DNA of 64,000 bases from an uncultured virus (IMG/VR IMGVR_UViG_3300045996_002278) (IMGVR_UViG_3300045996_002278); one strand, 5' to 3'; positions 1 through 64,000 are shown, counted from the stretch's first letter. Notes: generated from the letters alone by a model not told the origin. Program-made: numbers and translations.

Positions 1-159
1 AAGGATACGGCCTGGGGTCTCCTGAACGGGGTCACCCAGTTCGTAGATCACGAGTACGGGAGAACACCCTCCAGGCGGCTCGAGCGGGCCTGGTTCGGTC
101 AGGGCGATTACGTGAAGCGCCGGGCCAAGCGGGTGTTGCTGGAACATGCCAACCGATAG
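1..159 (+). CDS. DUF932 (TIGR03299-like) phage/plasmid protein, C-terminal fragment
   Basis: Frame 1 reads KDTAWGLLNGVTQFVDHEYGRTPSRRLERAWFGQGDYVKRRA, matching the typical DUF932 C-terminus (TAWG.LN.VT..VDH...AWFG.G). Truncated by the window edge. Confidence 0.75.
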   Translation, partial: KDTAWGLLNGVTQFVDHEYGRTPSRRLERAWFGQGDYVKRRAKRVLLEHANR

Positions 160-463
160 GTGGTGGGACGTCAAGCTCCCGAACGGGACGGACGTCAAGG
201 TGAAGGCGGAGACCCAGGATCGTGCCTACTATCTGGTAGGCATGACTCCTCCGCCGGAGTCCGAGGACATGCCCATAGATCTACGGGCGTTGCACCGGCT
301 CGATCTCCTGGGGATCGAGCTGCTTCGGGTCAGCAACCTGATCAAGCAGGGTCGGGTAGAGAAAGCCTCAGAGGCGTTGCAGGACATCGAGGCGAACGAG
401 CTCCAAGACCTGGACGAGATCCTCAACGAGTGGATCATGAATCGGGAGGGCTCGCTCCCGTGA
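146..463 (+). CDS. hypothetical protein
   Basis: 105-aa ORF packed between neighbouring genes. Confidence 0.65.
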   Translation: MPTDRWWDVKLPNGTDVKVKAETQDRAYYLVGMTPPPESEDMPIDLRALHRLDLLGIELLRVSNLIKQGRVEKASEALQDIEANELQDLDEILNEWIMNREGSLP

Positions 464-633
464 AGGTCCATCCCAAAGACCTTAACCAGATGGTTGACGC
501 GTACATCAAGAAGCTCTACACCCAGGAGACGTTGGCCGAGATGTACGAGGACGATTACGACAAGCTTCGGATACGAGTGCGGGTAGGTCTTCAGGCCGCC
601 CTCGACGTGCTGGAACCTTTGTCACCTTACTAA
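460..633 (+). CDS. hypothetical protein
   Basis: GTGA overlap with the upstream stop, GGAGG upstream; reads MKVHPKDLNQMVDAY... Confidence 0.55.
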   Translation: MKVHPKDLNQMVDAYIKKLYTQETLAEMYEDDYDKLRIRVRVGLQAALDVLEPLSPY

Positions 634-641
634 GGAGGTAG

Positions 642-935
642 GTGATGCCCTTGGATCGCAAGACCGAGCAGCTCTTCGAGGGGATTGCGGATGAGCTGAT
701 CACTCGGGTATCCAACATGGAGATGCTACCGGACGATCTCTATCTGGCCCTGAATATCCTCATCGACAAGCTCCAGGTTTATCAGGAGTCTATCGAGGAC
801 GAGGACATCTTCGGGGATGACGACGACCTGGAGGCCGACCTCGAGGAGGCGGCCGGCGACCTCGAGCGGGAGCTAGGAGAGAAGGAGAGCTGGAAGCCGC
901 GGGGTACGGACATGGAGGGGAGGCCGCCCTACTGA
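642..935 (+). CDS. acidic hypothetical protein
   Basis: Strong RBS TAAGGAGGT; D/E-rich C-terminal half. Confidence 0.7.
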   Translation: MMPLDRKTEQLFEGIADELITRVSNMEMLPDDLYLALNILIDKLQVYQESIEDEDIFGDDDDLEADLEEAAGDLERELGEKESWKPRGTDMEGRPPY

Positions 936-1291
936 TGTCGCGGCGCCGGATCGTTCAGACCCAGACGGACATCGAGAACCCTCAGCTCTCGGGGCTGCCG
1001 TACTATCTGCGGCAGCTCCACGCCCGGCGGTACCTCGATGTGCTGAAGATGGCCGCGGCCAGCCCCGGGTTCACCCAGAAGGAGCTGGCCGTAGAGATGG
1101 GACTGCACGCCTCGAACGTGGGCTACCTCTGCCGCCACCTCGAGGAGCACGGGTTGCTGGTCAAGCGGAAGTTTGGTAGCGGCTGGGGCAAGGGTCAACC
1201 CCCAGGGAGGTACTGGCTGCCTAACGATAAATATTTACCGTCAGAGGATCGCGGACATAATAACGCTCCGTCCACTGACCCATCAGAGTAG
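935..1291 (+). CDS. winged helix-turn-helix (MarR-like) DNA-binding protein
   Basis: PGFTQKELAVEMGLHASNVGYLCRHLEEHGLL wHTH pattern. Confidence 0.75.
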   Translation: MSRRRIVQTQTDIENPQLSGLPYYLRQLHARRYLDVLKMAAASPGFTQKELAVEMGLHASNVGYLCRHLEEHGLLVKRKFGSGWGKGQPPGRYWLPNDKYLPSEDRGHNNAPSTDPSE

Positions 1292-1742
1292 TCCCCGCCG
1301 CTCGCTTGGGCTCCGGAGGCAGGGAGTCCAGGCGGGCGCCTCCCATCATACCGCCCGCCTTCTGCTGGTACTCGAACAGCCGACACCTGGTAAATAGCTC
1401 GATCGGATGCTTCGCGCTGGGAGGACCGGGCGGACCATTCAGGGCGTGGTGCATCAGCTCATGCGCAACCACCCACCCCTCGTTCTCCAAGCCGACGGTG
1501 AGATAGACCGTATCCGGGGCAGCCCACTCTCCCTTCAGCAGCTGGTCCTGAAAGTAGGTGGAGTCCCGGACCAGGAAGACGACCTGCTCCAGGGTCTTCG
1601 TGGTATCCCGCTCCGATCCGGCGCAGGCCACCACGCGGTTCCACAGCTCACGGACAGATTCATCGGGGTAGAGGCGTTCTCGCACCTGGGCTGATGCGAC
1701 CTGAGGCAGGAACAACAGGAGTGCTACAAGAAGGCCGCGCAT
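1221..1742 (-). CDS. secreted HExxH zinc-metallopeptidase-like protein
   Basis: N-terminal signal peptide (MRGLLVALLLFLPQVASA) and VVAHELMHH motif. Confidence 0.65.
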   Translation of the reverse strand: MRGLLVALLLFLPQVASAQVRERLYPDESVRELWNRVVACAGSERDTTKTLEQVVFLVRDSTYFQDQLLKGEWAAPDTVYLTVGLENEGWVVAHELMHHALNGPPGPPSAKHPIELFTRCRLFEYQQKAGGMMGGARLDSLPPEPKRAAGTTLMGQWTERYYVRDPLTVNIYR

Positions 1743-1798
1743 GGTCTGCTCGAGTAAGGGTTACTACCAGACTAATATGCGGCCAAGCTCGGATGCCA

Positions 1799-1872
1799 TC
1801 AGGTGGACGGGACTCGAACCCGCATCTCCGGGGCCACAGCCCGGCGCTCTGACCATTTGAGCTACTCACCTA
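1799..1872 (-). tRNA. tRNA-His(GTG)-like gene with irregular acceptor stem
   Basis: D arm TAGCTCAAATGGTCAGAGC; anticodon arm CCGGG-CTGTGGC-CCCGG; T arm GCGGG-TTCGAGT-CCCGT. The acceptor pairs only with a bulged A. No encoded CCA. Confidence 0.8.
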
Positions 1873-1875
1873 GGG

Positions 1876-2307
1876 TTACAGCCCGGCGGTCTCCCCGTAC
1901 GGTGCCATAAGCAGGGGCCTGAGGCGGTACAGGTTCTTGAAGTTCCCCCAAGCCAGGGACCACTTAGTCAGGTCCGTCCGGAACAGCTCGTCGGGCACCG
2001 TGTGGGGCATCAGAAACCAGTCGTTGCACACCCCCAGGAGCACGTAGCAGCGACCTCGAGACAACACCCAATCCCGAAGCCGGTTCCGCTGGTTGGGGGT
2101 CACGTCAATCTTCAGGGTCGTGGTCTCTCGGGCCGGGTACGCCTTGATGTACTTCAGCTCCACCAGACCCTCCTGCCCGTCCTGGTTGTACAGGACATCT
2201 GGATGGCCGTGGTCCGAAATTATCTTCCAGGCTATGTGGGTTGGCGGCGTGTGCAGGACCGGCTTGATCTTCTGCGCCCAGAACGCCGCCTCGTTAGCGA
2301 CAGCCAT
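1876..2307 (-). CDS. PD-(D/E)xK nuclease (VRR-NUC / Holliday-junction-resolvase-like)
   Basis: Start re-called at MAVANEAAFW; motifs E...GHPDVL...LVELK...TPNQRNRL. Confidence 0.7.
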   Translation of the reverse strand: MAVANEAAFWAQKIKPVLHTPPTHIAWKIISDHGHPDVLYNQDGQEGLVELKYIKAYPARETTTLKIDVTPNQRNRLRDWVLSRGRCYVLLGVCNDWFLMPHTVPDELFRTDLTKWSLAWGNFKNLYRLRPLLMAPYGETAGL

Positions 2308-2413
2308 CAGCCGCTCAGCGCCACGACCGAGCAGGCCAGGAACAGCCAGCCACCCAGGGTGAGGTTCACCTCGATACCCTCGTCGGTCCACTTGATGATA
2401 AGAAACGGGAACA

Positions 2414-2767
2414 TCATGTGATCGGGTCTCCCATCTGCTTACGGTAGCGCTTGTACTTCTTCCACTGGCGACCTGAAAGCCCCTGGATCGTGTGAGAGTG
2501 ATGGAACACCTGGTCCTTGCCCAGCTTGTAGATCTGGGTATCCATCCCCCGGCGGATCGCCTTCTCGGTGATCGTGCGCAGGTTGATGCTGGAACCCAGG
2601 TTCCACTTGCCGGCCCGGACCCGGATGTGCTGGGTGGCCGGTACCTTACCCGTGAAACGAATGCCACGGGGCAGCGAGATGCTACGGACAACCTGGTTCG
2701 CCTTCTCCATCAGTTCCAGGGTGCGCGCTTCGCGATCCGTGTCGAGAATCAACGGTTGTTCGTTCAT
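2414..2767 (-). CDS. hypothetical basic protein
   Basis: 117-aa ORF in the operon with 4-nt overlaps. Confidence 0.6.
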   Translation of the reverse strand: MNEQPLILDTDREARTLELMEKANQVVRSISLPRGIRFTGKVPATQHIRVRAGKWNLGSSINLRTITEKAIRRGMDTQIYKLGKDQVFHHSHTIQGLSGRQWKKYKRYRKQMGDPIT

Positions 2768-3099
2768 TCGCAGATGTCGCCTCGGTGCTGGTACTGAACG
2801 ATCAGGTCAAGAACCTGGGCATAGCCAGCCAGGTCGAGACGGTTGTCGTACTTCGGCTTGTGGGCTTCCCGCTGGATCTTGAGGAGCTGCATGCACTGGA
2901 CCACATCCTCGGGCGTGATCTCTGCATCATCCCGGAGCTTTCCCTTGGCTGCCAGGAGGGTTGTCCAGAAGTCCGCGACCACCGAGAACGCGTAGTAGGG
3001 GTGTCCATAATCCTCCTGCCGACCGGTCCCGTCCTGGCTCGGACCACCCACCAGCATGTCGGCGTGGGCGCAAAGGTTCATACCCTCATGCGTTGCCAC
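2764..3099 (-). CDS. DUF6378-like phage protein
   Basis: RQEDYGHP...F...ADFW...M.LLKI.R......DNRLDLAGYA pattern. Confidence 0.7.
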   Translation of the reverse strand: MATHEGMNLCAHADMLVGGPSQDGTGRQEDYGHPYYAFSVVADFWTTLLAAKGKLRDDAEITPEDVVQCMQLLKIQREAHKPKYDNRLDLAGYAQVLDLIVQYQHRGDICE

Positions 3100-3466
3100 T
3101 GGTCACCTCCTGCACCACAACCTCTTCCCGGGCCAGGCGGGTATCCCCGCGATCGGCGTTGGGCCACAGGGTCTGCGCATCCATCTGCGTCTCGTCCCAG
3201 GGTGGGAACTGGAACCGCTCCGAGTTGGCGTAGATCGGGTAGTCGGTCCGGAGGTAGTGGAACTTCCACTGCTCCCAGGCGAACTCGATGATCTCGACCT
3301 GCTCGGGTGTCACGGTGTACCCGGATAGGGCGCGGTGGAAGACCTGGTAGTCGATCCGGGACATGCGAAGACGCCGCCAGGCGTTCTTCACGGTGCCGAA
3401 CAGAGCCAGGATGTCCTGCTGCTTATCGCGATGCAGGAGGGCCGTTCGGATCATGGGTCGTGCCAA
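3086..3466 (-). CDS. hypothetical protein
   Basis: 126-aa ORF in the operon. Confidence 0.55.
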   Translation of the reverse strand: MARPMIRTALLHRDKQQDILALFGTVKNAWRRLRMSRIDYQVFHRALSGYTVTPEQVEIIEFAWEQWKFHYLRTDYPIYANSERFQFPPWDETQMDAQTLWPNADRGDTRLAREEVVVQEVTSGNA

Positions 3467-3523
3467 GAGAAGCTCTCAGTTCAAGGGTTAGGAATAGAGT
3501 AAAACTTCTAATACCTCGGACGT

Positions 3524-3661
3524 TTAACTCTTGTGTTTTTGAGCATCGTGCTCAGGTAGGTCGAAGTCCGGACCCGCGTTCACCGGGCGCTTACAGACGT
3601 AACACAGCTTCATGATCGCCTGGTTCGTCGTGCCGCAGCGGGGACACTTCCAGATGTTCAT
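3524..3661 (-). CDS. RanBP2-type zinc-finger microprotein (45 aa)
   Basis: Not in the ORF track. MNIWKCPRCGTTNQAIMKLCYVCKRP... fits W-x-C-x2-C-x3-N-x6-C-x2-C. ATGA overlap with the upstream gene. Confidence 0.75.
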   Translation of the reverse strand: MNIWKCPRCGTTNQAIMKLCYVCKRPVNAGPDFDLPEHDAQKHKS

Positions 3662-4089
3662 ATCTGTCCCTCGTACTGGGGTGCCGTGCCCATGTGAAAG
3701 AGAGATACACCTGCTTTACGAAGCAGTGCAAGAGGTTCAGTAAGACGGTACGCTTCTCGATACACCACCAGATAGATCCCAGCGTTAATGATCAACGCAG
3801 CACAAGACTCACACGGAGAGTGAGTCGCGTAGAGGATTCGTCCCTGTGGATATGGGGACTTGATAAGAGCATTAGCCTCCGCGTGGACGCAGCCGCAGTT
3901 GCCGGGTTCATCAGCCCGACATTTGTGGGGCATCCCGGCAGGGGGTCCGTTATAGCCGATCCCCAGGATTCGAGTGTGCTGCTCATCGGTTACGACCGCG
4001 CCCACCTGGAGGAGACGCTCACAGACCGATCGCTGGGAGACTACCGCCGCGATCTGCAACATCATTTCCTGTTTCGTAATGCGGGGCAC
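3658..4089 (-). CDS. dCMP deaminase family protein
   Basis: VGAVV, GYNG, HAEANAL and SPCESC zinc motifs. Confidence 0.9.
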   Translation of the reverse strand: MPRITKQEMMLQIAAVVSQRSVCERLLQVGAVVTDEQHTRILGIGYNGPPAGMPHKCRADEPGNCGCVHAEANALIKSPYPQGRILYATHSPCESCAALIINAGIYLVVYREAYRLTEPLALLRKAGVSLFHMGTAPQYEGQI

Positions 4090-4375
4090 GCGGTGTTCCT
4101 TTCTGGTAGTCGTTCAGACAGCCGACCAGGTACTCCACCAAGGCCGGATCGTCGTGGTAGCCAAGGGTTGTCGAGTACCCCGGTTGGCGAAAGCGGATCG
4201 CGTAGTGGTACCGTTGGTTCGGCTGGGTGTCGCTCTTCAGGTCACGCTCTGCAAACCACGGCGGCAGACCCCGCATAGCTGCTGGCTCCTGGTAGGGTTG
4301 TTCGTTTAATTCCTGCTGCCTCTTCTTCGACCGATTCACGCGAACCGTACGAGAGGGCGGTTCGAAGTACGACAT
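4019..4375 (-). CDS. hypothetical protein
   Basis: 118-aa ORF with TAATG coupling to the upstream ORF. Confidence 0.5.
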   Translation of the reverse strand: MSYFEPPSRTVRVNRSKKRQQELNEQPYQEPAAMRGLPPWFAERDLKSDTQPNQRYHYAIRFRQPGYSTTLGYHDDPALVEYLVGCLNDYQKGTPRAPHYETGNDVADRGGSLPAIGL

Positions 4376-4540
4376 TATCTGGGCCTGCTTCTCCGGTTTT
4401 CAAGGATCTCCACCACGACCATCTCGCCCTTCTTGATGACGTTCCCCTCAGGCCTTCCCTGGGGCAAGGTCCATTCGGCCAAGCACCGCTGTCCCTCGAT
4501 GGTACCATCGTGGACCAAGAGGCGTACTACCACGGCCAAC

Positions 4541-5461
4541 TTATCCTGGACCAGGGGGTGTGAGGCTATACGCATTACTCTCTTCCTTCCGGTATCGGCG
4601 CCCCATCCGGCCACGAAGGTTGGTCGGGCGTGACTTGAGGAGCTGGTACTTATGGAACTCGCAGAGTGTGTGTTCAATATCGGCCAGGCTGCAGTGGGGT
4701 TTCTCCTTCCAGGCGACATCGTTCCAGTCCAATCCCTGGTTATTCAGCACCTTGTCTCGGAGCTGCTGCAGGGTCCGAATGTCGGTTCCCATCTGCTCGA
4801 GCATCGAGCCTGACCCTCCCCCGGTGTTTCCTCCCTTCGCCTTGAACTTCCCCCCGTTGTTGTGGGTGTAGACCCACTCGTCGTCGGTCAGGTTCCCGAA
4901 CAGGTACGTCATGTCCAGGGCGACCTGATAGGCGGTGAACTTCCCCATCAGGGGAAAGCGCTGAATCATGATCCACGCCTGCTCGAGCCCCGTGGCACGC
5001 CACAGGTCCTGGGCTAGCAGGTAGGTGGGTGACCACGTGGACACCGCGGCCTCCACCCGCGCGAGGTAGTCCTTCCCCGGGTAGTTGCTCAGGGGTGGTA
5101 CCGTCCAGGCCCGGGTGGCGATCGTGTCGCCTCGCTGCTGCCGTGCCCGCATCTTCTTCATCCCCAGAAGGAACTGGGCGCCCCGGGCGGTTGGGCCGCC
5201 AAACGCCTCCTTCCAGGCGTCCACGTTGTTGAACACTCGGTACAGAAGAACGCTGAAGACGGTGTCCTCCAAGATACTACTCTTACGCATGATGTTCTTG
5301 ATCAGAAACTGCGTCCCTGGATCTAGCTCCCGATGCACGTTCACAAACCAGTAGCTGTGAAGGGTCGGGTCCTTCGTCCAGGGCCGTGGAATCTGAAGCA
5401 CCTCCCTTCGGTGCCAGATCGCTTGTCGTTCGTACGCAAACCGCCAGAACTCCTCGATCAT
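4541..5461 (-). CDS. aGPT-Pplase1 / HMUDK_hel-like DNA base-hypermodification protein (helical, HhH-glycosylase-like)
   Basis: FAYERQAIWHRR...PWTKDPTL..YWFVNVHRELD.GT; LYRVFN; G.FTAYQVALDM; DIEHTLCEFHKY. Confidence 0.8.
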   Translation of the reverse strand: MIEEFWRFAYERQAIWHRREVLQIPRPWTKDPTLHSYWFVNVHRELDPGTQFLIKNIMRKSSILEDTVFSVLLYRVFNNVDAWKEAFGGPTARGAQFLLGMKKMRARQQRGDTIATRAWTVPPLSNYPGKDYLARVEAAVSTWSPTYLLAQDLWRATGLEQAWIMIQRFPLMGKFTAYQVALDMTYLFGNLTDDEWVYTHNNGGKFKAKGGNTGGGSGSMLEQMGTDIRTLQQLRDKVLNNQGLDWNDVAWKEKPHCSLADIEHTLCEFHKYQLLKSRPTNLRGRMGRRYRKEESNAYSLTPPGPG

Positions 5462-5581
5462 TCGCCCTTCCAGCCGTAGGTTCCCTCGGCCAGCTTAAAG
5501 TAGAACAGCTCAGGGTACGCCAGCCAGTAGTTATCCATCGTCACCAGCTGGCCTACGAATTGGACCGTCACATTCCTCTGC

Positions 5582-7432
5582 TTAAGCGGCAGCCGCATAG
5601 TCGATCTCTCCCACGTGTCCCCAGTCTGGTCCCTTCTCGGCCTCGGCGATGATCGGGACCGTGAGCTGGTAGTCCTCCATCATCTCCTTCAGCCGCTTGG
5701 CTTCCCGTACACCATCCGGACCCTTGGGGATGGACAGGTCCAGTTCGTCATGCACGGTCAGGTGGAGCTGGGTGGTCACCCAGTCAATCTCGTTCCCCAC
5801 CCGGACCATCGCCTTCTTGATCAGGTCGGCCGCGGAGCCCTGGAGGAGTCCGTTGAGCGCCTTGTGACCACCGATGTACGCGGACTTATCCCGCTTGAGG
5901 TTCCACCCACGGGCCAGGGCCTCCTCCCGGGGCATGAACCGCCGCTTGCGGCCACCCCAGGTCAGGATGTACCCACGCTTCTTGGCCCGCCGCATGGCCT
6001 TGTCGTACAGGGGTTGAATCTCCGGCAACCGGGTGTGGTACGTCTTCAGCTTCTCCTTGGCCTCCTCCATCGAGCATCCCAGCTGTTCCGCGGTAGCAGC
6101 CACCCCCTGGCCATAGATCACGGCAAAGTTGAAGGTCTTCGCGTCAGGTCTCTGAAGACCCGTAAGCAGCGAGGCCATTCGGTGGAAATCCTGATCAGGG
6201 TTCTCGTTGTAGGCCTTACGTAGAATGCCACCTGCGTAATGCGCCAGGAAGCGATACTCGATTTGGGAGTAGTCAATCTTGAGCCAGTCCTGATTATCCG
6301 GGTCCATTGGTATGAATAGACCACGGATAAGAGGCGCCATTTCCTCGTCTCGCGCCGGGACATTCTGTAGATTGAGACCACCCCCGGAGGAGAAACGACC
6401 CGATACCGTACCATATCGCTCGTTTCGCATCTGATGGAACTCGCCATGGATCACCCCGTCCGGGTCAACGTTCTTCAGGATGTAGTTCTCGAGGAACGTG
6501 CCGGTGTAATGCCCCAGCTTGCGCCGGGCCAGCACGAGCTTCGCTACTGGGTGAGGCAGCCGCTTCAGCCAATCCGCCGGGAAGGAGGGGTTGCCCCCAG
6601 ATTCCTTCCCCTTCTTGTTGATGAAGGTGTCGGTCTTCGGATACGCGATCCCTAGCTTGTCGAACAACGCCGCCATCTGCTTCGGGCTGTCGACGTTCAC
6701 GTCATACCCGATCAGGCTGTACCACTGCTCCATTACCCGTTCTTCTTCCTGCTGAAACCCTTGCTGGGTCTGGTACGTCTTGGCCACGTCCACCCGGACG
6801 CCCAGCAGGTGCATCTTCAACAGGATTGGCAGGAGCTGGGTCTCAACCTGGTAGATGTCGTCCAGCTCCTCAGTGTTGATCTGTGGACGCCGTTTATCGT
6901 AAAAGACCAGGGTGCCCCAGGCGTCATCCGAGGCGTAGGGCGCCACGATGTGTCCCGGCGCCCGGTGGTAGTTCTCGGCCTGCGCATCTCGGGTGGGAGC
7001 GCCACCAAAGTGGAGGGCACAGTACTTGTTCAGCTCCTCATCGTTCTTGCCCATCCCGCAGTACTTCTGGAGCTGGAACTCCAGGGACATGGACTCGTCC
7101 AACTCGTTGAGGAGGGGCGCCAAGATGCTCCCGTCCTCGATGTTGTACCGGACCGGGATGCCCTCGTACGCCATCATCCGCATGTCGAAGGGGCCATTGA
7201 AGAAGATCTTTCTCAGCCCCCGGCGGGTCAGATTATCCTTCGCCCACGCCCGGACCTGCTCAACGGTGCAGTTGTTCCCGGTGGGATGACCCCAGGACAG
7301 GTACTTCTTCGTCCCGTCGGGCAAGGCCCACGACAGCCCCACAGGTCGGTTATGGTAACGGAGACCATTGGTCTCCGTATCCAGGCCTACCCGATCAGCT
7401 AAGAACAGGTTCGGGAACAGATCAGCGGACAT
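5582..7432 (-). CDS. polA: family A DNA polymerase with 3'-5' exonuclease
   Basis: Exo I GLDTET; TVSGRFSS; NLQNVP; motif A DYSQIEYR; motif B AKTFNFAVIYG; motif C VHDEL. Confidence 0.95.
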   Translation of the reverse strand: MSADLFPNLFLADRVGLDTETNGLRYHNRPVGLSWALPDGTKKYLSWGHPTGNNCTVEQVRAWAKDNLTRRGLRKIFFNGPFDMRMMAYEGIPVRYNIEDGSILAPLLNELDESMSLEFQLQKYCGMGKNDEELNKYCALHFGGAPTRDAQAENYHRAPGHIVAPYASDDAWGTLVFYDKRRPQINTEELDDIYQVETQLLPILLKMHLLGVRVDVAKTYQTQQGFQQEEERVMEQWYSLIGYDVNVDSPKQMAALFDKLGIAYPKTDTFINKKGKESGGNPSFPADWLKRLPHPVAKLVLARRKLGHYTGTFLENYILKNVDPDGVIHGEFHQMRNERYGTVSGRFSSGGGLNLQNVPARDEEMAPLIRGLFIPMDPDNQDWLKIDYSQIEYRFLAHYAGGILRKAYNENPDQDFHRMASLLTGLQRPDAKTFNFAVIYGQGVAATAEQLGCSMEEAKEKLKTYHTRLPEIQPLYDKAMRRAKKRGYILTWGGRKRRFMPREEALARGWNLKRDKSAYIGGHKALNGLLQGSAADLIKKAMVRVGNEIDWVTTQLHLTVHDELDLSIPKGPDGVREAKRLKEMMEDYQLTVPIIAEAEKGPDWGHVGEIDYAAAA

Positions 7433-7640
7433 CCCGATACCTGAGCAGGTCCGTCTTGAACTGCGTCCACGCCTTGTCGATCGTCTCGATCGCCTTCTCG
7501 ACGTCGGGATCGTTCGCCAGGTTGGACTTCCCCTGGAGAAGCTGGGAACCCTGCTCGACCAGCTGCAGCATCATGTTCATCCCACCTTCCAGCTGGGCGC
7601 GCTGGTAGTCCGCCTCAGTCACATGAGGCATCTTTGTCAT
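7422..7640 (-). CDS. hypothetical protein
   Basis: 72-aa ORF with AGGA RBS. Confidence 0.6.
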   Translation of the reverse strand: MTKMPHVTEADYQRAQLEGGMNMMLQLVEQGSQLLQGKSNLANDPDVEKAIETIDKAWTQFKTDLLRYRDVR

Positions 7641-7800
7641 CTTGCTCTTTCCTTTCCAGTTGCGTATACTCCCAGTGGAGCATCACCAGGCGGTTGAAGA
7701 TATTGCCCACCCGGTGGGTGCGTGGATCGTTCTGTCCGTGGTCCTTGATAAAGGACCGAACGAGGTCAACATCGGCCTCGGACAATTCCACGTGGATCAC
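7615..7800 (-). CDS. hypothetical protein
   Basis: 61-aa ORF with AAGGAGG upstream. Confidence 0.55.
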   Translation of the reverse strand: MIHVELSEADVDLVRSFIKDHGQNDPRTHRVGNIFNRLVMLHWEYTQLERKEQDDKDASCD

Positions 7801-7802
7801 GG

Positions 7803-8213
7803 TTACTCTTCCTCCTTACGACGGTCCATAAAGGGACCATGCTTCGTATAGATACCCAGATTATGCCGCCGCCGAATCAACTGCTGGCGGAGTTGAATAA
7901 GATCGAATGCGAACCGACTCAGGGTAGCCTCGATCTCCCGGGCCATCTTCACCCCATCCCGGACGAACTGGACCTCCCCGATCCGAACCTTGTACTGGGC
8001 GGTCTTCTTCTCCATCGCCTGCGCGTGCCGTACCCCTTCAATCAGGGTGTCAATCAGATAGTCGTGCACGTCGTGCTCCGGATGGCCAGCCGGTTCCAAC
8101 ACCTGTGGTCCCCATATCTTTACCTGCCGGGCACGATCAGCGTCCCGCCTCTTCTCGTACTCGAGAATGGGCGGGTTCTTCTCTTGAAGCCGGTCCTCCC
8201 TGCGACGGTTCAT
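7803..8213 (-). CDS. hypothetical protein
   Basis: Start re-called at MNRRREDRLQ, ATGA overlap with the TS homolog stop. Confidence 0.6.
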   Translation of the reverse strand: MNRRREDRLQEKNPPILEYEKRRDADRARQVKIWGPQVLEPAGHPEHDVHDYLIDTLIEGVRHAQAMEKKTAQYKVRIGEVQFVRDGVKMAREIEATLSRFAFDLIQLRQQLIRRRHNLGIYTKHGPFMDRRKEEE

Positions 8214-9133
8214 TCGCTCCGCTGGCGTTCGTGATACAGCCCCCGGTACAAGGCGGGCAAGTCCTCCACCCGCTTGTGGAAGCGGAACGCCAGCACCTTC
8301 AGGTAGTCCAACCATACGTTGTAGTCGTGCTCCTTGTCACGTTCCCACGTATAGATAATGTCCTGCATGATTGCGGGGTCCTGGGAGGTGATGCCCAGGA
8401 AGAAGGTCTCCATCCAGGGTGGCATGGATGACAGGGGAGGCGAGGCGAAGCCCTCCGGGATCAGCCAGATGGGGTTGCATAGCTCCGCAACCGCCTGGGC
8501 CTTCTCGTAATGCTCCTCGTACAGGTGAAGGCTACCCACGTTGTGGGTGTAGCTGCCCAGACCCACGGCCAGCATCACCGCAAGGTACCGCTGGATCTGG
8601 GTGAAGGTGAACACGTCGTACGGGAATCCCAGCCACAGGTCGTTAGACCTCATCGTCACGACACAGTGGAGCAGGTCATGACGGATTAAAAACTGCATCG
8701 ACAGGGTACACGGGATGTCCCTGGTGCCCGCCGGTCTCTCCCGCCAGAGGTTGATCACGGCCTGGCGGCTGTCGCGGTCGTTCTGCAAGGTCCGAACCAC
8801 GTACTGGAGCTGCTCGACAACCTTGGGGCCATACGCCCCAAAGAAATGCATCCCATCGTCCGAGAACTGCCTGATGTTGCCATTGTACGGGGCGATGGTA
8901 CGCACGTCGTTCCGGCCGAACATGATCCATAGCCACTCCGCGACCTGGAACTGATAGTTGAGGTTCCGTTCCCGCAGGGTCACCACGTTGTACGCCGGGT
9001 TCTGGAGGACCAGGGTAGACCCGATCGTCTCCACCGTCTTCTTCCCTCGAGGGGAGACCCCGTGGCCCTCCCGGCACAGGCCATAGATCGCCCGACAGTA
9101 CAGGTCGTTAACTGTTGACGCGACGATTCGCAC
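8210..9133 (-). CDS. thymidylate-synthase-family enzyme, Asp-type (dCMP hydroxymethylase/methylase-like)
   Basis: GAYG, DSRQAVI, catalytic DIPC, MRSNDLWLGFPYD, GSLHLY. Asp replaces the dUMP-specifying Asn. Confidence 0.85.
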   Translation of the reverse strand: MRIVASTVNDLYCRAIYGLCREGHGVSPRGKKTVETIGSTLVLQNPAYNVVTLRERNLNYQFQVAEWLWIMFGRNDVRTIAPYNGNIRQFSDDGMHFFGAYGPKVVEQLQYVVRTLQNDRDSRQAVINLWRERPAGTRDIPCTLSMQFLIRHDLLHCVVTMRSNDLWLGFPYDVFTFTQIQRYLAVMLAVGLGSYTHNVGSLHLYEEHYEKAQAVAELCNPIWLIPEGFASPPLSSMPPWMETFFLGITSQDPAIMQDIIYTWERDKEHDYNVWLDYLKVLAFRFHKRVEDLPALYRGLYHERQRSE

Positions 9134-9437
9134 CGACTAACTCCTCTCCAAGCGCGAACATCTGGGCGCGCTGTCCCAGGTGCCGGGCCACTAACTCCAG
9201 GATTTTGAGTGACATCTCGAGAACCCGACGCCGCTGCTCGGTCCGGTGCCGGCGCTGATCCATCACCCGGAAATCCTGCTCGATCTCCCGACACAGCAGT
9301 TCCATGAGATGGACACTGTCCTGAGATCGGTGTTCCGCCAAAAGTACGAGGGCGTCCTGTTCTCCGTTCTCAAGAATGCGGTCCTCTAGCTGCATGCGCA
9401 GCTTGTCCGCACGTACCAACACCGATGCGACTGGCAT
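9108..9437 (-). CDS. hypothetical helical protein
   Basis: Start re-called at MPVASVLV after AGGAG. Confidence 0.55.
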   Translation of the reverse strand: MPVASVLVRADKLRMQLEDRILENGEQDALVLLAEHRSQDSVHLMELLCREIEQDFRVMDQRRHRTEQRRRVLEMSLKILELVARHLGQRAQMFALGEELVGANRRVNS

Positions 9438-9439
9438 AC

Positions 9440-10360
9440 CTACTCCTGCATGAAGGGTGCCTTCGTTGGCCCCTGAAGGGCCTGGGCCAGGGGGTATTCC
9501 TCCCCGGTCCGGAACCGGCGCCAATACGCCGGGTGCTCGAGGGCCGCGTAGGGAACTCGGGCCACCTTCTCGCACCACTCCGCCGCCACCTTGCCCAAGG
9601 CCACTACGTGGGCCGGGTCCAACAGGTCCATGAAGCCCGGGTGACACTCCGCGTCGGTCAGGTAGTCCCGGGCATTGATCCAGTACAGGGAGCGTTCGGG
9701 ATAGCCGACTCGCTCCAGCTCGTTGGTCAGCCACCAGCTCCCACCCTGCTCGAACTGCACGAATGGAAGCTTCGGCCCCTTGAGGTTGTCGTTGATCCGT
9801 TCCCCGACCATCAGGGTGACACCGCGGCGGAACGCGCCAATCCCTGGTCCCTCGTTCGGTGGCGGCCGGCGTACCTCGATCCGCTCCCGAACCTTTACCG
9901 CCTTCGATCCGACCGTGTAGTCCCAGTAGAGCTTGGGCAGGTCGGTCTGGAAGTGCCGGTAGCCGTCGTAGACCTGACGGTACCAGTCCTGATCCACCAC
10001 GTACTCACCACCCGCCAGGTTCCGCCGCGCCCAGTTCTCCTCTGCGATCTCATACCGAGCCAGGCAGATAAGAAGGACCGTGGACCGGGACAGGAGGTAA
10101 CGGTCCATCATCCGCTGGCGCGCCCGGTCGAACCAGGTTGGCCGTTGAAACAGGGGACCGTAGATCATCTCCGACGGGTAGAGCCGATCAAGCACCGCAT
10201 TCTCCGGCGTCTTTTGCAGACCTTCGAAGAACTTGAAGAACATGTTCTCCTGCGGGAAGTCCGGTGGACCCCACTTCACGTAGTGCAGATCCTGGAACGC
10301 CGGGGTCTGGCACAAGGTGGTCTTCCCACAGCCATCGGGTCCTTCAACCAGCGTAAGCAT
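9440..10360 (-). CDS. dNMP-kinase-like P-loop domain fused to a uracil-DNA-glycosylase-superfamily domain
   Basis: N-terminal VEGPDGCGKTT and LDR..PSE.IYG; C-terminal LMVGE, PF, WINA, VVALGKVA, HPAYWRRF. Confidence 0.8.
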   Translation of the reverse strand: MLTLVEGPDGCGKTTLCQTPAFQDLHYVKWGPPDFPQENMFFKFFEGLQKTPENAVLDRLYPSEMIYGPLFQRPTWFDRARQRMMDRYLLSRSTVLLICLARYEIAEENWARRNLAGGEYVVDQDWYRQVYDGYRHFQTDLPKLYWDYTVGSKAVKVRERIEVRRPPPNEGPGIGAFRRGVTLMVGERINDNLKGPKLPFVQFEQGGSWWLTNELERVGYPERSLYWINARDYLTDAECHPGFMDLLDPAHVVALGKVAAEWCEKVARVPYAALEHPAYWRRFRTGEEYPLAQALQGPTKAPFMQE

Positions 10361-10503
10361 GGTACTCCTTCTCCGTGGAAGGACTCGGTAATGCGACCAG
10401 CAATGCATGGAAACAGTCATTGAATCGACTGCCCTCGAGAATCATCATCCGGCCTTCAGGATCTACCGAACGGGGCCGAAAGCCGGTGTTCCGCTTCAGG
10501 TAC

Positions 10504-11247
10504 TCAGCGATCGCCGCCCGGGATGTTGGCGCCTGGATGCACGCCATCTTCCGGGGATACCCCTGGATCTCCAGCCACAGGTCCCACTTCTGTGGGGGTG
10601 TGACAGACCGCCACCTTGTGACCCTCGAACGAAGCCCGCTGAGCAGCAAATAGAATCCGGTGTAGGTCAGGAGGTTGCCAACCAGCCGGCTTAACCACGT
10701 CGAGCTTGTTCTTACGGATGGATTCCTCGTGCGACTGGACCCGAATCTTAGCCATGTTGGCATTCTGCACCTCATCCCATCCCAGTTGCCAGGGGAGTCC
10801 CATCATTGCCGCCGTACCGTGTGCGAAGTACACGAGGTCAATCAGGCTATCGAACACACCGGCCATATCACCGTTTCGTGCGTGGTCCACCATCTCGCGA
10901 AGCTCTTCCACCATCATCTGGATACGACCATAGAACTGATCATCCTGGTAGAAGGCACGCAGACCAAGGAGTTCGTCCTCAGCTCCCTTCAACAGGCTCC
11001 AGGCCGATAGTGCCTGGACCGCCTCGTGGGCGCCGGGCAGCAGCCGAGGAAACTCGGCGACCGGCAACCCGAACTTCTTCTGGAACGCCACCACGTCGTC
11101 AAAGTTAGACGGGGCGTGGGGCAGGTCATCCCCATTCCCGTACAACACGAACGCCGGCTCATGAATGACTTCGCCGGTCGCGTCCTCGACGGTCAGGTGT
11201 GGACGTGTCTCTTCCACCGGGTCTCTCCTTATGCTTGAGGTGTCCAA
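10504..11247 (-). CDS. MazG-like / PRA-PH all-alpha NTP pyrophosphohydrolase
   Basis: DVVAFQKKF, EELREM, DSLIDLVYFAHG, WDEVQNANMAK, KPAGWQPPD. Confidence 0.85.
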   Translation of the reverse strand: MDTSSIRRDPVEETRPHLTVEDATGEVIHEPAFVLYGNGDDLPHAPSNFDDVVAFQKKFGLPVAEFPRLLPGAHEAVQALSAWSLLKGAEDELLGLRAFYQDDQFYGRIQMMVEELREMVDHARNGDMAGVFDSLIDLVYFAHGTAAMMGLPWQLGWDEVQNANMAKIRVQSHEESIRKNKLDVVKPAGWQPPDLHRILFAAQRASFEGHKVAVCHTPTEVGPVAGDPGVSPEDGVHPGANIPGGDR

Positions 11248-11371
11248 GGCCGTGTCGCTCGATCATGTAAAACACCGTCCTGAGAGACAGCCCCAGCACC
11301 CGGGCCATCTCTCGCCGGCTATGGGTCTGCAGAATCACCTGGGACAGCAGCAGCTTTTCCACCTCCCACAT
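11159..11371 (-). CDS. Fis-like helix-turn-helix protein
   Basis: EKLLLSQVILQTHSRREMARVLGLSLRTVFYMIERHGL. Confidence 0.6.
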   Translation of the reverse strand: MWEVEKLLLSQVILQTHSRREMARVLGLSLRTVFYMIERHGLGHLKHKERPGGRDTSTPDRRGRDRRSHS

Positions 11372-11397
11372 GATCTCTCGGTAGCCGCCAAAGGCGG

Positions 11398-12366
11398 TCA
11401 GTCCGGCCGGCAGATCCATATGTTGTTGCGGCTGTGATCCGGGTACAACGGCGCGAGGAAGGTCGACATCACCTCGTTCCCGTAGTACGCCTGCAAAGCG
11501 GTGAATGTTGACAAATGCTCCGGCGTCAACTGCTTCTTGAGAACGTTGACGGAGGCGAAGGTTCCGAAACGCCGTTCGACGGCCCATCCGTTGCCCTCCA
11601 GGGTTGACTGCAACTCAGGGATCGTGTACTCGTGAATGTGGTTCCGGGCACGGAACCCATCGAACACCGGGGTAGACAGCATCAGGACCCCGGACGGCTG
11701 CCCCAACGCCCTGTTCGGCGCCATGTTGATCAGGGCACGCATCGCCTGAAGAAGCCGGATACCGTCTGCCACGCTCATGTGCTCGATCACCTCGAAGCAG
11801 GTAATCAGCTCGAACGGGTAGCCCTCATCCTTCATCAGCTCCTCGTACCGCGAGGTGAGGTCGAACTCCTCATACAGCCCCACCATCGCCCGGCGGTTCT
11901 TGGTCTTGATCCGGTTCATGTCCACGCCAACGTAACGACCGGGGTAGTTGGCGTTGATGCCACCGATTAGCGCCTTGTAGAGCGGAATCTCAGGACCGCA
12001 GCCCACATCAAGAACAGAAGTAACGTCCCTGTTAATGACGTGGCGCGTCGCAAAACCCCAACGAAAGAAGTGCGAAGCGTAATCGCGGTGGACGATCTCT
12101 CCATGGAAATCCTCCGTGAGGTAGGTCTGGTCGAACCGCCGCGGCTCCCGGTCTTCCTTCCGCTTAGATCGGGCCTTCTGTTCCGGGGGAAGCACCTGGA
12201 GGTTATGGCCGGCCGACACCACAAGCTCTGGCGCGGTAATCTGGCCGATCTCCTCAGCCGCTTTCTCCGGGCTCTTCTTCTTTTTCTTCTTCGACTTCTT
12301 TACGGGAGGGTTTTCCTCCAGACCCTCCGCGTACGTATCGGTGTGGTACTCGGCAGCTTCACCCAT
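11398..12366 (-). CDS. class I SAM-dependent methyltransferase
   Basis: VLDVGCG, YVGVD, ITCFEVIEHM, LMLSTP, HIHEYT; Lys-rich N-terminal extension. Confidence 0.85.
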   Translation of the reverse strand: MGEAAEYHTDTYAEGLEENPPVKKSKKKKKKSPEKAAEEIGQITAPELVVSAGHNLQVLPPEQKARSKRKEDREPRRFDQTYLTEDFHGEIVHRDYASHFFRWGFATRHVINRDVTSVLDVGCGPEIPLYKALIGGINANYPGRYVGVDMNRIKTKNRRAMVGLYEEFDLTSRYEELMKDEGYPFELITCFEVIEHMSVADGIRLLQAMRALINMAPNRALGQPSGVLMLSTPVFDGFRARNHIHEYTIPELQSTLEGNGWAVERRFGTFASVNVLKKQLTPEHLSTFTALQAYYGNEVMSTFLAPLYPDHSRNNIWICRPD

Positions 12367-13457
12367 TATGCGGTCTTCCTCCCGTAGACGCCCCCGAGAA
12401 GATTCACGACGTAGAGCCGGGGCTCGGGCTCAGGAACGTTCGCGTCCAGGGCGGCCCTTACCTGCGAGGCGAGCCACTTCCCGACAGGCGGTAACACAGC
12501 CCTGGCGATCTGGGCATAGCAGACAGTAACCTTCCCCTGGAACTCGTAATCGTACGGATAGCCACAGAGAAGCTGCTGTTCCTTGATCGACAGGTGGCGG
12601 ATCTCGGTCGGGTGGTATAGGTGCTGCCCTCCCGTCACGGTTGGACTGTGCTTGTCGAAGTGGACCCGGGCGTGAAGGAATCCGGGGCGGGTGAACCGAT
12701 ACCCCTGGACCGACAGCTTGACATTCTTCGCGTACTCGGACTCCTCCCACATCTCCATCAGCTTTCCACCACCCCGGGGCGCGGGGTTCTGCTCCAGGAG
12801 AGAGGCGATGACCTTGCTGATGTTTCCATGCGGGCCGATTGGCTTACCCTCCATGGGCTTCCAAGCATCTGAAACCGTCATGTAGGGCTCGTCGGGCGGG
12901 GTGATCGGCAGCGCCACCCGGTGGGCCAGGAAAAAGAACCGCTTCCGCGGCTGGGCAAGTCCGCACTTCTGACCGTTGAGAATCAGGTGGGTGACCGAGT
13001 ACCCGTTCGCCAGACAGAAGGCCGTCTTGTCGTCGACGAACTGCTTGCCGGCCGTGTAGGCACGAGCCACCGACTCCCAGGTGAACGCCTTCGGCTGCAG
13101 CTCGAGCAACAGCTCGAACAGCCGGTCCGTGCACTTGGTCCGTTCATCCGACAGGTACCGGCCCTTGTTGTGGTCTACCGTCGCGTCCTTGCCCAGGGTC
13201 GGCTTGTGGCCGGCCGTAGACCAGGGGGCGCACGGCGGGTTGCCATACAGCCAGTCCACCGAGCCAGCGGTCTGCTGGATCGGCCAGTTCTCCTGCCCCA
13301 CGAACACGGGGAGGTCCGGCATGTTGTGGCGTACGGTGGGAACCCCGAACGGGCCTTCCTCGAAATGCGCGAGCACCTGGAAATGCTCTCGCACTCCCAG
13401 GGTGAACCCTCCGGCGAAGATATATGCGCCGAGGGCGGTGGGTTGACTCTCCGTCAT
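12366..13457 (-). CDS. DNA cytosine-C5 methyltransferase homolog with atypical cofactor motifs
   Basis: Motif IV GNPPC and motif VIII QPRKR intact; motif I YIFAGG, motif VI ESV and motif X QIARAV diverged. Confidence 0.85.
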   Translation of the reverse strand: MTESQPTALGAYIFAGGFTLGVREHFQVLAHFEEGPFGVPTVRHNMPDLPVFVGQENWPIQQTAGSVDWLYGNPPCAPWSTAGHKPTLGKDATVDHNKGRYLSDERTKCTDRLFELLLELQPKAFTWESVARAYTAGKQFVDDKTAFCLANGYSVTHLILNGQKCGLAQPRKRFFFLAHRVALPITPPDEPYMTVSDAWKPMEGKPIGPHGNISKVIASLLEQNPAPRGGGKLMEMWEESEYAKNVKLSVQGYRFTRPGFLHARVHFDKHSPTVTGGQHLYHPTEIRHLSIKEQQLLCGYPYDYEFQGKVTVCYAQIARAVLPPVGKWLASQVRAALDANVPEPEPRLYVVNLLGGVYGRKTA

Positions 13458-13476
13458 CTGTCTCCTCAGGGTAGGC

Positions 13477-13696
13477 TTACTTGAACTTCTTCTTCAACTC
13501 TTCTTTCAACTCCTCCGGGTACGGCAAGTTCACAAGGATATAGTCACGTTCGTCCTTGCGGATAGCATCATCCAAGTTGCTGAGAATCTTGTCGACCTTG
13601 GCACACTCCTTACAGTCCTCGAGCGTACACCGGTGGTGTATCTGGAGGAAGGCGATCCTGGCGCTCCGGAGCTTGGCCTTGGTCTTCTTGCTCATT
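13477..13696 (-). CDS. hypothetical protein with H/C cluster
   Basis: MSKKTKAK...HHRCTLEDCKEC; the start may lie further upstream. Confidence 0.55.
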
Positions 13697-13767
13697 GCCT
13701 TCTTTCCACAGCCACAGTCTGTAGCCGTCCGCGATAGCGTTACGGTCAATACCCTTCTTGTATCGCC

Positions 13768-13956
13768 TCACGGCTTCTTGATCGGGGTCACGTTAATGCA
13801 GACCTGGCAGCGACCAGCCGTGGCATGTTCCTCACACACGAACCGGTGGCAGGTGTTACATTGCTGGGCCTGGTTGATGCATCCGTATACTAAGCAGCTG
13901 GTCATGTAGCGGCCGTCCCCTAAGGAAATTGGCTGTCTTGAACTATCGTCCTTCAA
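13768..13956 (-). CDS. small Cys-rich zinc-finger protein
   Basis: CLVYGC...CNTC...VCEEH...CQVC. Confidence 0.6.
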   Translation of the reverse strand: MKDDSSRQPISLGDGRYMTSCLVYGCINQAQQCNTCHRFVCEEHATAGRCQVCINVTPIKKP

Positions 13957-13989
13957 TTATCCCCCTACATCAACCCCATCGTTAAAGGG

Positions 13990-14480
13990 TGGGCGGGGAT
14001 GACCGCTACTGACCCGCAAACCCGGTAGACGCCTAGCAGGATAATAAGCGCAGCCAGCGCCTCTTTCTGAGGTTCCCTGATCACGTCCTTCCCCACTTCG
14101 CCGCGTTTGAATCCTGCATCATGGGCTGTGTCAGGCCTCGCATATCTGGAGCTGGGGTCTCGCAACCCTCTATTTCCCACGGAAGAGCCCAGGGTATGTA
14201 ATCCTGGGGTGCCTAACGCTGGCGATTCCGTGGCAAGCCGCCTGCACGCACCAAGTAGGCGTTAGTCTACTCGGCCCTTAACTATTCGCGGGCTCCATTT
14301 TAGTTTGGGGTAGTGGCGATCCCTGTTAGTTAGATCGCTCCTCGCTGGGCTATCCTAGGTCACCAGCGGACCGGCAGCACACACGGCCGGACACGTTTGG
14401 GCCAATTGGTGGACATAGGTAGTTAGCCACTAGTCGCTCACACCTACACCAACGCCTTTTACGGCGCCTCACTACCCCAA
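13990..14480 (-). ncRNA. candidate large structured ncRNA (three closed multi-hairpin domains)
   Basis: No credible ORF. Closing helices 14470-14480/14305-14315 (11 bp) and 14292-14297/14147-14152; many internal hairpins; a 7-bp pseudoknot. Confidence 0.6.
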
Positions 14481-14481
14481 G

Positions 14482-14606
14482 GGGCCAGAGCAGGAATCGA
14501 ACCTGCGACCTCCGCCTACTACTCCCGCGATCTTCTCGTCTGCAGCAAGAGCAAGAATGTACCCTGCGGTTTCGGGCGGTGCTCTCCCAGCTGAGCTATC
14601 TGACCC
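14482..14606 (-). tRNA. tRNA-like gene with a 58-nt insertion replacing the anticodon loop
   Basis: Acceptor GGTCAGA/TCTGGCC; D arm TAGCTCAGCTGGGAGAGC; anticodon stem CCGCC/GGCGG; variable AGGTC; T arm GCAGG-TTCGATT-CCTGC. Confidence 0.8.
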
Positions 14607-14680
14607 AAGACCTACGTACGCCAGAACCCGTCGAACTGACGTACGTAGGTAAACCTACCCACGGAGAAACGGGTAGGGTA

Positions 14681-15319
14681 TTACTCGGTCTCGGCCGCTT
14701 CCTCCTTCTTCACCTTCTTCTTACGGCCGCCCTCCTTGATCTCGCCGGCGTCGACGAGCTTCTTGCGGTAATACGCGATATGCCGCTCATCCGCGTTGGA
14801 GGTCGAGACCTTCTCCTTCACCTGCTTGAGGATGACTTCATCGGAGAACCCGCGCCGCAGGCCGTTCCGAATCACGTCAGCCGCGGTCACCCGCTGAGTC
14901 TTCTCCCCCTTCTCCTTCTTACCGCTGGTGCTCCGCTGCTTGCGAGTCGCGGTTCCGGACGCCATACCTTCCCCTCCTGAAGTTTGCGGATCGGCCTTGA
15001 GCATCGCGTCGTACGCGGCCAGGACCTTCTCCGGTGGTTCCTCGCCCTTCAGATCGCGATACCAGGCGAGTTGGACAGTGGCCTGGACGATCTTCTTCAT
15101 CGAAGACACGTCCCGGTCCACGGTGGACAGCGAGTTATACGCTTGGATGATGTCGGAGGTCGCCATCTTGCCGACCTCGTTGAACGTGGCCAGGATTCCA
15201 CGGCACAGGGTGAAGGTCACCCCTCCGATGGTCGTCGTGGCCAGGTGAGCCTTCGGGTCGTCGCCGTCCGTCGAGTTGTCTCGCGGCGCCTCCCCCTGCG
15301 GGCTTTCCTGCTCCGTCAT
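14681..15319 (-). CDS. hypothetical protein with basic C-terminal HTH-like domain
   Basis: Start MTEQESPQ after GGAG; TAADVIRNGLRRGFSDEVIL...AYYRKKL; Lys-rich. Confidence 0.7.
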   Translation of the reverse strand: MTEQESPQGEAPRDNSTDGDDPKAHLATTTIGGVTFTLCRGILATFNEVGKMATSDIIQAYNSLSTVDRDVSSMKKIVQATVQLAWYRDLKGEEPPEKVLAAYDAMLKADPQTSGGEGMASGTATRKQRSTSGKKEKGEKTQRVTAADVIRNGLRRGFSDEVILKQVKEKVSTSNADERHIAYYRKKLVDAGEIKEGGRKKKVKKEEAAETE

Positions 15320-15373
15320 GTGTGATTCTCCGTTCTTGTCGGTGATGGATGAAGATCCCATCTTGGTACCCCC

Positions 15374-15419
15374 AATATAGGTCTTTTCCTCTACATGTCC
15401 ATACTTTGGATTGTAACAA
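15374..15419 (-). promoter_or_regulatory. sigma70-like promoter with upstream TTGTWACAA palindrome
   Basis: TGGACA-16 nt-TATATT on the minus strand, preceded by ATTGTTACAATCCAAAGTA. Confidence 0.6.
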
Positions 15420-15467
15420 TCTGATTCTATCCAGCCTGCAGGAGTTAGGATTCTGCGCTGGAGAAGA

Positions 15468-16997
15468 TCAGAGACCCCAGAAGAGAGGGTTATGATACCC
15501 GACCAGCGTCAGGGACTCCTTCGCCCTGGTGACACCAACGTAGAACACGCGGCGTTCGACGTCAGGGAATCGGTCTAGCGACTCTCTGGTCTTTCGACTC
15601 ATGTCCGTGAGCAGGAGGACGTGATCTTCCTCCTCACCCTTGGCGCCGTGAATGGTAGACAGCCGGACCCGGGGTTGCTCGAACAGGGCCTTAGGTCCAT
15701 GGTACCGGATCACGTCTCGGAGGTACTGGATCTCCCGGTTGTCGATGCGGTCCAGGGCCATGTACCAGGGGACCTCGAGGCCGACCCCGATGACGTTCAG
15801 GAACTCATGCCCCGGGATCGTTCGGTGCTCCGCGGTCATCCCCTGGAGCTTTTGGCGAAGATTTCCCGGTACCCGGAGCATGGACAAACCTTTCAGCGCC
15901 GCCTTCAACTCCGTCCTGCCGAGGGGCTTGCCCGCCCTCGCTCGCTCCCACCACATAATGGCCTCGCCCCATTCGTGACCGGGACACGGCTTCTCGTGCA
16001 TCGAGTATGGTTGACCAATCGACTCGAGCCATCGTACCACCACCTTTGCCAGGTACCAGTTCCTGTAAAGGATCAACACCGTACCATCGGGAGGTAGGGT
16101 CGCGCGTTCGATCTCCATAATCTGGGTGAGTCTCCCAGCTACCTCCCTGGGCTGCCAGGATTTCGGCTGGCGCGTCTGGATCTTTGATGAGAGATAGTCG
16201 GCGACGTCGTACACGGCCCTGGACAACCGGTAGGAATGTCCCAAGACCTCCGACGTGCCCGTCAACTCTAAGAACGCCTCCGGGCTGGCGCCCGCCCACT
16301 CGTAGATGGCCTGGTCGTCGTCGCCCGCCACGTACAGTCGTTGCGCTGAGGTAGCGAAACGGTGCAAGGCTTGCCATTGTAAGCGGCTCAGGTCTTGGGC
16401 CTCGTCCACGATCACCACGTCCACCGGCAACTCCATCTGTCCCTGCTCGAGGAGGTCGGTGAAGTCCAACATCTCCTCTCCACTCCGCCAATCCTGGTAG
16501 GCTTGGCAGAATCTCTTCACCTCCCATTGGGTCAGGTCCTCCGGCCAGTGTTGGTAAGCCTCTTCCACGGTCATTAGATTATGGCGGCGGTAGTGGTCAA
16601 AGGCCAGAAGCTTATCGCCCTTTTCCGCTCCGCCACCAAGTATTAGCCCTGATTCTTCCTCCCTATCCGACGTGAAGCGCCCGGGACTGAACTGGTATCC
16701 CAACAGCTCCCCCAGGGGACGCAGGGTGTCCGCGCCCTTCAGGAGGGATTCCCCTGGTATTCGTAGGGTCTGGAACGCGATCGAATGCAGGGTCCTGAAA
16801 AACGGAAGTTGCTCGGGTGTCAGGTTGAACTTGGCTATCGCGCGGGACTTCGCTTCCCGGCGGGCTGCCACTGTAAACGTCAGGTAGGCGAGCCTCTCCG
16901 GGGCGACGCCGTTCTGAATCTCCTGCTCCATGATCTGAAGGAGGCGGCTCGTCTTTCCCGTGCCGGGTGGCCCAAAGATTTTGTGCGTCTGCATCAA
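15468..16997 (-). CDS. SF1 UvrD/Rep-like DNA helicase
   Basis: GPPGTGKT, RTLHS, VDEAQD, AGDDDQAIY, SYRL, STIHGAKGEE, YVGVTRAK. Confidence 0.93.
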   Translation of the reverse strand: MMQTHKIFGPPGTGKTSRLLQIMEQEIQNGVAPERLAYLTFTVAARREAKSRAIAKFNLTPEQLPFFRTLHSIAFQTLRIPGESLLKGADTLRPLGELLGYQFSPGRFTSDREEESGLILGGGAEKGDKLLAFDHYRRHNLMTVEEAYQHWPEDLTQWEVKRFCQAYQDWRSGEEMLDFTDLLEQGQMELPVDVVIVDEAQDLSRLQWQALHRFATSAQRLYVAGDDDQAIYEWAGASPEAFLELTGTSEVLGHSYRLSRAVYDVADYLSSKIQTRQPKSWQPREVAGRLTQIMEIERATLPPDGTVLILYRNWYLAKVVVRWLESIGQPYSMHEKPCPGHEWGEAIMWWERARAGKPLGRTELKAALKGLSMLRVPGNLRQKLQGMTAEHRTIPGHEFLNVIGVGLEVPWYMALDRIDNREIQYLRDVIRYHGPKALFEQPRVRLSTIHGAKGEEEDHVLLLTDMSRKTRESLDRFPDVERRVFYVGVTRAKESLTLVGYHNPLFWGL

Positions 16998-17137
16998 CTC
17001 GTATCCCTAAATCATAGAGAATGTGGGCGAACTCGCCAAGGTTCTCCTGAACCACCAGGCGAATGTTCTGGTGCTTGATCCGATAGATGTCACACCCGAG
17101 GCCGACCATAGCGGCTAGGGCGATCCGCTCCTGTTGT

Positions 17138-17449
17138 TCACGCGGGCTGCGGTTCATCGGGAATCTTACCTCGGAGCTCCTGTACGGCTCCAAGCTGGGC
17201 CTTGATTAGGTCGTAAGCATGGAGGGACTTCTGGATTTTGTCGATATGGGCTACGGCAGTAGCTCGAGCCGTCATCTCATTCTTGTCCACCTTAATCGTG
17301 CTCGCGGCAAGATCGAGTTCCGCCTGATAAACCAACATCTTCAGCGCCGTCTCTAGAACATCAAGGTCCAGACCATCCAGGGCCTTGAAGTCCGGTAGAG
17401 TATCGAGGTGGCCACCGGGAAAGCGAAGTATCTTCTTACGTTGACTCAT
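17138..17449 (-). CDS. hypothetical protein
   Basis: 103-aa ORF with 4-nt overlap. Confidence 0.6.
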   Translation of the reverse strand: MSQRKKILRFPGGHLDTLPDFKALDGLDLDVLETALKMLVYQAELDLAASTIKVDKNEMTARATAVAHIDKIQKSLHAYDLIKAQLGAVQELRGKIPDEPQPA

Positions 17450-17551
17450 GGTTCCCTTAGGGTTGCGATCTCCTGGTACAGAAGATCTGATCCACGTTGA
17501 TCTCCCTGCTCCTCCAACCAGACGGCGATAGCAAGCAGGGCACCAATGACG

Positions 17552-17875
17552 TCACGCCGTAGGCTGAAGTAACTCCCCAGGCGGAGGGTCAGTTTCAATG
17601 GTGGTTCGGGTCGTTGTTCCATCTGGCCGCCTGATTGACATGGTGAATCGTGGATGGATCTGTGCCCAGATACGTACCGAGATCGGCCGCCAGGAATCTT
17701 CTCCCTGCCACGTATGGAACGCGACCGATCCCTCAATCCCAATGTGATGAACCCGCCACTGCTTGATCAGCTTGTTCTCCTCATCCTTGTAGGAGACAAT
17801 GATCGCCGGGTCATCCTTGCAGTTTACCTCATTCCGGTCAAGGATAGACCGGCCAATGCTGACGTAGTACGGCAT
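17552..17875 (-). CDS. hypothetical protein
   Basis: Start re-called at MPYYVSIGR, TGATG coupling to thyX. Confidence 0.55.
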   Translation of the reverse strand: MPYYVSIGRSILDRNEVNCKDDPAIIVSYKDEENKLIKQWRVHHIGIEGSVAFHTWQGEDSWRPISVRIWAQIHPRFTMSIRRPDGTTTRTTIETDPPPGELLQPTA

Positions 17876-18600
17876 CAGAACTCTTCCGGGGGATTCCCCG
17901 TCTGACTCTCTTCCCATGCGGATACCGCGACCGGTACGATGGGGTGGATCAGATCCAGCATGGCAAAGGCGTACTGTTGAATCTCGTACTGGGCGTGGGG
18001 GTCAACCCTAAGCCCCAAGAAATGAAACAGGTTCCGCAGGTTCAGGGTCGTGAACATGTGGGTGTAGGTGTTCACGGGCAGCACCATCCGGGCCAGCTCC
18101 CGGGGCCAACCGGTGCTTAGCAGCTGACGGTACAACCCGAACGCCGCCTCGCAATGGGTATTGATGTACTCCAGTTCCTTAGCCCTTTGCTCGGCCCACT
18201 CCCCCGGACTCTGGGTATTTCTTCCCTGCTTGTTAGTCGCGGACTGCATGCCCACGACCATGGGTGAGGGCAGGTAGAACTCCTCTGACAGGGCACGGTA
18301 GCGACCAGACAGCTCGTTGTACGACTGGGTCCGGTGCCGATGCCACTGGCGCACGACGAAGATCGGTGCCTTCACCTCAAACGTAAAGGTCACCGCCTCG
18401 AACGGGGTAAAGTGCTGGTGCTTGTACAGGTAGTGGATCAGCTTCTCATCCGCGTGCTCGTCCTCCCCTGCCCGCCAGGCCGCGGCGTACGATACCCGCG
18501 CGGCCCGGACGATGCTGAGGTCACTACCCATGTGGTCCACGAGACGGACATACCCATGGTCCAACACGGGCTTAAACGGGTCAGAACTCGGGCTGGTCAT
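17875..18600 (-). CDS. thyX: flavin-dependent thymidylate synthase
   Basis: RAARVSY, HFTPFE, RQWHRHRTQSYNELSGRY, ELARMVLP, HAQYEI. Confidence 0.95.
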   Translation of the reverse strand: MTSPSSDPFKPVLDHGYVRLVDHMGSDLSIVRAARVSYAAAWRAGEDEHADEKLIHYLYKHQHFTPFEAVTFTFEVKAPIFVVRQWHRHRTQSYNELSGRYRALSEEFYLPSPMVVGMQSATNKQGRNTQSPGEWAEQRAKELEYINTHCEAAFGLYRQLLSTGWPRELARMVLPVNTYTHMFTTLNLRNLFHFLGLRVDPHAQYEIQQYAFAMLDLIHPIVPVAVSAWEESQTGNPPEEF

Positions 18601-20107
18601 TGGTCACCGGGTTGTCGAGGGATTCCTTCTGCTCTCCCTCTGGTTCTGGGATGTACCACACCTTGACGCAGGCGCCCTTGATGTTGAACTGGTGGTGGCC
18701 GGCGCCCATCCGACGCAAGGCCTTGAACACCTGGTGCTCCTCCAACGCTCGGAAGTTGCGGCGCTTGAGGTAGGTGATCAGGTCCTTGGCCTGGAAGTAG
18801 ATCTTGTTTCCTTCCTGGTACGGCTTGCCTGTCAGGAGATCGTCCTTCGAATTAGAACGGGTCCGATAGCTCATGAAGTCGAGCACGTGGACCCGGAACT
18901 GCCCCTCGGTGGAGGCATCATCTGGCATCTCGATCTTGGACAGGTTCTGGAGCAGGTCCTTCAGCTTGTCGTCCCAATCCACCGGCTTGATCGCCGGCAG
19001 GACAATCTGTAGCTTCTCGAAGCAGGCCTTCTTAAACTTACTGAGCTGCATGACCTCATCGGTCGACAGCTCAACCGTCGTTCCGGCCACGTTCAGGAGC
19101 CAGGTGGGGTCCTCCTTCCCGACCATCACCATCTGGCTTACCTCGGGAAATTCCTGGAGGTTCTTCTGACGGCTGAAGAATCCAATCCCATAGATCTGCT
19201 TCTTACACGCCCCCTTCTGACAATGGGGCTTGATGGGCAGCTGCTCACAGGTATAGACGTACTCATGATTCTCGACGGAGGTGAGCAACCCCTGGACCTC
19301 GCTATCTGGCAGGGGTGGCTGCACGTGCTCCTGGTTGTAGCCCGCTGTCCGCTGCTTCCAGTCCTCAGGATGCTTCGCCCGGAAGAAGATCGCGACGTTC
19401 AGGAGTCCGTTGTTTCGGCCACCCTGCGCCCATCCTTCCTTGTGAATAGCTTGAAGACAAGGGGGTCCATCCTCAAAAGGACCAGCGAGACTGTCACGCC
19501 AGGCGACGAGCTGGGCAGAGGACCGCTTGGCAACTTGGGCATAGGCGACGAACTCCTCAAGGGTAGCCTTCTGCCCATTAATGACCGCGTATCGTTGGGT
19601 TTCATTCTCTCCGAAGTATGGGAGGTTAATCCAGGACCCCGGCATCTGATCCGTAAGGGTCGTCTGCTTCGGGAAGATCTCAATGGGGCGTCCATCGGGA
19701 TTGATCAGTCCCAACGCCTTCACAAACTTGTTCAGCTGGTCCACCAACCGCCGGGCCGGGATCGGCTCGTTCAAGAAGAGATACAGGTGTGCGCCACCTG
19801 ACCTCGAGCGGCAGACGACCAGGGGAATCTGACGCAGTTTGATCTGCGCCTCAAGGTCTGCATGGACTACACTGGGGTCATCCCAGTCGACCGCACCCCA
19901 CCAGCAGGTGTTGTCGACCATGATCGGAGCCAGCCCCAGGCCATAACCGTCCCCGCCCTGGAAGTGTCGCTCCCAGGCCTCCGGGGGCGCCTGACCTTTC
20001 AGGGTCTTGGCGTCCTTATCGTCTTTGGAAGGTCCAGTGACCTTGTACTGGCCGTAACAGTTTTCGCGTCCGCGAAAGAGCTGTTGAAAGGTATCGTGAA
20101 CCGACAT
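18581..20107 (-). CDS. archaeo-eukaryotic-type primase with PriCT-like domain
   Basis: GAVDWD, RSRSGGAHLYLF, EIFPKQ, INLPYF, GPPCL, GGRNNGL. Confidence 0.8.
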   Translation of the reverse strand: MSVHDTFQQLFRGRENCYGQYKVTGPSKDDKDAKTLKGQAPPEAWERHFQGGDGYGLGLAPIMVDNTCWWGAVDWDDPSVVHADLEAQIKLRQIPLVVCRSRSGGAHLYLFLNEPIPARRLVDQLNKFVKALGLINPDGRPIEIFPKQTTLTDQMPGSWINLPYFGENETQRYAVINGQKATLEEFVAYAQVAKRSSAQLVAWRDSLAGPFEDGPPCLQAIHKEGWAQGGRNNGLLNVAIFFRAKHPEDWKQRTAGYNQEHVQPPLPDSEVQGLLTSVENHEYVYTCEQLPIKPHCQKGACKKQIYGIGFFSRQKNLQEFPEVSQMVMVGKEDPTWLLNVAGTTVELSTDEVMQLSKFKKACFEKLQIVLPAIKPVDWDDKLKDLLQNLSKIEMPDDASTEGQFRVHVLDFMSYRTRSNSKDDLLTGKPYQEGNKIYFQAKDLITYLKRRNFRALEEHQVFKALRRMGAGHHQFNIKGACVKVWYIPEPEGEQKESLDNPVTNDQPEF

Positions 20108-20127
20108 AGCCCCTCATTAGAGTGAAG

Positions 20128-20152
20128 GCCCCGCCAGGAAACCCTGGCGGGG
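20128..20152 (-). terminator. GC-rich hairpin after the SSB-like gene
   Basis: CCCCGCCAGG-GTTT-CCTGGCGGGG with only a weak pyrimidine tail. Confidence 0.5.
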
Positions 20153-20176
20153 GACGGGTTTCTACCTATGTCGGAG

Positions 20177-21013
20177 TTAGAACTTCGGCTCGTCGTCCAC
20201 GATCTCGGCGTCCAGAATCTCCTCGGCGTTGCTGTACGACGGGGAGGGTTCCTCTGCCGCCTGGTAATCCAGGGTGACCTTCTGCTCGGAGCAGTCGCCG
20301 TAGAACTTCTTGGCGGCAACGTACACCGACGGATCGTTGATGTAGGTCACGGCTGAGCCATCGGCCGCGGAGAACTTCACGTTGTAGAAGGTGTGCTGAT
20401 CCTTCTTGGCCTCGACCGTGGTCATCTTCCAGATGGTCGCGAACCGTGGCGGGGTGAGGACACCCTTGCCATCAGGGGAGGGAACCCGGAGCTCGGACAG
20501 CTTGGTGTTGAACTCACGGGAGACCTTGAGCTTGGTGCTGGTGCAGCTGATCACGGCACCGGACCAGGACTTCTTGGTGGGACTGAAGAAGATCACGTAG
20601 TGGTTCTGGGTATCCACGACCTGCCAGGTCGGGTCCTCGGCGGCACGGGCATCGGCTTCCTGCCGAGTCTTGAACGTACCCTTGAATCCCTGGCCCTTCT
20701 TCCGATCCACCCAGACGTTGTACACCATCTCGTAGTAAACCGGGATGAAGAGGACGCCATCCTTACCCTCGAACAGCTCCTGGGTGACCGAGTTGAAGAT
20801 CATGCCTTCCTCGGCACCCGTGATGTACTTGTCGCTGCTCTTGATTCGCTGCGGCGACAGCGACTGCACCACGTTCAGGAACGGCGTGGCCATGTCCTGC
20901 TTGCTCAAATTCTCGAGCCCGAGATTGGCATCCTGAGCAAACATGGAGGCCAGCTCCGTGCCCGCCGGAAGGGTATTGCCCTTCTCGGTCGTCTGGAGTT
21001 GATTCTTTGCCAT
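20177..21013 (-). CDS. putative single-stranded DNA-binding protein
   Basis: GLENL...DMATPFL.VVQ.LSPQ pattern common in phage replication modules; acidic tail ending in Phe. Confidence 0.6.
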   Translation of the reverse strand: MAKNQLQTTEKGNTLPAGTELASMFAQDANLGLENLSKQDMATPFLNVVQSLSPQRIKSSDKYITGAEEGMIFNSVTQELFEGKDGVLFIPVYYEMVYNVWVDRKKGQGFKGTFKTRQEADARAAEDPTWQVVDTQNHYVIFFSPTKKSWSGAVISCTSTKLKVSREFNTKLSELRVPSPDGKGVLTPPRFATIWKMTTVEAKKDQHTFYNVKFSAADGSAVTYINDPSVYVAAKKFYGDCSEQKVTLDYQAAEEPSPSYSNAEEILDAEIVDDEPKF

Positions 21014-21018
21014 CTGCT

Positions 21019-21519
21019 TTACCGCTCCTTCTTGGGTGAAAGAATAACTGCCGCCGACTCGGTGTACTTCGTCACGTAGGGTGGGACGTCGGCTGCCCGC
21101 CCTTCGTCAATGCACTCGTTCACCCAGCCCCGCAGGGTCTGGAAATGAACGTCTTCCTTGACCATGGCCGACATGCCATGGGACTTCAGGAACTCGATCA
21201 GCCGCGGCTTATCCTCAGCCTTGCAGCTGGCGTAGGTCTCATTCTTCAGGTAGATCTTGGTGCCATCGGCCAGGGTGAAGGACCCCTTGCCATCGGCGGA
21301 GACCATATTGGCATCCCGCATCAGCGCCGGGACGGTCTCTTTCCGGAGCTTGTCATACTCGGCCTGCGCTGCCTTCAGCTCTTCCTTGAGCCGATCCACC
21401 ATCGTACGGGCAGTGATCAGGGTCATCCCGTACTGGGATAAGGTCTTCTTTTCCTGGGGTGTCGGTTCACGGACCATCGCGGCGGCATCAGCCGCCAGCA
21501 TCGCTGGGTCGAGCATCAC
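21019..21519 (-). CDS. conserved phage replication-module protein
   Basis: Coiled N-terminus; VKEDVHFQTLRGWV motif; adjacent to the SSB-like gene. Confidence 0.6.
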   Translation of the reverse strand: MMLDPAMLAADAAAMVREPTPQEKKTLSQYGMTLITARTMVDRLKEELKAAQAEYDKLRKETVPALMRDANMVSADGKGSFTLADGTKIYLKNETYASCKAEDKPRLIEFLKSHGMSAMVKEDVHFQTLRGWVNECIDEGRAADVPPYVTKYTESAAVILSPKKER

Positions 21520-21761
21520 TCGTTCTCCTTACGGTTAACCCGCACATACTCCACATCATCGTCGTTGATCTTGTCCGAGCACCACGTCACCTGGGCCTCA
21601 TCTTCATTCCACTGCAGCCAGATGCGTCGGGGTGGTTCTACCCTTCTACGAGCCGCGGCTTCTGCTGCAGCAATAGATCGCGCCGCCTGATCTGCCGCCT
21701 CACGGGCGGACACCGGATCGCTTACCATGGCCACCACCAGAACAACACGGCAAACGTCCAC
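21516..21761 (-). CDS. hypothetical protein
   Basis: PRRIWLQ...VTWCSDKINDDDVEYVR. Confidence 0.55.
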   Translation of the reverse strand: MDVCRVVLVVAMVSDPVSAREAADQAARSIAAAEAAARRRVEPPRRIWLQWNEDEAQVTWCSDKINDDDVEYVRVNRKENE

Positions 21762-21786
21762 CGTCGAACTTCTCCTCTATTGGGAT

Positions 21787-22182
21787 TCACCCTCTCGTTC
21801 TCCTTTCTAAAAGATTACGTCGGGATGTCCTATAGTACTGATTCGCTTTCGGAAGATGAAATCCGAGCTGCTCGTTTACTACCCGCACGGGCTTTCCATA
21901 CTCACCCTCGGCGTCGTAGCTGATGGAGATCATGGGCATGGAGTTCGGCTCGCTCTTCACCTTATGCGTTACCATGAGGACGCCATGTTTCACGTCAACC
22001 ACGGCATAGTCTACGTCTCTCACCAGCAACACTCCCGCCGCCCGAACCTCAATATGACCCGGACCTAGGGGAAGAACCTTCGGCTCCAGGAAACGGTACC
22101 AGCGCTCGAACTTCGGCACAAAGATACCGCCTGCTATTACGATGCTACCGGTCTTAAGGAACTGCCGGCGGCTCCACGTCAT
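21787..22182 (-). CDS. protein with twin-arginine (Tat) signal-like N-terminus
   Basis: MTWSRRQFLK followed by a hydrophobic stretch. Confidence 0.6.
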   Translation of the reverse strand: MTWSRRQFLKTGSIVIAGGIFVPKFERWYRFLEPKVLPLGPGHIEVRAAGVLLVRDVDYAVVDVKHGVLMVTHKVKSEPNSMPMISISYDAEGEYGKPVRVVNEQLGFHLPKANQYYRTSRRNLLERRTRG

Positions 22183-22311
22183 CGGGCATGAGCTCCTTAA
22201 TCTTCTTAAAGGCCTGGATCAGCTTCGGGAGATGCTCATCCACCGTTCTCCCTTGCTTCGTATGAAGCCAGGTGGCGAGAATCACCATCAACTGCTGGTC
22301 CGTAAAGAACG

Positions 22312-22650
22312 TCACGCCGCCAGGTCGACTTGAACTGGGAAGTACCGCATCTCTTTGCGGCCATCCCAGACCAGGAGCTTGTACCGACCCTTGTTCTTCT
22401 GGGCGGCGTATGCTGCAACCGCGGTCATGATGGCTGGGTCACCAGAGGCGATGATGAAGTCATCATCCTCAAAGCCGTAGTGATCCAGCTTGTTCTTCAG
22501 CTCTTGCACTACCGCAGGGCTGTTCAGGACAACCCGACGGCCGGCTGGGAAGAGGGCGATCAATTCACCGTAGTCCATGGCCGGGATAACGTCGTGCCTG
22601 GGGTTCTCCTGCGTGATAAACACGCGAGGCATACTTTGACTCCTGTTCAT
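22312..22650 (-). CDS. conserved phage hypothetical protein
   Basis: RVFITQE...A.DYGEL...DDFII.SGDP...LVWD...Y pattern. Confidence 0.65.
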   Translation of the reverse strand: MNRSQSMPRVFITQENPRHDVIPAMDYGELIALFPAGRRVVLNSPAVVQELKNKLDHYGFEDDDFIIASGDPAIMTAVAAYAAQKNKGRYKLLVWDGRKEMRYFPVQVDLAA

Positions 22651-22949
22651 GGGGCGAGCAACTGACGCAGCTGCCCAACCAACATCGGAGGCAATGCCCT
22701 AGGATTCCGGAGGACAGTCCGGACTCCCTCCTCCAACCTCTGGACCCGCTCGCGCTGATCCGGGTACGTGGGTTCCACGGGTGGCATCGCCACCAGATCC
22801 GCGAACTCCTTCTTCTCCCGCTGGAGCTTCTGGATTTCCTGGTCGCGGTTGTTCACCTCGGCCAGCAGACCAGTGATGTAGTTGGCGGCCTCCTTGTCAT
22901 CCGTCTTCTTCGCCACCGCCTGTGCCTTCTTGAACCATTCCGCGTTCAT
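22647..22949 (-). CDS. hypothetical coiled-coil protein
   Basis: 100-aa ORF with ATGA overlaps. Confidence 0.6.
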   Translation of the reverse strand: MNAEWFKKAQAVAKKTDDKEAANYITGLLAEVNNRDQEIQKLQREKKEFADLVAMPPVEPTYPDQRERVQRLEEGVRTVLRNPRALPPMLVGQLRQLLAP

Positions 22950-24883
22950 AACCAGTCCCGGATGTTGTCTTGGGTGATCAGGTCAGCGAGCTGTCGCTTC
23001 GACCTGAGGACGTGAACCAGTTTCTCGTCCAGGGTGTCCTTGGCAACCATGTCAAGGTACGTCACGTGCTCGGTCTGCCCGATCCGGTGCGCCCGGTCCT
23101 CTGACTGAAGGCGGGATTCGAGGCTGAACGAGTTGCTAAAGTAGATCACGGTCTTCGCCTGGGTCAGGGTCAGACCGAGCCCTCCCGTCTCCGTCTGGCC
23201 GACAAACCAGCGGACAGGGCTTTGAGGGTCTTGGAAAGACTGTCGAGCGACAATGCGAGCGTCATCAGAGACGCCGCCGTGGAACTCGACAACCGACTCG
23301 TTTCCGTAAGCCTTTCGGAGAGCCGCAGCAATGATCCGGATCTCGGGTCGGAAGCGTGCCCAGATGATTGCTTTCCCTGATATTTGGTCCAGGGTGTCGA
23401 GGAGCGTATCCAGCTTGGGATTGGGGCCTGGGATGGCCTGCGCCTCACCGGTGACCTTCCCTTCATCATCCATCTGTGGTAGAAAGCCGCCCACGATCTG
23501 CTGCAGCCGGAGCAACTGGGTCAGGGCGATGGTGACCGAGACCTTGTTCGTTTCGCTCAGCTCAGCGATCATGTTCTTCTTCATCTGGTCATAGAGCTTT
23601 CGCTGTTCTGGCGCCAGCTCGATGATCAGCTTCTGGTAGATCTTCTCGGGCAGGTCCAGGCACTCGGCCTTGGTCACCCGGTAGGAGTATGGTTGGATCA
23701 GGCTCGAGAGCTTGTCCAAGTTCTGGTAGCCGATGATCTCCTTCCCGTTCCATCCCCCAATAACAGCAAACTCGTTCCTGAATGCGTAGTAGCTTCCATA
23801 GCCGAGGATGGTGGGATCGAGAAACTTGAACTGGGGAAAAAGGTCCAAAGGCCCCTGCGTAACCGGTGTCCCAGACAGGATCAGACGTCGTCTGGCCAGC
23901 CGCCCAAGAGCGATCACGTTCTTGGTACGTTTGGCCTGCGGGTTCTTGATCCGGCTGGACTCGTCTACCACCATCAGGGTCTCGAACATCTTCAGGAACT
24001 CGAGCGCCGTCTTCGTACCCTTCTCGCTGGACAGGGCTTCGACGTTGATCACCAGCCATACCAGCTGTCCTTTCGGCACCTCCCGGATCTCGGCGAGGAT
24101 GCGTTCCGCCCGCGATGATTCATAATAGAAGGCGCGGGGCTTTACCATGTCCGGGGTATGGGTGGTAATCTCCTCCGTCACCCAGTTGGTCTTGACCGAG
24201 TTAGGGCAGACGACCAGGACACCGTTGATCTCCCCCTGGAGGTAGTTGTAGGACGCGACGTCCACGACCACCCGGGACTTCCCGGTTCCCTGCTCCATCA
24301 GGAGCGCAAAGGCCTTCGCGTGCCGAGCCAGGGAGAAGGCGTTTTCCTGGTGCTTGAACGGCTGGAACTTCCCACCATAGGGATAGTCGTAGACCGCGGG
24401 AATGCTCGCCTTGGTCTGTTCCTTTAATAGCCGGTCCTTGTCCAGGTTTGCGATCGCGCCTTCCGCCTCAGGCGTCCACTCAGCCTGGGGGAAATTCTTC
24501 TTCAGATACTCTACCACGGGCCGGGATAGGATCGTGACCCACGCACGGCGTGAGCCATCCCATACCCGGCGGTCTGGAATCCTCGAGCAGATCTCCTTGT
24601 TCTCCGTGGAGAAGGGTGTCTTGATTACCAGCTTATCGCTGGTCCCTGCCCTAGCCGCGGGTAGGAAGGAGATGACGTAGCCCGAGCTTTGGGGTGGACG
24701 AATGTCACCCATCGGCCATTGGTTCTTCCGCAGATGATCGTAATTTTCCTGGGTGTATGGTACGAGCCACGCGTAGTTCTTACTGTCGTAAGAGCGGCTG
24801 GGCATCGTACGCATAACCGCGAGTCGCTCCTGCGTTGGAGCGAACCGTAGCACGAGGGTATCCCCTCGCAAGTCGATTTGCAT
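22946..24883 (-). CDS. SNF2-family (SF2) helicase with two N-terminal HARP-like repeats
   Basis: MEQGTGKS, VDESSRIK, LSGTP, GLGLTLT, QSEDRAHRIGQ; repeats PSRSYDSKNYAW and PDRRVWDGSRRAW. Confidence 0.92.
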   Translation of the reverse strand: MQIDLRGDTLVLRFAPTQERLAVMRTMPSRSYDSKNYAWLVPYTQENYDHLRKNQWPMGDIRPPQSSGYVISFLPAARAGTSDKLVIKTPFSTENKEICSRIPDRRVWDGSRRAWVTILSRPVVEYLKKNFPQAEWTPEAEGAIANLDKDRLLKEQTKASIPAVYDYPYGGKFQPFKHQENAFSLARHAKAFALLMEQGTGKSRVVVDVASYNYLQGEINGVLVVCPNSVKTNWVTEEITTHTPDMVKPRAFYYESSRAERILAEIREVPKGQLVWLVINVEALSSEKGTKTALEFLKMFETLMVVDESSRIKNPQAKRTKNVIALGRLARRRLILSGTPVTQGPLDLFPQFKFLDPTILGYGSYYAFRNEFAVIGGWNGKEIIGYQNLDKLSSLIQPYSYRVTKAECLDLPEKIYQKLIIELAPEQRKLYDQMKKNMIAELSETNKVSVTIALTQLLRLQQIVGGFLPQMDDEGKVTGEAQAIPGPNPKLDTLLDTLDQISGKAIIWARFRPEIRIIAAALRKAYGNESVVEFHGGVSDDARIVARQSFQDPQSPVRWFVGQTETGGLGLTLTQAKTVIYFSNSFSLESRLQSEDRAHRIGQTEHVTYLDMVAKDTLDEKLVHVLRSKRQLADLITQDNIRDWL

Positions 24884-24924
24884 TCCTTCTCCGTTCTCAG
24901 GCCCTACGTTGAGGACGTCCCCAT

Positions 24925-24953
24925 ATCATAACACCCCTGGATTCCTTTGTAAA
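24925..24953 (-). promoter_or_regulatory. sigma70-like promoter of the replication operon
   Basis: TTTACA-17 nt-TATGAT with extended -10 TG. Confidence 0.65.
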
Positions 24954-24986
24954 CCCCCGGCGGCGAACAACTTACGGGGGCATCCC

Positions 24987-25136
24987 CTATACGGGAAAAT
25001 GAATGAGATTGAAAATGCCAAGCTAAACCTGGGAGGCGACTACAATCCCGAAGGGTAAGGGATAAAAAATATCCGCATCCTGGATATCGGCATTTATTTT
25101 GAGAACATTTATCTAATTTTTTGCTTTCCCGTATAG
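24987..25136. repeat. cis element, copy 1 (candidate origin or packaging-related site)
   Basis: 12-bp inverted repeats CTATACGGGAAA/TTTCCCGTATAG enclose CAATCCCGAAGGGTA and ATATCC-N7-GGATAT. Confidence 0.65.
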
Positions 25137-25757
25137 ATACCCACCAAGTATTCCGGCCGGCAGGGTCCACCAGGGAATCTCTAGACTTTTTAGCAACCAG
25201 CTCTTCTTCACCTGGTAGCGCTCCGGGCACACGTTGGGAGTAGACCTAGTTTCCAAGGTCTGAATTTCTGCCCACGTAGGAACCTGAGCCGTTACCCTAG
25301 CTGTGGGGTCACAGTCCACCTGGAAGCTGATCGGCATCGGATCTAGGGAAGCCTGCCAGCTCCAGTGGCTCGCGCCCGGGTGCAGCTCGACCTCCGCATC
25401 TACATGGAAGGGGGTTCGGTCCAGCCGTCCCCGAGCCCTCGGATACCCCTCTGAAGTGGGCTCCGCGGCTCCCTCGGTGACCGTAGAATCTCGAACGGTA
25501 TCCACGGCCACAACGGTCTTGATTACCGTCTTCGGCTTCTTCGACAGCTCACCCTCGAGGTCTTTGACCTTCTTCTGTACCACGGCCAGGCGGGTCCAGG
25601 TGGAGTCGTTGACCTTCTGCAGGGCGTCGTTCTCAGCCGTGGTCGAGTCGATGGTGATCTTCTGATCCACCACCTGTTTCTCGAGCCGGTAGATCTGCCA
25701 GGCAAGCCCGCTGATCAACAGTGCGACAGCGGCGATGAGAATGAGTTTCAGTCTCAC
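25113..25757 (-). CDS. putative spanin-like membrane protein
   Basis: N-terminal TM, coiled coil, C-terminal hydrophobic segment; last gene of the lysis cassette. Confidence 0.5.
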   Translation of the reverse strand: MRLKLILIAAVALLISGLAWQIYRLEKQVVDQKITIDSTTAENDALQKVNDSTWTRLAVVQKKVKDLEGELSKKPKTVIKTVVAVDTVRDSTVTEGAAEPTSEGYPRARGRLDRTPFHVDAEVELHPGASHWSWQASLDPMPISFQVDCDPTARVTAQVPTWAEIQTLETRSTPNVCPERYQVKKSWLLKSLEIPWWTLPAGILGGYLYGKAKN

Positions 25758-26038
25758 TTGTCCACTCCCAGCCAGCGCTCGATCCGCTCACTTACCACTT
25801 GGCCCGTGACCGATCCGGCGACGGTGGCGATCGTGTAAGGGATCATGAGGGTCCAGGTCATCCCCTGGTCAATGACAAGGTACTTCATCGTCATGAACCA
25901 CACCCCGTTGGAGAGGACGGAGGCGAAGACGTGGTAGCCCTTGTGGTTGCGGTTACGGCTGCGGCTGCTCAGGGTGAAGCTCAGGTTCTGACAGTAGGCC
26001 ATCACCATCATGAGCAGGATCGCGAGAACGGCGTGCAC
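25754..26038 (-). CDS. small multi-TM membrane protein (possible holin)
   Basis: Three hydrophobic segments; located in the lysis cassette. Confidence 0.55.
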   Translation of the reverse strand: MHAVLAILLMMVMAYCQNLSFTLSSRSRNRNHKGYHVFASVLSNGVWFMTMKYLVIDQGMTWTLMIPYTIATVAGSVTGQVVSERIERWLGVDK

Positions 26039-26050
26039 GGGATACTCCGG

Positions 26051-26326
26051 TTAGGGTTGGAAGATCTGGACGTATTCATCACCGGCACCGCGACCTACCT
26101 CCAGAAAGTAGGACCGACCGGGGTAGTGGAACCTGATCATTTCTTCCACCGTCTTTCCGATCTGCATGTCGTTCTTGTCCACAATGTCCACCGGCCAGAC
26201 CGCTGCCCGAACCTCGGCGTACAGGATGCTGGGGTCTTCCCCCTCCCCGATCTCGACGCCGACCAGAACCTCGAGGTTCTCGGTAGCGCAGAGGGTCACC
26301 CGGACATAGGCCTCACGCTTCTTCAT
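26051..26326 (-). CDS. hypothetical protein
   Basis: 91-aa ORF with ATGA overlap. Confidence 0.6.
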   Translation of the reverse strand: MKKREAYVRVTLCATENLEVLVGVEIGEGEDPSILYAEVRAAVWPVDIVDKNDMQIGKTVEEMIRFHYPGRSYFLEVGRGAGDEYVQIFQP

Positions 26327-27663
26327 CGCATCGGCTCGGCTGAGAAGTGGTCCACGTTGAAGGACAGGTGGTCGGTGAACCCGGCCCGGCGGTGCCAGAG
26401 GAACGCGTCGCAGGCGCGGCGGTCGGTGTAGCCGTGGTTGGTGTGCCAGTAGTCATGGGCCGAGAGGCTCGAGAGGATACGGACCCGGACACCCTTGTCG
26501 GAATCCAGCTCCCGCCACCTCATTGCCTTGGCCTTGTGCAGGTGACCGATGTGCCACTCCCGCTGGGGACAGCGTGCCCAGGCCTCGGGTTGTTCCCGGG
26601 CCATCAAGAGAGGAAGCTCCTCCATCCGCTCGTGAACCCCGTGGGTGAAACCCAGGAGGGTCACCCCGTACTCGTGATACTTCCGCAGCCGTGCCGAGTT
26701 GTAGACCGAGACGTGGGGATCGGTATGGAAGTAGGCCTCGAGGTGATCCCCTAAGTGGAAGGCGGTTTCCTCGTCGTGGTTGCCCGGGACCACGATGATC
26801 TTCACCGGGGCAACCTCCCTGAGGAGGGAAACCGCGCGGCGGTGGACCTTGCAGAGGGTCCGGAACACCCGGACGTAGCGGCTATCAAACGCCTCCATGG
26901 GCGTGCCGCCGGTGGTCTGGTGACTCTTCCCGTCCACGTGGCTGGCGTCGTTGCCGATCGGGAACAGGATCTCCTCGATCTGGTTGGCCGTGTTCCGGAG
27001 CGCCTTCTCGAGGAGGTAGTCCAGGCTCGCGTTGAAGAGACCCTCGGCGATGTCGACGTCGTAGTCCGTGACCGTCTCCTCGGCCCAGGCATACTTCCCC
27101 ATGTGGAGGTCGAAGGGGTCGTACTCGAAGCAGTACTGATCGGTCTGGCAGAGCTTGTAGCTCACGGGATTGATCGCTCGATCGTAGGCCCGGATGTCCT
27201 CGAGGCAGCCCTTGGCAATCGCCTGGGCGACCAGGACCTCTTCCTTGTGAGGCTTAAGACGGGCGGAGATCTGGAAGAGGGGCGCGATCAGGATCGCCCC
27301 GGTCACCGGGTGCTTGGCCCCGGTCTCGTACTTGTTCGCCTTCCATTCGACGACCTGCCAGACGTTGGCATCCACCTGGTAGTGCTCGAGGAGCTCCTCC
27401 AGGGTGATCACCCGCTCGGCCACCAGGGTCAGGGGATCAGTCTCGGTAGCGATCGGACGGTCTGGATCGGTGGTGTCGACGAGGGCCGTACGTTGGCGGC
27501 GCTTTAGCCACTCATACCGCTGACGGCAGGAGTTCCGGTTCCGGTCCTTGAAGGCCTTGGACACCTTCACCCAAAGATCTCTTGTACCTTCGCGTTCTAG
27601 GATGCTGTCATGCGTTCGGACCAAGAGCTGGTCCTCGGTTTCCGACCAGAACGAGCCAGGCAT
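26323..27663 (-). CDS. calcineurin-like metallophosphoesterase with N-terminal Myb/SANT-like domain
   Basis: DLHMG, GND, VPGNHD, THG, GHLH; N-terminal WSETEDQLL...W.KVS..F..R..NSCRQRY. Confidence 0.85.
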   Translation of the reverse strand: MPGSFWSETEDQLLVRTHDSILEREGTRDLWVKVSKAFKDRNRNSCRQRYEWLKRRQRTALVDTTDPDRPIATETDPLTLVAERVITLEELLEHYQVDANVWQVVEWKANKYETGAKHPVTGAILIAPLFQISARLKPHKEEVLVAQAIAKGCLEDIRAYDRAINPVSYKLCQTDQYCFEYDPFDLHMGKYAWAEETVTDYDVDIAEGLFNASLDYLLEKALRNTANQIEEILFPIGNDASHVDGKSHQTTGGTPMEAFDSRYVRVFRTLCKVHRRAVSLLREVAPVKIIVVPGNHDEETAFHLGDHLEAYFHTDPHVSVYNSARLRKYHEYGVTLLGFTHGVHERMEELPLLMAREQPEAWARCPQREWHIGHLHKAKAMRWRELDSDKGVRVRILSSLSAHDYWHTNHGYTDRRACDAFLWHRRAGFTDHLSFNVDHFSAEPMR

Positions 27664-27666
27664 AGC

Positions 27667-28179
27667 TTACCTCCCTGGGAGGATCAACCGGTGCTCCGCA
27701 TCGCTCCACTCGGTAAGCTGGACGTGGGGTTTGTCCCACGGCGGTTTGCCGGGCTTGTGGAAGTGGCGGAGCCCGATGTGCTCGAAGCTCTGCACCACCT
27801 TAACCAGGTCGTCCCAGGGATCATCTTTGGTCCAGGGTTTCCCGTCCTTACCCAGGGGGACGATGTCCAGGGCGCAGGCAGCAGGCTTCCCGTTCTCCAT
27901 CCACCCGTGGGCGGAGTTCTTCGCTGACCAGCTGTTCGTAACGATCGGGTCCTTGGGTCGGGCGTAGTGCTTGGGTACGCCTTTCTTGGCGCACTGCTCC
28001 GGGGTTCGGCCGGCGCCGAAGAGCCACATCTGCCGCTCGTTGGGTCGGAACACCTCGTTCACCCAGAACTCGGTGCCCATGAGGTGACGAAGGCTGTTGT
28101 GAAGAACGGGCCACCGCCCCTGGAGGAGTAGGTGGCCCTTCGTCAGATCGCGATCCGGACGGCTCAGATCTATTGGCAT
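27667..28179 (-). CDS. endolysin, peptidase M15 family
   Basis: FR...RQ..LF..GRT, VTN, SAH...ALDI, WDKPHVQ. Confidence 0.85.
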   Translation of the reverse strand: MPIDLSRPDRDLTKGHLLLQGRWPVLHNSLRHLMGTEFWVNEVFRPNERQMWLFGAGRTPEQCAKKGVPKHYARPKDPIVTNSWSAKNSAHGWMENGKPAACALDIVPLGKDGKPWTKDDPWDDLVKVVQSFEHIGLRHFHKPGKPPWDKPHVQLTEWSDAEHRLILPGR

Positions 28180-28180
28180 A

Positions 28181-28543
28181 CTACTGACCAGTTACCTCGT
28201 TACAAGAGCGGGGAATGGCGGCTGGATCGCGACGCTTCATCTCGGTGCACTGGATGTAGGTCCAGATCTCTGTGATTCGCTCGATCCGCTGGAGGCGAGC
28301 GTCCATTGCCGTGATACGGGTCGCGTTGTCGGAGATACGACCTTCGACGTACGCGCTGTCTACCTTCATCTTGACGTGGATTGCCGCAAAGGCCTCGGGC
28401 GGACCGACCAGTGCCACGCCGACACGACCAGCGATAAGGACAACGATGGTTCCTAGGCTTCCACCGAGCGCAACCATACCGCTCAGTAAGGCCATTAGGC
28501 GGGGTCCAGACCAAGGTTCGGAAAGGGCCTGCTTGATGGTCAT
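28181..28543 (-). CDS. putative holin / membrane protein
   Basis: N-terminal hydrophobic segment plus coiled region, directly upstream of the endolysin. Confidence 0.5.
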   Translation of the reverse strand: MTIKQALSEPWSGPRLMALLSGMVALGGSLGTIVVLIAGRVGVALVGPPEAFAAIHVKMKVDSAYVEGRISDNATRITAMDARLQRIERITEIWTYIQCTEMKRRDPAAIPRSCNEVTGQ

Positions 28544-28656
28544 TGTCTTACCCTAGGACAGCCAGGTTGTGGTTATGCTGATAACCTAAGGGGCGGCCAG
28601 CCTAGGATGCCGCCACCCCTGAATTTTGAGGCTTTAAGTTCTTGTTATGCTTTTAC

Positions 28657-29736
28657 TTAAGCAATCGCGAGCCCATAGACTGTGACCCTGCCAACCGTAA
28701 AGGTTCCAGCCGAAGGGAATATCTTCAGCCCCGTGATAGCATCGGTCTGCTCGAGTGACGCGCCGCCACCGTGCATCACCATGTCACCCGCGGCGGAGGT
28801 AATGGCCGTGCCCTCAACGGTTGCCAGCTTCCAGATGCTGCCGCTTGCGAGGCAGGAAAGTTCAAGCCGACTGGCGAAAGATTTCCAGGCATCGTTCCCC
28901 GTCAGATAGGAAGAGGTACCACCGTGGATGATCGGGATGGAGGTACCGGAGGCCGGGGTATTCTGGGCCGGCTGACTGGTGCCACCATCATCACCGTAAG
29001 CATTGTGGCGCCAGCGATAACCCGTGGTCCGAAGCACGCTGTTGGTGTAGAGCTGGGCGAAGGTCGAGACGGCATTATCCGACACCTGAATCCCGTCCAT
29101 CAGCACAATGACCCGGCGGTAGGGGCTGAAGTCTAAGCTGGAGAAGTCGAAGATACCACCTACCGGCGCGGCCATGTGTTGGAGAACAACCCACACCGGG
29201 TCAGTGTCGGCCGATGACTTCACCCCATAGAGGGTCGCAGAACCTCCCGCCCAGCCGGTGGATGCCGCGATCCGGATACGATCAATCGCGCCGGTCTGGT
29301 CGAGGCTGCCACCCTGGTAGGAGTTGACGAGGGCTCCGCTGGGAGAGTTCCAACAGCCATAGCCATGGTGTAGCTTGTTACGGCCAGCCCCAGGATTACG
29401 GATGATCAGGTGCATCATCCCGCACTCACCCGCCGCGTTTCCCTGGCCCCAGGTGGTCGTGGTGTCGACGCCGATGATCCGGGCGGAGGGATCGCTCGAG
29501 TCCTCGCCATCATTGTTGGCGCCGCTGGAGCTTTCTCCTCGAGTACCGTACCGATAGAGGGCGGTGTGAAGCGAGCCACCGATCCCATACTCCAGGGTGC
29601 CGCGCACGCCATCCGCTCCCGCGATAAGACCATCGAGGTGCAGGTGCAACCGGCGATAGGACCCCAGGGATAGCCCGGTGAAGTCCCATGCTCCACTGGT
29701 CGGGGTGTTGATGTGTTGAATCAGCTCGTAGCTCAC
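28657..29736 (-). CDS. virion/tail-associated protein with two tandem beta-rich repeats
   Basis: Two ~175-aa paralogous domains, each starting xDF..L....YRR and ending G..T(L/V)YG. Confidence 0.7.
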   Translation of the reverse strand: MSYELIQHINTPTSGAWDFTGLSLGSYRRLHLHLDGLIAGADGVRGTLEYGIGGSLHTALYRYGTRGESSSGANNDGEDSSDPSARIIGVDTTTTWGQGNAAGECGMMHLIIRNPGAGRNKLHHGYGCWNSPSGALVNSYQGGSLDQTGAIDRIRIAASTGWAGGSATLYGVKSSADTDPVWVVLQHMAAPVGGIFDFSSLDFSPYRRVIVLMDGIQVSDNAVSTFAQLYTNSVLRTTGYRWRHNAYGDDGGTSQPAQNTPASGTSIPIIHGGTSSYLTGNDAWKSFASRLELSCLASGSIWKLATVEGTAITSAAGDMVMHGGGASLEQTDAITGLKIFPSAGTFTVGRVTVYGLAIA

Positions 29737-30932
29737 AGGTTCACCACCTTCTGATAGGTTACCAGGGTTACGCCGGTGTGACGCTTGCCGGTCCAGTCCA
29801 CGGTCAACTGGCTGGCGCCGGTCTTGGAGATGTCGATCACCCCGTACTGGTTGTTGTTGGTGTAGCGACCCGCGCCCTGGTCGTAGGTGGCGCCACCGTG
29901 GGTCTCCGCGCCCGTGCGATCCAGGGGAGCTACCTGGAAGGTAGGGATCGGATCTCCGCCACCCGTGCTGAAGTCGTGGTTGGCGCCGGAGTCGATGGCC
30001 AGGCTGTGCATGTCCGCCGAGACGACGAGGACCCGTCCGGGCGCCTCAGCCTTGAAGTGGTCGGCCAGCTCCGTCCTTTCGGTCGTGAAGCCACCCCAGT
30101 GGTCGGCGCTAGCCGTCGCGACACCACCCCAGGTACGAGAGCACACCCAGATGAAAAGCTTGTCATCGTTCGCGGCGTCGGAGAACAGACCCTTGAACCA
30201 AGTCTTCTGGGCGGTACCCAGTATGGTCTTGGAGCTGTTATCCGTAGCAGTTCTATTGCTTGCCATACTCCGCTGATCGGTCACGATGAAGATGACCCCA
30301 AGGCCACCCACCGAGACCTCGTACGCGAAGTACGGCGCGTCGGTATCACCACTCTCGACCAAGGTGGGGCTAGGTACCACCTTACGATAGGCGCGGCAGG
30401 CACCTGCCCTGGTACCGCTGGTCGAGAAGGAGTCGTTGGGACCGAAGTCGTGGTCGTCCCAGCAGTAGAGGTTTGACATCTCACGACGGAGTTGTCCCTG
30501 CTTCGGCAGCGCCATGATCCTATCGTACGGGGCGATGTGGCTGCTGATGGTTGCTTCAACCGGCTCCTCGTAGTGCTGATCACCCATGTGGATAAAGAAC
30601 TTGGCGTTCTCTCCCCGGATGGCATCGAACACCGCGTGGTCGCTGTCCGTATCCGCGTCGCCGCTGAGACAGACCTTCAGGGTGTTGGCCGAGGCGTCAA
30701 GCATTCGGGCCTGACCAACCTGACCCGCGGCGGTTTGGAGCACACCGTCAATTTCCACCGCCAGGTAGTACAGGCTGCCGGCGGTCAGGCCGGTGATCGA
30801 GGGCTTGGCCCTGTGATTCACCGTGTTGACCGCCGAGCCGTAGGTAGGGCTGGACATATCCGAGGATAGGGACGCGGCCAGCCGCACCTCCGCGTCCATG
30901 GTCAGGTTGACCGCTACGGTAACGCCAGCCAT
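29733..30932 (-). CDS. phoD: PhoD-family alkaline phosphatase/phosphodiesterase
   Basis: HMGDQHY, WDDHDF, DQRS, ILG.AQK.WF, DHWGGF..ER, SADMH; no signal peptide. Confidence 0.85.
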   Translation of the reverse strand: MAGVTVAVNLTMDAEVRLAASLSSDMSSPTYGSAVNTVNHRAKPSITGLTAGSLYYLAVEIDGVLQTAAGQVGQARMLDASANTLKVCLSGDADTDSDHAVFDAIRGENAKFFIHMGDQHYEEPVEATISSHIAPYDRIMALPKQGQLRREMSNLYCWDDHDFGPNDSFSTSGTRAGACRAYRKVVPSPTLVESGDTDAPYFAYEVSVGGLGVIFIVTDQRSMASNRTATDNSSKTILGTAQKTWFKGLFSDAANDDKLFIWVCSRTWGGVATASADHWGGFTTERTELADHFKAEAPGRVLVVSADMHSLAIDSGANHDFSTGGGDPIPTFQVAPLDRTGAETHGGATYDQGAGRYTNNNQYGVIDISKTGASQLTVDWTGKRHTGVTLVTYQKVVNL

Positions 30933-31600
30933 TAGGACAACGCTCCTACCCAGAGGCTGACCAGCTCGGGTGTTGGGGTGTCAGGGGTTCTATCGGCGGT
31001 CTGAATGCCGTAGACGGTAACGGTTCCGCTGGTGATGATCGCATTGTTGGTAACGATCAGCATCCCGGTCAAGGGCTCGGTGGTCTCAATCGCGGCAGCC
31101 CCGTACGCCGTAATGACGTGACCCGCGGTGCTGAGCCAGACGCACCGGTGATTGACCATCTTGTACAGGGTAGCGCTGTCGAAGTTATGGATCTCAAACT
31201 CAGCATTGAAGCTGGCGCCCGAGTCTTCATCCATACCAAAGGAAGCGGTACTGCCCCCCAAGATACGAATCTCTCGCTCTGTGGTACTGGCCGTGTTGGT
31301 GCTGGCCCCAGAGCTTGAGGTAGCGAGATGGCGCCAGGGGTAGTATCCCAAGCCCAGGAGGACACCCGCGGCATAGAAGGACAGGGTAAGGAATCCCTCG
31401 GTTGCCCCAGCGTCCAGGTCGAACCGAACCTCGTCTAGCTCCACGATGATCCGGGAGTAGCCCGCGAGGTCGAGCCCGGTGATGTCGAACACCCCGTCCA
31501 CCGGCGCGGAGTAGTGGGCGATGAACACCCAGTTATCTCCCGCCGGAACTACGGGGATGTCCGCTGCCCCGGACCCACTGGCCATAATTCCTGGGATCAT
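30932..31600 (-). CDS. virion/tail-associated protein, paralog of the 28657-29736 repeat domain
   Basis: MIPGIMAS start; FDITGLDLAGYSRI...GTVTVYG. Confidence 0.7.
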   Translation of the reverse strand: MIPGIMASGSGAADIPVVPAGDNWVFIAHYSAPVDGVFDITGLDLAGYSRIIVELDEVRFDLDAGATEGFLTLSFYAAGVLLGLGYYPWRHLATSSSGASTNTASTTEREIRILGGSTASFGMDEDSGASFNAEFEIHNFDSATLYKMVNHRCVWLSTAGHVITAYGAAAIETTEPLTGMLIVTNNAIITSGTVTVYGIQTADRTPDTPTPELVSLWVGALS

Positions 31601-32748
31601 GCAGCCTCCAGATTACCGAAGAGATCCCACTCGTTCGTTCCCACCTTCTTGGCGGTAAAGGCGGCGAAAGCGCCGGACGTGAGCAAGGTCTCAGGCGTGT
31701 TGATGGTCACCCCGGTATCGGCCACGAGGGTCACCTGGCCCTGGGTGCCGATCCCGTGAATCTCCGTCCCAACCGGATAGGCCACCGAGCCGTTGGCCGG
31801 GATGGTAAAGGCGCAGCCGGCCGCGTTGGTGAACCGGATGTAGGTATTCGCGTCCCCCAGGACCCCGGTGTAGGTTGCCCCCGACTGGGTGGCCACTGGG
31901 GCAGGTACCGGATTCGCCTCCAGGGCGTCAATTCTGGTGTCAAGGTTCTGACCTTCCAGGGTATCGAGCCGACCATCCAGCAGACCCAGCTCGGTGGCGA
32001 TCTCGGCCAGGGTATCGAAGGCCGCAGCCACGCCGTTCTTGAGAGCATCAATGGCCGCGGTCACGAAGGTCTGGGTCGCGATCAATGCACCCTCGACCGT
32101 GGGCGCACCCTGGAGGTCCACATCCTCCTTGATCGTGGGGTTGGGGTACGCTCCCTCGAGGTCACCACCCGCATCTCCCTCCGGTTCCGAGCCAGAACCC
32201 GGCCGAGCGAGAATCAGCCAGCGGTCATTGTCGCCGTCCGCCACGAAGATGGTTCCTTCGAACTCGGAGTCAAGGATGCGGCTCGCGGCACCACCAATTT
32301 CTTCAACACCATCCGGTTGAACGGTAACGGTATTCGCTGAACCATCCACCTTGAAGACGGCAAAGTGGACCCCATCTACATCTGCAGCCGGAGGCAGGGT
32401 GACGACTACCGGACCAGCCGTGGCGTCGACGGTGATGACCTCATCCCCCTCCACGATCGTGTAGTCCGTAGTCTTATCCTCGACCGGGGCGTGCTTGAGG
32501 CGGAAGGTACCTTCACCACCTTCGCCACCCTCACCGATCGCAGCCTGAACCCAGGCGTCATTGGCCTCGTTGCGCACGAAGATACCCAAGATCTCCGTCC
32601 AGCCAGTATCGGCGTCGGTCTTTATCCAGGGCATTCCGGCCACCACGATGGTCGGCCAGGTGGTGAACGGGTCGGTGTTCCGGATGAATGCGAAGCCTGG
32701 GAACACGTTGAACGGCTGATTCATTACCGCTTGGTAAAGGCCAGGCAT
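31597..32748 (-). CDS. tail fiber-like protein
   Basis: KTTDYT...VDATAG.V.VTLP, AGGDLEGAYPNP, AFDTLAEIA, and C-terminal KVGTNEWDLFGNL. Confidence 0.7.
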   Translation of the reverse strand: MPGLYQAVMNQPFNVFPGFAFIRNTDPFTTWPTIVVAGMPWIKTDADTGWTEILGIFVRNEANDAWVQAAIGEGGEGGEGTFRLKHAPVEDKTTDYTIVEGDEVITVDATAGPVVVTLPPAADVDGVHFAVFKVDGSANTVTVQPDGVEEIGGAASRILDSEFEGTIFVADGDNDRWLILARPGSGSEPEGDAGGDLEGAYPNPTIKEDVDLQGAPTVEGALIATQTFVTAAIDALKNGVAAAFDTLAEIATELGLLDGRLDTLEGQNLDTRIDALEANPVPAPVATQSGATYTGVLGDANTYIRFTNAAGCAFTIPANGSVAYPVGTEIHGIGTQGQVTLVADTGVTINTPETLLTSGAFAAFTAKKVGTNEWDLFGNLEAA

Positions 32749-32749
32749 G

Positions 32750-33007
32750 TTAGCTCTCCGGAATCCAAAGGATCATGAAGTGGGGACAGTCCAGCGCGTC
32801 CCAGGTGTAGACAGGCTGGGGATCGCTGGTGTCCCCGTTCGTAACGTTCTCGTAGTGACCCGTGGGGATGGACTCCTGCCACGTCACCTGCCTCGTCTCG
32901 GTGTCGATGGTCGCAACGAGCGTTCCAGGCGTCCCCAGGGCAGGCAAACCCTGGAGACCCTCGATGTCTGACCACCAACCTCCGCCAATCCTGGTATCTT
33001 CAGCCAT
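32750..33007 (-). CDS. hypothetical tail-region protein
   Basis: 85-aa ORF tightly packed in the tail operon. Confidence 0.55.
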   Translation of the reverse strand: MAEDTRIGGGWWSDIEGLQGLPALGTPGTLVATIDTETRQVTWQESIPTGHYENVTNGDTSDPQPVYTWDALDCPHFMILWIPES

Positions 33008-33009
33008 AG

Positions 33010-36000
33010 TTAGTCCTGACTCGCGTAGTAATCGCGAAGGCGACGGAGTGAATCCATGAATCCAGGTTGAGATACCAGACCCAGTTCCCAGCGCCAGCCA
33101 CCCATCATGATGGACTTCAGGCTGCCGAAGTTTGTCGCCAGAATCCGGCCATCAGTGTCCAGCTCCGCGGGAGTGACGTAGCGCGGGCTTGGGCCGGACG
33201 GTCCCAGGTAGTGCTTGTAGTGGATGCCGATAACCAGACCGTGCCCGAAGTCCGCGGCCGCCGTAAGCTCCGTGTTTCGGTACGTCGTGGGGTTGCCCCG
33301 TGGCTTGTGATACTCCGCCCACATGTGGTCCAAACCCGACATCTTTCGAACGTACCAGTCGTTCGTTGGATTGATCCGTAGCAAGGTCGGGATGCTGGGG
33401 AAGTAGGTCTTGCACGCGATCATCACCCGCTCGATCTCAGCGTAGGCGATAGATCCCCCGTACCGTTCGTCGGCCCGGTTCGGTTCATCCAGGACGTAGT
33501 GCGCGAACAGCCGTCGCTTGGTGAACGGTGCCTGAGCCAGGGCGGCCTTGTTCAGGATGTTCCGGGCGCTGACGTTGGAGTACATCTCCTCGATCAGATC
33601 AATGTGCAGGTCTGCCTTGTAGCGCCCCGAACCATCCTTCCACGAGTCCTGAGGACCGAAGAATCCAGTGAGGTAGGTATCCGCCGCCTCACACTCGAGC
33701 AAGAGGTTTTCAACGTTCTGGGGTGTCAGACCCATAATGGTCTGGTTCCAGTAGCCGTATCCCTCGTTGCTGATGTTGTGGATACCGAACGGCCGCGCCC
33801 CACCAGTAGGAGGCGGTGGGAACGGACCCACAGGAGGAACTGGCGGCACCTCATCCGGATCATCCGGGTCCTCTTCCTCCGGCAGACCCGTACCTTCGCA
33901 GTAGCCAAGGTTGCTGAAGGTGGCTGTCGCAGAACCGCCGCCAACGATCGTAAGTTCCCAGGTCGAGACGTAGAACTCTGGTTCGCTGCCGAAGAGGGAG
34001 GTTCCCGGATTGGTGAACATCACCCGGCACGTCGTCGTCTCGGCCGTCGCAATCCTCGAGGTGTTCTGCATGTGCTCGGTACCGTTCCACGCCTCGGCGT
34101 CGGACTCGGAACCGCAGGAGAGAACCTGGCTTGCCGGGTGCCACCAGGAGCCGTTGTGCATGCCCCAGGACTTCAGGATTAGCTCCGCCCCAACCGGGCA
34201 GGCAAAGTCCTTGTAGATTCGACAGTTACCGGCGCCCCCTCGCCGGTTGAACTCTACCGAGCTATCGGAGGGGCCAACATCTTGCCCGTGGTTCCAGGTG
34301 ATGAAGTTAGGCGAGTTGTTCTCGACCACCCAGCCGTCTGCCTCGGCCGCCGCCTGGTTGGCGTAGGTTCCCACGTTGCCGGACTGGCTGCTGCCGCTTC
34401 CCGCCGAGGTAACGTCCTCCAGACCGTAACGGATCGTGATGCTGCCGCCTCCATCAGAGATGCCCCGGGCGATCAGCAGCTCGGTGGTATTGATCTCTGT
34501 TACCTCGTCTCGATCACCGCCAACGACCTCAAGGAACGCACCAAGAGGAAGGAAGTCAACCTCCGCCTCGATATAGAAGGTGTGCTGCTTGTCAGGGGTC
34601 AGACCGGTCTTGACAAGGGTCCAGATGTTGTCCCCTGTGCCGCCACCAGTAACGGTGGCTTCTGCTGAGCTAGCCGTCCGTGACCACGACACCCCGGTCT
34701 CATCGCCGCCGGACCACCCGGTAGACATGTCAATAGCGATAGGTGTGTCACAGCTACCCGGATCAGGCGGGGTCGGATCTGTCGGAGGATCTACCGGGTC
34801 CGGGAGACCGGGGAGCAGCTGAAGTACGATACGAGGAGACACGATCGTCTTAAGCTCGTCGCCATCGCACCCGAATGTTACGCCTCGCAGACGAACGTCT
34901 CGCCGAGCATCGTCCGCGATCAAGACGTATTCCCCTGGAACAGCTAGATCGTAGTCCGGGGAGATGGAGTCCGGGTCCAGAGGATAGTTCGGCCCTTCGT
35001 CCAGATCCAGGAATCCCCACTGCAAGGAATCGGGGTCCTGGAACTGCACGGCCGTATACGCCCCCACGGGTAGGGTGCTGGATTCCGCCACCGCCACGAT
35101 CCGGGCGCGGCTGAAGCTGGTTAGGTCGAAATGGGTCTGGTTGCTACCCGTCCCCGTAATCTCCTGAATATCTTCGGGCAACCCCTTCCAGCGCTTGGTA
35201 ACGGTGGCGCCGAAGATAACGATCTCGATAGGACTCTGAACACCTCCACCACCGGGTGGCTCAGGTGGCTCGGTCGGGAAGTCGCCCGTCAGGGTCAGGA
35301 CACCCTCGGCTCGGCCATCGTCACCCGAGCAGCGGAGGTAGTCGACCTGCCACTCGAGGACCGCGCTCTGGCCTTCCGTGATCCCGGTGACGGTGATGTC
35401 GTAGGTGAAGGTATCCCCAACCGCCTCGACCTCATCCAGAACGGTCCAGTCGCTGAACGCGCCTCCCTCGAGCTGTACCCGGTACCGTACTTGGGTATGG
35501 CGGCGCTGCGGGTCGGACACCGTGATGGCCACCGCCCACTCGGTCGCATCCTCCTCGACCGGCGTGCCCGCGGCCGTGATGGTCGGCTCGACACAGGTCG
35601 GGTCGGTCGGTGGACCTTCCGGCTCGCACGTGATCCAGGGGGTGAGGTCACCATCCTCATACTGGGCGTCCACCAGCTGGGCCTGGTAGTACTTGCCGGT
35701 GGTCGCCGTGTCGTAGAAAGTGGTCGTGCCCGGGAAGTCATCCACCAGGACCCGGTTGGTGCCGGAGGCGTCATCCGCCTGCCAGAGCCGGATGGTGAAG
35801 TTCGTATCCGACGGGAAGAAGGCGATTCGAACGTTGTCACCGCCCAGACCGCAGGCGATGGCGATGTTGGGCGCCTTGGTCCGGCTCGAGGGGTCCTCGA
35901 TATTTCCGCCCGGGATACCGAACAGGTTGTCGGAGAAGACGTCCTCGATCACGTTCACCGTGATGGTATCCGAGACCAGATCATCCAGCTCGATGGACAC

Positions 36001-37704
36001 CACCCGGAACACCTTGTCGGCGTTCAATCCCTTCTCAGGGAAGTTGGGAAGGCACGGTGACCCGGGCAGGAGGGCGTGCCCCGTCCGGTTCATCTTGAAG
36101 GAACCGGTCTCGAGGGGAACCGCCTGCATCCGGAGCTGACGGGCAACACCCCACAGGGCCGTGAACTCCCGGGTGTAGAACGGGAAGTCCAGGGTGACCG
36201 AGCGGATCTCTCGGGTGAGCTGCTGATTGCCCAGATCCTGGTCCTGGACCGTCGACTCCTTGAAGCCGAAGTAGGGCGGGTTGCTGACGTAGCTGATGAT
36301 GATCCGGTCGCCCGCGTCGATGTTCGGGTTATCCCCGTAATCGAAGAAGAAGATGGTGCCGCGGTTGTTGCGGAACTCGTAGTCCGTGCCCTCGGTCAGG
36401 GTGATGGACTTGGTGGTGTTGGTGACCGTCACCTCCGTGGGGGCCGTTCCGTTGATCTGGTACATTGCCCACGGCGCGTCCCGGTAGCCGGTTACGAGGT
36501 CGAAGACCTTCCCCCAGACCAGAGACTCGGTGATCACCTCGTCGGTGACCGGGCCGGACACACCTTCCAGAAACTCGTTGTAGGTGAGCTTGACCTCGTT
36601 GTTCGTGGCCTGCGCCTCACCCTTCTTGAAGCTCTCGTCCCAGGCGTTGTCCTCGTTGATCTCGAGCAGGTCCTCGATCTCGTAGTCACCCCTGACCAAT
36701 TTCACCGTCAGGAGACCCGTGGTCGTGCTCCAGAACAGCACCCCGTTGATGTGACGGAGGACGTCGTCAATTACATCCTCGATCGCGTCCTGCTGGTCAA
36801 TGGTGACCGAGACGCCGAGCCCCTCGTCCTTACAGGTCTGGGCAGCCGTCTGGAACGACGCGAAGTCGATCAGGGTCGGCAGGATGTCGCCACCCTTGAG
36901 GTGGTTCGTGCAGAGGTCGTAGATGATCTCTAGGGGGTTAGCGTCCTCCCCGATCCGGCTGTCGTCGTAGCTGCCCAGGAGGTTGGTCGGGATACACTGG
37001 ACGATGAACACCCAGCCCGGCGGTGTGGGCGCGGCTCCCCAGTAGAACTGACCATCGGGCACGCCCGTCTCGTAGCCGGAGGGCAGGCCCACCACCGCGG
37101 GATCATCACCCCAGCATCCATAGCAAACGTTCGGCCGGCCGGGCGCCCGATCCTCACCATGGATGTAGCGGGAGAGCGGTAGAACCGCCTGGGACTCCAT
37201 GCCCCAGCTGAAGGTGAACCAGCCCTCGATGCCGCCACCCTGGGTCTGCCCGCCGAACAGGTCACGTGCCGCGATGTAGAAGGAGACCGACTCCCCAAGG
37301 GAAGGACGGGTAAGTGGCAGGGGTTCGGAGGTGATGTAGTCCAGCTGTCCCTGCCAGGAGCTGGTTCGCGTAACCTTCTTGCCCCGCAGGCTCTTCTCCT
37401 CGACGATGATGTCGATCAGCTTGTCGATGGGACCATGGCAGATACGCATGATGGCCCGGGCGTTGTACCGGGTCCACTCATCATCATCCCCGTCCTTCTG
37501 AATCACGGGGTCCTTGAAGGCCACCACGTTCGGCTTGACCGCCCCGATCCCGTACACGATGGTCAGGGGGCGTCCATCCTCAGCGGTAGGTATCTGCATC
37601 TCCGACGGCTTCTGACGGCTCTTCGACCGGCGGTTGAACAGCGCGCGATAGAGGAGCCCGACGCCAATCTGGATGGCGACCAGGGCAATCAGGTTAATGG
37701 CCAT
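33010..37704 (-). CDS. tail tip / host-specificity protein (Phage-tail_3-like) with accessory domains
   Basis: PTAEDGRP..IVYG, DANP...IYD, IDFASF..AA....DEGLG; Pro-rich linkers; C-terminal YVLDEPN domain. Confidence 0.85.
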   Translation of the reverse strand: MAINLIALVAIQIGVGLLYRALFNRRSKSRQKPSEMQIPTAEDGRPLTIVYGIGAVKPNVVAFKDPVIQKDGDDDEWTRYNARAIMRICHGPIDKLIDIIVEEKSLRGKKVTRTSSWQGQLDYITSEPLPLTRPSLGESVSFYIAARDLFGGQTQGGGIEGWFTFSWGMESQAVLPLSRYIHGEDRAPGRPNVCYGCWGDDPAVVGLPSGYETGVPDGQFYWGAAPTPPGWVFIVQCIPTNLLGSYDDSRIGEDANPLEIIYDLCTNHLKGGDILPTLIDFASFQTAAQTCKDEGLGVSVTIDQQDAIEDVIDDVLRHINGVLFWSTTTGLLTVKLVRGDYEIEDLLEINEDNAWDESFKKGEAQATNNEVKLTYNEFLEGVSGPVTDEVITESLVWGKVFDLVTGYRDAPWAMYQINGTAPTEVTVTNTTKSITLTEGTDYEFRNNRGTIFFFDYGDNPNIDAGDRIIISYVSNPPYFGFKESTVQDQDLGNQQLTREIRSVTLDFPFYTREFTALWGVARQLRMQAVPLETGSFKMNRTGHALLPGSPCLPNFPEKGLNADKVFRVVSIELDDLVSDTITVNVIEDVFSDNLFGIPGGNIEDPSSRTKAPNIAIACGLGGDNVRIAFFPSDTNFTIRLWQADDASGTNRVLVDDFPGTTTFYDTATTGKYYQAQLVDAQYEDGDLTPWITCEPEGPPTDPTCVEPTITAAGTPVEEDATEWAVAITVSDPQRRHTQVRYRVQLEGGAFSDWTVLDEVEAVGDTFTYDITVTGITEGQSAVLEWQVDYLRCSGDDGRAEGVLTLTGDFPTEPPEPPGGGGVQSPIEIVIFGATVTKRWKGLPEDIQEITGTGSNQTHFDLTSFSRARIVAVAESSTLPVGAYTAVQFQDPDSLQWGFLDLDEGPNYPLDPDSISPDYDLAVPGEYVLIADDARRDVRLRGVTFGCDGDELKTIVSPRIVLQLLPGLPDPVDPPTDPTPPDPGSCDTPIAIDMSTGWSGGDETGVSWSRTASSAEATVTGGGTGDNIWTLVKTGLTPDKQHTFYIEAEVDFLPLGAFLEVVGGDRDEVTEINTTELLIARGISDGGGSITIRYGLEDVTSAGSGSSQSGNVGTYANQAAAEADGWVVENNSPNFITWNHGQDVGPSDSSVEFNRRGGAGNCRIYKDFACPVGAELILKSWGMHNGSWWHPASQVLSCGSESDAEAWNGTEHMQNTSRIATAETTTCRVMFTNPGTSLFGSEPEFYVSTWELTIVGGGSATATFSNLGYCEGTGLPEEEDPDDPDEVPPVPPVGPFPPPPTGGARPFGIHNISNEGYGYWNQTIMGLTPQNVENLLLECEAADTYLTGFFGPQDSWKDGSGRYKADLHIDLIEEMYSNVSARNILNKAALAQAPFTKRRLFAHYVLDEPNRADERYGGSIAYAEIERVMIACKTYFPSIPTLLRINPTNDWYVRKMSGLDHMWAEYHKPRGNPTTYRNTELTAAADFGHGLVIGIHYKHYLGPSGPSPRYVTPAELDTDGRILATNFGSLKSIMMGGWRWELGLVSQPGFMDSLRRLRDYYASQD

Positions 37705-37705
37705 G

Positions 37706-39133
37706 CTACGCGTTCCCCGCCAGACCAGCGGTAAAGAAGTTACGGATCGGCATATCCGGCTCGCCGCCGTGGTTCACAACATTGTCGTACCGGTTGAGAC
37801 AAGTCTCCACCGTGTGGTCACACCCTGGAAGCACCGTGACGTCCATCCCCACGGCCGCATCCTCGAGACCGACCAGCATGGTGATGTCATCCCCGTTCCG
37901 GAAGCGGATGGACCCCCGCTGACCGGTGGACAGGATGACCACCCCACCATCGAAGTAGCTGGGGTCATCCACCAGGGCCGGGTGGTCCTGCAGGCTGTTG
38001 ATCGTCAGGGTGGTGTTCCCCACCGCCGCGATAGTGCTGTCGAAGCGAAGCGCCTCGAGGTCTACCTTGCAGGTCCGGGCGTCCCCGAGCATCCAGGGGC
38101 ACTTGATTCCATCCAGGGTGCGTGGGGTTTTGCGCTGGACCAGCTGGGAAGCGGTCTTCAGCTGCAGGATCATGTTGGCGCCGCGGGTCTGAACCTCTGC
38201 GATCTGGGCACGAATCAGGGTCAGGAAGTCGTTGTCCGCAGCTCCCGTGGCCGCCTCTGGGCGGTGAACCCGGTGGACCGTGACCGAGACCGGGGCGGTC
38301 GACACCCGATACTCGCGGAACAGATCAGCAATGACGTGATCGCGAGGAATCTGGAGCACCAGACCCTGGCCTTCTTGGGTCCGTTCCCCGATCTTGATAC
38401 CCTCCCGCAGGAACACCGCCGGTTCATACACCGTGTTCCGGAAGGTGATGGGCACGTCGGCCGAGGTGAAGTTGAACAGTCGGCCAAAGGGTGAGGGCAT
38501 CGTCTGATCGTAGCCAGGATCACCCGGGCAGTTCTGATAGACCGTGATCGGGCCGAACGTCAGGGTGAGATGCTCCGAGACGAACGCGCCCCACTCCATG
38601 TTCTTGACGCCGATGAAGATCGTGGCGGTCCCGTCTTCACGGGGCTTGAAGTTGATGATGACCTCGCCTGAGCCACCGTACCAGTGGCCGCCCGGTCGGG
38701 CCGAGACCCAGACGCCAGTGTGCATGAAACCGGTGTTGCGAGACTTTGTCAAGGACGTGGCCAAGGTGTAGATACAATCCACGTCCAGCCCCGTAAGCTC
38801 GTGCTTGTGGTAGGCCTGACCGTTCCCTGTTCCCAAGGCACCGATGTACCGCAGCTCGTCCATGATGAACACGCCCGAGGTTCCGTTGGCCGGGATGCCG
38901 CCGATCAGGTTATTCGGGTTGAACGCCGGCCAGGGCGCGGTGTCGTGTGGGCTGTACACCGACCCGGTACTCCCGTAGGTCCAGGGTTCCGAGAAGACGA
39001 CCACTCCGACTGGTGCTGGCGTCGGTGCCACCACGAAGTCGTCGGGATCTCCCTGCCACCCATGGAAGAACTCGTACAGTTCTACCGGCTGGCTGTCGGA
39101 GATTGAGGATTCACGCGTCGCTAGAAGTACCAT
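37706..39133 (-). CDS. DUF2163 / BR0599-family tail hub protein with inserted domain
   Basis: QPVELYEF, CPWMLGD..C, YFDGG, PGCDHT..TC..RYDN..NHGG.P. Confidence 0.85.
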   Translation of the reverse strand: MVLLATRESSISDSQPVELYEFFHGWQGDPDDFVVAPTPAPVGVVVFSEPWTYGSTGSVYSPHDTAPWPAFNPNNLIGGIPANGTSGVFIMDELRYIGALGTGNGQAYHKHELTGLDVDCIYTLATSLTKSRNTGFMHTGVWVSARPGGHWYGGSGEVIINFKPREDGTATIFIGVKNMEWGAFVSEHLTLTFGPITVYQNCPGDPGYDQTMPSPFGRLFNFTSADVPITFRNTVYEPAVFLREGIKIGERTQEGQGLVLQIPRDHVIADLFREYRVSTAPVSVTVHRVHRPEAATGAADNDFLTLIRAQIAEVQTRGANMILQLKTASQLVQRKTPRTLDGIKCPWMLGDARTCKVDLEALRFDSTIAAVGNTTLTINSLQDHPALVDDPSYFDGGVVILSTGQRGSIRFRNGDDITMLVGLEDAAVGMDVTVLPGCDHTVETCLNRYDNVVNHGGEPDMPIRNFFTAGLAGNA

Positions 39134-39135
39134 GG

Positions 39136-40320
39136 TCAGGTCGTGGTCGGGGTTTGGCGGGGCAGCTCAATGATCGGAAGAACCGCACGGGCATAGGTCG
39201 GGGTGTCCCAGATGATCTGAAAACTGTCCTGGGCGAGCCGACAGTACATCATGTAGGACACCAGGCCGGAACCCTGGCTGACGTGGATCGCACCACCCGA
39301 GGCGGTCGAAAGGGTCAGGGTCTCGGTGCCGTCCCCATTATCTACCGCAGCGGTCACCCGGCTGTGGGTGATGACGTTTCCATGGGTAACGAACGCCAGG
39401 TGCCGGAAGCGCTCGTGCGGGAAGAATCTGGTGGTGTAGTTGATGTGATGGATCGTCAGGCTCGAGACGTTCGTAATGATTGCGTCGACGGGCATCAGAT
39501 CCATCTGGTAGGTCGGAAGCCAGAAAGGCTTGCAGGCCCCACGCAGGCTAAAGTACCATTCCCGGAGCTCACGTACCTTTTCCCTAGTGTCAAGGAAGAG
39601 GGGGAGGGTAGTCTTCTGCCCTACCGGGAGGGTGCCAAGGTCGTAGTCCTGCCAGGTGTACGTCTTGTTGTCGATCCGTTCCTTGTTGTACTCGAGGTCG
39701 TCGGTGGCGTCCGTGTCCCGGTTGAACGCGGCCACCGTGAAGATGGGAACGGTCGAGACCTGATCAACCCCTGGATCTACCCCGTGCTCGTAGTCGAACG
39801 TGACCTGGACCTCGGAGGCGTTCGTGGTCAGGCGCCGAGTCTGGGGTCCAGAGGTCAGGCGCCCACGCCGGCTGGGAACGAGCTTCACCTTCGCCGCGTA
39901 GGTTCCCGCGACCGTGGTCAGGGTGACCGAGGTATCGGTCTTCGCCGCGATCAGACACTCCTCACAGGTGAACTCGTCCTGCCATAGGACGGCGTAGCCA
40001 CCTACCACGAAGTCCCGGTCCACCGTGTCCACGTTCACCACGACGTTGGACCCGGCCGAGACGGTGGCGTCCACCCGGCGGGCGTCCGGCCAGAAGGGAA
40101 CCGCGTAGGACTCGATCTGCCCGATCAGCAGGTTGTCGATCAAGCCCATGCGGCGGGCGTCCAGGGCGGCGACAAAGTACTGATCCTGCCGCTCCGGGAT
40201 CACCCGCTTCATGGACCGCTGCTCGGTCAGGTTCTTGGAGCGATGGATGGTGGTGAGGTAGTTCCACCGTTCACTCATCGCGTGGCCCCACTGGATCTGG
40301 GGACTAAAGACTCGGGCCAT
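39136..40320 (-). CDS. distal tail / baseplate protein
   Basis: ERWNYLT......EQR, LRG..KPFWLP; lies between the tape measure and DUF2163 genes. Confidence 0.7.
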   Translation of the reverse strand: MARVFSPQIQWGHAMSERWNYLTTIHRSKNLTEQRSMKRVIPERQDQYFVAALDARRMGLIDNLLIGQIESYAVPFWPDARRVDATVSAGSNVVVNVDTVDRDFVVGGYAVLWQDEFTCEECLIAAKTDTSVTLTTVAGTYAAKVKLVPSRRGRLTSGPQTRRLTTNASEVQVTFDYEHGVDPGVDQVSTVPIFTVAAFNRDTDATDDLEYNKERIDNKTYTWQDYDLGTLPVGQKTTLPLFLDTREKVRELREWYFSLRGACKPFWLPTYQMDLMPVDAIITNVSSLTIHHINYTTRFFPHERFRHLAFVTHGNVITHSRVTAAVDNGDGTETLTLSTASGGAIHVSQGSGLVSYMMYCRLAQDSFQIIWDTPTYARAVLPIIELPRQTPTTT

Positions 40321-40323
40321 GGG

Positions 40324-43300
40324 TTATCCCTTTACCATCTGACGCAGGTCTCGGATATGATTCTCCGATACCTTCAGGAAGCTCGCGTTCATCTTCTTGA
40401 TGATGAAGCCCTCGTCCAGACCCAGCTGAAGGAAGCCGTCCAGGGTGGCTGAGGCCGCCTGGTTCTGGACCGCCTTGGCAATCGTGCCGGCCGAGAAGGA
40501 CCCGGCTTCCACGGACCCGACATCCGGGGTCCGCATGGCCTTTGCCAAGCCCGTAAGCCCGTCCGCGGTAATGAGGCCACCCTCCGCGAACCGGGGCAGC
40601 CTGCCGTACCGGTTGATGTAGTCCAGCCGGTCCACCCCGAGCTTGCGGGTGGAGTCGGCGTTCACGATGTACTCGTCGCGGCTCACCTTGGCCAGGATGC
40701 TGTCGGTCTTGGGACCGCCCGGCCCAGAGATCAAGCCCTCCGGCGCGTCCTGGAACGAGCCGCCCGTTGCGAAGCCCATCGGTAGCGCCACACCAAGGAT
40801 GCCCTCAACGATCTTGATCGCCAGCATTCGGGTGATGATGCGGGTAATCTCTTCCAAGATCCCCTTGGCCATATCGCGGAATGCATCGGTCACCTTCTTC
40901 GTGCCAAGGATGATGTCGGACAGGGCGGTCTGGAGGTTGTCGGCAATCGACTCGGCGACCAGATCCCGGAACTTGTTCCAGGTGAGCTCCGTCTGCTTAA
41001 GGTTGTTCTCCAGCTGAAGGATCAGGTTGTTAAACTCCGCCAGGGCAAGCAGCTGCTCCGGAGTCACGGCGATAGCCTGGAGGGCCAGCGCCATCTGCTT
41101 CAGCTTGTCGATCAGTTCCTGGTAGGCAGCCTTCTGCAGCCGCAGCGCCTCGGCGGACCCGATGGCTCCCGACTCCTGGAGCAACCGGATCTGTTCCAGC
41201 TTGGCCTGGAGCTGACCCTGAAGAACTTGGGCCTGCTTGTCGATCGCGCTGAACGTGGCGTTCCGGGTATCCTCGTCAATCAGCTTCTGGATACGCTTCC
41301 GCAGCGCCTCGTCCCCGGCATCAATCGCCGCGGTCAGGGCGTCCATGTACTTCTCACCCGCCTCGAAGGCGGCAGCCGCCATGTCGTTCCCCTGGTTCTT
41401 CAGCTCCTGGACGACTAGGCTGCGGCTGGTCTTGTGCAGGTTCTGCGTCTCGTTCAGGAGTTTCTGCCCCGCGTCCAGGGCCGCCTGGCGACGCTCCGAC
41501 TCCAGTTGCCGAATGTCCGCAAGAATCTTTTCGCGATCTGACGGGTCAGTGGTCGCGGCCAGGAGCTTTTCCTTGAGCTTGATCTGCGCATCAATAGCCT
41601 GCTCCGTGAAGTCCCGGATGGATGTAATGAACTGCCGCTGGGTCAGGACACCGGCGTCGAGGTTGAACTTCTGGACGGCCACGATCTCCTTGAGCGACTC
41701 CTTGATGAAGTCGATCTCCCCCTGGACCTGTTCCTTGAGGGTGCTGAGACCTTCCTTCGCGCCGTTAGCCAGGAGGGACTGGCCGGTGTTCACCGTGGTC
41801 AGGAGGGCGTTGACCCGCTCCCGGCCGTTGATGACCTCACCGTTCAGCTCCCGCAGCTGAGCCCGGAGCCGGATGACGTTGGCCCGGGCCTGCTCCAGGG
41901 GAACCGTCGCCGTCTTCCGATTGAACAGTCCCTCGATGTCGCCCTTCTCCGCCTGCTCCCGGATGCTGGGCTGGCGGCGTGCCGCCTCGGCGGCCTTGAG
42001 GTCGGCCTCAGCCTTTGCCAGCTGGGAGGCGGTAGCGGCGATCCGGGACCGGGTGAGCTGATCCAGGTCCTCAGCCAGCTGGGCGCTGGACTTCCCTTCC
42101 TGGTTCATGACCTCCGCAAAGCCGGTGCCCGACTCCTTCAGCTTCTTCTCGACCTGGAGCCGTTCTTCCTGAAGGCGCTTGATCTCCTCTTCCTTGAGCT
42201 TCCGGTTCTCGAGCGCCTTGGTCAGGGCGATGTACTGGGCGGCCAGTCCCGCCGCCTCGTTATCCGCCTTCACGTTCGCGGCACCGGCCTCACGCATCCG
42301 GCGCTCGGCGTCCTCGGCGGCATCACCCAGGGCAATGATCGCGCCGGCCAGGGCGAGGATACCCGCGATGGCGGAGGTAAACGGCGCCGCGGCAATCGCC
42401 CCGATCAGGGCGGGGAAGCCGAACAGGACGGTCAGGCCGCCGAGGACCAGACCCGTGGCGACCAGGTGCTGGTTCATGAACTCCAGCAGGATGTTGATCG
42501 CCTTAAACGCACCCTCGATGATCTTCACCGTGGCGTACAGGGCACGCGACTCGAGGACGGCCTTGGTGAAGCCGCCCGCCAGCTTGAGGAGTTCCAGGAC
42601 GGTATCCGCCAGGGTGCTGGCCAGGTCGCCCACAGCATCCAGCACCAGGTCAATCTCTTCCTTATTACGCTCCCACATCGCGGCGAGGGATTCGGCGCCA
42701 TCCACGATGCCGGCCAGGGCGTTCCCGGCCAGGACACCGACCCTGCCCATGACGTCCTCGATCATCGCGACTACCGGCTGGAAGGCCCGGGTCACGTTGC
42801 CGGTCTCGAAGTCGAAGATCTTGGCGATGGCCTCGTTGCCGAGCTTCGTCAGGTTATCGAACAGCTGCTTGGTTCCGGCGCCCGCCAGCACTTGGACGGC
42901 TTCCGAGAGGTTGGACTTCATCGCCGTGAAGGTCTGCTGGATCTTGGGACCAGCAACCGTGAAGGCCTCGAACCGGTCGAACAGGGTCTCGAACAGCTTG
43001 CCTGAGGCCGCCGCCGACTTGATCTCCTGGTTCGTGATACGGAGCGCCTTGGCGACACGGCTGTTCCGGTCAATCGTGCCCTCGAGGATGGACCGGACTT
43101 CCTGGTTCAGCTGGTGCATCGGCACGCCCAGGGCACCGGCAGCCTGGACGATCTGGACCGTGAGCTGTCGGATCTGATCAAGGTTCAACCCCGCCGAGAG
43201 ACCGGCACCCACAGCCTGCTGGAAGGCATCCGCGAGCTGCTGGGTTGTGGCGGCGGTCTGGATGCCGGCGATCCGGAGCTTCTGGAGTTGCCCCTCGGAC

Positions 43301-44763
43301 AGGACCAGGGCACGGTTCAGGGCGTTGGTACCCTCGACCAGCTTCCCGTTCTCATCGGTCAGGGTGGTCTGGGCCGTGATCAGGGTGGCGATACCGATAC
43401 CCACCGTCTGCATCGTCTCGTTGAACTTGATACCGGCCGCGATGAAGTCCCGGATCTTATCCGCGATGGCCAGGGTGGCTGCCAGCTGGATCAGCCGGTT
43501 GGTCAGGGCTGAGGCGGTCGAGGCCCCGATCTGCTGGGCGTTCGACATCTGCTGCAGGGCACCGGTCGCGGTGGTTGCCGCTCGTACGAGACGACTAGCC
43601 GCCCCACCCGCCTGGGTCGCGGCCTGGGTGAAGATGCTGGCGGTGGTCCGTGCCGCCTGGGCGGCTTGCCGCGCCTGATTGACAAGGGGCTGCTGTGCCT
43701 GCTGGGCTGCCCGCACCTGGGCGGCGGCCGAGGCACGGGCGGCCTGGACCTGCTCCCGGTTGCTCGAGATGATCTGGGCGAGAACCCCACGGCTCGCCGA
43801 TACCTGCTGTTGCAGGGCAGCAACTACCTGGCGGCTCGATTCGATCCGGGCACGGGCGTTCTCTACGGCGGCACGGATGCCGTCACGTAGCCCCTGGATG
43901 GTGCTCCGGTACACCTCACGGTTGGCCTGAACCTGCTGCCGTCCAGCCTCGAGGACCGAGCGGGTATGGGCACGGGCGCCCTCGATCTGCTCCCGGCGGA
44001 GTGCCCGCTCAGAGGAGATCTGGTCACGAAGGTTGGTCAGGGACTCCCGAGCCAGCCGGACGTTGAACCGAGCGTTCCGTGAGTCGGGATTCCGGAGGGC
44101 GGTCGCCGCGGTCTCCCGGACCCGGCGCCGAGCGTCTTCCAGGGCACGACGCTCGATGGCCCGCTGCTCCCGGTCGTTCGTTCGCAGCGCCTCGATCTTG
44201 CGGCGTTCCCCGTCCAGTACGTTCCGGACGACCTGGTTGTTCGACTCGAGCTGTTGACGGGCGGATCGGGCAACCGCCTGGGCACGGTTCCGGATCGCCT
44301 CAACCTGCTGGATCGCCGTCCGGCGGGTCTCGAGGGCAGCCTGCTTCCCAGCCCTGAGGTCCTCCTGGTTCTGGCGGATGACCTGCTTCTGGGCCTCGGT
44401 GCGCTGGTTCGCGATATTCTTCGCCGCCTCAACCTGTTGGCGGGCGTTATCCTTGGCGGCGTCCACGACCTGCTTGGACCGAAGCTTCTGCTCGGTAGCA
44501 GCCTTCGTCGCGGCATCCGACGCCAGCCGAGCCATCCGCGCCTGTTCCTGGAGCTGGTTCGCATACTGCCGGGCGAACTGGCTGGCCTCGAGCATTGCGG
44601 CGTTGGCTTCCTTGGTCCCGGCGCCAAACTGCTGCATAGCCTGGCCGGCCTTTGCCTCCTTGTCGGCAAGATCGGCCAGCATCTTGTTGATCCGGGCGAT
44701 GAGAGCCTCGGCCCCCTGATCGGTTCCGTCGAACTGAATTGAGATGTTCAGGGGGTTCGCCAT
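40324..44763 (-). CDS. tape measure protein
   Basis: 1479 aa, Ala/Gln-rich and helical; C-terminal FATGG...GPGGPKTDSI...EYIVNA. Confidence 0.92.
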   Translation of the reverse strand: MANPLNISIQFDGTDQGAEALIARINKMLADLADKEAKAGQAMQQFGAGTKEANAAMLEASQFARQYANQLQEQARMARLASDAATKAATEQKLRSKQVVDAAKDNARQQVEAAKNIANQRTEAQKQVIRQNQEDLRAGKQAALETRRTAIQQVEAIRNRAQAVARSARQQLESNNQVVRNVLDGERRKIEALRTNDREQRAIERRALEDARRRVRETAATALRNPDSRNARFNVRLARESLTNLRDQISSERALRREQIEGARAHTRSVLEAGRQQVQANREVYRSTIQGLRDGIRAAVENARARIESSRQVVAALQQQVSASRGVLAQIISSNREQVQAARASAAAQVRAAQQAQQPLVNQARQAAQAARTTASIFTQAATQAGGAASRLVRAATTATGALQQMSNAQQIGASTASALTNRLIQLAATLAIADKIRDFIAAGIKFNETMQTVGIGIATLITAQTTLTDENGKLVEGTNALNRALVLSEGQLQKLRIAGIQTAATTQQLADAFQQAVGAGLSAGLNLDQIRQLTVQIVQAAGALGVPMHQLNQEVRSILEGTIDRNSRVAKALRITNQEIKSAAASGKLFETLFDRFEAFTVAGPKIQQTFTAMKSNLSEAVQVLAGAGTKQLFDNLTKLGNEAIAKIFDFETGNVTRAFQPVVAMIEDVMGRVGVLAGNALAGIVDGAESLAAMWERNKEEIDLVLDAVGDLASTLADTVLELLKLAGGFTKAVLESRALYATVKIIEGAFKAINILLEFMNQHLVATGLVLGGLTVLFGFPALIGAIAAAPFTSAIAGILALAGAIIALGDAAEDAERRMREAGAANVKADNEAAGLAAQYIALTKALENRKLKEEEIKRLQEERLQVEKKLKESGTGFAEVMNQEGKSSAQLAEDLDQLTRSRIAATASQLAKAEADLKAAEAARRQPSIREQAEKGDIEGLFNRKTATVPLEQARANVIRLRAQLRELNGEVINGRERVNALLTTVNTGQSLLANGAKEGLSTLKEQVQGEIDFIKESLKEIVAVQKFNLDAGVLTQRQFITSIRDFTEQAIDAQIKLKEKLLAATTDPSDREKILADIRQLESERRQAALDAGQKLLNETQNLHKTSRSLVVQELKNQGNDMAAAAFEAGEKYMDALTAAIDAGDEALRKRIQKLIDEDTRNATFSAIDKQAQVLQGQLQAKLEQIRLLQESGAIGSAEALRLQKAAYQELIDKLKQMALALQAIAVTPEQLLALAEFNNLILQLENNLKQTELTWNKFRDLVAESIADNLQTALSDIILGTKKVTDAFRDMAKGILEEITRIITRMLAIKIVEGILGVALPMGFATGGSFQDAPEGLISGPGGPKTDSILAKVSRDEYIVNADSTRKLGVDRLDYINRYGRLPRFAEGGLITADGLTGLAKAMRTPDVGSVEAGSFSAGTIAKAVQNQAASATLDGFLQLGLDEGFIIKKMNASFLKVSENHIRDLRQMVKG

Positions 44764-45503
44764 TTAGCCCTCCGGTGTCTGGACGAACAAGGGCAGTTGA
44801 GGCCCGTCGTCCATTGCGTCCTTCTTACGGTATGGTGCCAGGAATGCGTGAATCAGAAGCTGGAGCCTGAACATCTCCATCGCCTCAACCCGCTTGAGAT
44901 GGAGATACCGGAGAAGGAGGTCAGAGATCCGCCACTTGAGGACCCGGGCGATACGATCAGGGTCATACTCGGCCACCTCCCGCAGGGGCACCGTCCAGAT
45001 GCCGTACCGGCGCCCGCGGCGGGTTGGGTTTATTCGACCCGAAGGGATGGCTCGCTCGGGGCTGCTCCCGTCAAATCCAGGGTCTTCAGATCCGGAAAAG
45101 AGTTCAGGGAAAGCCCCGAGGATCGTATCGCGTTGATGAAAAAAGCCGACACCGACGGCGCCAGGTTCTCCATCAACTCCCCCTTCACGAGGGGGTTCTT
45201 CTCCTTCTTGAACAGCATCAGCACTTCCATCGCCTTCTTCTCATCCCAGTCCTCGTCACCCTCCTCGATCATCAGGGCTGCCAGCAGTGGCAGCGCCCGG
45301 CCTGAACTGATGATGCGAAGGGTGGCATTCTGGACGTGGGTACGAAGGGCGACTTCAGGGTCCAGGGTGTCTCCTGGCAGCAGAATCCCGGCGGCATTCA
45401 TCAGGTCCATCACCGCCAGATCTTGTTCGAGCGTGGGCTCTGCTGGGAGCCGAAACTTCCGGCCCCCAGTCAGAGTGACACTCTTCAGTGAATCAGGTGT
45501 CAT
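44764..45503 (-). CDS. tail assembly chaperone pair (G: 45030-45503; GT through -1 frameshift to the stop at 44764)
   Basis: Slippery T TTT TTC at 45144-45138; the -1 frame is open into ORF 44764-44991; position between tail tube and tape measure genes. Confidence 0.8.
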
Positions 45504-45507
45504 GGGG

Positions 45508-46314
45508 TTACGCCGCGATCTCCTGCTCGTAGAAGTAGGGCTCGAGGGCGGTTCCGCCGTAGGTGCCGTCGGAATCGTCGAGTGCCTCGAAGATGAGGCT
45601 CCAGGCGCCGAACTCGTTGGTGATGTACGGCGTCTCGCCGTCGGGGGACACGGAAGCGCGGTACACCAGCACTTCCTTGTTCTCGCCGGCCGTGTTGTCA
45701 GACACGAAGAGCAGCTGCCCCTCGATGACCGCCGTGTTGCCGCCGCGGATACGGGCCAGACCGTCGCCCGCGGTGATCGCCACCGGGGTGTAGTCGATCT
45801 CGATCTCGTCGCCGTCGGTCACGCCCGACGCATCGGCCTTGATGAAGATGATACCGACATCCGCATCGAAGATCGTGTAGTCGGTGTTCAGGACCAGCGC
45901 CATCATGGTGGTGTTGTTCGTCACCGTGACAGAACCGATCTGCCGCTTGGCGGTCTTGTAGTACCGACCCTTGACGGCATCGGTGGTGAGGACCTCACCC
46001 GTGACCGCGGTCGCGGCCTGGGTGTACTCCGTGGTGTCGCCCATGAGGGCGAGCGCCATGTTGAAGATGGCGAACTCGTGGCCGGTCACCTTAACCTGCA
46101 CGGTGCGGCCGCGCATCACCTTCTTCATGGTCTTCACGACGGCGTCCTGCGAGCCCTTGTGCTCGATGACATCGTCGGTCATGCTGATCGTCATGGACGA
46201 GCAATCGCCCAGACGCTCGAAGCCGGTCTTCGCACCGGCCGTGCTGAACCGGTCGAACCAGATCTTGCCCTTGCCCACCTTCAGTAGGGTGGCGCTAGAA
46301 GCCCGAGCTGCCAT
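45508..46314 (-). CDS. major tail (tube) protein
   Basis: GKGKIWF...LGD..., LLFVSDNTAG, SPDGE pattern and gene position. Confidence 0.8.
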   Translation of the reverse strand: MAARASSATLLKVGKGKIWFDRFSTAGAKTGFERLGDCSSMTISMTDDVIEHKGSQDAVVKTMKKVMRGRTVQVKVTGHEFAIFNMALALMGDTTEYTQAATAVTGEVLTTDAVKGRYYKTAKRQIGSVTVTNNTTMMALVLNTDYTIFDADVGIIFIKADASGVTDGDEIEIDYTPVAITAGDGLARIRGGNTAVIEGQLLFVSDNTAGENKEVLVYRASVSPDGETPYITNEFGAWSLIFEALDDSDGTYGGTALEPYFYEQEIAA

Positions 46315-46342
46315 GGTGAATATCCTCCGTCAGAATGCTGGG

Positions 46343-46894
46343 TTAATCCGCGAAGTCGCGGGCGCGGATGGTCAGAACGACGGCGGCGGTGACGGTCGCT
46401 GGGCCGTACTTCTCTTCCACCGGTCCGTACAACAGGCGTTGTGTATCGAACAGCTGAATCCCCTGAAGTCGCCTGTGGCTCCGGGGAGTGTCCTCGTGCA
46501 TCCATTCACGCAGGCACCAGACAGTGGCTCGGGTCAGAAAGTCGGCGTGACGGTTAGCCAACTCCCCATCCGCGTCGCCTGATACCAGTCGAATGGCGAG
46601 GGACATCGCATTAGACTGTCGCCAGACGCTATCCCAGTCAGGACGCTGCACCTGTTCCTGGTAGGGATCGTCAATGCTTACGATCGCATACGGCGTTTCC
46701 GCCAGTTCCATCCCGTCCGCGATGGACCGATCTTGGTACGCGTTCAGCGCGGTCACCAGATCACCGGGACGTTCCGGGTACGTGGGGCCAGCCCCGAAGT
46801 ACCCCTGGGCCTGCATCAGGTCCAACTGCTTGGTGACGCCGTAGGTGGCGTGCATCAAGGCGTCGGAACACAGAATCACGGCCTGCTGAAACAT
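46343..46894 (-). CDS. putative tail terminator
   Basis: Synteny between neck genes and tail tube. Confidence 0.5.
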   Translation of the reverse strand: MFQQAVILCSDALMHATYGVTKQLDLMQAQGYFGAGPTYPERPGDLVTALNAYQDRSIADGMELAETPYAIVSIDDPYQEQVQRPDWDSVWRQSNAMSLAIRLVSGDADGELANRHADFLTRATVWCLREWMHEDTPRSHRRLQGIQLFDTQRLLYGPVEEKYGPATVTAAVVLTIRARDFAD

Positions 46895-47448
46895 CAGCGC
46901 GTCCTTCGCTCGAGATGGCGGATCACGATGTCAACCCAGTCATTCTCCAAGAACTTCGGCAACGGGTCGGGCAATAGCACCCGGGGTGCGATCCTGACCG
47001 GAGTGGTGCGGCGAACGAAGAACAGCCGCTTGTCCGGGTTGATGATCGGCTTGAATTTGCTGGTGAAGCCTTCTTGGGCGGCGATCACCGTAGCAAATCC
47101 CTTCCTCCCGGTTGCCTTACTACCCCAGTGCAACGTCCGGCGGTTAATGACCCTGATCGCATCCTTGCTGGCTGAGGGGCTGGTGAGGCTTCGTTCCAGC
47201 GTCCCTCGCTCGTGCAGGATCTTGGTCTGGACCACGCCCTTCCGGTTCAGCAAGACCTGGGTGGCTGAGGTCCTGGGCGCCCAGGGTTGTCCACCCGCTC
47301 GGCCTTCGGTCTCGAACTGCAACTTGAAGAAGATGGTCAGCGCCTTATTGATCTCGCGCCACGCTGGCCGTAGGTCCTGGAGACGGGTTCGGACCCCCTT
47401 CAAGTAGTCCTGCGCGCCGGGCAGTCCCCGGAGGCGGACCGTATACAT
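46894..47448 (-). CDS. virion morphogenesis / tail completion protein
   Basis: FETEG...W.P, IL...GTL..SL, I.PR..L. Confidence 0.7.
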   Translation of the reverse strand: MYTVRLRGLPGAQDYLKGVRTRLQDLRPAWREINKALTIFFKLQFETEGRAGGQPWAPRTSATQVLLNRKGVVQTKILHERGTLERSLTSPSASKDAIRVINRRTLHWGSKATGRKGFATVIAAQEGFTSKFKPIINPDKRLFFVRRTTPVRIAPRVLLPDPLPKFLENDWVDIVIRHLERRTR

Positions 47449-47915
47449 CAGATCCTCAAGGTCGGCGGCCTGGTATCGAACAGGTCCAGGGGACGAGCCC
47501 AGTGGTTCGGGAACCGCTGCCGGCCATCGTGCGCGAACTTGTTCTTGTCATGCGACTCAAACAGCTTGTTCGTCTTCTGCTGCAGCACCCGCCAGGTGAT
47601 GACCTCAGCGATGACCTGCTTCAGGGTCGCCTTGAGGTTGGCATGCACCTCGGTGTCGTCCGCATCTTCCTTGTAGCCGCGCAGGAAGACGTAGTAGCCG
47701 TTACCGATCGAAGTCGCCTGGCTCGGAACCGACAGCAAGGGATCGCCAATGGGCGAGAGGCTGTAGATCTGCGAGGCGTCGACGTACCGCGTGAAGTGCT
47801 GAAGGACTTCCCGTTCCACGGCCGCGGCAATCGTGGCGAGGTCCGCTGCCGTGCGTACATCCTTCGGCAGGAGGGCCGTATCCGCTGCTTCAGCGACCTG
47901 GAAGTAGGTTGCCAT
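47448..47915 (-). CDS. putative head-tail connector
   Basis: First gene after the major capsid gene. Confidence 0.5.
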   Translation of the reverse strand: MATYFQVAEAADTALLPKDVRTAADLATIAAAVEREVLQHFTRYVDASQIYSLSPIGDPLLSVPSQATSIGNGYYVFLRGYKEDADDTEVHANLKATLKQVIAEVITWRVLQQKTNKLFESHDKNKFAHDGRQRFPNHWARPLDLFDTRPPTLRI

Positions 47916-47934
47916 CGTTGCACCTCATGTGAGT

Positions 47935-47969
47935 CACGGGACGGGCAGGGAGTCCCCACCCGCCCCGTG
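47935..47969 (-). terminator. strong hairpin after the capsid gene (attenuator or stabiliser)
   Basis: CACGGGGCGGGTGGGG-ACT-CCCTGCCCGTCCCGTG; no U tract. Confidence 0.5.
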
Positions 47970-47987
47970 TTACATCACTGGAGAGCC

Positions 47988-49148
47988 TTAGCTCTCGAGA
48001 CGAACCGCGAGGTTCTCGTTCAGCACCTTTACGCCCCAGAGGGCGTCAATGCGGACGTAGACGTTCGCGTTGATCGCGTCGTACCAGAGAGTGGCACGAA
48101 GCGCGAGCTGGGTGATGGGGTCAGAGACCGAGGAGATCCGGGCTCCCATCCCGTCGCCAAGCTCCGGCAGGGGCGCCATCGCCAGAGCGAAGGCATGCCG
48201 GTGGAAGGCCAGGTTCTGCGCCTTCCCGGTCGTCACGTCGAACGTCACGACCTGGTTGTCCACGACCGCCGCGACCAGCTTCGGCGCGAAGGTCACCGAG
48301 GCGAACTCGCCAGAACCGTTGGCGGTCTCGGCTTCGGTCACGACGTACTTCTGGGGAGTCCCATCGGGCGCCGTGTGCCCGGTGATGGTGAAGGTGTCAC
48401 CCACGGCGAGGGTGCCGGCGGCAGTGACGCCGTCAATCGCCATGGTGGTGGTACCGGCGGCGTAACCAGCGAGAAGGTTCACCGCGCCAGCCGCGTCGGC
48501 CAGGGAGCCGGCGGTGTGGGTCTGGACGTTCTGGTTCGCGAACACCTCGAACCCAACGACCGTACCCAGCTCACCGCGGAGACGACCAGCCTGGTCGCCA
48601 CGCTTGTCGGCCTCGTGGAAGAGGGACAGCGAGAGGTAGTCGTTCTCACGCTCGCCGTTGATCTCGAGGTGAAGGTCGTCCATCCGAGCCTTCATATCGA
48701 ACAGGATCTGGCGGACGCCAGTGAAGTCCGTGAAGGCGCCAGGGTTGGCGGCGGTGTAGCGCCAGGGGATGTACTTGTACAGCCCGTTGAGGGACAGGTC
48801 AATCTTGTCCGCGACCGCAACCACCGCCGGGCGGATGTGCTCGTCGATGATCTGCTCGGTGGTGTACGCCAGTTCCTTGTCGGTGACCTTGAACTGGACG
48901 CCGTGCCACTGGTCGAGCGTGATGGCCACCGCATCCGGGTTGATGTCGGACGTGTTGACCGCGGAGATCGGCATCGCCTGGGCGGTGAAGGTACCCGGCC
49001 GGCGGATGTTGATCGTGGAGCCCTTCTCCTGGGGCGACTTCTCGTAGCCCCGGTGAACCCGCGACGCCATACCCAGCGCCTTCTCAAGCTGGATCAGCGC
49101 TTCCTGGGCGTAGAAGAGGGGATCGTATAGCCCAAGGTTGTTCGCCAT
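47988..49148 (-). CDS. major capsid protein (P22 coat-like)
   Basis: KGSTINIRRP, IRPA...VADKID, QNLAFHRHAFALA, RIDALWGVK. Confidence 0.9.
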   Translation of the reverse strand: MANNLGLYDPLFYAQEALIQLEKALGMASRVHRGYEKSPQEKGSTINIRRPGTFTAQAMPISAVNTSDINPDAVAITLDQWHGVQFKVTDKELAYTTEQIIDEHIRPAVVAVADKIDLSLNGLYKYIPWRYTAANPGAFTDFTGVRQILFDMKARMDDLHLEINGERENDYLSLSLFHEADKRGDQAGRLRGELGTVVGFEVFANQNVQTHTAGSLADAAGAVNLLAGYAAGTTTMAIDGVTAAGTLAVGDTFTITGHTAPDGTPQKYVVTEAETANGSGEFASVTFAPKLVAAVVDNQVVTFDVTTGKAQNLAFHRHAFALAMAPLPELGDGMGARISSVSDPITQLALRATLWYDAINANVYVRIDALWGVKVLNENLAVRLES

Positions 49149-49206
49149 GTTTCAGTCTCCTTTGCGACGTTCCCGAGCCTACGACCCGTCGCGCGGTTTC
49201 GCAGGC

Positions 49207-49983
49207 CTAGTCGATGAACTCGATCCGGGCGCCGCTCTTCGCGGCCTTCTCCCGGGCGGCACGATACTTCTGGGGATCGCGGGCGTCGGCGCGGGGAATC
49301 CGCAGCACACCACCCTGAACATCGCTGCCCGTCCCGGCCGGCTTGGCGCCAGGGCCATCCTGCCTGGTCGGCTTCACGAAGTCCTTGTTGGCCGGGTCAT
49401 CCAGCCATTCGGTCATGAACTCCTCGACGGTCTTGTACGGCGCGGCGCCGGTAGTGGAGTACTGGAAGCCGTCACCCTTCCGCACGAACCACTTGTCGTG
49501 CTCCTCGCTGTACCCGAACACCCTGTCGAGCATGTTCACGATCGCCGGCGGTGCGTCACCCAGCTTCTTGAGCAGAACGTCCTGGGCGCGTCCACCGGTT
49601 GCAGCCAAGATCTCGGCGTGCAGTTCCTTCTGGTTTTTCTTCTCGATCAGCTTCGTCGCTGCGTCGAGCTTCGTCTTGATCGGATTGAGGTGCTTGACCT
49701 CGTACTCGTTCTTGACGCGCTCAACTTCCTTCTGAAGATCCTTCGCGGCCGCATCGGGGTTGAGCCCGTGCTTCTCCATAAAGGTCTTCTTGAACTCGGC
49801 ATCCTCCAGCAGTTCCTCAGGCTTCCGATAGCCCTGGTTCTTGATGATGGCGCCGGTTCGCTTGGTCAGCTCCGCCTCGAACGTGCCCTTCGGAATGTGG
49901 GTCTCCGCCAGCTTGTCGTTCGGGGTCCAACCGTCGAGCTTCTCTACCTCGTGTTCCTGATCACCGATCTTGACCTTCGGCAT
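49207..49983 (-). CDS. capsid scaffolding protein
   Basis: Charged helical protein directly upstream of the capsid gene; start MPKVKIG after GAGGAG. Confidence 0.7.
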   Translation of the reverse strand: MPKVKIGDQEHEVEKLDGWTPNDKLAETHIPKGTFEAELTKRTGAIIKNQGYRKPEELLEDAEFKKTFMEKHGLNPDAAAKDLQKEVERVKNEYEVKHLNPIKTKLDAATKLIEKKNQKELHAEILAATGGRAQDVLLKKLGDAPPAIVNMLDRVFGYSEEHDKWFVRKGDGFQYSTTGAAPYKTVEEFMTEWLDDPANKDFVKPTRQDGPGAKPAGTGSDVQGGVLRIPRADARDPQKYRAAREKAAKSGARIEFID

Positions 49984-50145
49984 AACCCGTGACTCCTCGT
50001 TGGTATGGGGCGGAAGAGGGAACCGCCTCCCTGCGACACCCGTTTGTTTCAAGACGGTCTCGGGGGCCGTCACGAAGGGCAAGCCTACCACAATCCGGAG
50101 CTCGGATGGGAATAGCCCTTAGTTAGGAGGCTTCTGCGACTCTTT

Positions 50146-51234
50146 TCACTTCATCAGATCGCGGGTACGGGCTGAGACGGGATGGACCGCCACGCCCCGC
50201 AAAGATTGCGCTAGCTGTTTTTTGATCAGCTCCGCGCGGGCGGGAGTGATGTTCTCAGGGAAGACCAAGGCAGATTCAGTGAACTGCAGGCCTGGTTCGG
50301 GCTTAGCCTCCCCTGCTCGGTATGCAGGGCGAACAATGGGGACGATCTCACACCGGTCGTGTGGATGTGGTGGAAGGGGTACAAGCGCGATCGGGTACAC
50401 ACCTGGACCAAGCCCGTAGTAATCTCCTCGCGCGAGATAGTCACAGACGTCGGGGATTCGAGTACTTCCACGAGAACCGGATGTTCGCCATCCCACTGCA
50501 GCGACAAGTGGGTCGGCAGCGTACCACTGTCGCTCGGCTTCGTGTCGGGCGTTGTGGATCTCGGAGTAGGCGATCCGGTCGGCTTGAAAGAGTAGACGCT
50601 TAGCCGCTTGTTCAAAACCCGGAGTACGGAGGATAGGATCAACCAGGTCGGTGCGCCCAAAAGCACGGTGAAAGTCCTCTGCCCCCTGGACATAGGGACG
50701 TAGACGGCGGGACAGCTCCTCGGGACGCATCCCCCGAAGCAGGGCCTCTCGAACGATGACATGTGTCTCGGCTACCGCGCTCCGGCCGTACCCGGTCAGA
50801 AGTGTACGCCAATGGCGGCTCGGTGCCCCGAGGGCTTCAAAGGCGCCAGCCAGGGTGAGTTCGGGTCGTGGTACCCCGGGCACTAAATCGCGTGGCAGCC
50901 GGACCCGTCTCGCGGCTTCTAGACCGGCGGCACGCCAGATCTCGAGAACCTCTTGGAAGCTAGCGGTACGGTGCTCCCCTACGATCCGGAACATCAGGGC
51001 TTGCAGCCGTGTCGCTAGGCGGTTAATCTCCTCCTGAGCCCGGCGGACCTGTCGGTACCGGACTAGCTCGGAGTCTGAGTGGGGAAGGTCAGCGAGGAAC
51101 CCCGCGAGTTCCTCGCCGTAGCTGCGGAGGGCTTGGGCCAAGGCCCGGAGGGCACGGTGGGAGAGGTCCGACTCCTGAGCCCGCGCCAGTTCCTGCGCGA
51201 CGCGGTACTCAGGGGGATTGGTGCGTGGGATCAC
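50146..51234 (-). CDS. minor head / MuF-like morphogenesis protein
   Basis: RIAYSEI..A, DVCD.LA..D.YGLG.GVYP, PHPHDRC. Confidence 0.75.
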   Translation of the reverse strand: MIPRTNPPEYRVAQELARAQESDLSHRALRALAQALRSYGEELAGFLADLPHSDSELVRYRQVRRAQEEINRLATRLQALMFRIVGEHRTASFQEVLEIWRAAGLEAARRVRLPRDLVPGVPRPELTLAGAFEALGAPSRHWRTLLTGYGRSAVAETHVIVREALLRGMRPEELSRRLRPYVQGAEDFHRAFGRTDLVDPILRTPGFEQAAKRLLFQADRIAYSEIHNARHEAERQWYAADPLVAAVGWRTSGSRGSTRIPDVCDYLARGDYYGLGPGVYPIALVPLPPHPHDRCEIVPIVRPAYRAGEAKPEPGLQFTESALVFPENITPARAELIKKQLAQSLRGVAVHPVSARTRDLMK

Positions 51235-51235
51235 G

Positions 51236-51946
51236 TTAAACCTGGGACTCCTGCAGCCAGGCCTGGTAGAGGGTTTCACACTCCGGAATGTTCCAGGAGT
51301 TATACATCTTCACCCGGCGTCCCGACTTCAGGACGGCGAACGAGCAGTACTGGGTCATGTTCCGGGCACGCGGCACCGAGTCCTGGTGGGTGGCGTAGAC
51401 GATACCCAGGGGATGCTCCGGGCGAGGTGCCTCCCGGAGGACCACCTTGACCACCGAGTCGATGACGGGTTCCACGGCCGGCCGGCTCCACTCCCAGGCC
51501 CAGCAGTTCGAACCGAGGACCAGTCCCTCGGGAATCGTCTTGCCGGAGGCAGATTTGACCTGGCCGCACTGCTTGAAGGTCGCGGTCTCGCCGTACCCCT
51601 GGGCCGCCACGTAAGCGGAGTCGGTGGGACGTGGGTCGTCGTTGGTGAAGGTCCGCTTCCGGGTCAGGGCCGACTGCACCGAGTCGTTCCGGTAGTAGGT
51701 CACGACCAGGGTGTCCCGGGTCGTCATGTTCCGGAGGTAGAACCGACCCTTGAGCTTGACCGTGGTGTCGGCGCCGAGGATGACCTCGGCGGTGGCCTCG
51801 CTCATCACCATGCCGGGCTTCGGCTTGGGGGCGGAAGCAACGGGCTCGGACGGCATGGCCAGACTGCCCATCCCGGTGCCGAACATCCCGGCCGCCGCCA
51901 CCATCGAGAAAGCCACCGTGTAAGAAGAGAGGCGAAGCAGCTTCAT
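51236..51946 (-). CDS. exported/membrane protein of unknown function
   Basis: N-terminal hydrophobic signal; four Cys in two putative pairs. Confidence 0.6.
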   Translation of the reverse strand: MKLLRLSSYTVAFSMVAAAGMFGTGMGSLAMPSEPVASAPKPKPGMVMSEATAEVILGADTTVKLKGRFYLRNMTTRDTLVVTYYRNDSVQSALTRKRTFTNDDPRPTDSAYVAAQGYGETATFKQCGQVKSASGKTIPEGLVLGSNCWAWEWSRPAVEPVIDSVVKVVLREAPRPEHPLGIVYATHQDSVPRARNMTQYCSFAVLKSGRRVKMYNSWNIPECETLYQAWLQESQV

Positions 51947-51950
51947 GGGA

Positions 51951-52160
51951 CTACTCCTTGGTTGGGGTTTCGGCCGTTGCCAGCCAGGCCAGGGCTGCAC
52001 CCGCAGCTCTGGAGACGATGCCCAGGATCAGGCCCACGGCGACGGTCCGGGTCAGGTTGAGAGAACCCGAGGTCAGCTGAATGCCGACGTCAGCCATCGA
52101 GCCGAACAGGGACACCAGGGTTGAGTGCAGCATCTTCTTCTGCAGGCTCGTCAGCTTCAT
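51951..52160 (-). CDS. small membrane protein (holin-like)
   Basis: Two hydrophobic segments in 69 aa. Confidence 0.5.
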   Translation of the reverse strand: MKLTSLQKKMLHSTLVSLFGSMADVGIQLTSGSLNLTRTVAVGLILGIVSRAAGAALAWLATAETPTKE

Positions 52161-52456
52161 TCCTCTTCCTCCTCGTCCTCGGGGTCAGGGTCATCGTCGT
52201 CGGCGTGCATGCCGGCGAATACTTCGAAGGCCATGGTGAGATCACTGACCTCGTTGATGAGGCAGTTCATCTGCCAGGACATCATGGCCTCCATCCTGGT
52301 GAAACCGCGCTTCTCGAACTCAGGCCAGATGACCTCGGTAAAGTTGTCCAGAAAGCTCTGCCACTCTGGACTCTTGATCTGGTGTTCCATGTCGGCGCGG
52401 TCCTCGATCCTACTCAGTAAGTCTTCCGTCGGCTGATGGAATGGGGTCTCGGGCAT
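52157..52456 (-). CDS. acidic hypothetical protein
   Basis: 99 aa with a poly-D/E tail. Confidence 0.6.
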   Translation of the reverse strand: MPETPFHQPTEDLLSRIEDRADMEHQIKSPEWQSFLDNFTEVIWPEFEKRGFTRMEAMMSWQMNCLINEVSDLTMAFEVFAGMHADDDDPDPEDEEEEE

Positions 52457-54161
52457 GCTCCGACCCTCCAGACTCAGGTTGCGTTCTGGGAGACGTAGTC
52501 GATGTCCGGAAGGTCTGGGCTTCCAGGCTGGCAGCCTCTTCCTTCGCGGTCACCAGCTCGATGACCTTTTTCCGTACGTCCTCTTCGCTCAGCTTGCTCC
52601 CATCCGTGAACATCCCCAGGGAGGTGAGAATACGGACGACGACTTCGGCCTGTGCCTCGGCCGGTACGGACAAGGTGGTCAGGTGGTCGAGCAGCGATTC
52701 CTGCGCTTCTGTCGTATCGAGTGCCGCCTTGATGTCGTTCTCTTCGACCGGCAGCCCTTCCCACTTGAGCATCTGCTTGATGATCGCGACCTTGGCGCCC
52801 CGGCCGGCCGGGATCGGCTCGGTTCCGAAGTACCGCTTCTGGGTCCGCTCCATCACCGAGTGGATGTCGAACGGCATGAAGTCCTCGGACCGTTCCACGG
52901 TAAAGCCACCCAGCTCCTTAAAGGCCCGGTCCTTGAACTCGGCCTGTTCGATCAGCAACCCGGCCTTGGCCTCGGCGCCCTCGAGGGAGGCCTTGAGCAG
53001 GGTAAGGTAGGCTCCGGCGCCAGCCGCCACGTCCTGCCGGACCTCGGTGGCGGTCACCCGCTCCCGGGCCGAGTCGCCGTACTCCCGGAAGCCCGAGATG
53101 AACAGATCTTTGGTCTTGCGATCGGTCTGCTCCGCCGCCTGCTTGGCGGGGGCCACGTCGGCCGTGATGTAGTGGTGGCCGGACTCCCCCTTCTCGTTCT
53201 GGAGGATGTTGTCACCCTTTAGCAGCGACTTCTCCACCGCCTGGAACGTCTCTTCACCGCCCATGATGTTGAGCTTCGGGAAGTTCGCCGTCCAGAGAAT
53301 CCAGTCGATGCTGGACTCGAGATTGAAGATGGCGCAAGCCTTCCGGGCCAGGCTGTAGCCTACCATCCGCTTCATCGTGATGTCGACCGGGAAGATCGGG
53401 AGGCAGGCCCGGCCCATGCTGTCCAGGTAGCTGTAGCTCCCGGACGCCCCTGGACCTTCCATCTTAATGGCGTTGCCTTCCTTGTCCCGCTTCCACCGGG
53501 TCCACCCGTCAAGGTCGAACTTGAGGAACTGTTCCTCGAGCAGCTCGGGGTCGTCCTGGATGGAACCCCGGATGTCGGTCTTTTCCCTCAGCAGCACCGT
53601 GGTCCCGTCATCCAGCCAGTTCGGGACGTCCAGCACGTTGACCACCCGGACGGTGGCCAGGCCCGGAACGTCCACCAGCACCCAGGACTTGTGATAGGCA
53701 GTCAGCTCGAGCGCCAGGTCCTTCCAGATGGTCAGCCAGCCGTGGCCGTTGCCGTCGGCGTCCTTGAGCAACCGGGAGGCGACCGAGTTGGGATCGGTCT
53801 CGTCGCCCAGCCCCTTCTTGTCCTTGACGCCGTTGTGCCACTTGCGGGTGGTGTTCGGCTCGGTCATGAAGAGGATGCCGGCCAGGCTGTCGACCAGCAT
53901 CCCGAAGTGGTTGGTGTAGTCCGCGATCCTCACCCGCTCGTTGTAACTGACCTCGGGCTCCCCCTGGCTTTTCTTGACCAGATAGCTCCGAATCCGATCC
54001 TCGAGTAGGAGGTCACCGGTGTAGAGGTCCCGGATGTACTGCCAGCGCTCCTTCTTCTCCTTGTACTCCTTGTGCTCGTAGTCCAGCCAGCTCTTCGGGG
54101 AAAGGTGGCCACCCGCCGCGTCGCTGGTGATGTCCTTCAGGCCGATCGTTGGTGTGGTCAT
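52410..54161 (-). CDS. portal protein (DUF4055-like)
   Basis: W..IRDLY.G, YL.K...E....Y..R...A.Y.N, TATE; follows TerL. Confidence 0.8.
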   Translation of the reverse strand: MTTPTIGLKDITSDAAGGHLSPKSWLDYEHKEYKEKKERWQYIRDLYTGDLLLEDRIRSYLVKKSQGEPEVSYNERVRIADYTNHFGMLVDSLAGILFMTEPNTTRKWHNGVKDKKGLGDETDPNSVASRLLKDADGNGHGWLTIWKDLALELTAYHKSWVLVDVPGLATVRVVNVLDVPNWLDDGTTVLLREKTDIRGSIQDDPELLEEQFLKFDLDGWTRWKRDKEGNAIKMEGPGASGSYSYLDSMGRACLPIFPVDITMKRMVGYSLARKACAIFNLESSIDWILWTANFPKLNIMGGEETFQAVEKSLLKGDNILQNEKGESGHHYITADVAPAKQAAEQTDRKTKDLFISGFREYGDSARERVTATEVRQDVAAGAGAYLTLLKASLEGAEAKAGLLIEQAEFKDRAFKELGGFTVERSEDFMPFDIHSVMERTQKRYFGTEPIPAGRGAKVAIIKQMLKWEGLPVEENDIKAALDTTEAQESLLDHLTTLSVPAEAQAEVVVRILTSLGMFTDGSKLSEEDVRKKVIELVTAKEEAASLEAQTFRTSTTSPRTQPESGGSEHARDPIPSADGRLTE

Positions 54162-54541
54162 TCGACTCTCCCACAGGCTCGGGACAGGGCGCGTGCCGCC
54201 CTCAGGGCTAAGATCTCATTCCGCCGCTGTTCCGCGGCCTCGTAGCTTGGCATCAGGCAGATCGGGAGCCCGTTCGTGGACTCCAGCTCGTAGCCCGTCC
54301 AAACGATCGCGCCCTCTTCACAGTCGTACGGGAGCGAGTAGCTGCCGTCCGGCCGCTGCAACCGAAACATGCAGGGCGCCAGAATGAGGTAGTAGTATCG
54401 GCCCTCAGGATCGGGTGCGGGGGACCTCGGATGCCACCCATCAAGTTCGAGCAGCTTGTGGAAATTAGAGCAAGGTAAAAGCTCGCTCATCTCCTTAGCC
54501 GTGAACTCCGGCATGTGGGGAGAGTTATTGACCGTGGTCAT
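54158..54541 (-). CDS. hypothetical protein
   Basis: 127-aa ORF between TerL and portal, with ATGA overlaps. Confidence 0.55.
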   Translation of the reverse strand: MTTVNNSPHMPEFTAKEMSELLPCSNFHKLLELDGWHPRSPAPDPEGRYYYLILAPCMFRLQRPDGSYSLPYDCEEGAIVWTGYELESTNGLPICLMPSYEAAEQRRNEILALRAARALSRACGRVE

Positions 54542-56085
54542 AGGGGAACGGACGCACCGCCGATGGTAGCCCCGAACGAGACTTGTCTAATAAAGTTCCA
54601 GTACACCGCCGAGTCGCCCTTGTCCGGCGACCGCTTGAGCTTTTTACGAATTTCTTCTTTATCCTCGATGTAGATCTTTCCTCCCCTTACACCCCACCTT
54701 ACTACCGTGAGGTCCTGGAGAAGCTCGTCATCGTCTGGTAGGGCGATCTTGCCTTCCTGGACATCGAGCCGCATGATCCAGTACATCTGGGCACGGAGGT
54801 TGAGGAACTTTTCAGACTTGGTACGCCGTAGCTCGAGGGGCTTGGCCCCGCCGTTGAGGCCCACGATGTGGATGCCCAACCGGGTCAGCTCATTGACCGC
54901 CGAGCCACCCACGCCGATCGGGTCACACCCGACCCGGCGGGCGCGAATGCCGCCCGACTGAATCCAGGGGTGAACATCCCGTCTGGCCCACGCCGCCGCA
55001 TCGGGACAGGGCTTGGGGATCAGCTCGAGGAGGACGGCGCCCTTGCCACGGGCTACGCAGCTCTTGTCGCCCTTGGGGCTGTTGGCGACGTCTAGCCCGA
55101 GCGCGGCCTCGCCCTTCTCCTGCAGGAGCTGCCGTTCCTCGACCGACTTGTTAACGCACTTCTGGAGCCAGTCCCGGCGGATCAGGGAGTCGGTCGCCTG
55201 CTGCGGCGACTGGCCGCGGACACGGGAGAGGTAGAGGTTGGACTCCTCACCGTACTCGACCTTCCGCTCCTCCACCTTCTGGAAGGACACGGCGCCCGGA
55301 ATCATCTGCTCCTTCGTCACCACGTTCGGGTGGTCCAGGGCGGAGATGACGACGTGGGTGACGTTGTCTCGCTCGCAGAACTGGTGAAGGGTGTCGAACT
55401 GGTTGTCCGGGTTGCCCAGCCCCAGGATCAGGTTGTGGGGGTCCACGCAGGTGTTCACCACGGCGGTGAGCACGGCGTTGTCGATACCCGGCATTTCCTC
55501 CATGATGAACAGCATGTGAGCCGCGTGGAAGCCCTGGGCCTTGGTGGCGGACTCTTCGTCCGCACCGACGCCCACCGGGAAGCCCAGCATGATCCATTCG
55601 TCTCGCATCGGGCGGACCCGGATGCGCATGGTGTCCAGGGTGGCGTTGGGTCGCCGTGCCTGGAACCGTGGCCAAAGGGACTGGATTTCCTTCCACAGGT
55701 TCAGCTTGAGCTGGTCAGCCTTCGGTGCGAGGGTGATGATGAGGCTGTTCTCGAAGGCGTCGAGGAACCACAGCCCGATGCCGGCGGCCAGGCGGGTCTT
55801 GCCCGTCCCGGTGCCGGACTCGACACCCACCCACTTGCCGTTGGACAGCTCGTCGCAGATAACCTTGAGGGGGTTGACCGACCCGTCCCACTCCCGGTTC
55901 TGGTACTCCGGGAGGAGGGTCCAGTCCAGGCTCCATGGGTCGAACTTCAGGACTTCGGTGAGGTAGAGGTAGGCGGACTTCTTGTGCCGGGCCGCGGTAA
56001 TGGTCCGGTTCTTCCGGCTCTCTCCACCTTCGAGGGAGACGCAGAAGTCATCCAACACCCGGTTGAACAGGGTATCGTCGCCCAC
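54538..56085 (-). CDS. terL: terminase large subunit
   Basis: SGTGTGKT, Walker B FIMEE, LGNP, GLDVA, D.IGVG, NLRAQMY, SPDKGDS. Confidence 0.92.
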   Translation of the reverse strand: MGDDTLFNRVLDDFCVSLEGGESRKNRTITAARHKKSAYLYLTEVLKFDPWSLDWTLLPEYQNREWDGSVNPLKVICDELSNGKWVGVESGTGTGKTRLAAGIGLWFLDAFENSLIITLAPKADQLKLNLWKEIQSLWPRFQARRPNATLDTMRIRVRPMRDEWIMLGFPVGVGADEESATKAQGFHAAHMLFIMEEMPGIDNAVLTAVVNTCVDPHNLILGLGNPDNQFDTLHQFCERDNVTHVVISALDHPNVVTKEQMIPGAVSFQKVEERKVEYGEESNLYLSRVRGQSPQQATDSLIRRDWLQKCVNKSVEERQLLQEKGEAALGLDVANSPKGDKSCVARGKGAVLLELIPKPCPDAAAWARRDVHPWIQSGGIRARRVGCDPIGVGGSAVNELTRLGIHIVGLNGGAKPLELRRTKSEKFLNLRAQMYWIMRLDVQEGKIALPDDDELLQDLTVVRWGVRGGKIYIEDKEEIRKKLKRSPDKGDSAVYWNFIRQVSFGATIGGASVPL

Positions 56086-56569
56086 TTAGGCGTCTCTCCA
56101 ACCCTGCCAGCGCCAGTTGACACCGTAGATACTGCAGCCGACGAGGATGCCTGCCCCGATGTTGGACCATTCGAAGCGTGACTGAAGCTCTGGGGGCGGT
56201 GGTCCGCCCCACGAGGCGAGCTTGCCGATGTAGAGGGAATGGAACCACCAGCCCCCGGGCGCGCGGGCGATCATTACTCCTCCGCCTTCAGGAACAGGTC
56301 GTTGAACTCGTCTTCCTTGAGGTGGGTGATCTTTCCATGGGGGTGGAAGATCAGCCACTCGTACAGCATGACCTTCTGGGACCAAAGGCCGGTGGGACCG
56401 GGATACTCGGCAAAGAGGATGGCCGCCGTCTCAAAGCTCGAGCCCAGCACGGCCGGGTCGAACCGGAGGCGGACCCCCTGGTGCATCAGCCACCGCCGGG
56501 TATCGGCCGGCAGGTAACGATCCAGCTCAACCGCCTTGTAGCGGATGGCCTTGGGGATAACGGTCTGGA

Positions 56570-56830
56570 TCATCGGCTCCTCCGATACCGGTGCTTGGTG
56601 TGCCACCACAGCTGAAAGAAGCCGAGCTGCCAGATGTACAGGCATGAGTCCAGCCTCGGCAGAATCCAGAGCTTGTAGAAGTATGGCAGCCGGACCACGT
56701 GGATGGTTGTCCGACCGGAGATGATGTCCTCGAGCCGGTAGATCAGGAGCCAGAGCCACCAGCACACCAACCCGGTGGCCACCCAGTACAAGGTCCAGAT
56801 AACGTCCGGGTTGATGTCGACGTGGATCAC
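56570..56830 (-). CDS. small membrane protein
   Basis: Trp-rich TM segment; 4-nt overlaps. Confidence 0.5.
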   Translation of the reverse strand: MIHVDINPDVIWTLYWVATGLVCWWLWLLIYRLEDIISGRTTIHVVRLPYFYKLWILPRLDSCLYIWQLGFFQLWWHTKHRYRRSR

Positions 56831-56999
56831 CCCAGCTCCTTGATCAGCTTCTCGATCCGGAGATAGTGGTTCAGCGCGGCCTTCAGCTCGGGGCTGGGAT
56901 TGCGCTGGTCCATGGCCGCGTCCACCAGCCGCAGCCGCGCCTGGGTCATCCGACCCTTGAGCGACTGGCGCTGGTGGTAGGTGGCGCGATCGCCGGGGG

Positions 57000-57269
57000 T
57001 CACTTGGCGTTGACCGTCTTGACCAGCTGCTCCCACTCGATGCGGGCAGCCTCGAGGTTCTTCTGGACCCGGGCCAGGAGCTCGATCACGTCAGTCGGCA
57101 CCCCGTTCACCGGGTACTTCAGCTTGATCCGATCCTCCGCCCACTTGTCCAGCTGGCCCAGGCTCTGGGTAAAGGAATCCGTCGCCCCCTGGCTCAGGGG
57201 GTCCGCCGGCGTCTGCTGCATCGGGTTCCCCTGGACCTGATTGATCGAGCCCGCTACCTTCCCCTCCAT
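57000..57269 (-). CDS. hypothetical protein
   Basis: GGAGG RBS; overlaps the TerS tail. Confidence 0.5.
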   Translation of the reverse strand: MEGKVAGSINQVQGNPMQQTPADPLSQGATDSFTQSLGQLDKWAEDRIKLKYPVNGVPTDVIELLARVQKNLEAARIEWEQLVKTVNAK

Positions 57270-58056
57270 CTTCGCCTCCCTCGTTAAGAATGATTTCGTC
57301 CAGCTGCCCGGTCAGTTGCTCCTGCGTCCGGCTGGGCAGCTCGGGCCGGTTGGCCAGGTGCCGGATGCGACGGGTTAGGGCCGACAGGATGTGGGGGTCG
57401 TGAACCTCCTCCACGATCGCCTGTTGGATCAGCCCCATGAAGGTGATCATCTGCTTGCTGTTGATGTACGTCTGGAGGGCTTCCTCGCGCCGGCGCTCCG
57501 TGTCCGCCAGTTTGCGGCGCAGCTCGATCCATTCCTGGATCTCGGCCCAGTGCTGGTGGTCGGTCTTCTTCAGCTCTAGGGCAGATTCGAGCAGGGCAGT
57601 GCTGAGAAGAATATCCCCTAGCTTATTATCATCTACCGCTTTTCTGAGCTTGCGGATACCGTCAACGATCAGCTGCCAGGCGTGGGGAATCTCACCCGAC
57701 TCCAGTCGCTCAAGGAGTTCACCCACCCGGGCGTCGGTGAGCCGCATCTCGGCGTTAAGGGAGAGGAGGTCGTGATCTCCCGCGAAAGTGTCCAGCATCT
57801 CCACCAGGCGGGCTGGTATCTTCCGAGCGTAGCCGCGGCCGTAGAAGTGCTCGGGGCCAAAGTCGAACCTCCGGTCTACTGGTGTGGCGCCCCCGTGATG
57901 CTTGCAACGATCCCGGCCGGTGACCGGGTAGTTGTGGCAATAAAGATCTTCTCCGGTAGTACCACGCCCCTGAAGAACGGCGTTGCACCTGCCCGCGGCA
58001 GGCTTACGCTTGTCCATCCGGTTCTCGTGGTTGGGAGCTGGGACGTTGGTCGGCAT
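57091..58056 (-). CDS. putative terminase small subunit (HGGx-type Zn/DNA-binding N-terminus)
   Basis: C...C......RCKHHGGATP followed by a helical domain; first gene of the late operon. Confidence 0.65.
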   Translation of the reverse strand: MPTNVPAPNHENRMDKRKPAAGRCNAVLQGRGTTGEDLYCHNYPVTGRDRCKHHGGATPVDRRFDFGPEHFYGRGYARKIPARLVEMLDTFAGDHDLLSLNAEMRLTDARVGELLERLESGEIPHAWQLIVDGIRKLRKAVDDNKLGDILLSTALLESALELKKTDHQHWAEIQEWIELRRKLADTERRREEALQTYINSKQMITFMGLIQQAIVEEVHDPHILSALTRRIRHLANRPELPSRTQEQLTGQLDEIILNEGGEDGGEGSGLDQSGPGEPDAADAGGPPEPGGDGFLYPEPGPAGQVGGGSDQAEVPGERGAD

Positions 58057-58201
58057 GGGTAAGACTCTATGAACTGGTGGAGCTCGGATGACACCCCCTA
58101 GTTCAGGGTTTAGAGATCTTACTACACACTAGAGGAGGAAAGCTACAGAAATTTCTAGAAAAATTTTGGAGGGTGCCCCCTGGACCTGGGGCTGTATCCC
58201 G

Positions 58202-58366
58202 TTATACGAGAACGCAATGCCTATTTGAGAAGCTTCCCCTACCAGGGTTTCGAAGGCAATCCCGAAGGGTATAGGTACGTCAGTGCACCTGCCTCCTAAT
58301 ATCCGTACCCTGGATATGAATGTTCTAAGTACAAAGCTTTTTCTAAAACTTTAGTTTCCCGTATAG
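58202..58366. repeat. cis element, copy 2
   Basis: TTATACGAGAA, CAATCCCGAAGGGTA, AATATCCGTACCCTGGATAT and TTTCCCGTATAG in the same order as at 24987-25136. Confidence 0.65.
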
Positions 58367-58399
58367 GATACGCGTGCCGATACAGTGGGGCGTCAACGT

Positions 58400-58800
58400 T
58401 TCATTATGAAAAATACCCCTCCCATACCTTATAAATATTCATCCATAATGTATAATTATAAATTGAAATGTATAAATGAACCTAAGTCCTTTAAAATCAA
58501 TAAGTTATAAATGATCCTGGAATGGCATTATGCATAATGTGAATAAAAAGTAAACGAAATGTATATTTATGAATAGGATTAATGGGTTATGAAAACAGCC
58601 TATCTTAATACAAAAAAGTTACTGGCATATACATATTGAATTTCTTATATTCATTTCAAGTTAAATGATTAATAAAAATTAGTTAGTCAATAGTAATTAA
58701 AATTGTTACAAAACAAAGTATTGACAAAAAGATAATAAACGATTAAATTATTCCTAAGTTAAATGAAAGGAAAATACAAATAAGAATAAAAAGTTTGAGA
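58400..58800. other. very AT-rich non-coding island with an IHF consensus site
   Basis: Abrupt composition shift; AATCAATAAGTTA at 58495-58507 fits WATCAANNNNTTR. Confidence 0.7.
58703..58749 (+). promoter_or_regulatory. strong early sigma70-like promoter
   Basis: TTGACA-17 nt-TAAATT, AT-rich upstream region, TTGTTACAA palindrome. Confidence 0.75.
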
Positions 58801-58867
58801 AATACCGGCCGGGCGGCTCCCGGATCAACCTGGGCACCTGGTGTGCCCCCAGAACGGAGAATGACAT

Positions 58868-59119
58868 ATGGCGAAGCGTGGATACCAGTTCATGGTCGAC
58901 AGCGCCGACCTGCAGGCGGGCGTGCGCAAGGTCCCCCTGGACTACAAGCCGGAGCAGACCCAACAGCTGTACGCAACGTACTCGGTCGCGCGCCTTAACC
59001 TGTTCGCGGAGCACCGCAAGGTTATCGTGGCCCACCAGCAGATGATCCAGGATTGGGTGACGATCAAGCTGGAGGACGTGCCGACCCTCGAGCTGGCCGA
59101 GGAGCAGGAGACCGCGTAA
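58868..59119 (+). CDS. early hypothetical protein
   Basis: 83 aa; AGAACGGAGAA RBS. Confidence 0.7.
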   Translation: MAKRGYQFMVDSADLQAGVRKVPLDYKPEQTQQLYATYSVARLNLFAEHRKVIVAHQQMIQDWVTIKLEDVPTLELAEEQETA

Positions 59120-59248
59120 GCGGGGCGGGGGACCGGGCAACCGGTCCCCCAGCTTTCCTCCGCGCTGTAGGGCGCGTACGGCCCGGTGCAACTCCGGGGC
59201 GGAGGGCTGGTAGTGCAGCATGGGTTCCATCCCCAACTGGAGGTCCAG

Positions 59249-59404
59249 ATGTACCAGGTTTTCTACGGCCAGCACTGGCTCCGCTCCCGGAGCAAGACGT
59301 TCCCCACGAAGGCACTGGCCCTCAAGTTCGCCCGCCAGCGCAAGACCCCGTACGTCCGCGTGATCCGAATCCAGCGCGACGTCGTGTGGTCCCGGGGGAG
59401 CTGA
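59249..59404 (+). CDS. early basic microprotein
   Basis: GGAGGT RBS; MYQVFYGQHW..., 51 aa. Confidence 0.65.
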   Translation: MYQVFYGQHWLRSRSKTFPTKALALKFARQRKTPYVRVIRIQRDVVWSRGS

Positions 59405-59507
59405 CCCCCCAGCAGAATCCCCTGGTTCCCGGCGCACTGGAGGTTCGATTCCTCCGCCAGGGCTGCAGGCCCCGCAGTAGAACGGAGAACTTTAACTGGA
59501 GGTACAG

Positions 59508-59654
59508 ATGAGACCCCTGCTTGCCGCGGTATGCGTGCTCGTGATGGTGGGTGCAGCGATGGCCCAGATCACGAAGGCGCTGCCCCTCGAGTTCGCCGCC
59601 GTGCTCTCGGTGACGGCGTTCCTGGTGCTGATTACCAAGTGCGGGGAGGCGTAA
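59508..59654 (+). CDS. early two-TM membrane microprotein
   Basis: GGAGGT RBS; MRPLLAAVCVLVMVGAAMA...FAAVLSVTAFLVLI, 48 aa. Confidence 0.6.
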   Translation: MRPLLAAVCVLVMVGAAMAQITKALPLEFAAVLSVTAFLVLITKCGEA

Positions 59655-59795
59655 TCCCCCATGCTCAGCCCTGAGCGGTACCAGCTGCTCCTCCACCTGC
59701 TTGGAAAGGCGTGGGAGCTGAAGTCCCAGCACCTGCACAACATGACGCTAGCGATGGCGCAGGTTCACCAGCAGTAGCAAGGGAGGCTACACCAG

Positions 59796-59978
59796 ATGTT
59801 CCACACGCTTGTGGAGGCGCACCACGCCCTGAACGCGTGGCTCAGCGCCCCGAACCGCGGGGGATGCTGCGGGTGGACCTTCGGCGTCCCCAGCACCAAG
59901 GGCAGCATGGTGTACAGCTACACGATCATCTCCGGGGTCGACAAGACCATGCACGCCCCGATCCCCTGGATGCAGTGA
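59796..59978 (+). CDS. early microprotein
   Basis: GGAGG RBS, 60 aa. Confidence 0.55.
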   Translation: MFHTLVEAHHALNAWLSAPNRGGCCGWTFGVPSTKGSMVYSYTIISGVDKTMHAPIPWMQ

Positions 59979-60057
59979 ACCTGGCCCAGGTGCAGCTGGG
60001 GGTTCGACTCCCCCACCAGGTTTGGCAGGTGCAGTTCCACTCCAACAGGAGGTCCAG

Positions 60058-60183
60058 ATGAACCGCGAGTATCTCGACAAGCTGTTTTCCTGGTTTACGG
60101 GCGCGCCCCAGCTGCCGACCCTGTTCATGCTTCGGCAGCGGCGCCAGGAGTACTACCGCTCGTTCGGGCTGCGCCGGAGGTAG
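60058..60183 (+). CDS. early basic microprotein
   Basis: AGGAGGT RBS; MNREYLDKLF..., 41 aa. Confidence 0.6.
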   Translation: MNREYLDKLFSWFTGAPQLPTLFMLRQRRQEYYRSFGLRRR

Positions 60184-60222
60184 CAGCAGCTGAGGTTCCA
60201 ATCCTCGTAGGAGGTACAGCAG

Positions 60223-60420
60223 ATGACGGAGCGTGAACAACTGCTCGCCCGCGTGGCTGCGAAAAAGTTCGCCAGCCGTCTAAAGACGGAGCGCTGGGCC
60301 GAGCCGATCCCCATGGAGTGGGAGAAGCTGTCCGACGAGCAGGTACGCTATGCGATCGAGGTGCTGCCACAGTTCGGCGTGCACCGACGCCCCGACCTGA
60401 AGTGGGAGGCATCCTGGTAG
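60223..60420 (+). CDS. early microprotein
   Basis: AGGAGGT RBS, 65 aa. Confidence 0.65.
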   Translation: MTEREQLLARVAAKKFASRLKTERWAEPIPMEWEKLSDEQVRYAIEVLPQFGVHRRPDLKWEASW

Positions 60421-60522
60421 CAGCATAACCGGCCGGCCACGGGCGCACTGGAGGTTCGACTCCTCCGCCGGCCCATGCAGGTACAGCAGCACGGGTTCCA
60501 CTCCCAACTGAAGGAGCAGCGC

Positions 60523-60765
60523 ATGGCCACGCAAGTCCGCACGTTCCGGCTCTCGATTCTGCTCGAGGCCCCACTGAAGCACCTCCGCGGGTACAAGTTC
60601 GAGGCCCGACTGGTCCGCGTGATCACGACCGCGCTGAACCCCGACAAAGTGAAGGACACGTTTTTCCAGCAGACGATCGAGCAGCTCAAGATCCCGCACG
60701 AATACATATCGGGCTACGAGTGGAGGGAGATGAAGCCCGGTGAACTGGTCCCTATGAGCAGCTAA
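60523..60765 (+). CDS. early hypothetical protein
   Basis: AAGGAG RBS; MATQVRTF..., 80 aa. Confidence 0.65.
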   Translation: MATQVRTFRLSILLEAPLKHLRGYKFEARLVRVITTALNPDKVKDTFFQQTIEQLKIPHEYISGYEWREMKPGELVPMSS

Positions 60766-60905
60766 CGACAGGAGGATCTATGCGTAGGGCCGCGTAAAAA
60801 GCCGCGGCAGCTGGGAGGACGACAGGCGTCCGTGCTGGTTCGAGTCCAGCCCCCAGTGTGCAGGACAAGCAGCATGGGTTCCAACCCCAACAGGAGGTAC
60901 AGCTT

Positions 60906-61034
60906 ATGCAGGTGCCCGACCAGCTTCTCGTGCGCTGTCCCGATTGCGGCCAGCTGCACCGTCCCCTGTACATCGGTAAGCTCGTGGATCAGCTGTTCAT
61001 CCAGTGGCTCGCCGACAACAGTTCGACCAACTGA
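60906..61034 (+). CDS. early CxxC microprotein
   Basis: AGGAGGT RBS; MQVPDQLLVRCPDCGQLH, 42 aa. Confidence 0.55.
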   Translation: MQVPDQLLVRCPDCGQLHRPLYIGKLVDQLFIQWLADNSSTN

Positions 61035-61045
61035 AGGAGCAGCAC

Positions 61046-61225
61046 ATGCAAGCGTACCACTGGAAGCTCCGGCTCCAGGTGCAGGGCCGGCTGGTCGAGG
61101 AGCTGGAGATCAAGCTCGTGGCGCACAGCGAGCAGGACTCCAAGCACCTGATCGAGATGTACCTGGCACCCCAGTTCCCCATCATGAAGTGGACCCTGCT
61201 CAACATCGAACCGGAGGATAAGTAA
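61046..61225 (+). CDS. early microprotein
   Basis: AAGGAG RBS, 59 aa. Confidence 0.6.
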   Translation: MQAYHWKLRLQVQGRLVEELEIKLVAHSEQDSKHLIEMYLAPQFPIMKWTLLNIEPEDK

Positions 61226-61399
61226 ATGCGCGTACAAATCGAGGGCCGCCAGCTGATCCTCACGATTGATCTGGACAACGTGGCGGGCCACACGTCGAAC
61301 GGGAACATCTCAATCGCCAGCACCCACGGCTGGCTGAAGATCGAGGAGGGCGTCAGCTTGTCCCTCAACTTGGTCAAGAAAGTGAAGGCCAACTCATGA
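61226..61399 (+). CDS. early beta-rich microprotein
   Basis: MRVQIEGRQLILTIDL...SNGNISIASTHG...LSLN; GGAGG RBS. Confidence 0.65.
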   Translation: MRVQIEGRQLILTIDLDNVAGHTSNGNISIASTHGWLKIEEGVSLSLNLVKKVKANS

Positions 61400-61626
61400 A
61401 ATGGCAGGAGCTGAACGACGAGCTGATCGGCTGGCACGTGGACGAGGTGATCGAGTGCCTGGACGTCAAGCCGACCACCGAGCGCGCCCTGATGCTTGCT
61501 GCTCCGACAGCATATATGGACGACCAGGTTGAGCTGGAGACCGTGTGGGAGCAGCTGGAATCGGAGGTCCAGCAGGACATCATCCTCGCGCAGCGGAAGC
61601 AGATCGCGGATCTGATGGGTAAGTAG
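61396..61626 (+). CDS. early acidic protein
   Basis: ATGA overlap, 76 aa. Confidence 0.6.
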   Translation: MKWQELNDELIGWHVDEVIECLDVKPTTERALMLAAPTAYMDDQVELETVWEQLESEVQQDIILAQRKQIADLMGK

Positions 61627-62026
61627 CAGGATGGTCTGTTAAATGCGGCACAGGTTGGCCGGCCGTTCCTGGGGCACGGGGTTCGACTCCCCACCGGCCA
61701 CTCCCCACAACTGGGTGGGGAGCACAACGGAGAACCTCAGCATCAGAGGTGTGCCATGCAATACTACGAGCATGAAGGCTTGCCGGCCGCTCCATCGGTG
61801 GAAGCGTCCATTACCCAGGCCCTGCTGATCATCCAGCGCAGGATCGTGGGCAGCAGGAGGACCACGTGATCCGTCGACAGAAGGGCAAGAAGCGGCGCAT
61901 GCACGGCCTGGGACTCCGCGAAGAGGTCGAGCGCGTGATGCGCTACCAGCAATTCCTGGACCGCACCGCCAAGGAGCGCGTCGGCCAGATGGTCCGCCTC
62001 AGCGTCCCCACCAGCAAGGAGGACAG

Positions 62027-62281
62027 GTGAAGGTCGAGGTGATGTGGCACTGGCAGGTCTGTCCGGCCTCCGATGACATCTGCCACCTGCTCTACGAGCA
62101 GGAAGTGGCCGGCAAGAAGTTCGGTCTGATGATCAACCACTCGCAGAACGACCAGCTCGTAGTATTCCTGGACGGTGACTTCGGTCTCCTGCTCATTGAC
62201 GGAGAGATTGTCCAGAACCCCAGCCAGGTATTCCAACTGGCCGGCCCCGCGCTGGACGCGGTACGTGGAAGGGACGACTGA
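62027..62281 (+). CDS. early hypothetical protein
   Basis: AAGGAGG RBS, 84 aa. Confidence 0.6.
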   Translation: MKVEVMWHWQVCPASDDICHLLYEQEVAGKKFGLMINHSQNDQLVVFLDGDFGLLLIDGEIVQNPSQVFQLAGPALDAVRGRDD

Positions 62282-62386
62282 TGCCCCATCCCATAAAGGC
62301 GCTGGTATTCGCTCTTCTATACCAGCCCAAATACGAGTGGTCCGCAGCGCTGGATCACTATCTGGCCATCGTGAAGGAGCGGTAGC

Positions 62387-62638
62387 ATGTATCCCAGGTT
62401 CACGCACGAGGACATGCACCTGTTCGAGTCAGACCAGGCGCGCATCGACTACGTGGTCGCCGAGGCGGAGGCCCAGTACAAGCAGTTGACGGCCGACGCC
62501 GGACCACACGAGATCGTGATCCCCGAGGAAGATTTCCTGGAGAACCTCTGGGAGCAGACGTTCACATGGACACAGACGCTCACGCTCCGGGGTGAGCGCA
62601 TCACCGTCTACTGCCTGGCCTGGATTCGGGAGGACTGA
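62387..62638 (+). CDS. early acidic protein
   Basis: AAGGAG RBS, 83 aa. Confidence 0.65.
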   Translation: MYPRFTHEDMHLFESDQARIDYVVAEAEAQYKQLTADAGPHEIVIPEEDFLENLWEQTFTWTQTLTLRGERITVYCLAWIRED

Positions 62639-62859
62639 TGAAGGAGCGCAAGTTCCTGCTCCGCCTGGTGGTGCTCGATGAGGAGATCAAGGAGCACCCC
62701 CGCACGGAGGAGCACATGTTCAACCTCAAGGGGCCGTCCGTGTGGGCGGCCCTGGAGGCCGTTCGCCAGGCCTGGGTGCGCAACCGGGATTACTATGGGA
62801 TACGCGCCCATGAGGTACTCGAGATGCACGTGGAGGAACAGTACGATGGCACTAACTGA
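62638..62859 (+). CDS. early hypothetical protein
   Basis: TGATG coupling, 73 aa. Confidence 0.6.
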   Translation: MKERKFLLRLVVLDEEIKEHPRTEEHMFNLKGPSVWAALEAVRQAWVRNRDYYGIRAHEVLEMHVEEQYDGTN

Positions 62860-63187
62860 CGCGCAGATCAAAAAGCACATCGACTGGCATAAGTACGTCA
62901 CCACGATGGGGCCACACATCGTCGACGCGCTGCGCAGGATAGACCCCAGTCTGAGGTGCTGGTGGGAGGAGTTTCAGAACAACATCGTGGTGCAAGTGGC
63001 CATCGACAGGGACGCCTGGTTCGGGATCGACAGCGACGAGGGCAAGTGGTACGCCAGCGTCCTGGACCACAGGGAGGGCGGCTACACGGGCGGCATCGAG
63101 ACCGAGGTGCTGGCCTCCGCGCTCGACCCGTGGCTGATCGCCCAGGGCATCCACCAGGCGGCGAAGAAGCTGCAGGGGAGGGTCTGA
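62846..63187 (+). CDS. early hypothetical protein
   Basis: Start re-called at MALTDAQIKKH after GGAGG. Confidence 0.6.
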   Translation: MALTDAQIKKHIDWHKYVTTMGPHIVDALRRIDPSLRCWWEEFQNNIVVQVAIDRDAWFGIDSDEGKWYASVLDHREGGYTGGIETEVLASALDPWLIAQGIHQAAKKLQGRV

Positions 63188-63381
63188 TGGACCAGCAGGA
63201 CGACAAGCCAATCACCCTCCAGGAGCTGGCCGAAGACATCCTGGACGAGGTTAAGCACCTGGAACAGATGAACCGACCGGAGTTCAAGCTGAACACCATC
63301 GGACGCATCTACCTGTTCTGGAGCATGATGGATCGCCGGCTTAAGGAGATGGATAGACAGATCAGGCAGGAGAACTTCTGA
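63187..63381 (+). CDS. early microprotein
   Basis: TGATG coupling; MDQQDDKP. Confidence 0.6.
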   Translation: MDQQDDKPITLQELAEDILDEVKHLEQMNRPEFKLNTIGRIYLFWSMMDRRLKEMDRQIRQENF

Positions 63382-63548
63382 TGCCGATCTTCCACAAGCC
63401 GGCCCGCGTGGTGATCGAAACGGTGAGCTCCCACCAGGCTGACCGACGCCTCGCGAAGTTCTACGAGGAGCTGCTCCAGCTGTGCATTGACCGGTTTCCC
63501 GACGTGCATTTCGAGTACACCGACGACCTGAAGAAAGGAGAACAGTAG
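63381..63548 (+). CDS. early microprotein
   Basis: TGATG coupling; MPIFHKPARVV, 55 aa. Confidence 0.55.
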   Translation: MPIFHKPARVVIETVSSHQADRRLAKFYEELLQLCIDRFPDVHFEYTDDLKKGEQ

Positions 63549-63551
63549 CCT

Positions 63552-63752
63552 ATGAACCCGAAATTCCCGGAGGTCGAGGTCCAGCTCACGGGCCAGGATG
63601 GCAACGCGTTCAACATCATCGGCCGGGTATCGCGCGCCCTCAAGCAGGCCGGCATGCCGGCCGAGGCGACGGAGTTCACGAACCGAGCGTTCTCCGCGGG
63701 GAGCTACGATGAGTTGCTTCAGCTGGCCATGGAGACCGTAACGGTCCACTAG
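63552..63752 (+). CDS. conserved small phage/plasmid protein
   Basis: VQLTGQDGNAFNIIGRV..AL..AG...SYDELL pattern. Confidence 0.75.
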   Translation: MNPKFPEVEVQLTGQDGNAFNIIGRVSRALKQAGMPAEATEFTNRAFSAGSYDELLQLAMETVTVH

Positions 63753-63805
63753 CAGAAGCAGGGACCGGGACCGGCCGGCATGCAGCCTCGAGAGCTGCCC
63801 CTGCT

Positions 63806-63846
63806 TTGTAACAAGTGTTGGACTTCTGGCCAGCAGATGGTATATT
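63806..63846 (+). promoter_or_regulatory. sigma70-like promoter with TTGTAACAA palindrome
   Basis: TGGACT-16 nt-TATATT with extended -10 TG; followed by a hairpin and AGAACGGAGA. Confidence 0.6.
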
Positions 63847-63889
63847 TATACATGGGGAAAGAGACCCCATAAGAACGGAGAGCTGAACT

Positions 63890-64000
63890 ATGAGCGAGAT
63901 CCCCAGCAGCCGACTCCATGCCTATGTGCAGGAGTTCGAGCGCCTGTGGCGGTCCCGCACGCCCTCCACCAGTATCTACGACGCCCTTCCTGGAACCCGC
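63890..64000 (+). CDS. hypothetical protein, truncated by the window end
   Basis: ATG after GGAG RBS, open to the end. Confidence 0.5.
   Translation, partial: MSEIPSSRLHAYVQEFERLWRSRTPSTSIYDALPGTR

Follow-up and report, generated by a model that had tools for sequence, protein, structure and literature searches.

Six tRNA-like minihelices between small genes

The region from 59157 to 61700 of the window (the whole 64 kb stretch of viral DNA that was analysed) contains six short tRNA-like hairpins, E1 to E6, all six of them on the coding (plus) strand. Each stacks a 7-bp acceptor-like stem directly onto a T stem of 5 bp and its 7-nt loop, while a linker of 12–18 nt stands in for the D and anticodon arms, so that the complete minihelix spans 43–49 nt. 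All lie in intercistronic spacers, none encodes a CCA end, and their stems bear the marks of selection. The reading we favour, at about even odds, is that the elements resemble tRNAs so as to mark processing sites for the RNase P and RNase Z of the host, which by analogy would make them the phage counterpart of plant mitochondrial t-elements. Beyond the structures themselves, we infer that the six would be transcribed in one RNA, would be recognized by RNase P and RNase Z, and would have an effect on gene expression. The original prediction had located six intergenic elements here, and each was found where it had been placed and on the plus strand.

E1 (59157–59205, plus strand) pairs CCTCCGC with GCGGAGG, has an 18-nt linker containing a D-like hairpin, and carries the T arm CCCGG-TGCAACT-CCGGG, whose loop is deviant and non-canonical. 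E2 (59420–59462, plus strand) has the acceptor CCCTGGT/GCCAGGG, a 12-nt linker and the T arm GGAGG-TTCGATT-CCTCC; E3 (59979–60021, plus strand) has ACCTGGC/ACCAGGT, a 12-nt linker and GGGGG-TTCGACT-CCCCC; and E4 (60431–60473, plus strand) has GGCCGGC/GCCGGCC, a 12-nt linker and GGAGG-TTCGACT-CCTCC. E5 (60810–60857, plus strand) combines the acceptor GCTGGGA/CCCCAGT and the T arm GCTGG-TTCGAGT-CCAGC with a 17-nt linker that holds the hairpin GGACG-ACAGG-CGTCC, and E6 (61656–61700, plus strand) combines TGGCCGG/CCGGCCA and CGGGG-TTCGACT-CCCCA with a 14-nt linker. From E1 to E6, the acceptor stems pair at 7, 7, 6, 7, 6 and 7 of 7 positions, with the innermost pair mismatched in three of the six. 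The T loop is canonical (UUCRANY) in five of the six and G53–C61 is present in all, while G is found at +1 in only two. The trailers after the acceptor stem (GCTGG, CTGCA, TTGGC, CATGC, GTGCA and CTCCC, in order) are not followed by CCA.

Several details of the predicted architecture could be refined. The "one unpaired base" between T arm and outer stem belongs to a seventh acceptor pair (C-G, U.G, C.A, C-G, A.C and G-C in E1 to E6), and the geometry is therefore that of a tRNA, 7 bp stacked on a 5-bp T stem. Of the predicted linker range, 13–18 nt, the upper end held and the lower end is 12 nt. The D-loop-like hairpins described for two copies are those of E1 and E5, both present in the minimum free energy (MFE) folds. 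The stated lack of an anticodon arm and of CCA was borne out by the trailers and by ARAGORN and the Rfam tRNA model, neither of which made a call in 59149–61700; a canonical tRNA gene was rejected, there being no cloverleaf and only 12–18 nt separating the T stem from the 5' strand of the acceptor. The proposal that GG in the linker mimics the tRNA elbow is not supported at this level: GG occurs in all six linkers, an outcome with a chance probability of about 0.11. This GG is kept in both strain variants.

The elements are interspersed among twelve plus-strand genes, o1 to o12 (58868–61626), encoding 38–83 aa: o1–o4 at 58868–59119, 59249–59404, 59508–59654 and 59661–59777; o5–o8 at 59796–59978, 60058–60183, 60223–60420 and 60523–60765; and o9–o12 at 60906–61034, 61046–61225, 61226–61399 and 61396–61626. 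The first base of E3 is recorded as the last base of the o5 stop codon, although as listed E3 begins at 59979 and o5 ends at 59978. GC3 values of 0.81–0.95 (versus 0.79–0.87 in the structural genes), a pattern missing from overlapping alternative ORFs, and the Shine-Dalgarno (SD)-like purine-rich stretches before most starts, with a clear GGAGG or AGGAG in most and a weak one before o12, indicate that the ORFs flanking the elements are real genes. None of the twelve matched Pfam. A sigma-70-like promoter at 58721–58749 on the plus strand (TTGACA, 17 nt, TAAATT; 10 of 12 matches), in a stretch with a GC content of 0.265 (58300–58800), is probably where transcription of the small-gene operon begins. 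The next promoter-like site on the plus strand is at 63819, and no intrinsic terminator, defined as a GC hairpin with a U tract, was found on the plus strand of 57900–64000. The predicted setting within a small-gene operon agrees with this arrangement, in which all six elements occupy intercistronic spacers with one promoter-like site upstream. A further GC hairpin, 10 bp with a GCAA loop (59125–59148, plus strand), lies between the o1 stop and E1 and appears in the MFE fold of 59120–59254.

A second type of hairpin, class B, accompanies some of the minihelices (class A). B1 (59221–59235, plus strand; TGGG-TTCCATC-CCCA) lies directly upstream of the o2 SD, B4 (60493–60505, plus strand; GGG-TTCCACT-CCC) before that of o8, and B5 (60875–60889, plus strand; TGGG-TTCCAAC-CCCA) before that of o9. 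B3 (60191–60207, plus strand; TGAGG-TTCCAAT-CCTCG), before the o7 SD, has no class A element alongside, and its stem covaries with the other B copies. B2 (60034–60043, plus strand), before the o6 SD, is a degenerate, stemless copy of the motif (GTTCCACTCC) in which, among the differences listed, a strain variant has 60035 T>G. A class B hairpin with a conserved leader thus follows E1, E4 and E5 (3 of 6), with only the stemless copy after E3 and none after E2 or E6. The class B plus SD pattern had no matches in viral contigs.

Covariation, variants and occurrence in other genomes

The window contains seven occurrences of the sequence GGTTCGANTCC, whereas 100 shuffles gave a mean of 0.29 and none of them reached seven; five copies are in the elements, all on the plus strand, and two are in tRNA genes. 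A strict structural descriptor of our own, run on both strands of the 64 kb window, gave four matches, every one inside the element region. Across the six elements, 69 of 72 stem cells pair, a value reached by none of 5000 partner shuffles, and compensatory double changes occur at 9 of 12 stem pairs, in line with the original prediction that structure rather than sequence is conserved. These counts use a register of our own, because MAFFT misaligned the 5' strands. When elements from other viral contigs were included (15 sequences), 96.1% of cells pair, compared with 75.7% after shuffling, and none of 500 shuffles scored as high. Folding energies are not distinctive, with z from -0.12 to -1.15 against shuffles, and MFE folds in longer context recover the full minihelix for E1 and E5 and only the T arm for E3 and E4. 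The covariation, together with a canonical T arm in 7+5 bp geometry, supports the conclusion that the six are selected, tRNA-derived RNA structures.

Strain variants in soil fit the same picture. Among the differences listed (8 of 10 for variant contig X3 and 30 of 38 for X4), E3 has three, all in the linker and none in the stems or loop, and E6 has three in the linker, one in the outermost pair and none in the T arm.

The original prediction would have lost its novelty had an Rfam family already described these elements; no Rfam family or tRNA finder claims them. The nearest Rfam alignment is that of E6 to mascRNA-menRNA (RF01684), at 17.8 bits (E 7.3); the gathering score is 42.5, which excludes E6 from the family, and E1–E5 were not reported in the RF01684 scan. 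E5 gave a weak tRNA-Sec-like Rfam alignment of 18.8 bits. Among our own models, R1, built from three sequences and too sequence-specific, misses E1 and E5, while R2 misses E1 and scores E5 at 21 bits (E 0.13). Full-text searches, with subscription journals outside their coverage, found no description of tRNA-like minihelix arrays between phage genes.

The segment 58800–62000 had no blastn match in 50,697 phage records, and o1–o20 had no tblastn match in any fetched locus. A TerL search returned one weak locus from viral contigs and none from metagenome contigs, and a search with a 321-aa neighbour protein returned one weak locus. Nanhaivirus R5C and Pan1, the named phages closest to this one, with about 42% identity in the capsid, contain no GGTTCRANTCC motifs. 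Among TerL-profile relatives (80 loci, 1.07 Mb), there were no such elements outside true tRNAs; the descriptor matches were true tRNAs, and four weak matches to R2 were rejected, being tRNA or tRNA-like genes on reading. The array is therefore not an old conserved trait of the lineage.

In a scan with one acceptor type, 7 of 12 distinct matches in unrelated viral contigs had the same geometry, compared with 3 of 56 in cellular genomes, which hints at a phage-associated RNA class missed by tRNA finders and Rfam. By hand calculation, a threshold of at least 6 paired positions out of 7 should make the descriptor fire on about one third of T arms of any kind, so only 7/7 matches or arrays are informative. 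A wider family recognized by a TGCAGG trailer was considered and rejected. Scanning viral contigs for a T loop with this trailer gave 91 loci, with 21 matches in ARAGORN tRNAs and 70 outside; there were 28 distinct non-tRNA matches in which the T stem is perfect, and at least 6 of 7 acceptor pairs form in 13 of them, which is not convincing against 7 of 28 in the reversed-strand control. The conserved TGCAGG trailer is therefore a local feature of E2–E5.

Proposed processing signals and competing explanations

If the elements are processing signals, a single polycistronic mRNA of this soil siphophage would carry six tRNA-derived minihelices, each keeping only the part of a tRNA that is read by the end-processing enzymes, the 7-bp acceptor on the 5-bp T stem-loop, with a 12–18-nt bulge in place of the D and anticodon arms. 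Host RNase P would cut at the 5' edge of the acceptor stem and a 3' endonuclease, RNase Z for substrates without CCA, would cut past the discriminator base; with both cuts made, the operon transcript would be divided into shorter mRNAs, and a stub of about 45 nt would be set free. As a rule, genes for tRNAs that lack CCA go with hosts that trim 3' ends endonucleolytically. The tRNA genes that this phage carries elsewhere are also without an encoded CCA, which fits such a host. Several features tell against recognition by these enzymes: G+1 in only two of six elements, the mismatched inner pair in three, the TGCAACT loop of E1, and fold energies no better than those of shuffles. A 3' RCCA, which in bacteria pairs with the P15 loop of the RNase P RNA and helps the enzyme, is absent from all six trailers.

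The elements present a coaxial acceptor/T helix of about 12 bp with a 7-nt T loop, the form of an RNase P minihelix substrate. Model hairpins of acceptor and T stem-loop are correctly cleaved by RNase P, and the phage M3 and C4 RNAs as well as operon mRNAs are natural substrates, according to PMC11143913. Plant mitochondrial t-elements were found through the motif GGTTCRANYCC, and their mapped ends fit cuts by RNase P and RNase Z, with non-encoded C and A added (Forner et al., 2007; PMC1920247). The combination by which t-elements are defined there, this T-arm motif with an acceptor-like stem at a cistron boundary, is also found here.

An unlikely alternative is that the elements are structural modules that neither RNase P nor RNase Z cuts and that act in cis to insulate cistrons. 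Such modules might keep Rho from loading, stop exonucleases, determine how stable each mRNA segment is, or bind a factor that recognizes tRNA, such as TruB, TrmA, EF-Tu or the ribosome, and so tune translation of the next gene. The positions would suit this, each element being 35–65 nt upstream of an SD sequence, with a class B hairpin and leader following E1, E4 and E5; the element-bearing spacers are long (100–140 nt), untranslated and GC-rich, E1 and E6 are neighboured by other strong hairpins, and the missing CCA and rarity of G+1 also speak for it. However, a generic roadblock needs neither a canonical T loop nor exactly 7+5 bp, both of which are kept in five to six of the six, and the folds are no more stable than shuffled sequence.

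It is less likely still that the elements serve as released decoys, in which excised and CCA-added stubs of about 45 nt would soak up effectors that attack or read the tRNA acceptor end and so spare host tRNAs at an early stage of infection. What the elements retain of a tRNA is precisely its acceptor stem and T arm, in six copies with differing acceptor sequences within a likely early operon, and the viral enrichment of the same geometry in the one-acceptor-type scan is also in keeping with this idea. Such stubs could not, however, act as decoys for anticodon nucleases, which are the best known of the defences that target tRNA, and the copy number from one operon would be low relative to cellular tRNA. 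Since no CCA is encoded, decoys would first need two processing steps and CCA addition. A joint reading is similarly doubtful: the elements would belong to a widespread, uncatalogued phage class of minimal tRNA mimics that exploits the tRNA maturation of the host in two ways, the early operon transcript being cut into segments by RNase P and RNase Z and the CCA-tailed stubs then serving as decoys for immune effectors, among them Cas12a3-type nucleases and toxins that modify the acceptor end, which recognize a tRNA by its acceptor stem, T arm and CCA end.

We consider it very unlikely that the elements are tRNA genes in decay, or were carried along passively when a leader was duplicated, an ancestral truncated tRNA having been copied with gene starts and having no function of its own. 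Over 49 nt, E2 and E4 together with their flanks share 80% identity; the leader and first codons share 73% between o8 and o10; and E2, E3 and E4, at 83% column identity, are paralogues of recent origin. Some of the resemblance is thus due to duplication and not to selection. The phage also has tRNA genes elsewhere, and the 80 TerL-relative loci hold no homologous arrays. Neutral decay would break pairs, however, and it is mainly in the stems that the copies differ, by changes that compensate each other; the listed differences in strain variants alter linkers and not T arms, the same internal deletion architecture is common to all six, and similar elements recur in unrelated viral contigs. Action at the DNA level, whether as att-like fragments of tRNA 3' ends, as hot spots of recombination or as cruciforms by which small gene cassettes are shuffled, might be suggested by the position of the elements at borders of short orphan genes with signs of shuffling or duplication, and tRNA 3' ends are common integration targets, but it deserves hardly any credence, as att needs only the 3' half while here the 5' acceptor strand is present and covarying, every copy is on the coding strand with its T loop in the RNA sense, and a Pfam scan of 76 proteins of the window found no integrase family.

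Provided that RNase P and RNase Z do cut the elements, these would be a bacterial-virus version of mitochondrial "tRNA punctuation" that uses the smallest possible tRNA mimic, and the phage would be borrowing an essential pathway that its host cannot switch off to shape early gene expression. Cut sites so compact (43–49 nt) and flexible in sequence would serve synthetic biology as natural operon insulators. The question that opens, whether phage mRNAs are processed by RNase P and RNase Z at dedicated mimics, is testable with a synthetic construct.

Comparison with known systems

The mascRNA and MEN-beta modules of MALAT1 and NEAT1 are excised from long transcripts by RNase P and RNase Z. These modules (RF01684) are likewise tRNA-like and located within a long transcript, but they are vertebrate and nuclear and have a cloverleaf. 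The RNase III sites of T7 early genes are intercistronic structured RNAs in a transcript of the host polymerase and are cut by a host endonuclease; unlike the elements here, they are imperfect double-stranded hairpins without tRNA features. In Cluster K mycobacteriophages, SAS/ESAS is a conserved motif repeated just upstream of many translation starts, the function of which is, to our knowledge, also unknown. It resembles the class B hairpin with its SD leader, but differs in sequence and lacks a T-loop-like hairpin.

The AT-1 type RNase P substrates are model RNAs of McClain, Guerrier-Takada and Altman (1987), as described in PMC11143913, in which the acceptor and T stem-loop form one coaxial helix and AT-1 is cleaved at the canonical site. 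AT-1 type substrates are synthetic and carry a 3' CCA, whereas the phage elements are natural, lack CCA, and have a 12–18-nt bulge between the 5' strands. Plant mitochondrial t-elements, as presented in PMC1920247, are also tRNA-like, lie inside mRNAs at boundaries, and combine the GGTTCRANYCC T arm with an acceptor-like stem. Their cleavage has been mapped, whereas that of the phage elements is a prediction. T-elements are organellar rather than of phage origin, are usually non-canonical cloverleaves of about 74 nt in contrast to minihelices of 43–49 nt, and are scattered singly, while the phage operon has six elements within 2.5 kb.

Architecture and conservation of the six minihelices

All six intergenic elements of the original prediction are present, and all lie on the + strand: E1 (59157-59205), E2 (59420-59462), E3 (59979-60021), E4 (60431-60473), E5 (60810-60857) and E6 (61656-61700). 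Their linkers measure 18, 12, 12, 12, 17 and 14 nt, respectively, so that the range first given, 13-18 nt, holds for E1, E5 and E6 but not for E2-E4. The base that had been described as unpaired is actually the innermost (seventh) acceptor position, which is C-G in E1 and E4, U.G in E2, C.A in E3, A.C in E5 and G-C in E6. Since this base belongs to the acceptor stem, the elements have tRNA geometry, with seven acceptor positions directly on a 5-bp T stem and a 7-nt loop. A small linker hairpin folds in E1 and E5, as had been seen for two copies, and CCA follows none of the six. The idea that linker GG makes these elements mimics of the tRNA elbow fared less well: GG is found in 6/6 linkers, an outcome with a chance probability of ~0.11, and the elbow mimic is therefore unproven.

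The motif GGTTCGANTCC occurs seven times in the window (0.29 expected; 0/100 shuffles reach 7), with five copies in the E-element region and two in tRNA genes. A strict descriptor run on both strands of the window gave four matches, all in the E-element region; E6 and E1 were detected only once a single mismatch in the T stem or a less strict loop was allowed, amid many false matches. By hand calculation, a T arm gains a partner of at least 6/7 pairs at some linker length about 1 time in 3 and a 7/7 partner about 1 time in 40; at these rates the acceptor stems of E1-E6, four at 7/7 pairs and two at 6/7, are far beyond chance. In our own alignment register, standard pairs fill 69 of 72 stem cells (mean 45.1 in 5000 partner shuffles, none of which reached 69) and nine of 12 pairs changed on both sides, bearing out the claim that structure is kept while stem sequences differ. 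The structure of the E elements is under selection. Diverged strains of the phage are present in two soil runs. Among the eight differences listed out of 10 in a 267-nt strain contig, three fall in the linker of E3 and none in its stems or loop, and among the 30 listed out of 38 in a 537-nt contig, three are in the E6 linker, one affects its outermost pair and none touches its T arm; the other two and eight differences could sit anywhere in those contigs. Fold energies of E1-E6 are not distinctive in this GC-rich sequence (z -0.12 to -1.15), and folds predicted in longer context left the minihelix intact in E1 and E5 alone.

The elements are not tRNA genes, with no ARAGORN or Rfam tRNA match in their region, nor are they intrinsic terminators, as they lack U tracts. 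With permissive thresholds, E6 aligned best in Rfam to mascRNA-menRNA (17.8 bits vs 42.5 required) and E5 to tRNA-Sec (18.8 bits vs 47 required); no Rfam family covers E1-E6. Elsewhere in the window, a 124-nt Rfam tRNA match at 14482-14605 (-; 49.2 bits), not called by ARAGORN, has normal acceptor, D and T arms and a ~50-nt insertion in the anticodon loop region, and could be a tRNA that is disabled or carries an intron. The ARAGORN "tRNA-Glu" at 32171-32250 (-) lies inside a 383-aa ORF, is missed by Rfam and is probably a false positive.

The small-gene operon and its neighboring motifs

The window covers most of a siphophage-like genome; a 74,527-bp contig carries an identical terminase sequence, and soil metagenome runs contain DNA of this phage. 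Positions 1-58056 encode, all on the - strand, terminase, portal protein, P22-type capsid protein, tape measure protein, family A DNA polymerase, primase and helicases. Because its nearest named relatives, the Nanhaivirus phages, have a capsid only ~42% identical, and the closest terminases in a search of 5.8 billion proteins are ~54% identical, the phage has no close sequenced relative. Genes at 4541-5461, 8210-9133, 17875-18600 and 20177-21519 (-), comprising a 5-hmdU DNA kinase helical domain, a thymidylate-synthase-like protein, ThyX and Pam3 gp34/gp33-like genes, together suggest hypermodified thymidine in the phage DNA.

Between these - strand genes and the divergent block of + strand small genes lies an island (58300-58800) of 26.5% GC in a 60% GC genome, with promoter-like sites on each strand and several repeats resembling TATAAT, which is likely a regulatory or origin region. 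Within it is a sigma-70-like promoter, TTGACA-17-TAAATT (58721-58749, +); the next promoter-like site on the + strand comes only at 63819, and no terminator-like sites were found on the + strand of the small-gene region. We infer that the small genes and E1-E6 are transcribed as a single RNA. The first 17 small ORFs (o1-o17, from 58868) encode 37-84 aa and share the structural-gene GC pattern (GC3 0.79-0.95, vs 0.79-0.87 in structural genes), and most starts follow an SD-like purine-rich stretch, so E1-E6 are truly intercistronic; alternative ORFs overlapping o1-o17 do not have this codon-position pattern. The leaders and first codons of o8 and o10 (60504-60552 and 61027-61075, +) share 73% identity, which indicates that gene starts were duplicated along with their leaders; the o10 leader sits within the 3' end of o9. 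A five-codon mini-ORF with its own SD (60780-60797, +; ATG CGT AGG GCC GCG TAA) lies between o8 and E5 and overlaps the 5' arm of a 6-bp hairpin adjoining E5.

A second hairpin type, class B, with a 3-5-bp stem and a T-loop-like TTCCANY loop, occurs on the + strand at 59221-59235, 60034-60043 (a degenerate, stemless copy), 60191-60207, 60493-60505 and 60875-60889, 3-4 nt upstream of the SD of o2, o6, o7, o8 and o9. GTTCCANYCC is present nine times in the window (1.5 expected), five of these being class B sites, and the stem of the third copy covaries with the others (GAGG/CCTC vs GGG/CCC). In MFE folds the C-rich 3' strand can pair instead with the SD GGAGG, so class B may be a translational switch. 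A conserved (T/G)GCAGG trailer (59463-59470, 60022-60029, 60474-60481 and 60858-60865, +) starts 1-2 nt past the acceptor 3' strand of E2-E5, where the new 5' end would lie after cleavage by RNase Z. When viral contigs were scanned for a T loop together with this trailer, minihelices were not clearly enriched (13/28 vs 7/28 in the control).

Minihelices in other viral and cellular sequences

Across 80 terminase-relative loci (1.07 Mb), no E-type elements were found outside true tRNA genes. Viral contigs were scanned for one acceptor type (GGCCGG, 14-24 nt, GGTTCGANTCC, 3-5 nt, CCGGCC), whose short spacing excludes real tRNAs, yielding 16 loci with 12 distinct sequences. Nine of the 12 have a perfect 5-bp T stem and seven the full 7+5 stacked geometry, the extra pairs being unspecified by the pattern. 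ARAGORN called no tRNA at any match, and only one locus just reached the Rfam tRNA threshold (29.5 bits). When 596 Gb of cellular genomes were scanned with the same pattern, 56 distinct sequences matched, with full geometry in only three (7/12 vs 3/56, Fisher P ~8e-5, for this one acceptor type). Such minihelices therefore seem to form a class associated with phages.

The viral-contig minihelices (7+5 bp, linkers 11-17 nt) lie at L185 3001-3043 (-), L178 3000-3045 (-), L180 3000-3047 (+), L189 3001-3043 (+), L181/L183/L188/L191 3001-3046, L176/L186/L187 3000-3043, L190 3001-3042, and L177 3001-3043 and 5225-5268 (-). In L185, L178 and L180, as in the window, the element is preceded by a stop codon and followed by an SD-ATG, and the L181 family varies in the linker and not in the T arm. 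In an alignment of 15 sequences, four of them window elements and 11 taken from other contigs, 96.1% of cells are paired vs 75.7% when shuffled; this alignment had been fitted to the model, and the scan pattern had preset part of the stems. The whole contig records of L178, L185, L177, L190 and L189 contain no relative of the window capsid protein and a single element each detectable by R2, a search model for such elements; among the contigs examined, it is unusual for one operon to hold six minihelices.

Full minihelices of the same type lie on haloarchaeal contigs (L214 1501-1544 and L202 1501-1546, both +) and are reminiscent of the tRNA-like element that precedes 5S rRNA in haloarchaea. 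Another self-contained module for RNA cutting in a phage genome is the type-P5 twister ribozyme of one viral contig (L138 5904-5962, +; 43.2 bits), which has a candidate minihelix 2.9 kb away. Around the matches in L119 and L165 (3001-3028 and 301-328, -) are three tandem copies of a ~40-nt unit with GGAGGTTCGAGTCCCGGAGTC, a T-loop-like motif.

Proposed processing, its alternatives and known tRNA-like signals

The reading that we rank first, though we regard it as an even call, is that E1-E6 are tRNA-like signals at which host RNase P and RNase Z would process the operon transcript. It is ranked so because of the precedents of RNase P hairpin substrates and t-elements, and because the phage's own tRNA genes, like E1-E6, have no encoded CCA; CCA-less precursors are RNase Z substrates. 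A Pfam scan of 76 window proteins returned no tRNA-processing enzyme family, so any processing would rely on host enzymes. It is doubtful that the elements instead act uncleaved, as insulators or factor-binding modules. We consider it unlikely that they are released decoys for effectors reading acceptor stem, T arm and CCA, exactly the parts engaged by Cas12a3 (PMC12851939). Somewhat less likely still is that they are passive remnants of duplication; E2 and E4 share 80% identity over 49 nt with flanks, yet four acceptor positions differ, in a compensatory manner. DNA-level sites are very improbable: the T loop reads correctly on the + (coding) strand only, and the 76 proteins include no integrase family. 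G.U pairs and mismatches in the stems give no strand discrimination.

A full-text literature search and Rfam gave no description of minihelices between phage genes; tRNA-like processing modules are already known from organelles, vertebrate long non-coding RNAs and model substrates. As to processing by RNase P, the domain that this enzyme measures is the acceptor stem, T stem and T loop, its natural non-tRNA substrates include phage M3 and C4 RNAs and operon mRNAs, and synthetic hairpins of just this make-up are cleaved at the canonical site (PMC11143913). Plant mitochondrial t-elements mark mRNA ends generated by RNase P and RNase Z, and their excised stubs gain non-encoded C and A; they were identified through the GGTTCRANYCC motif (PMC1920247), a T-arm motif that they have in common with the E elements.
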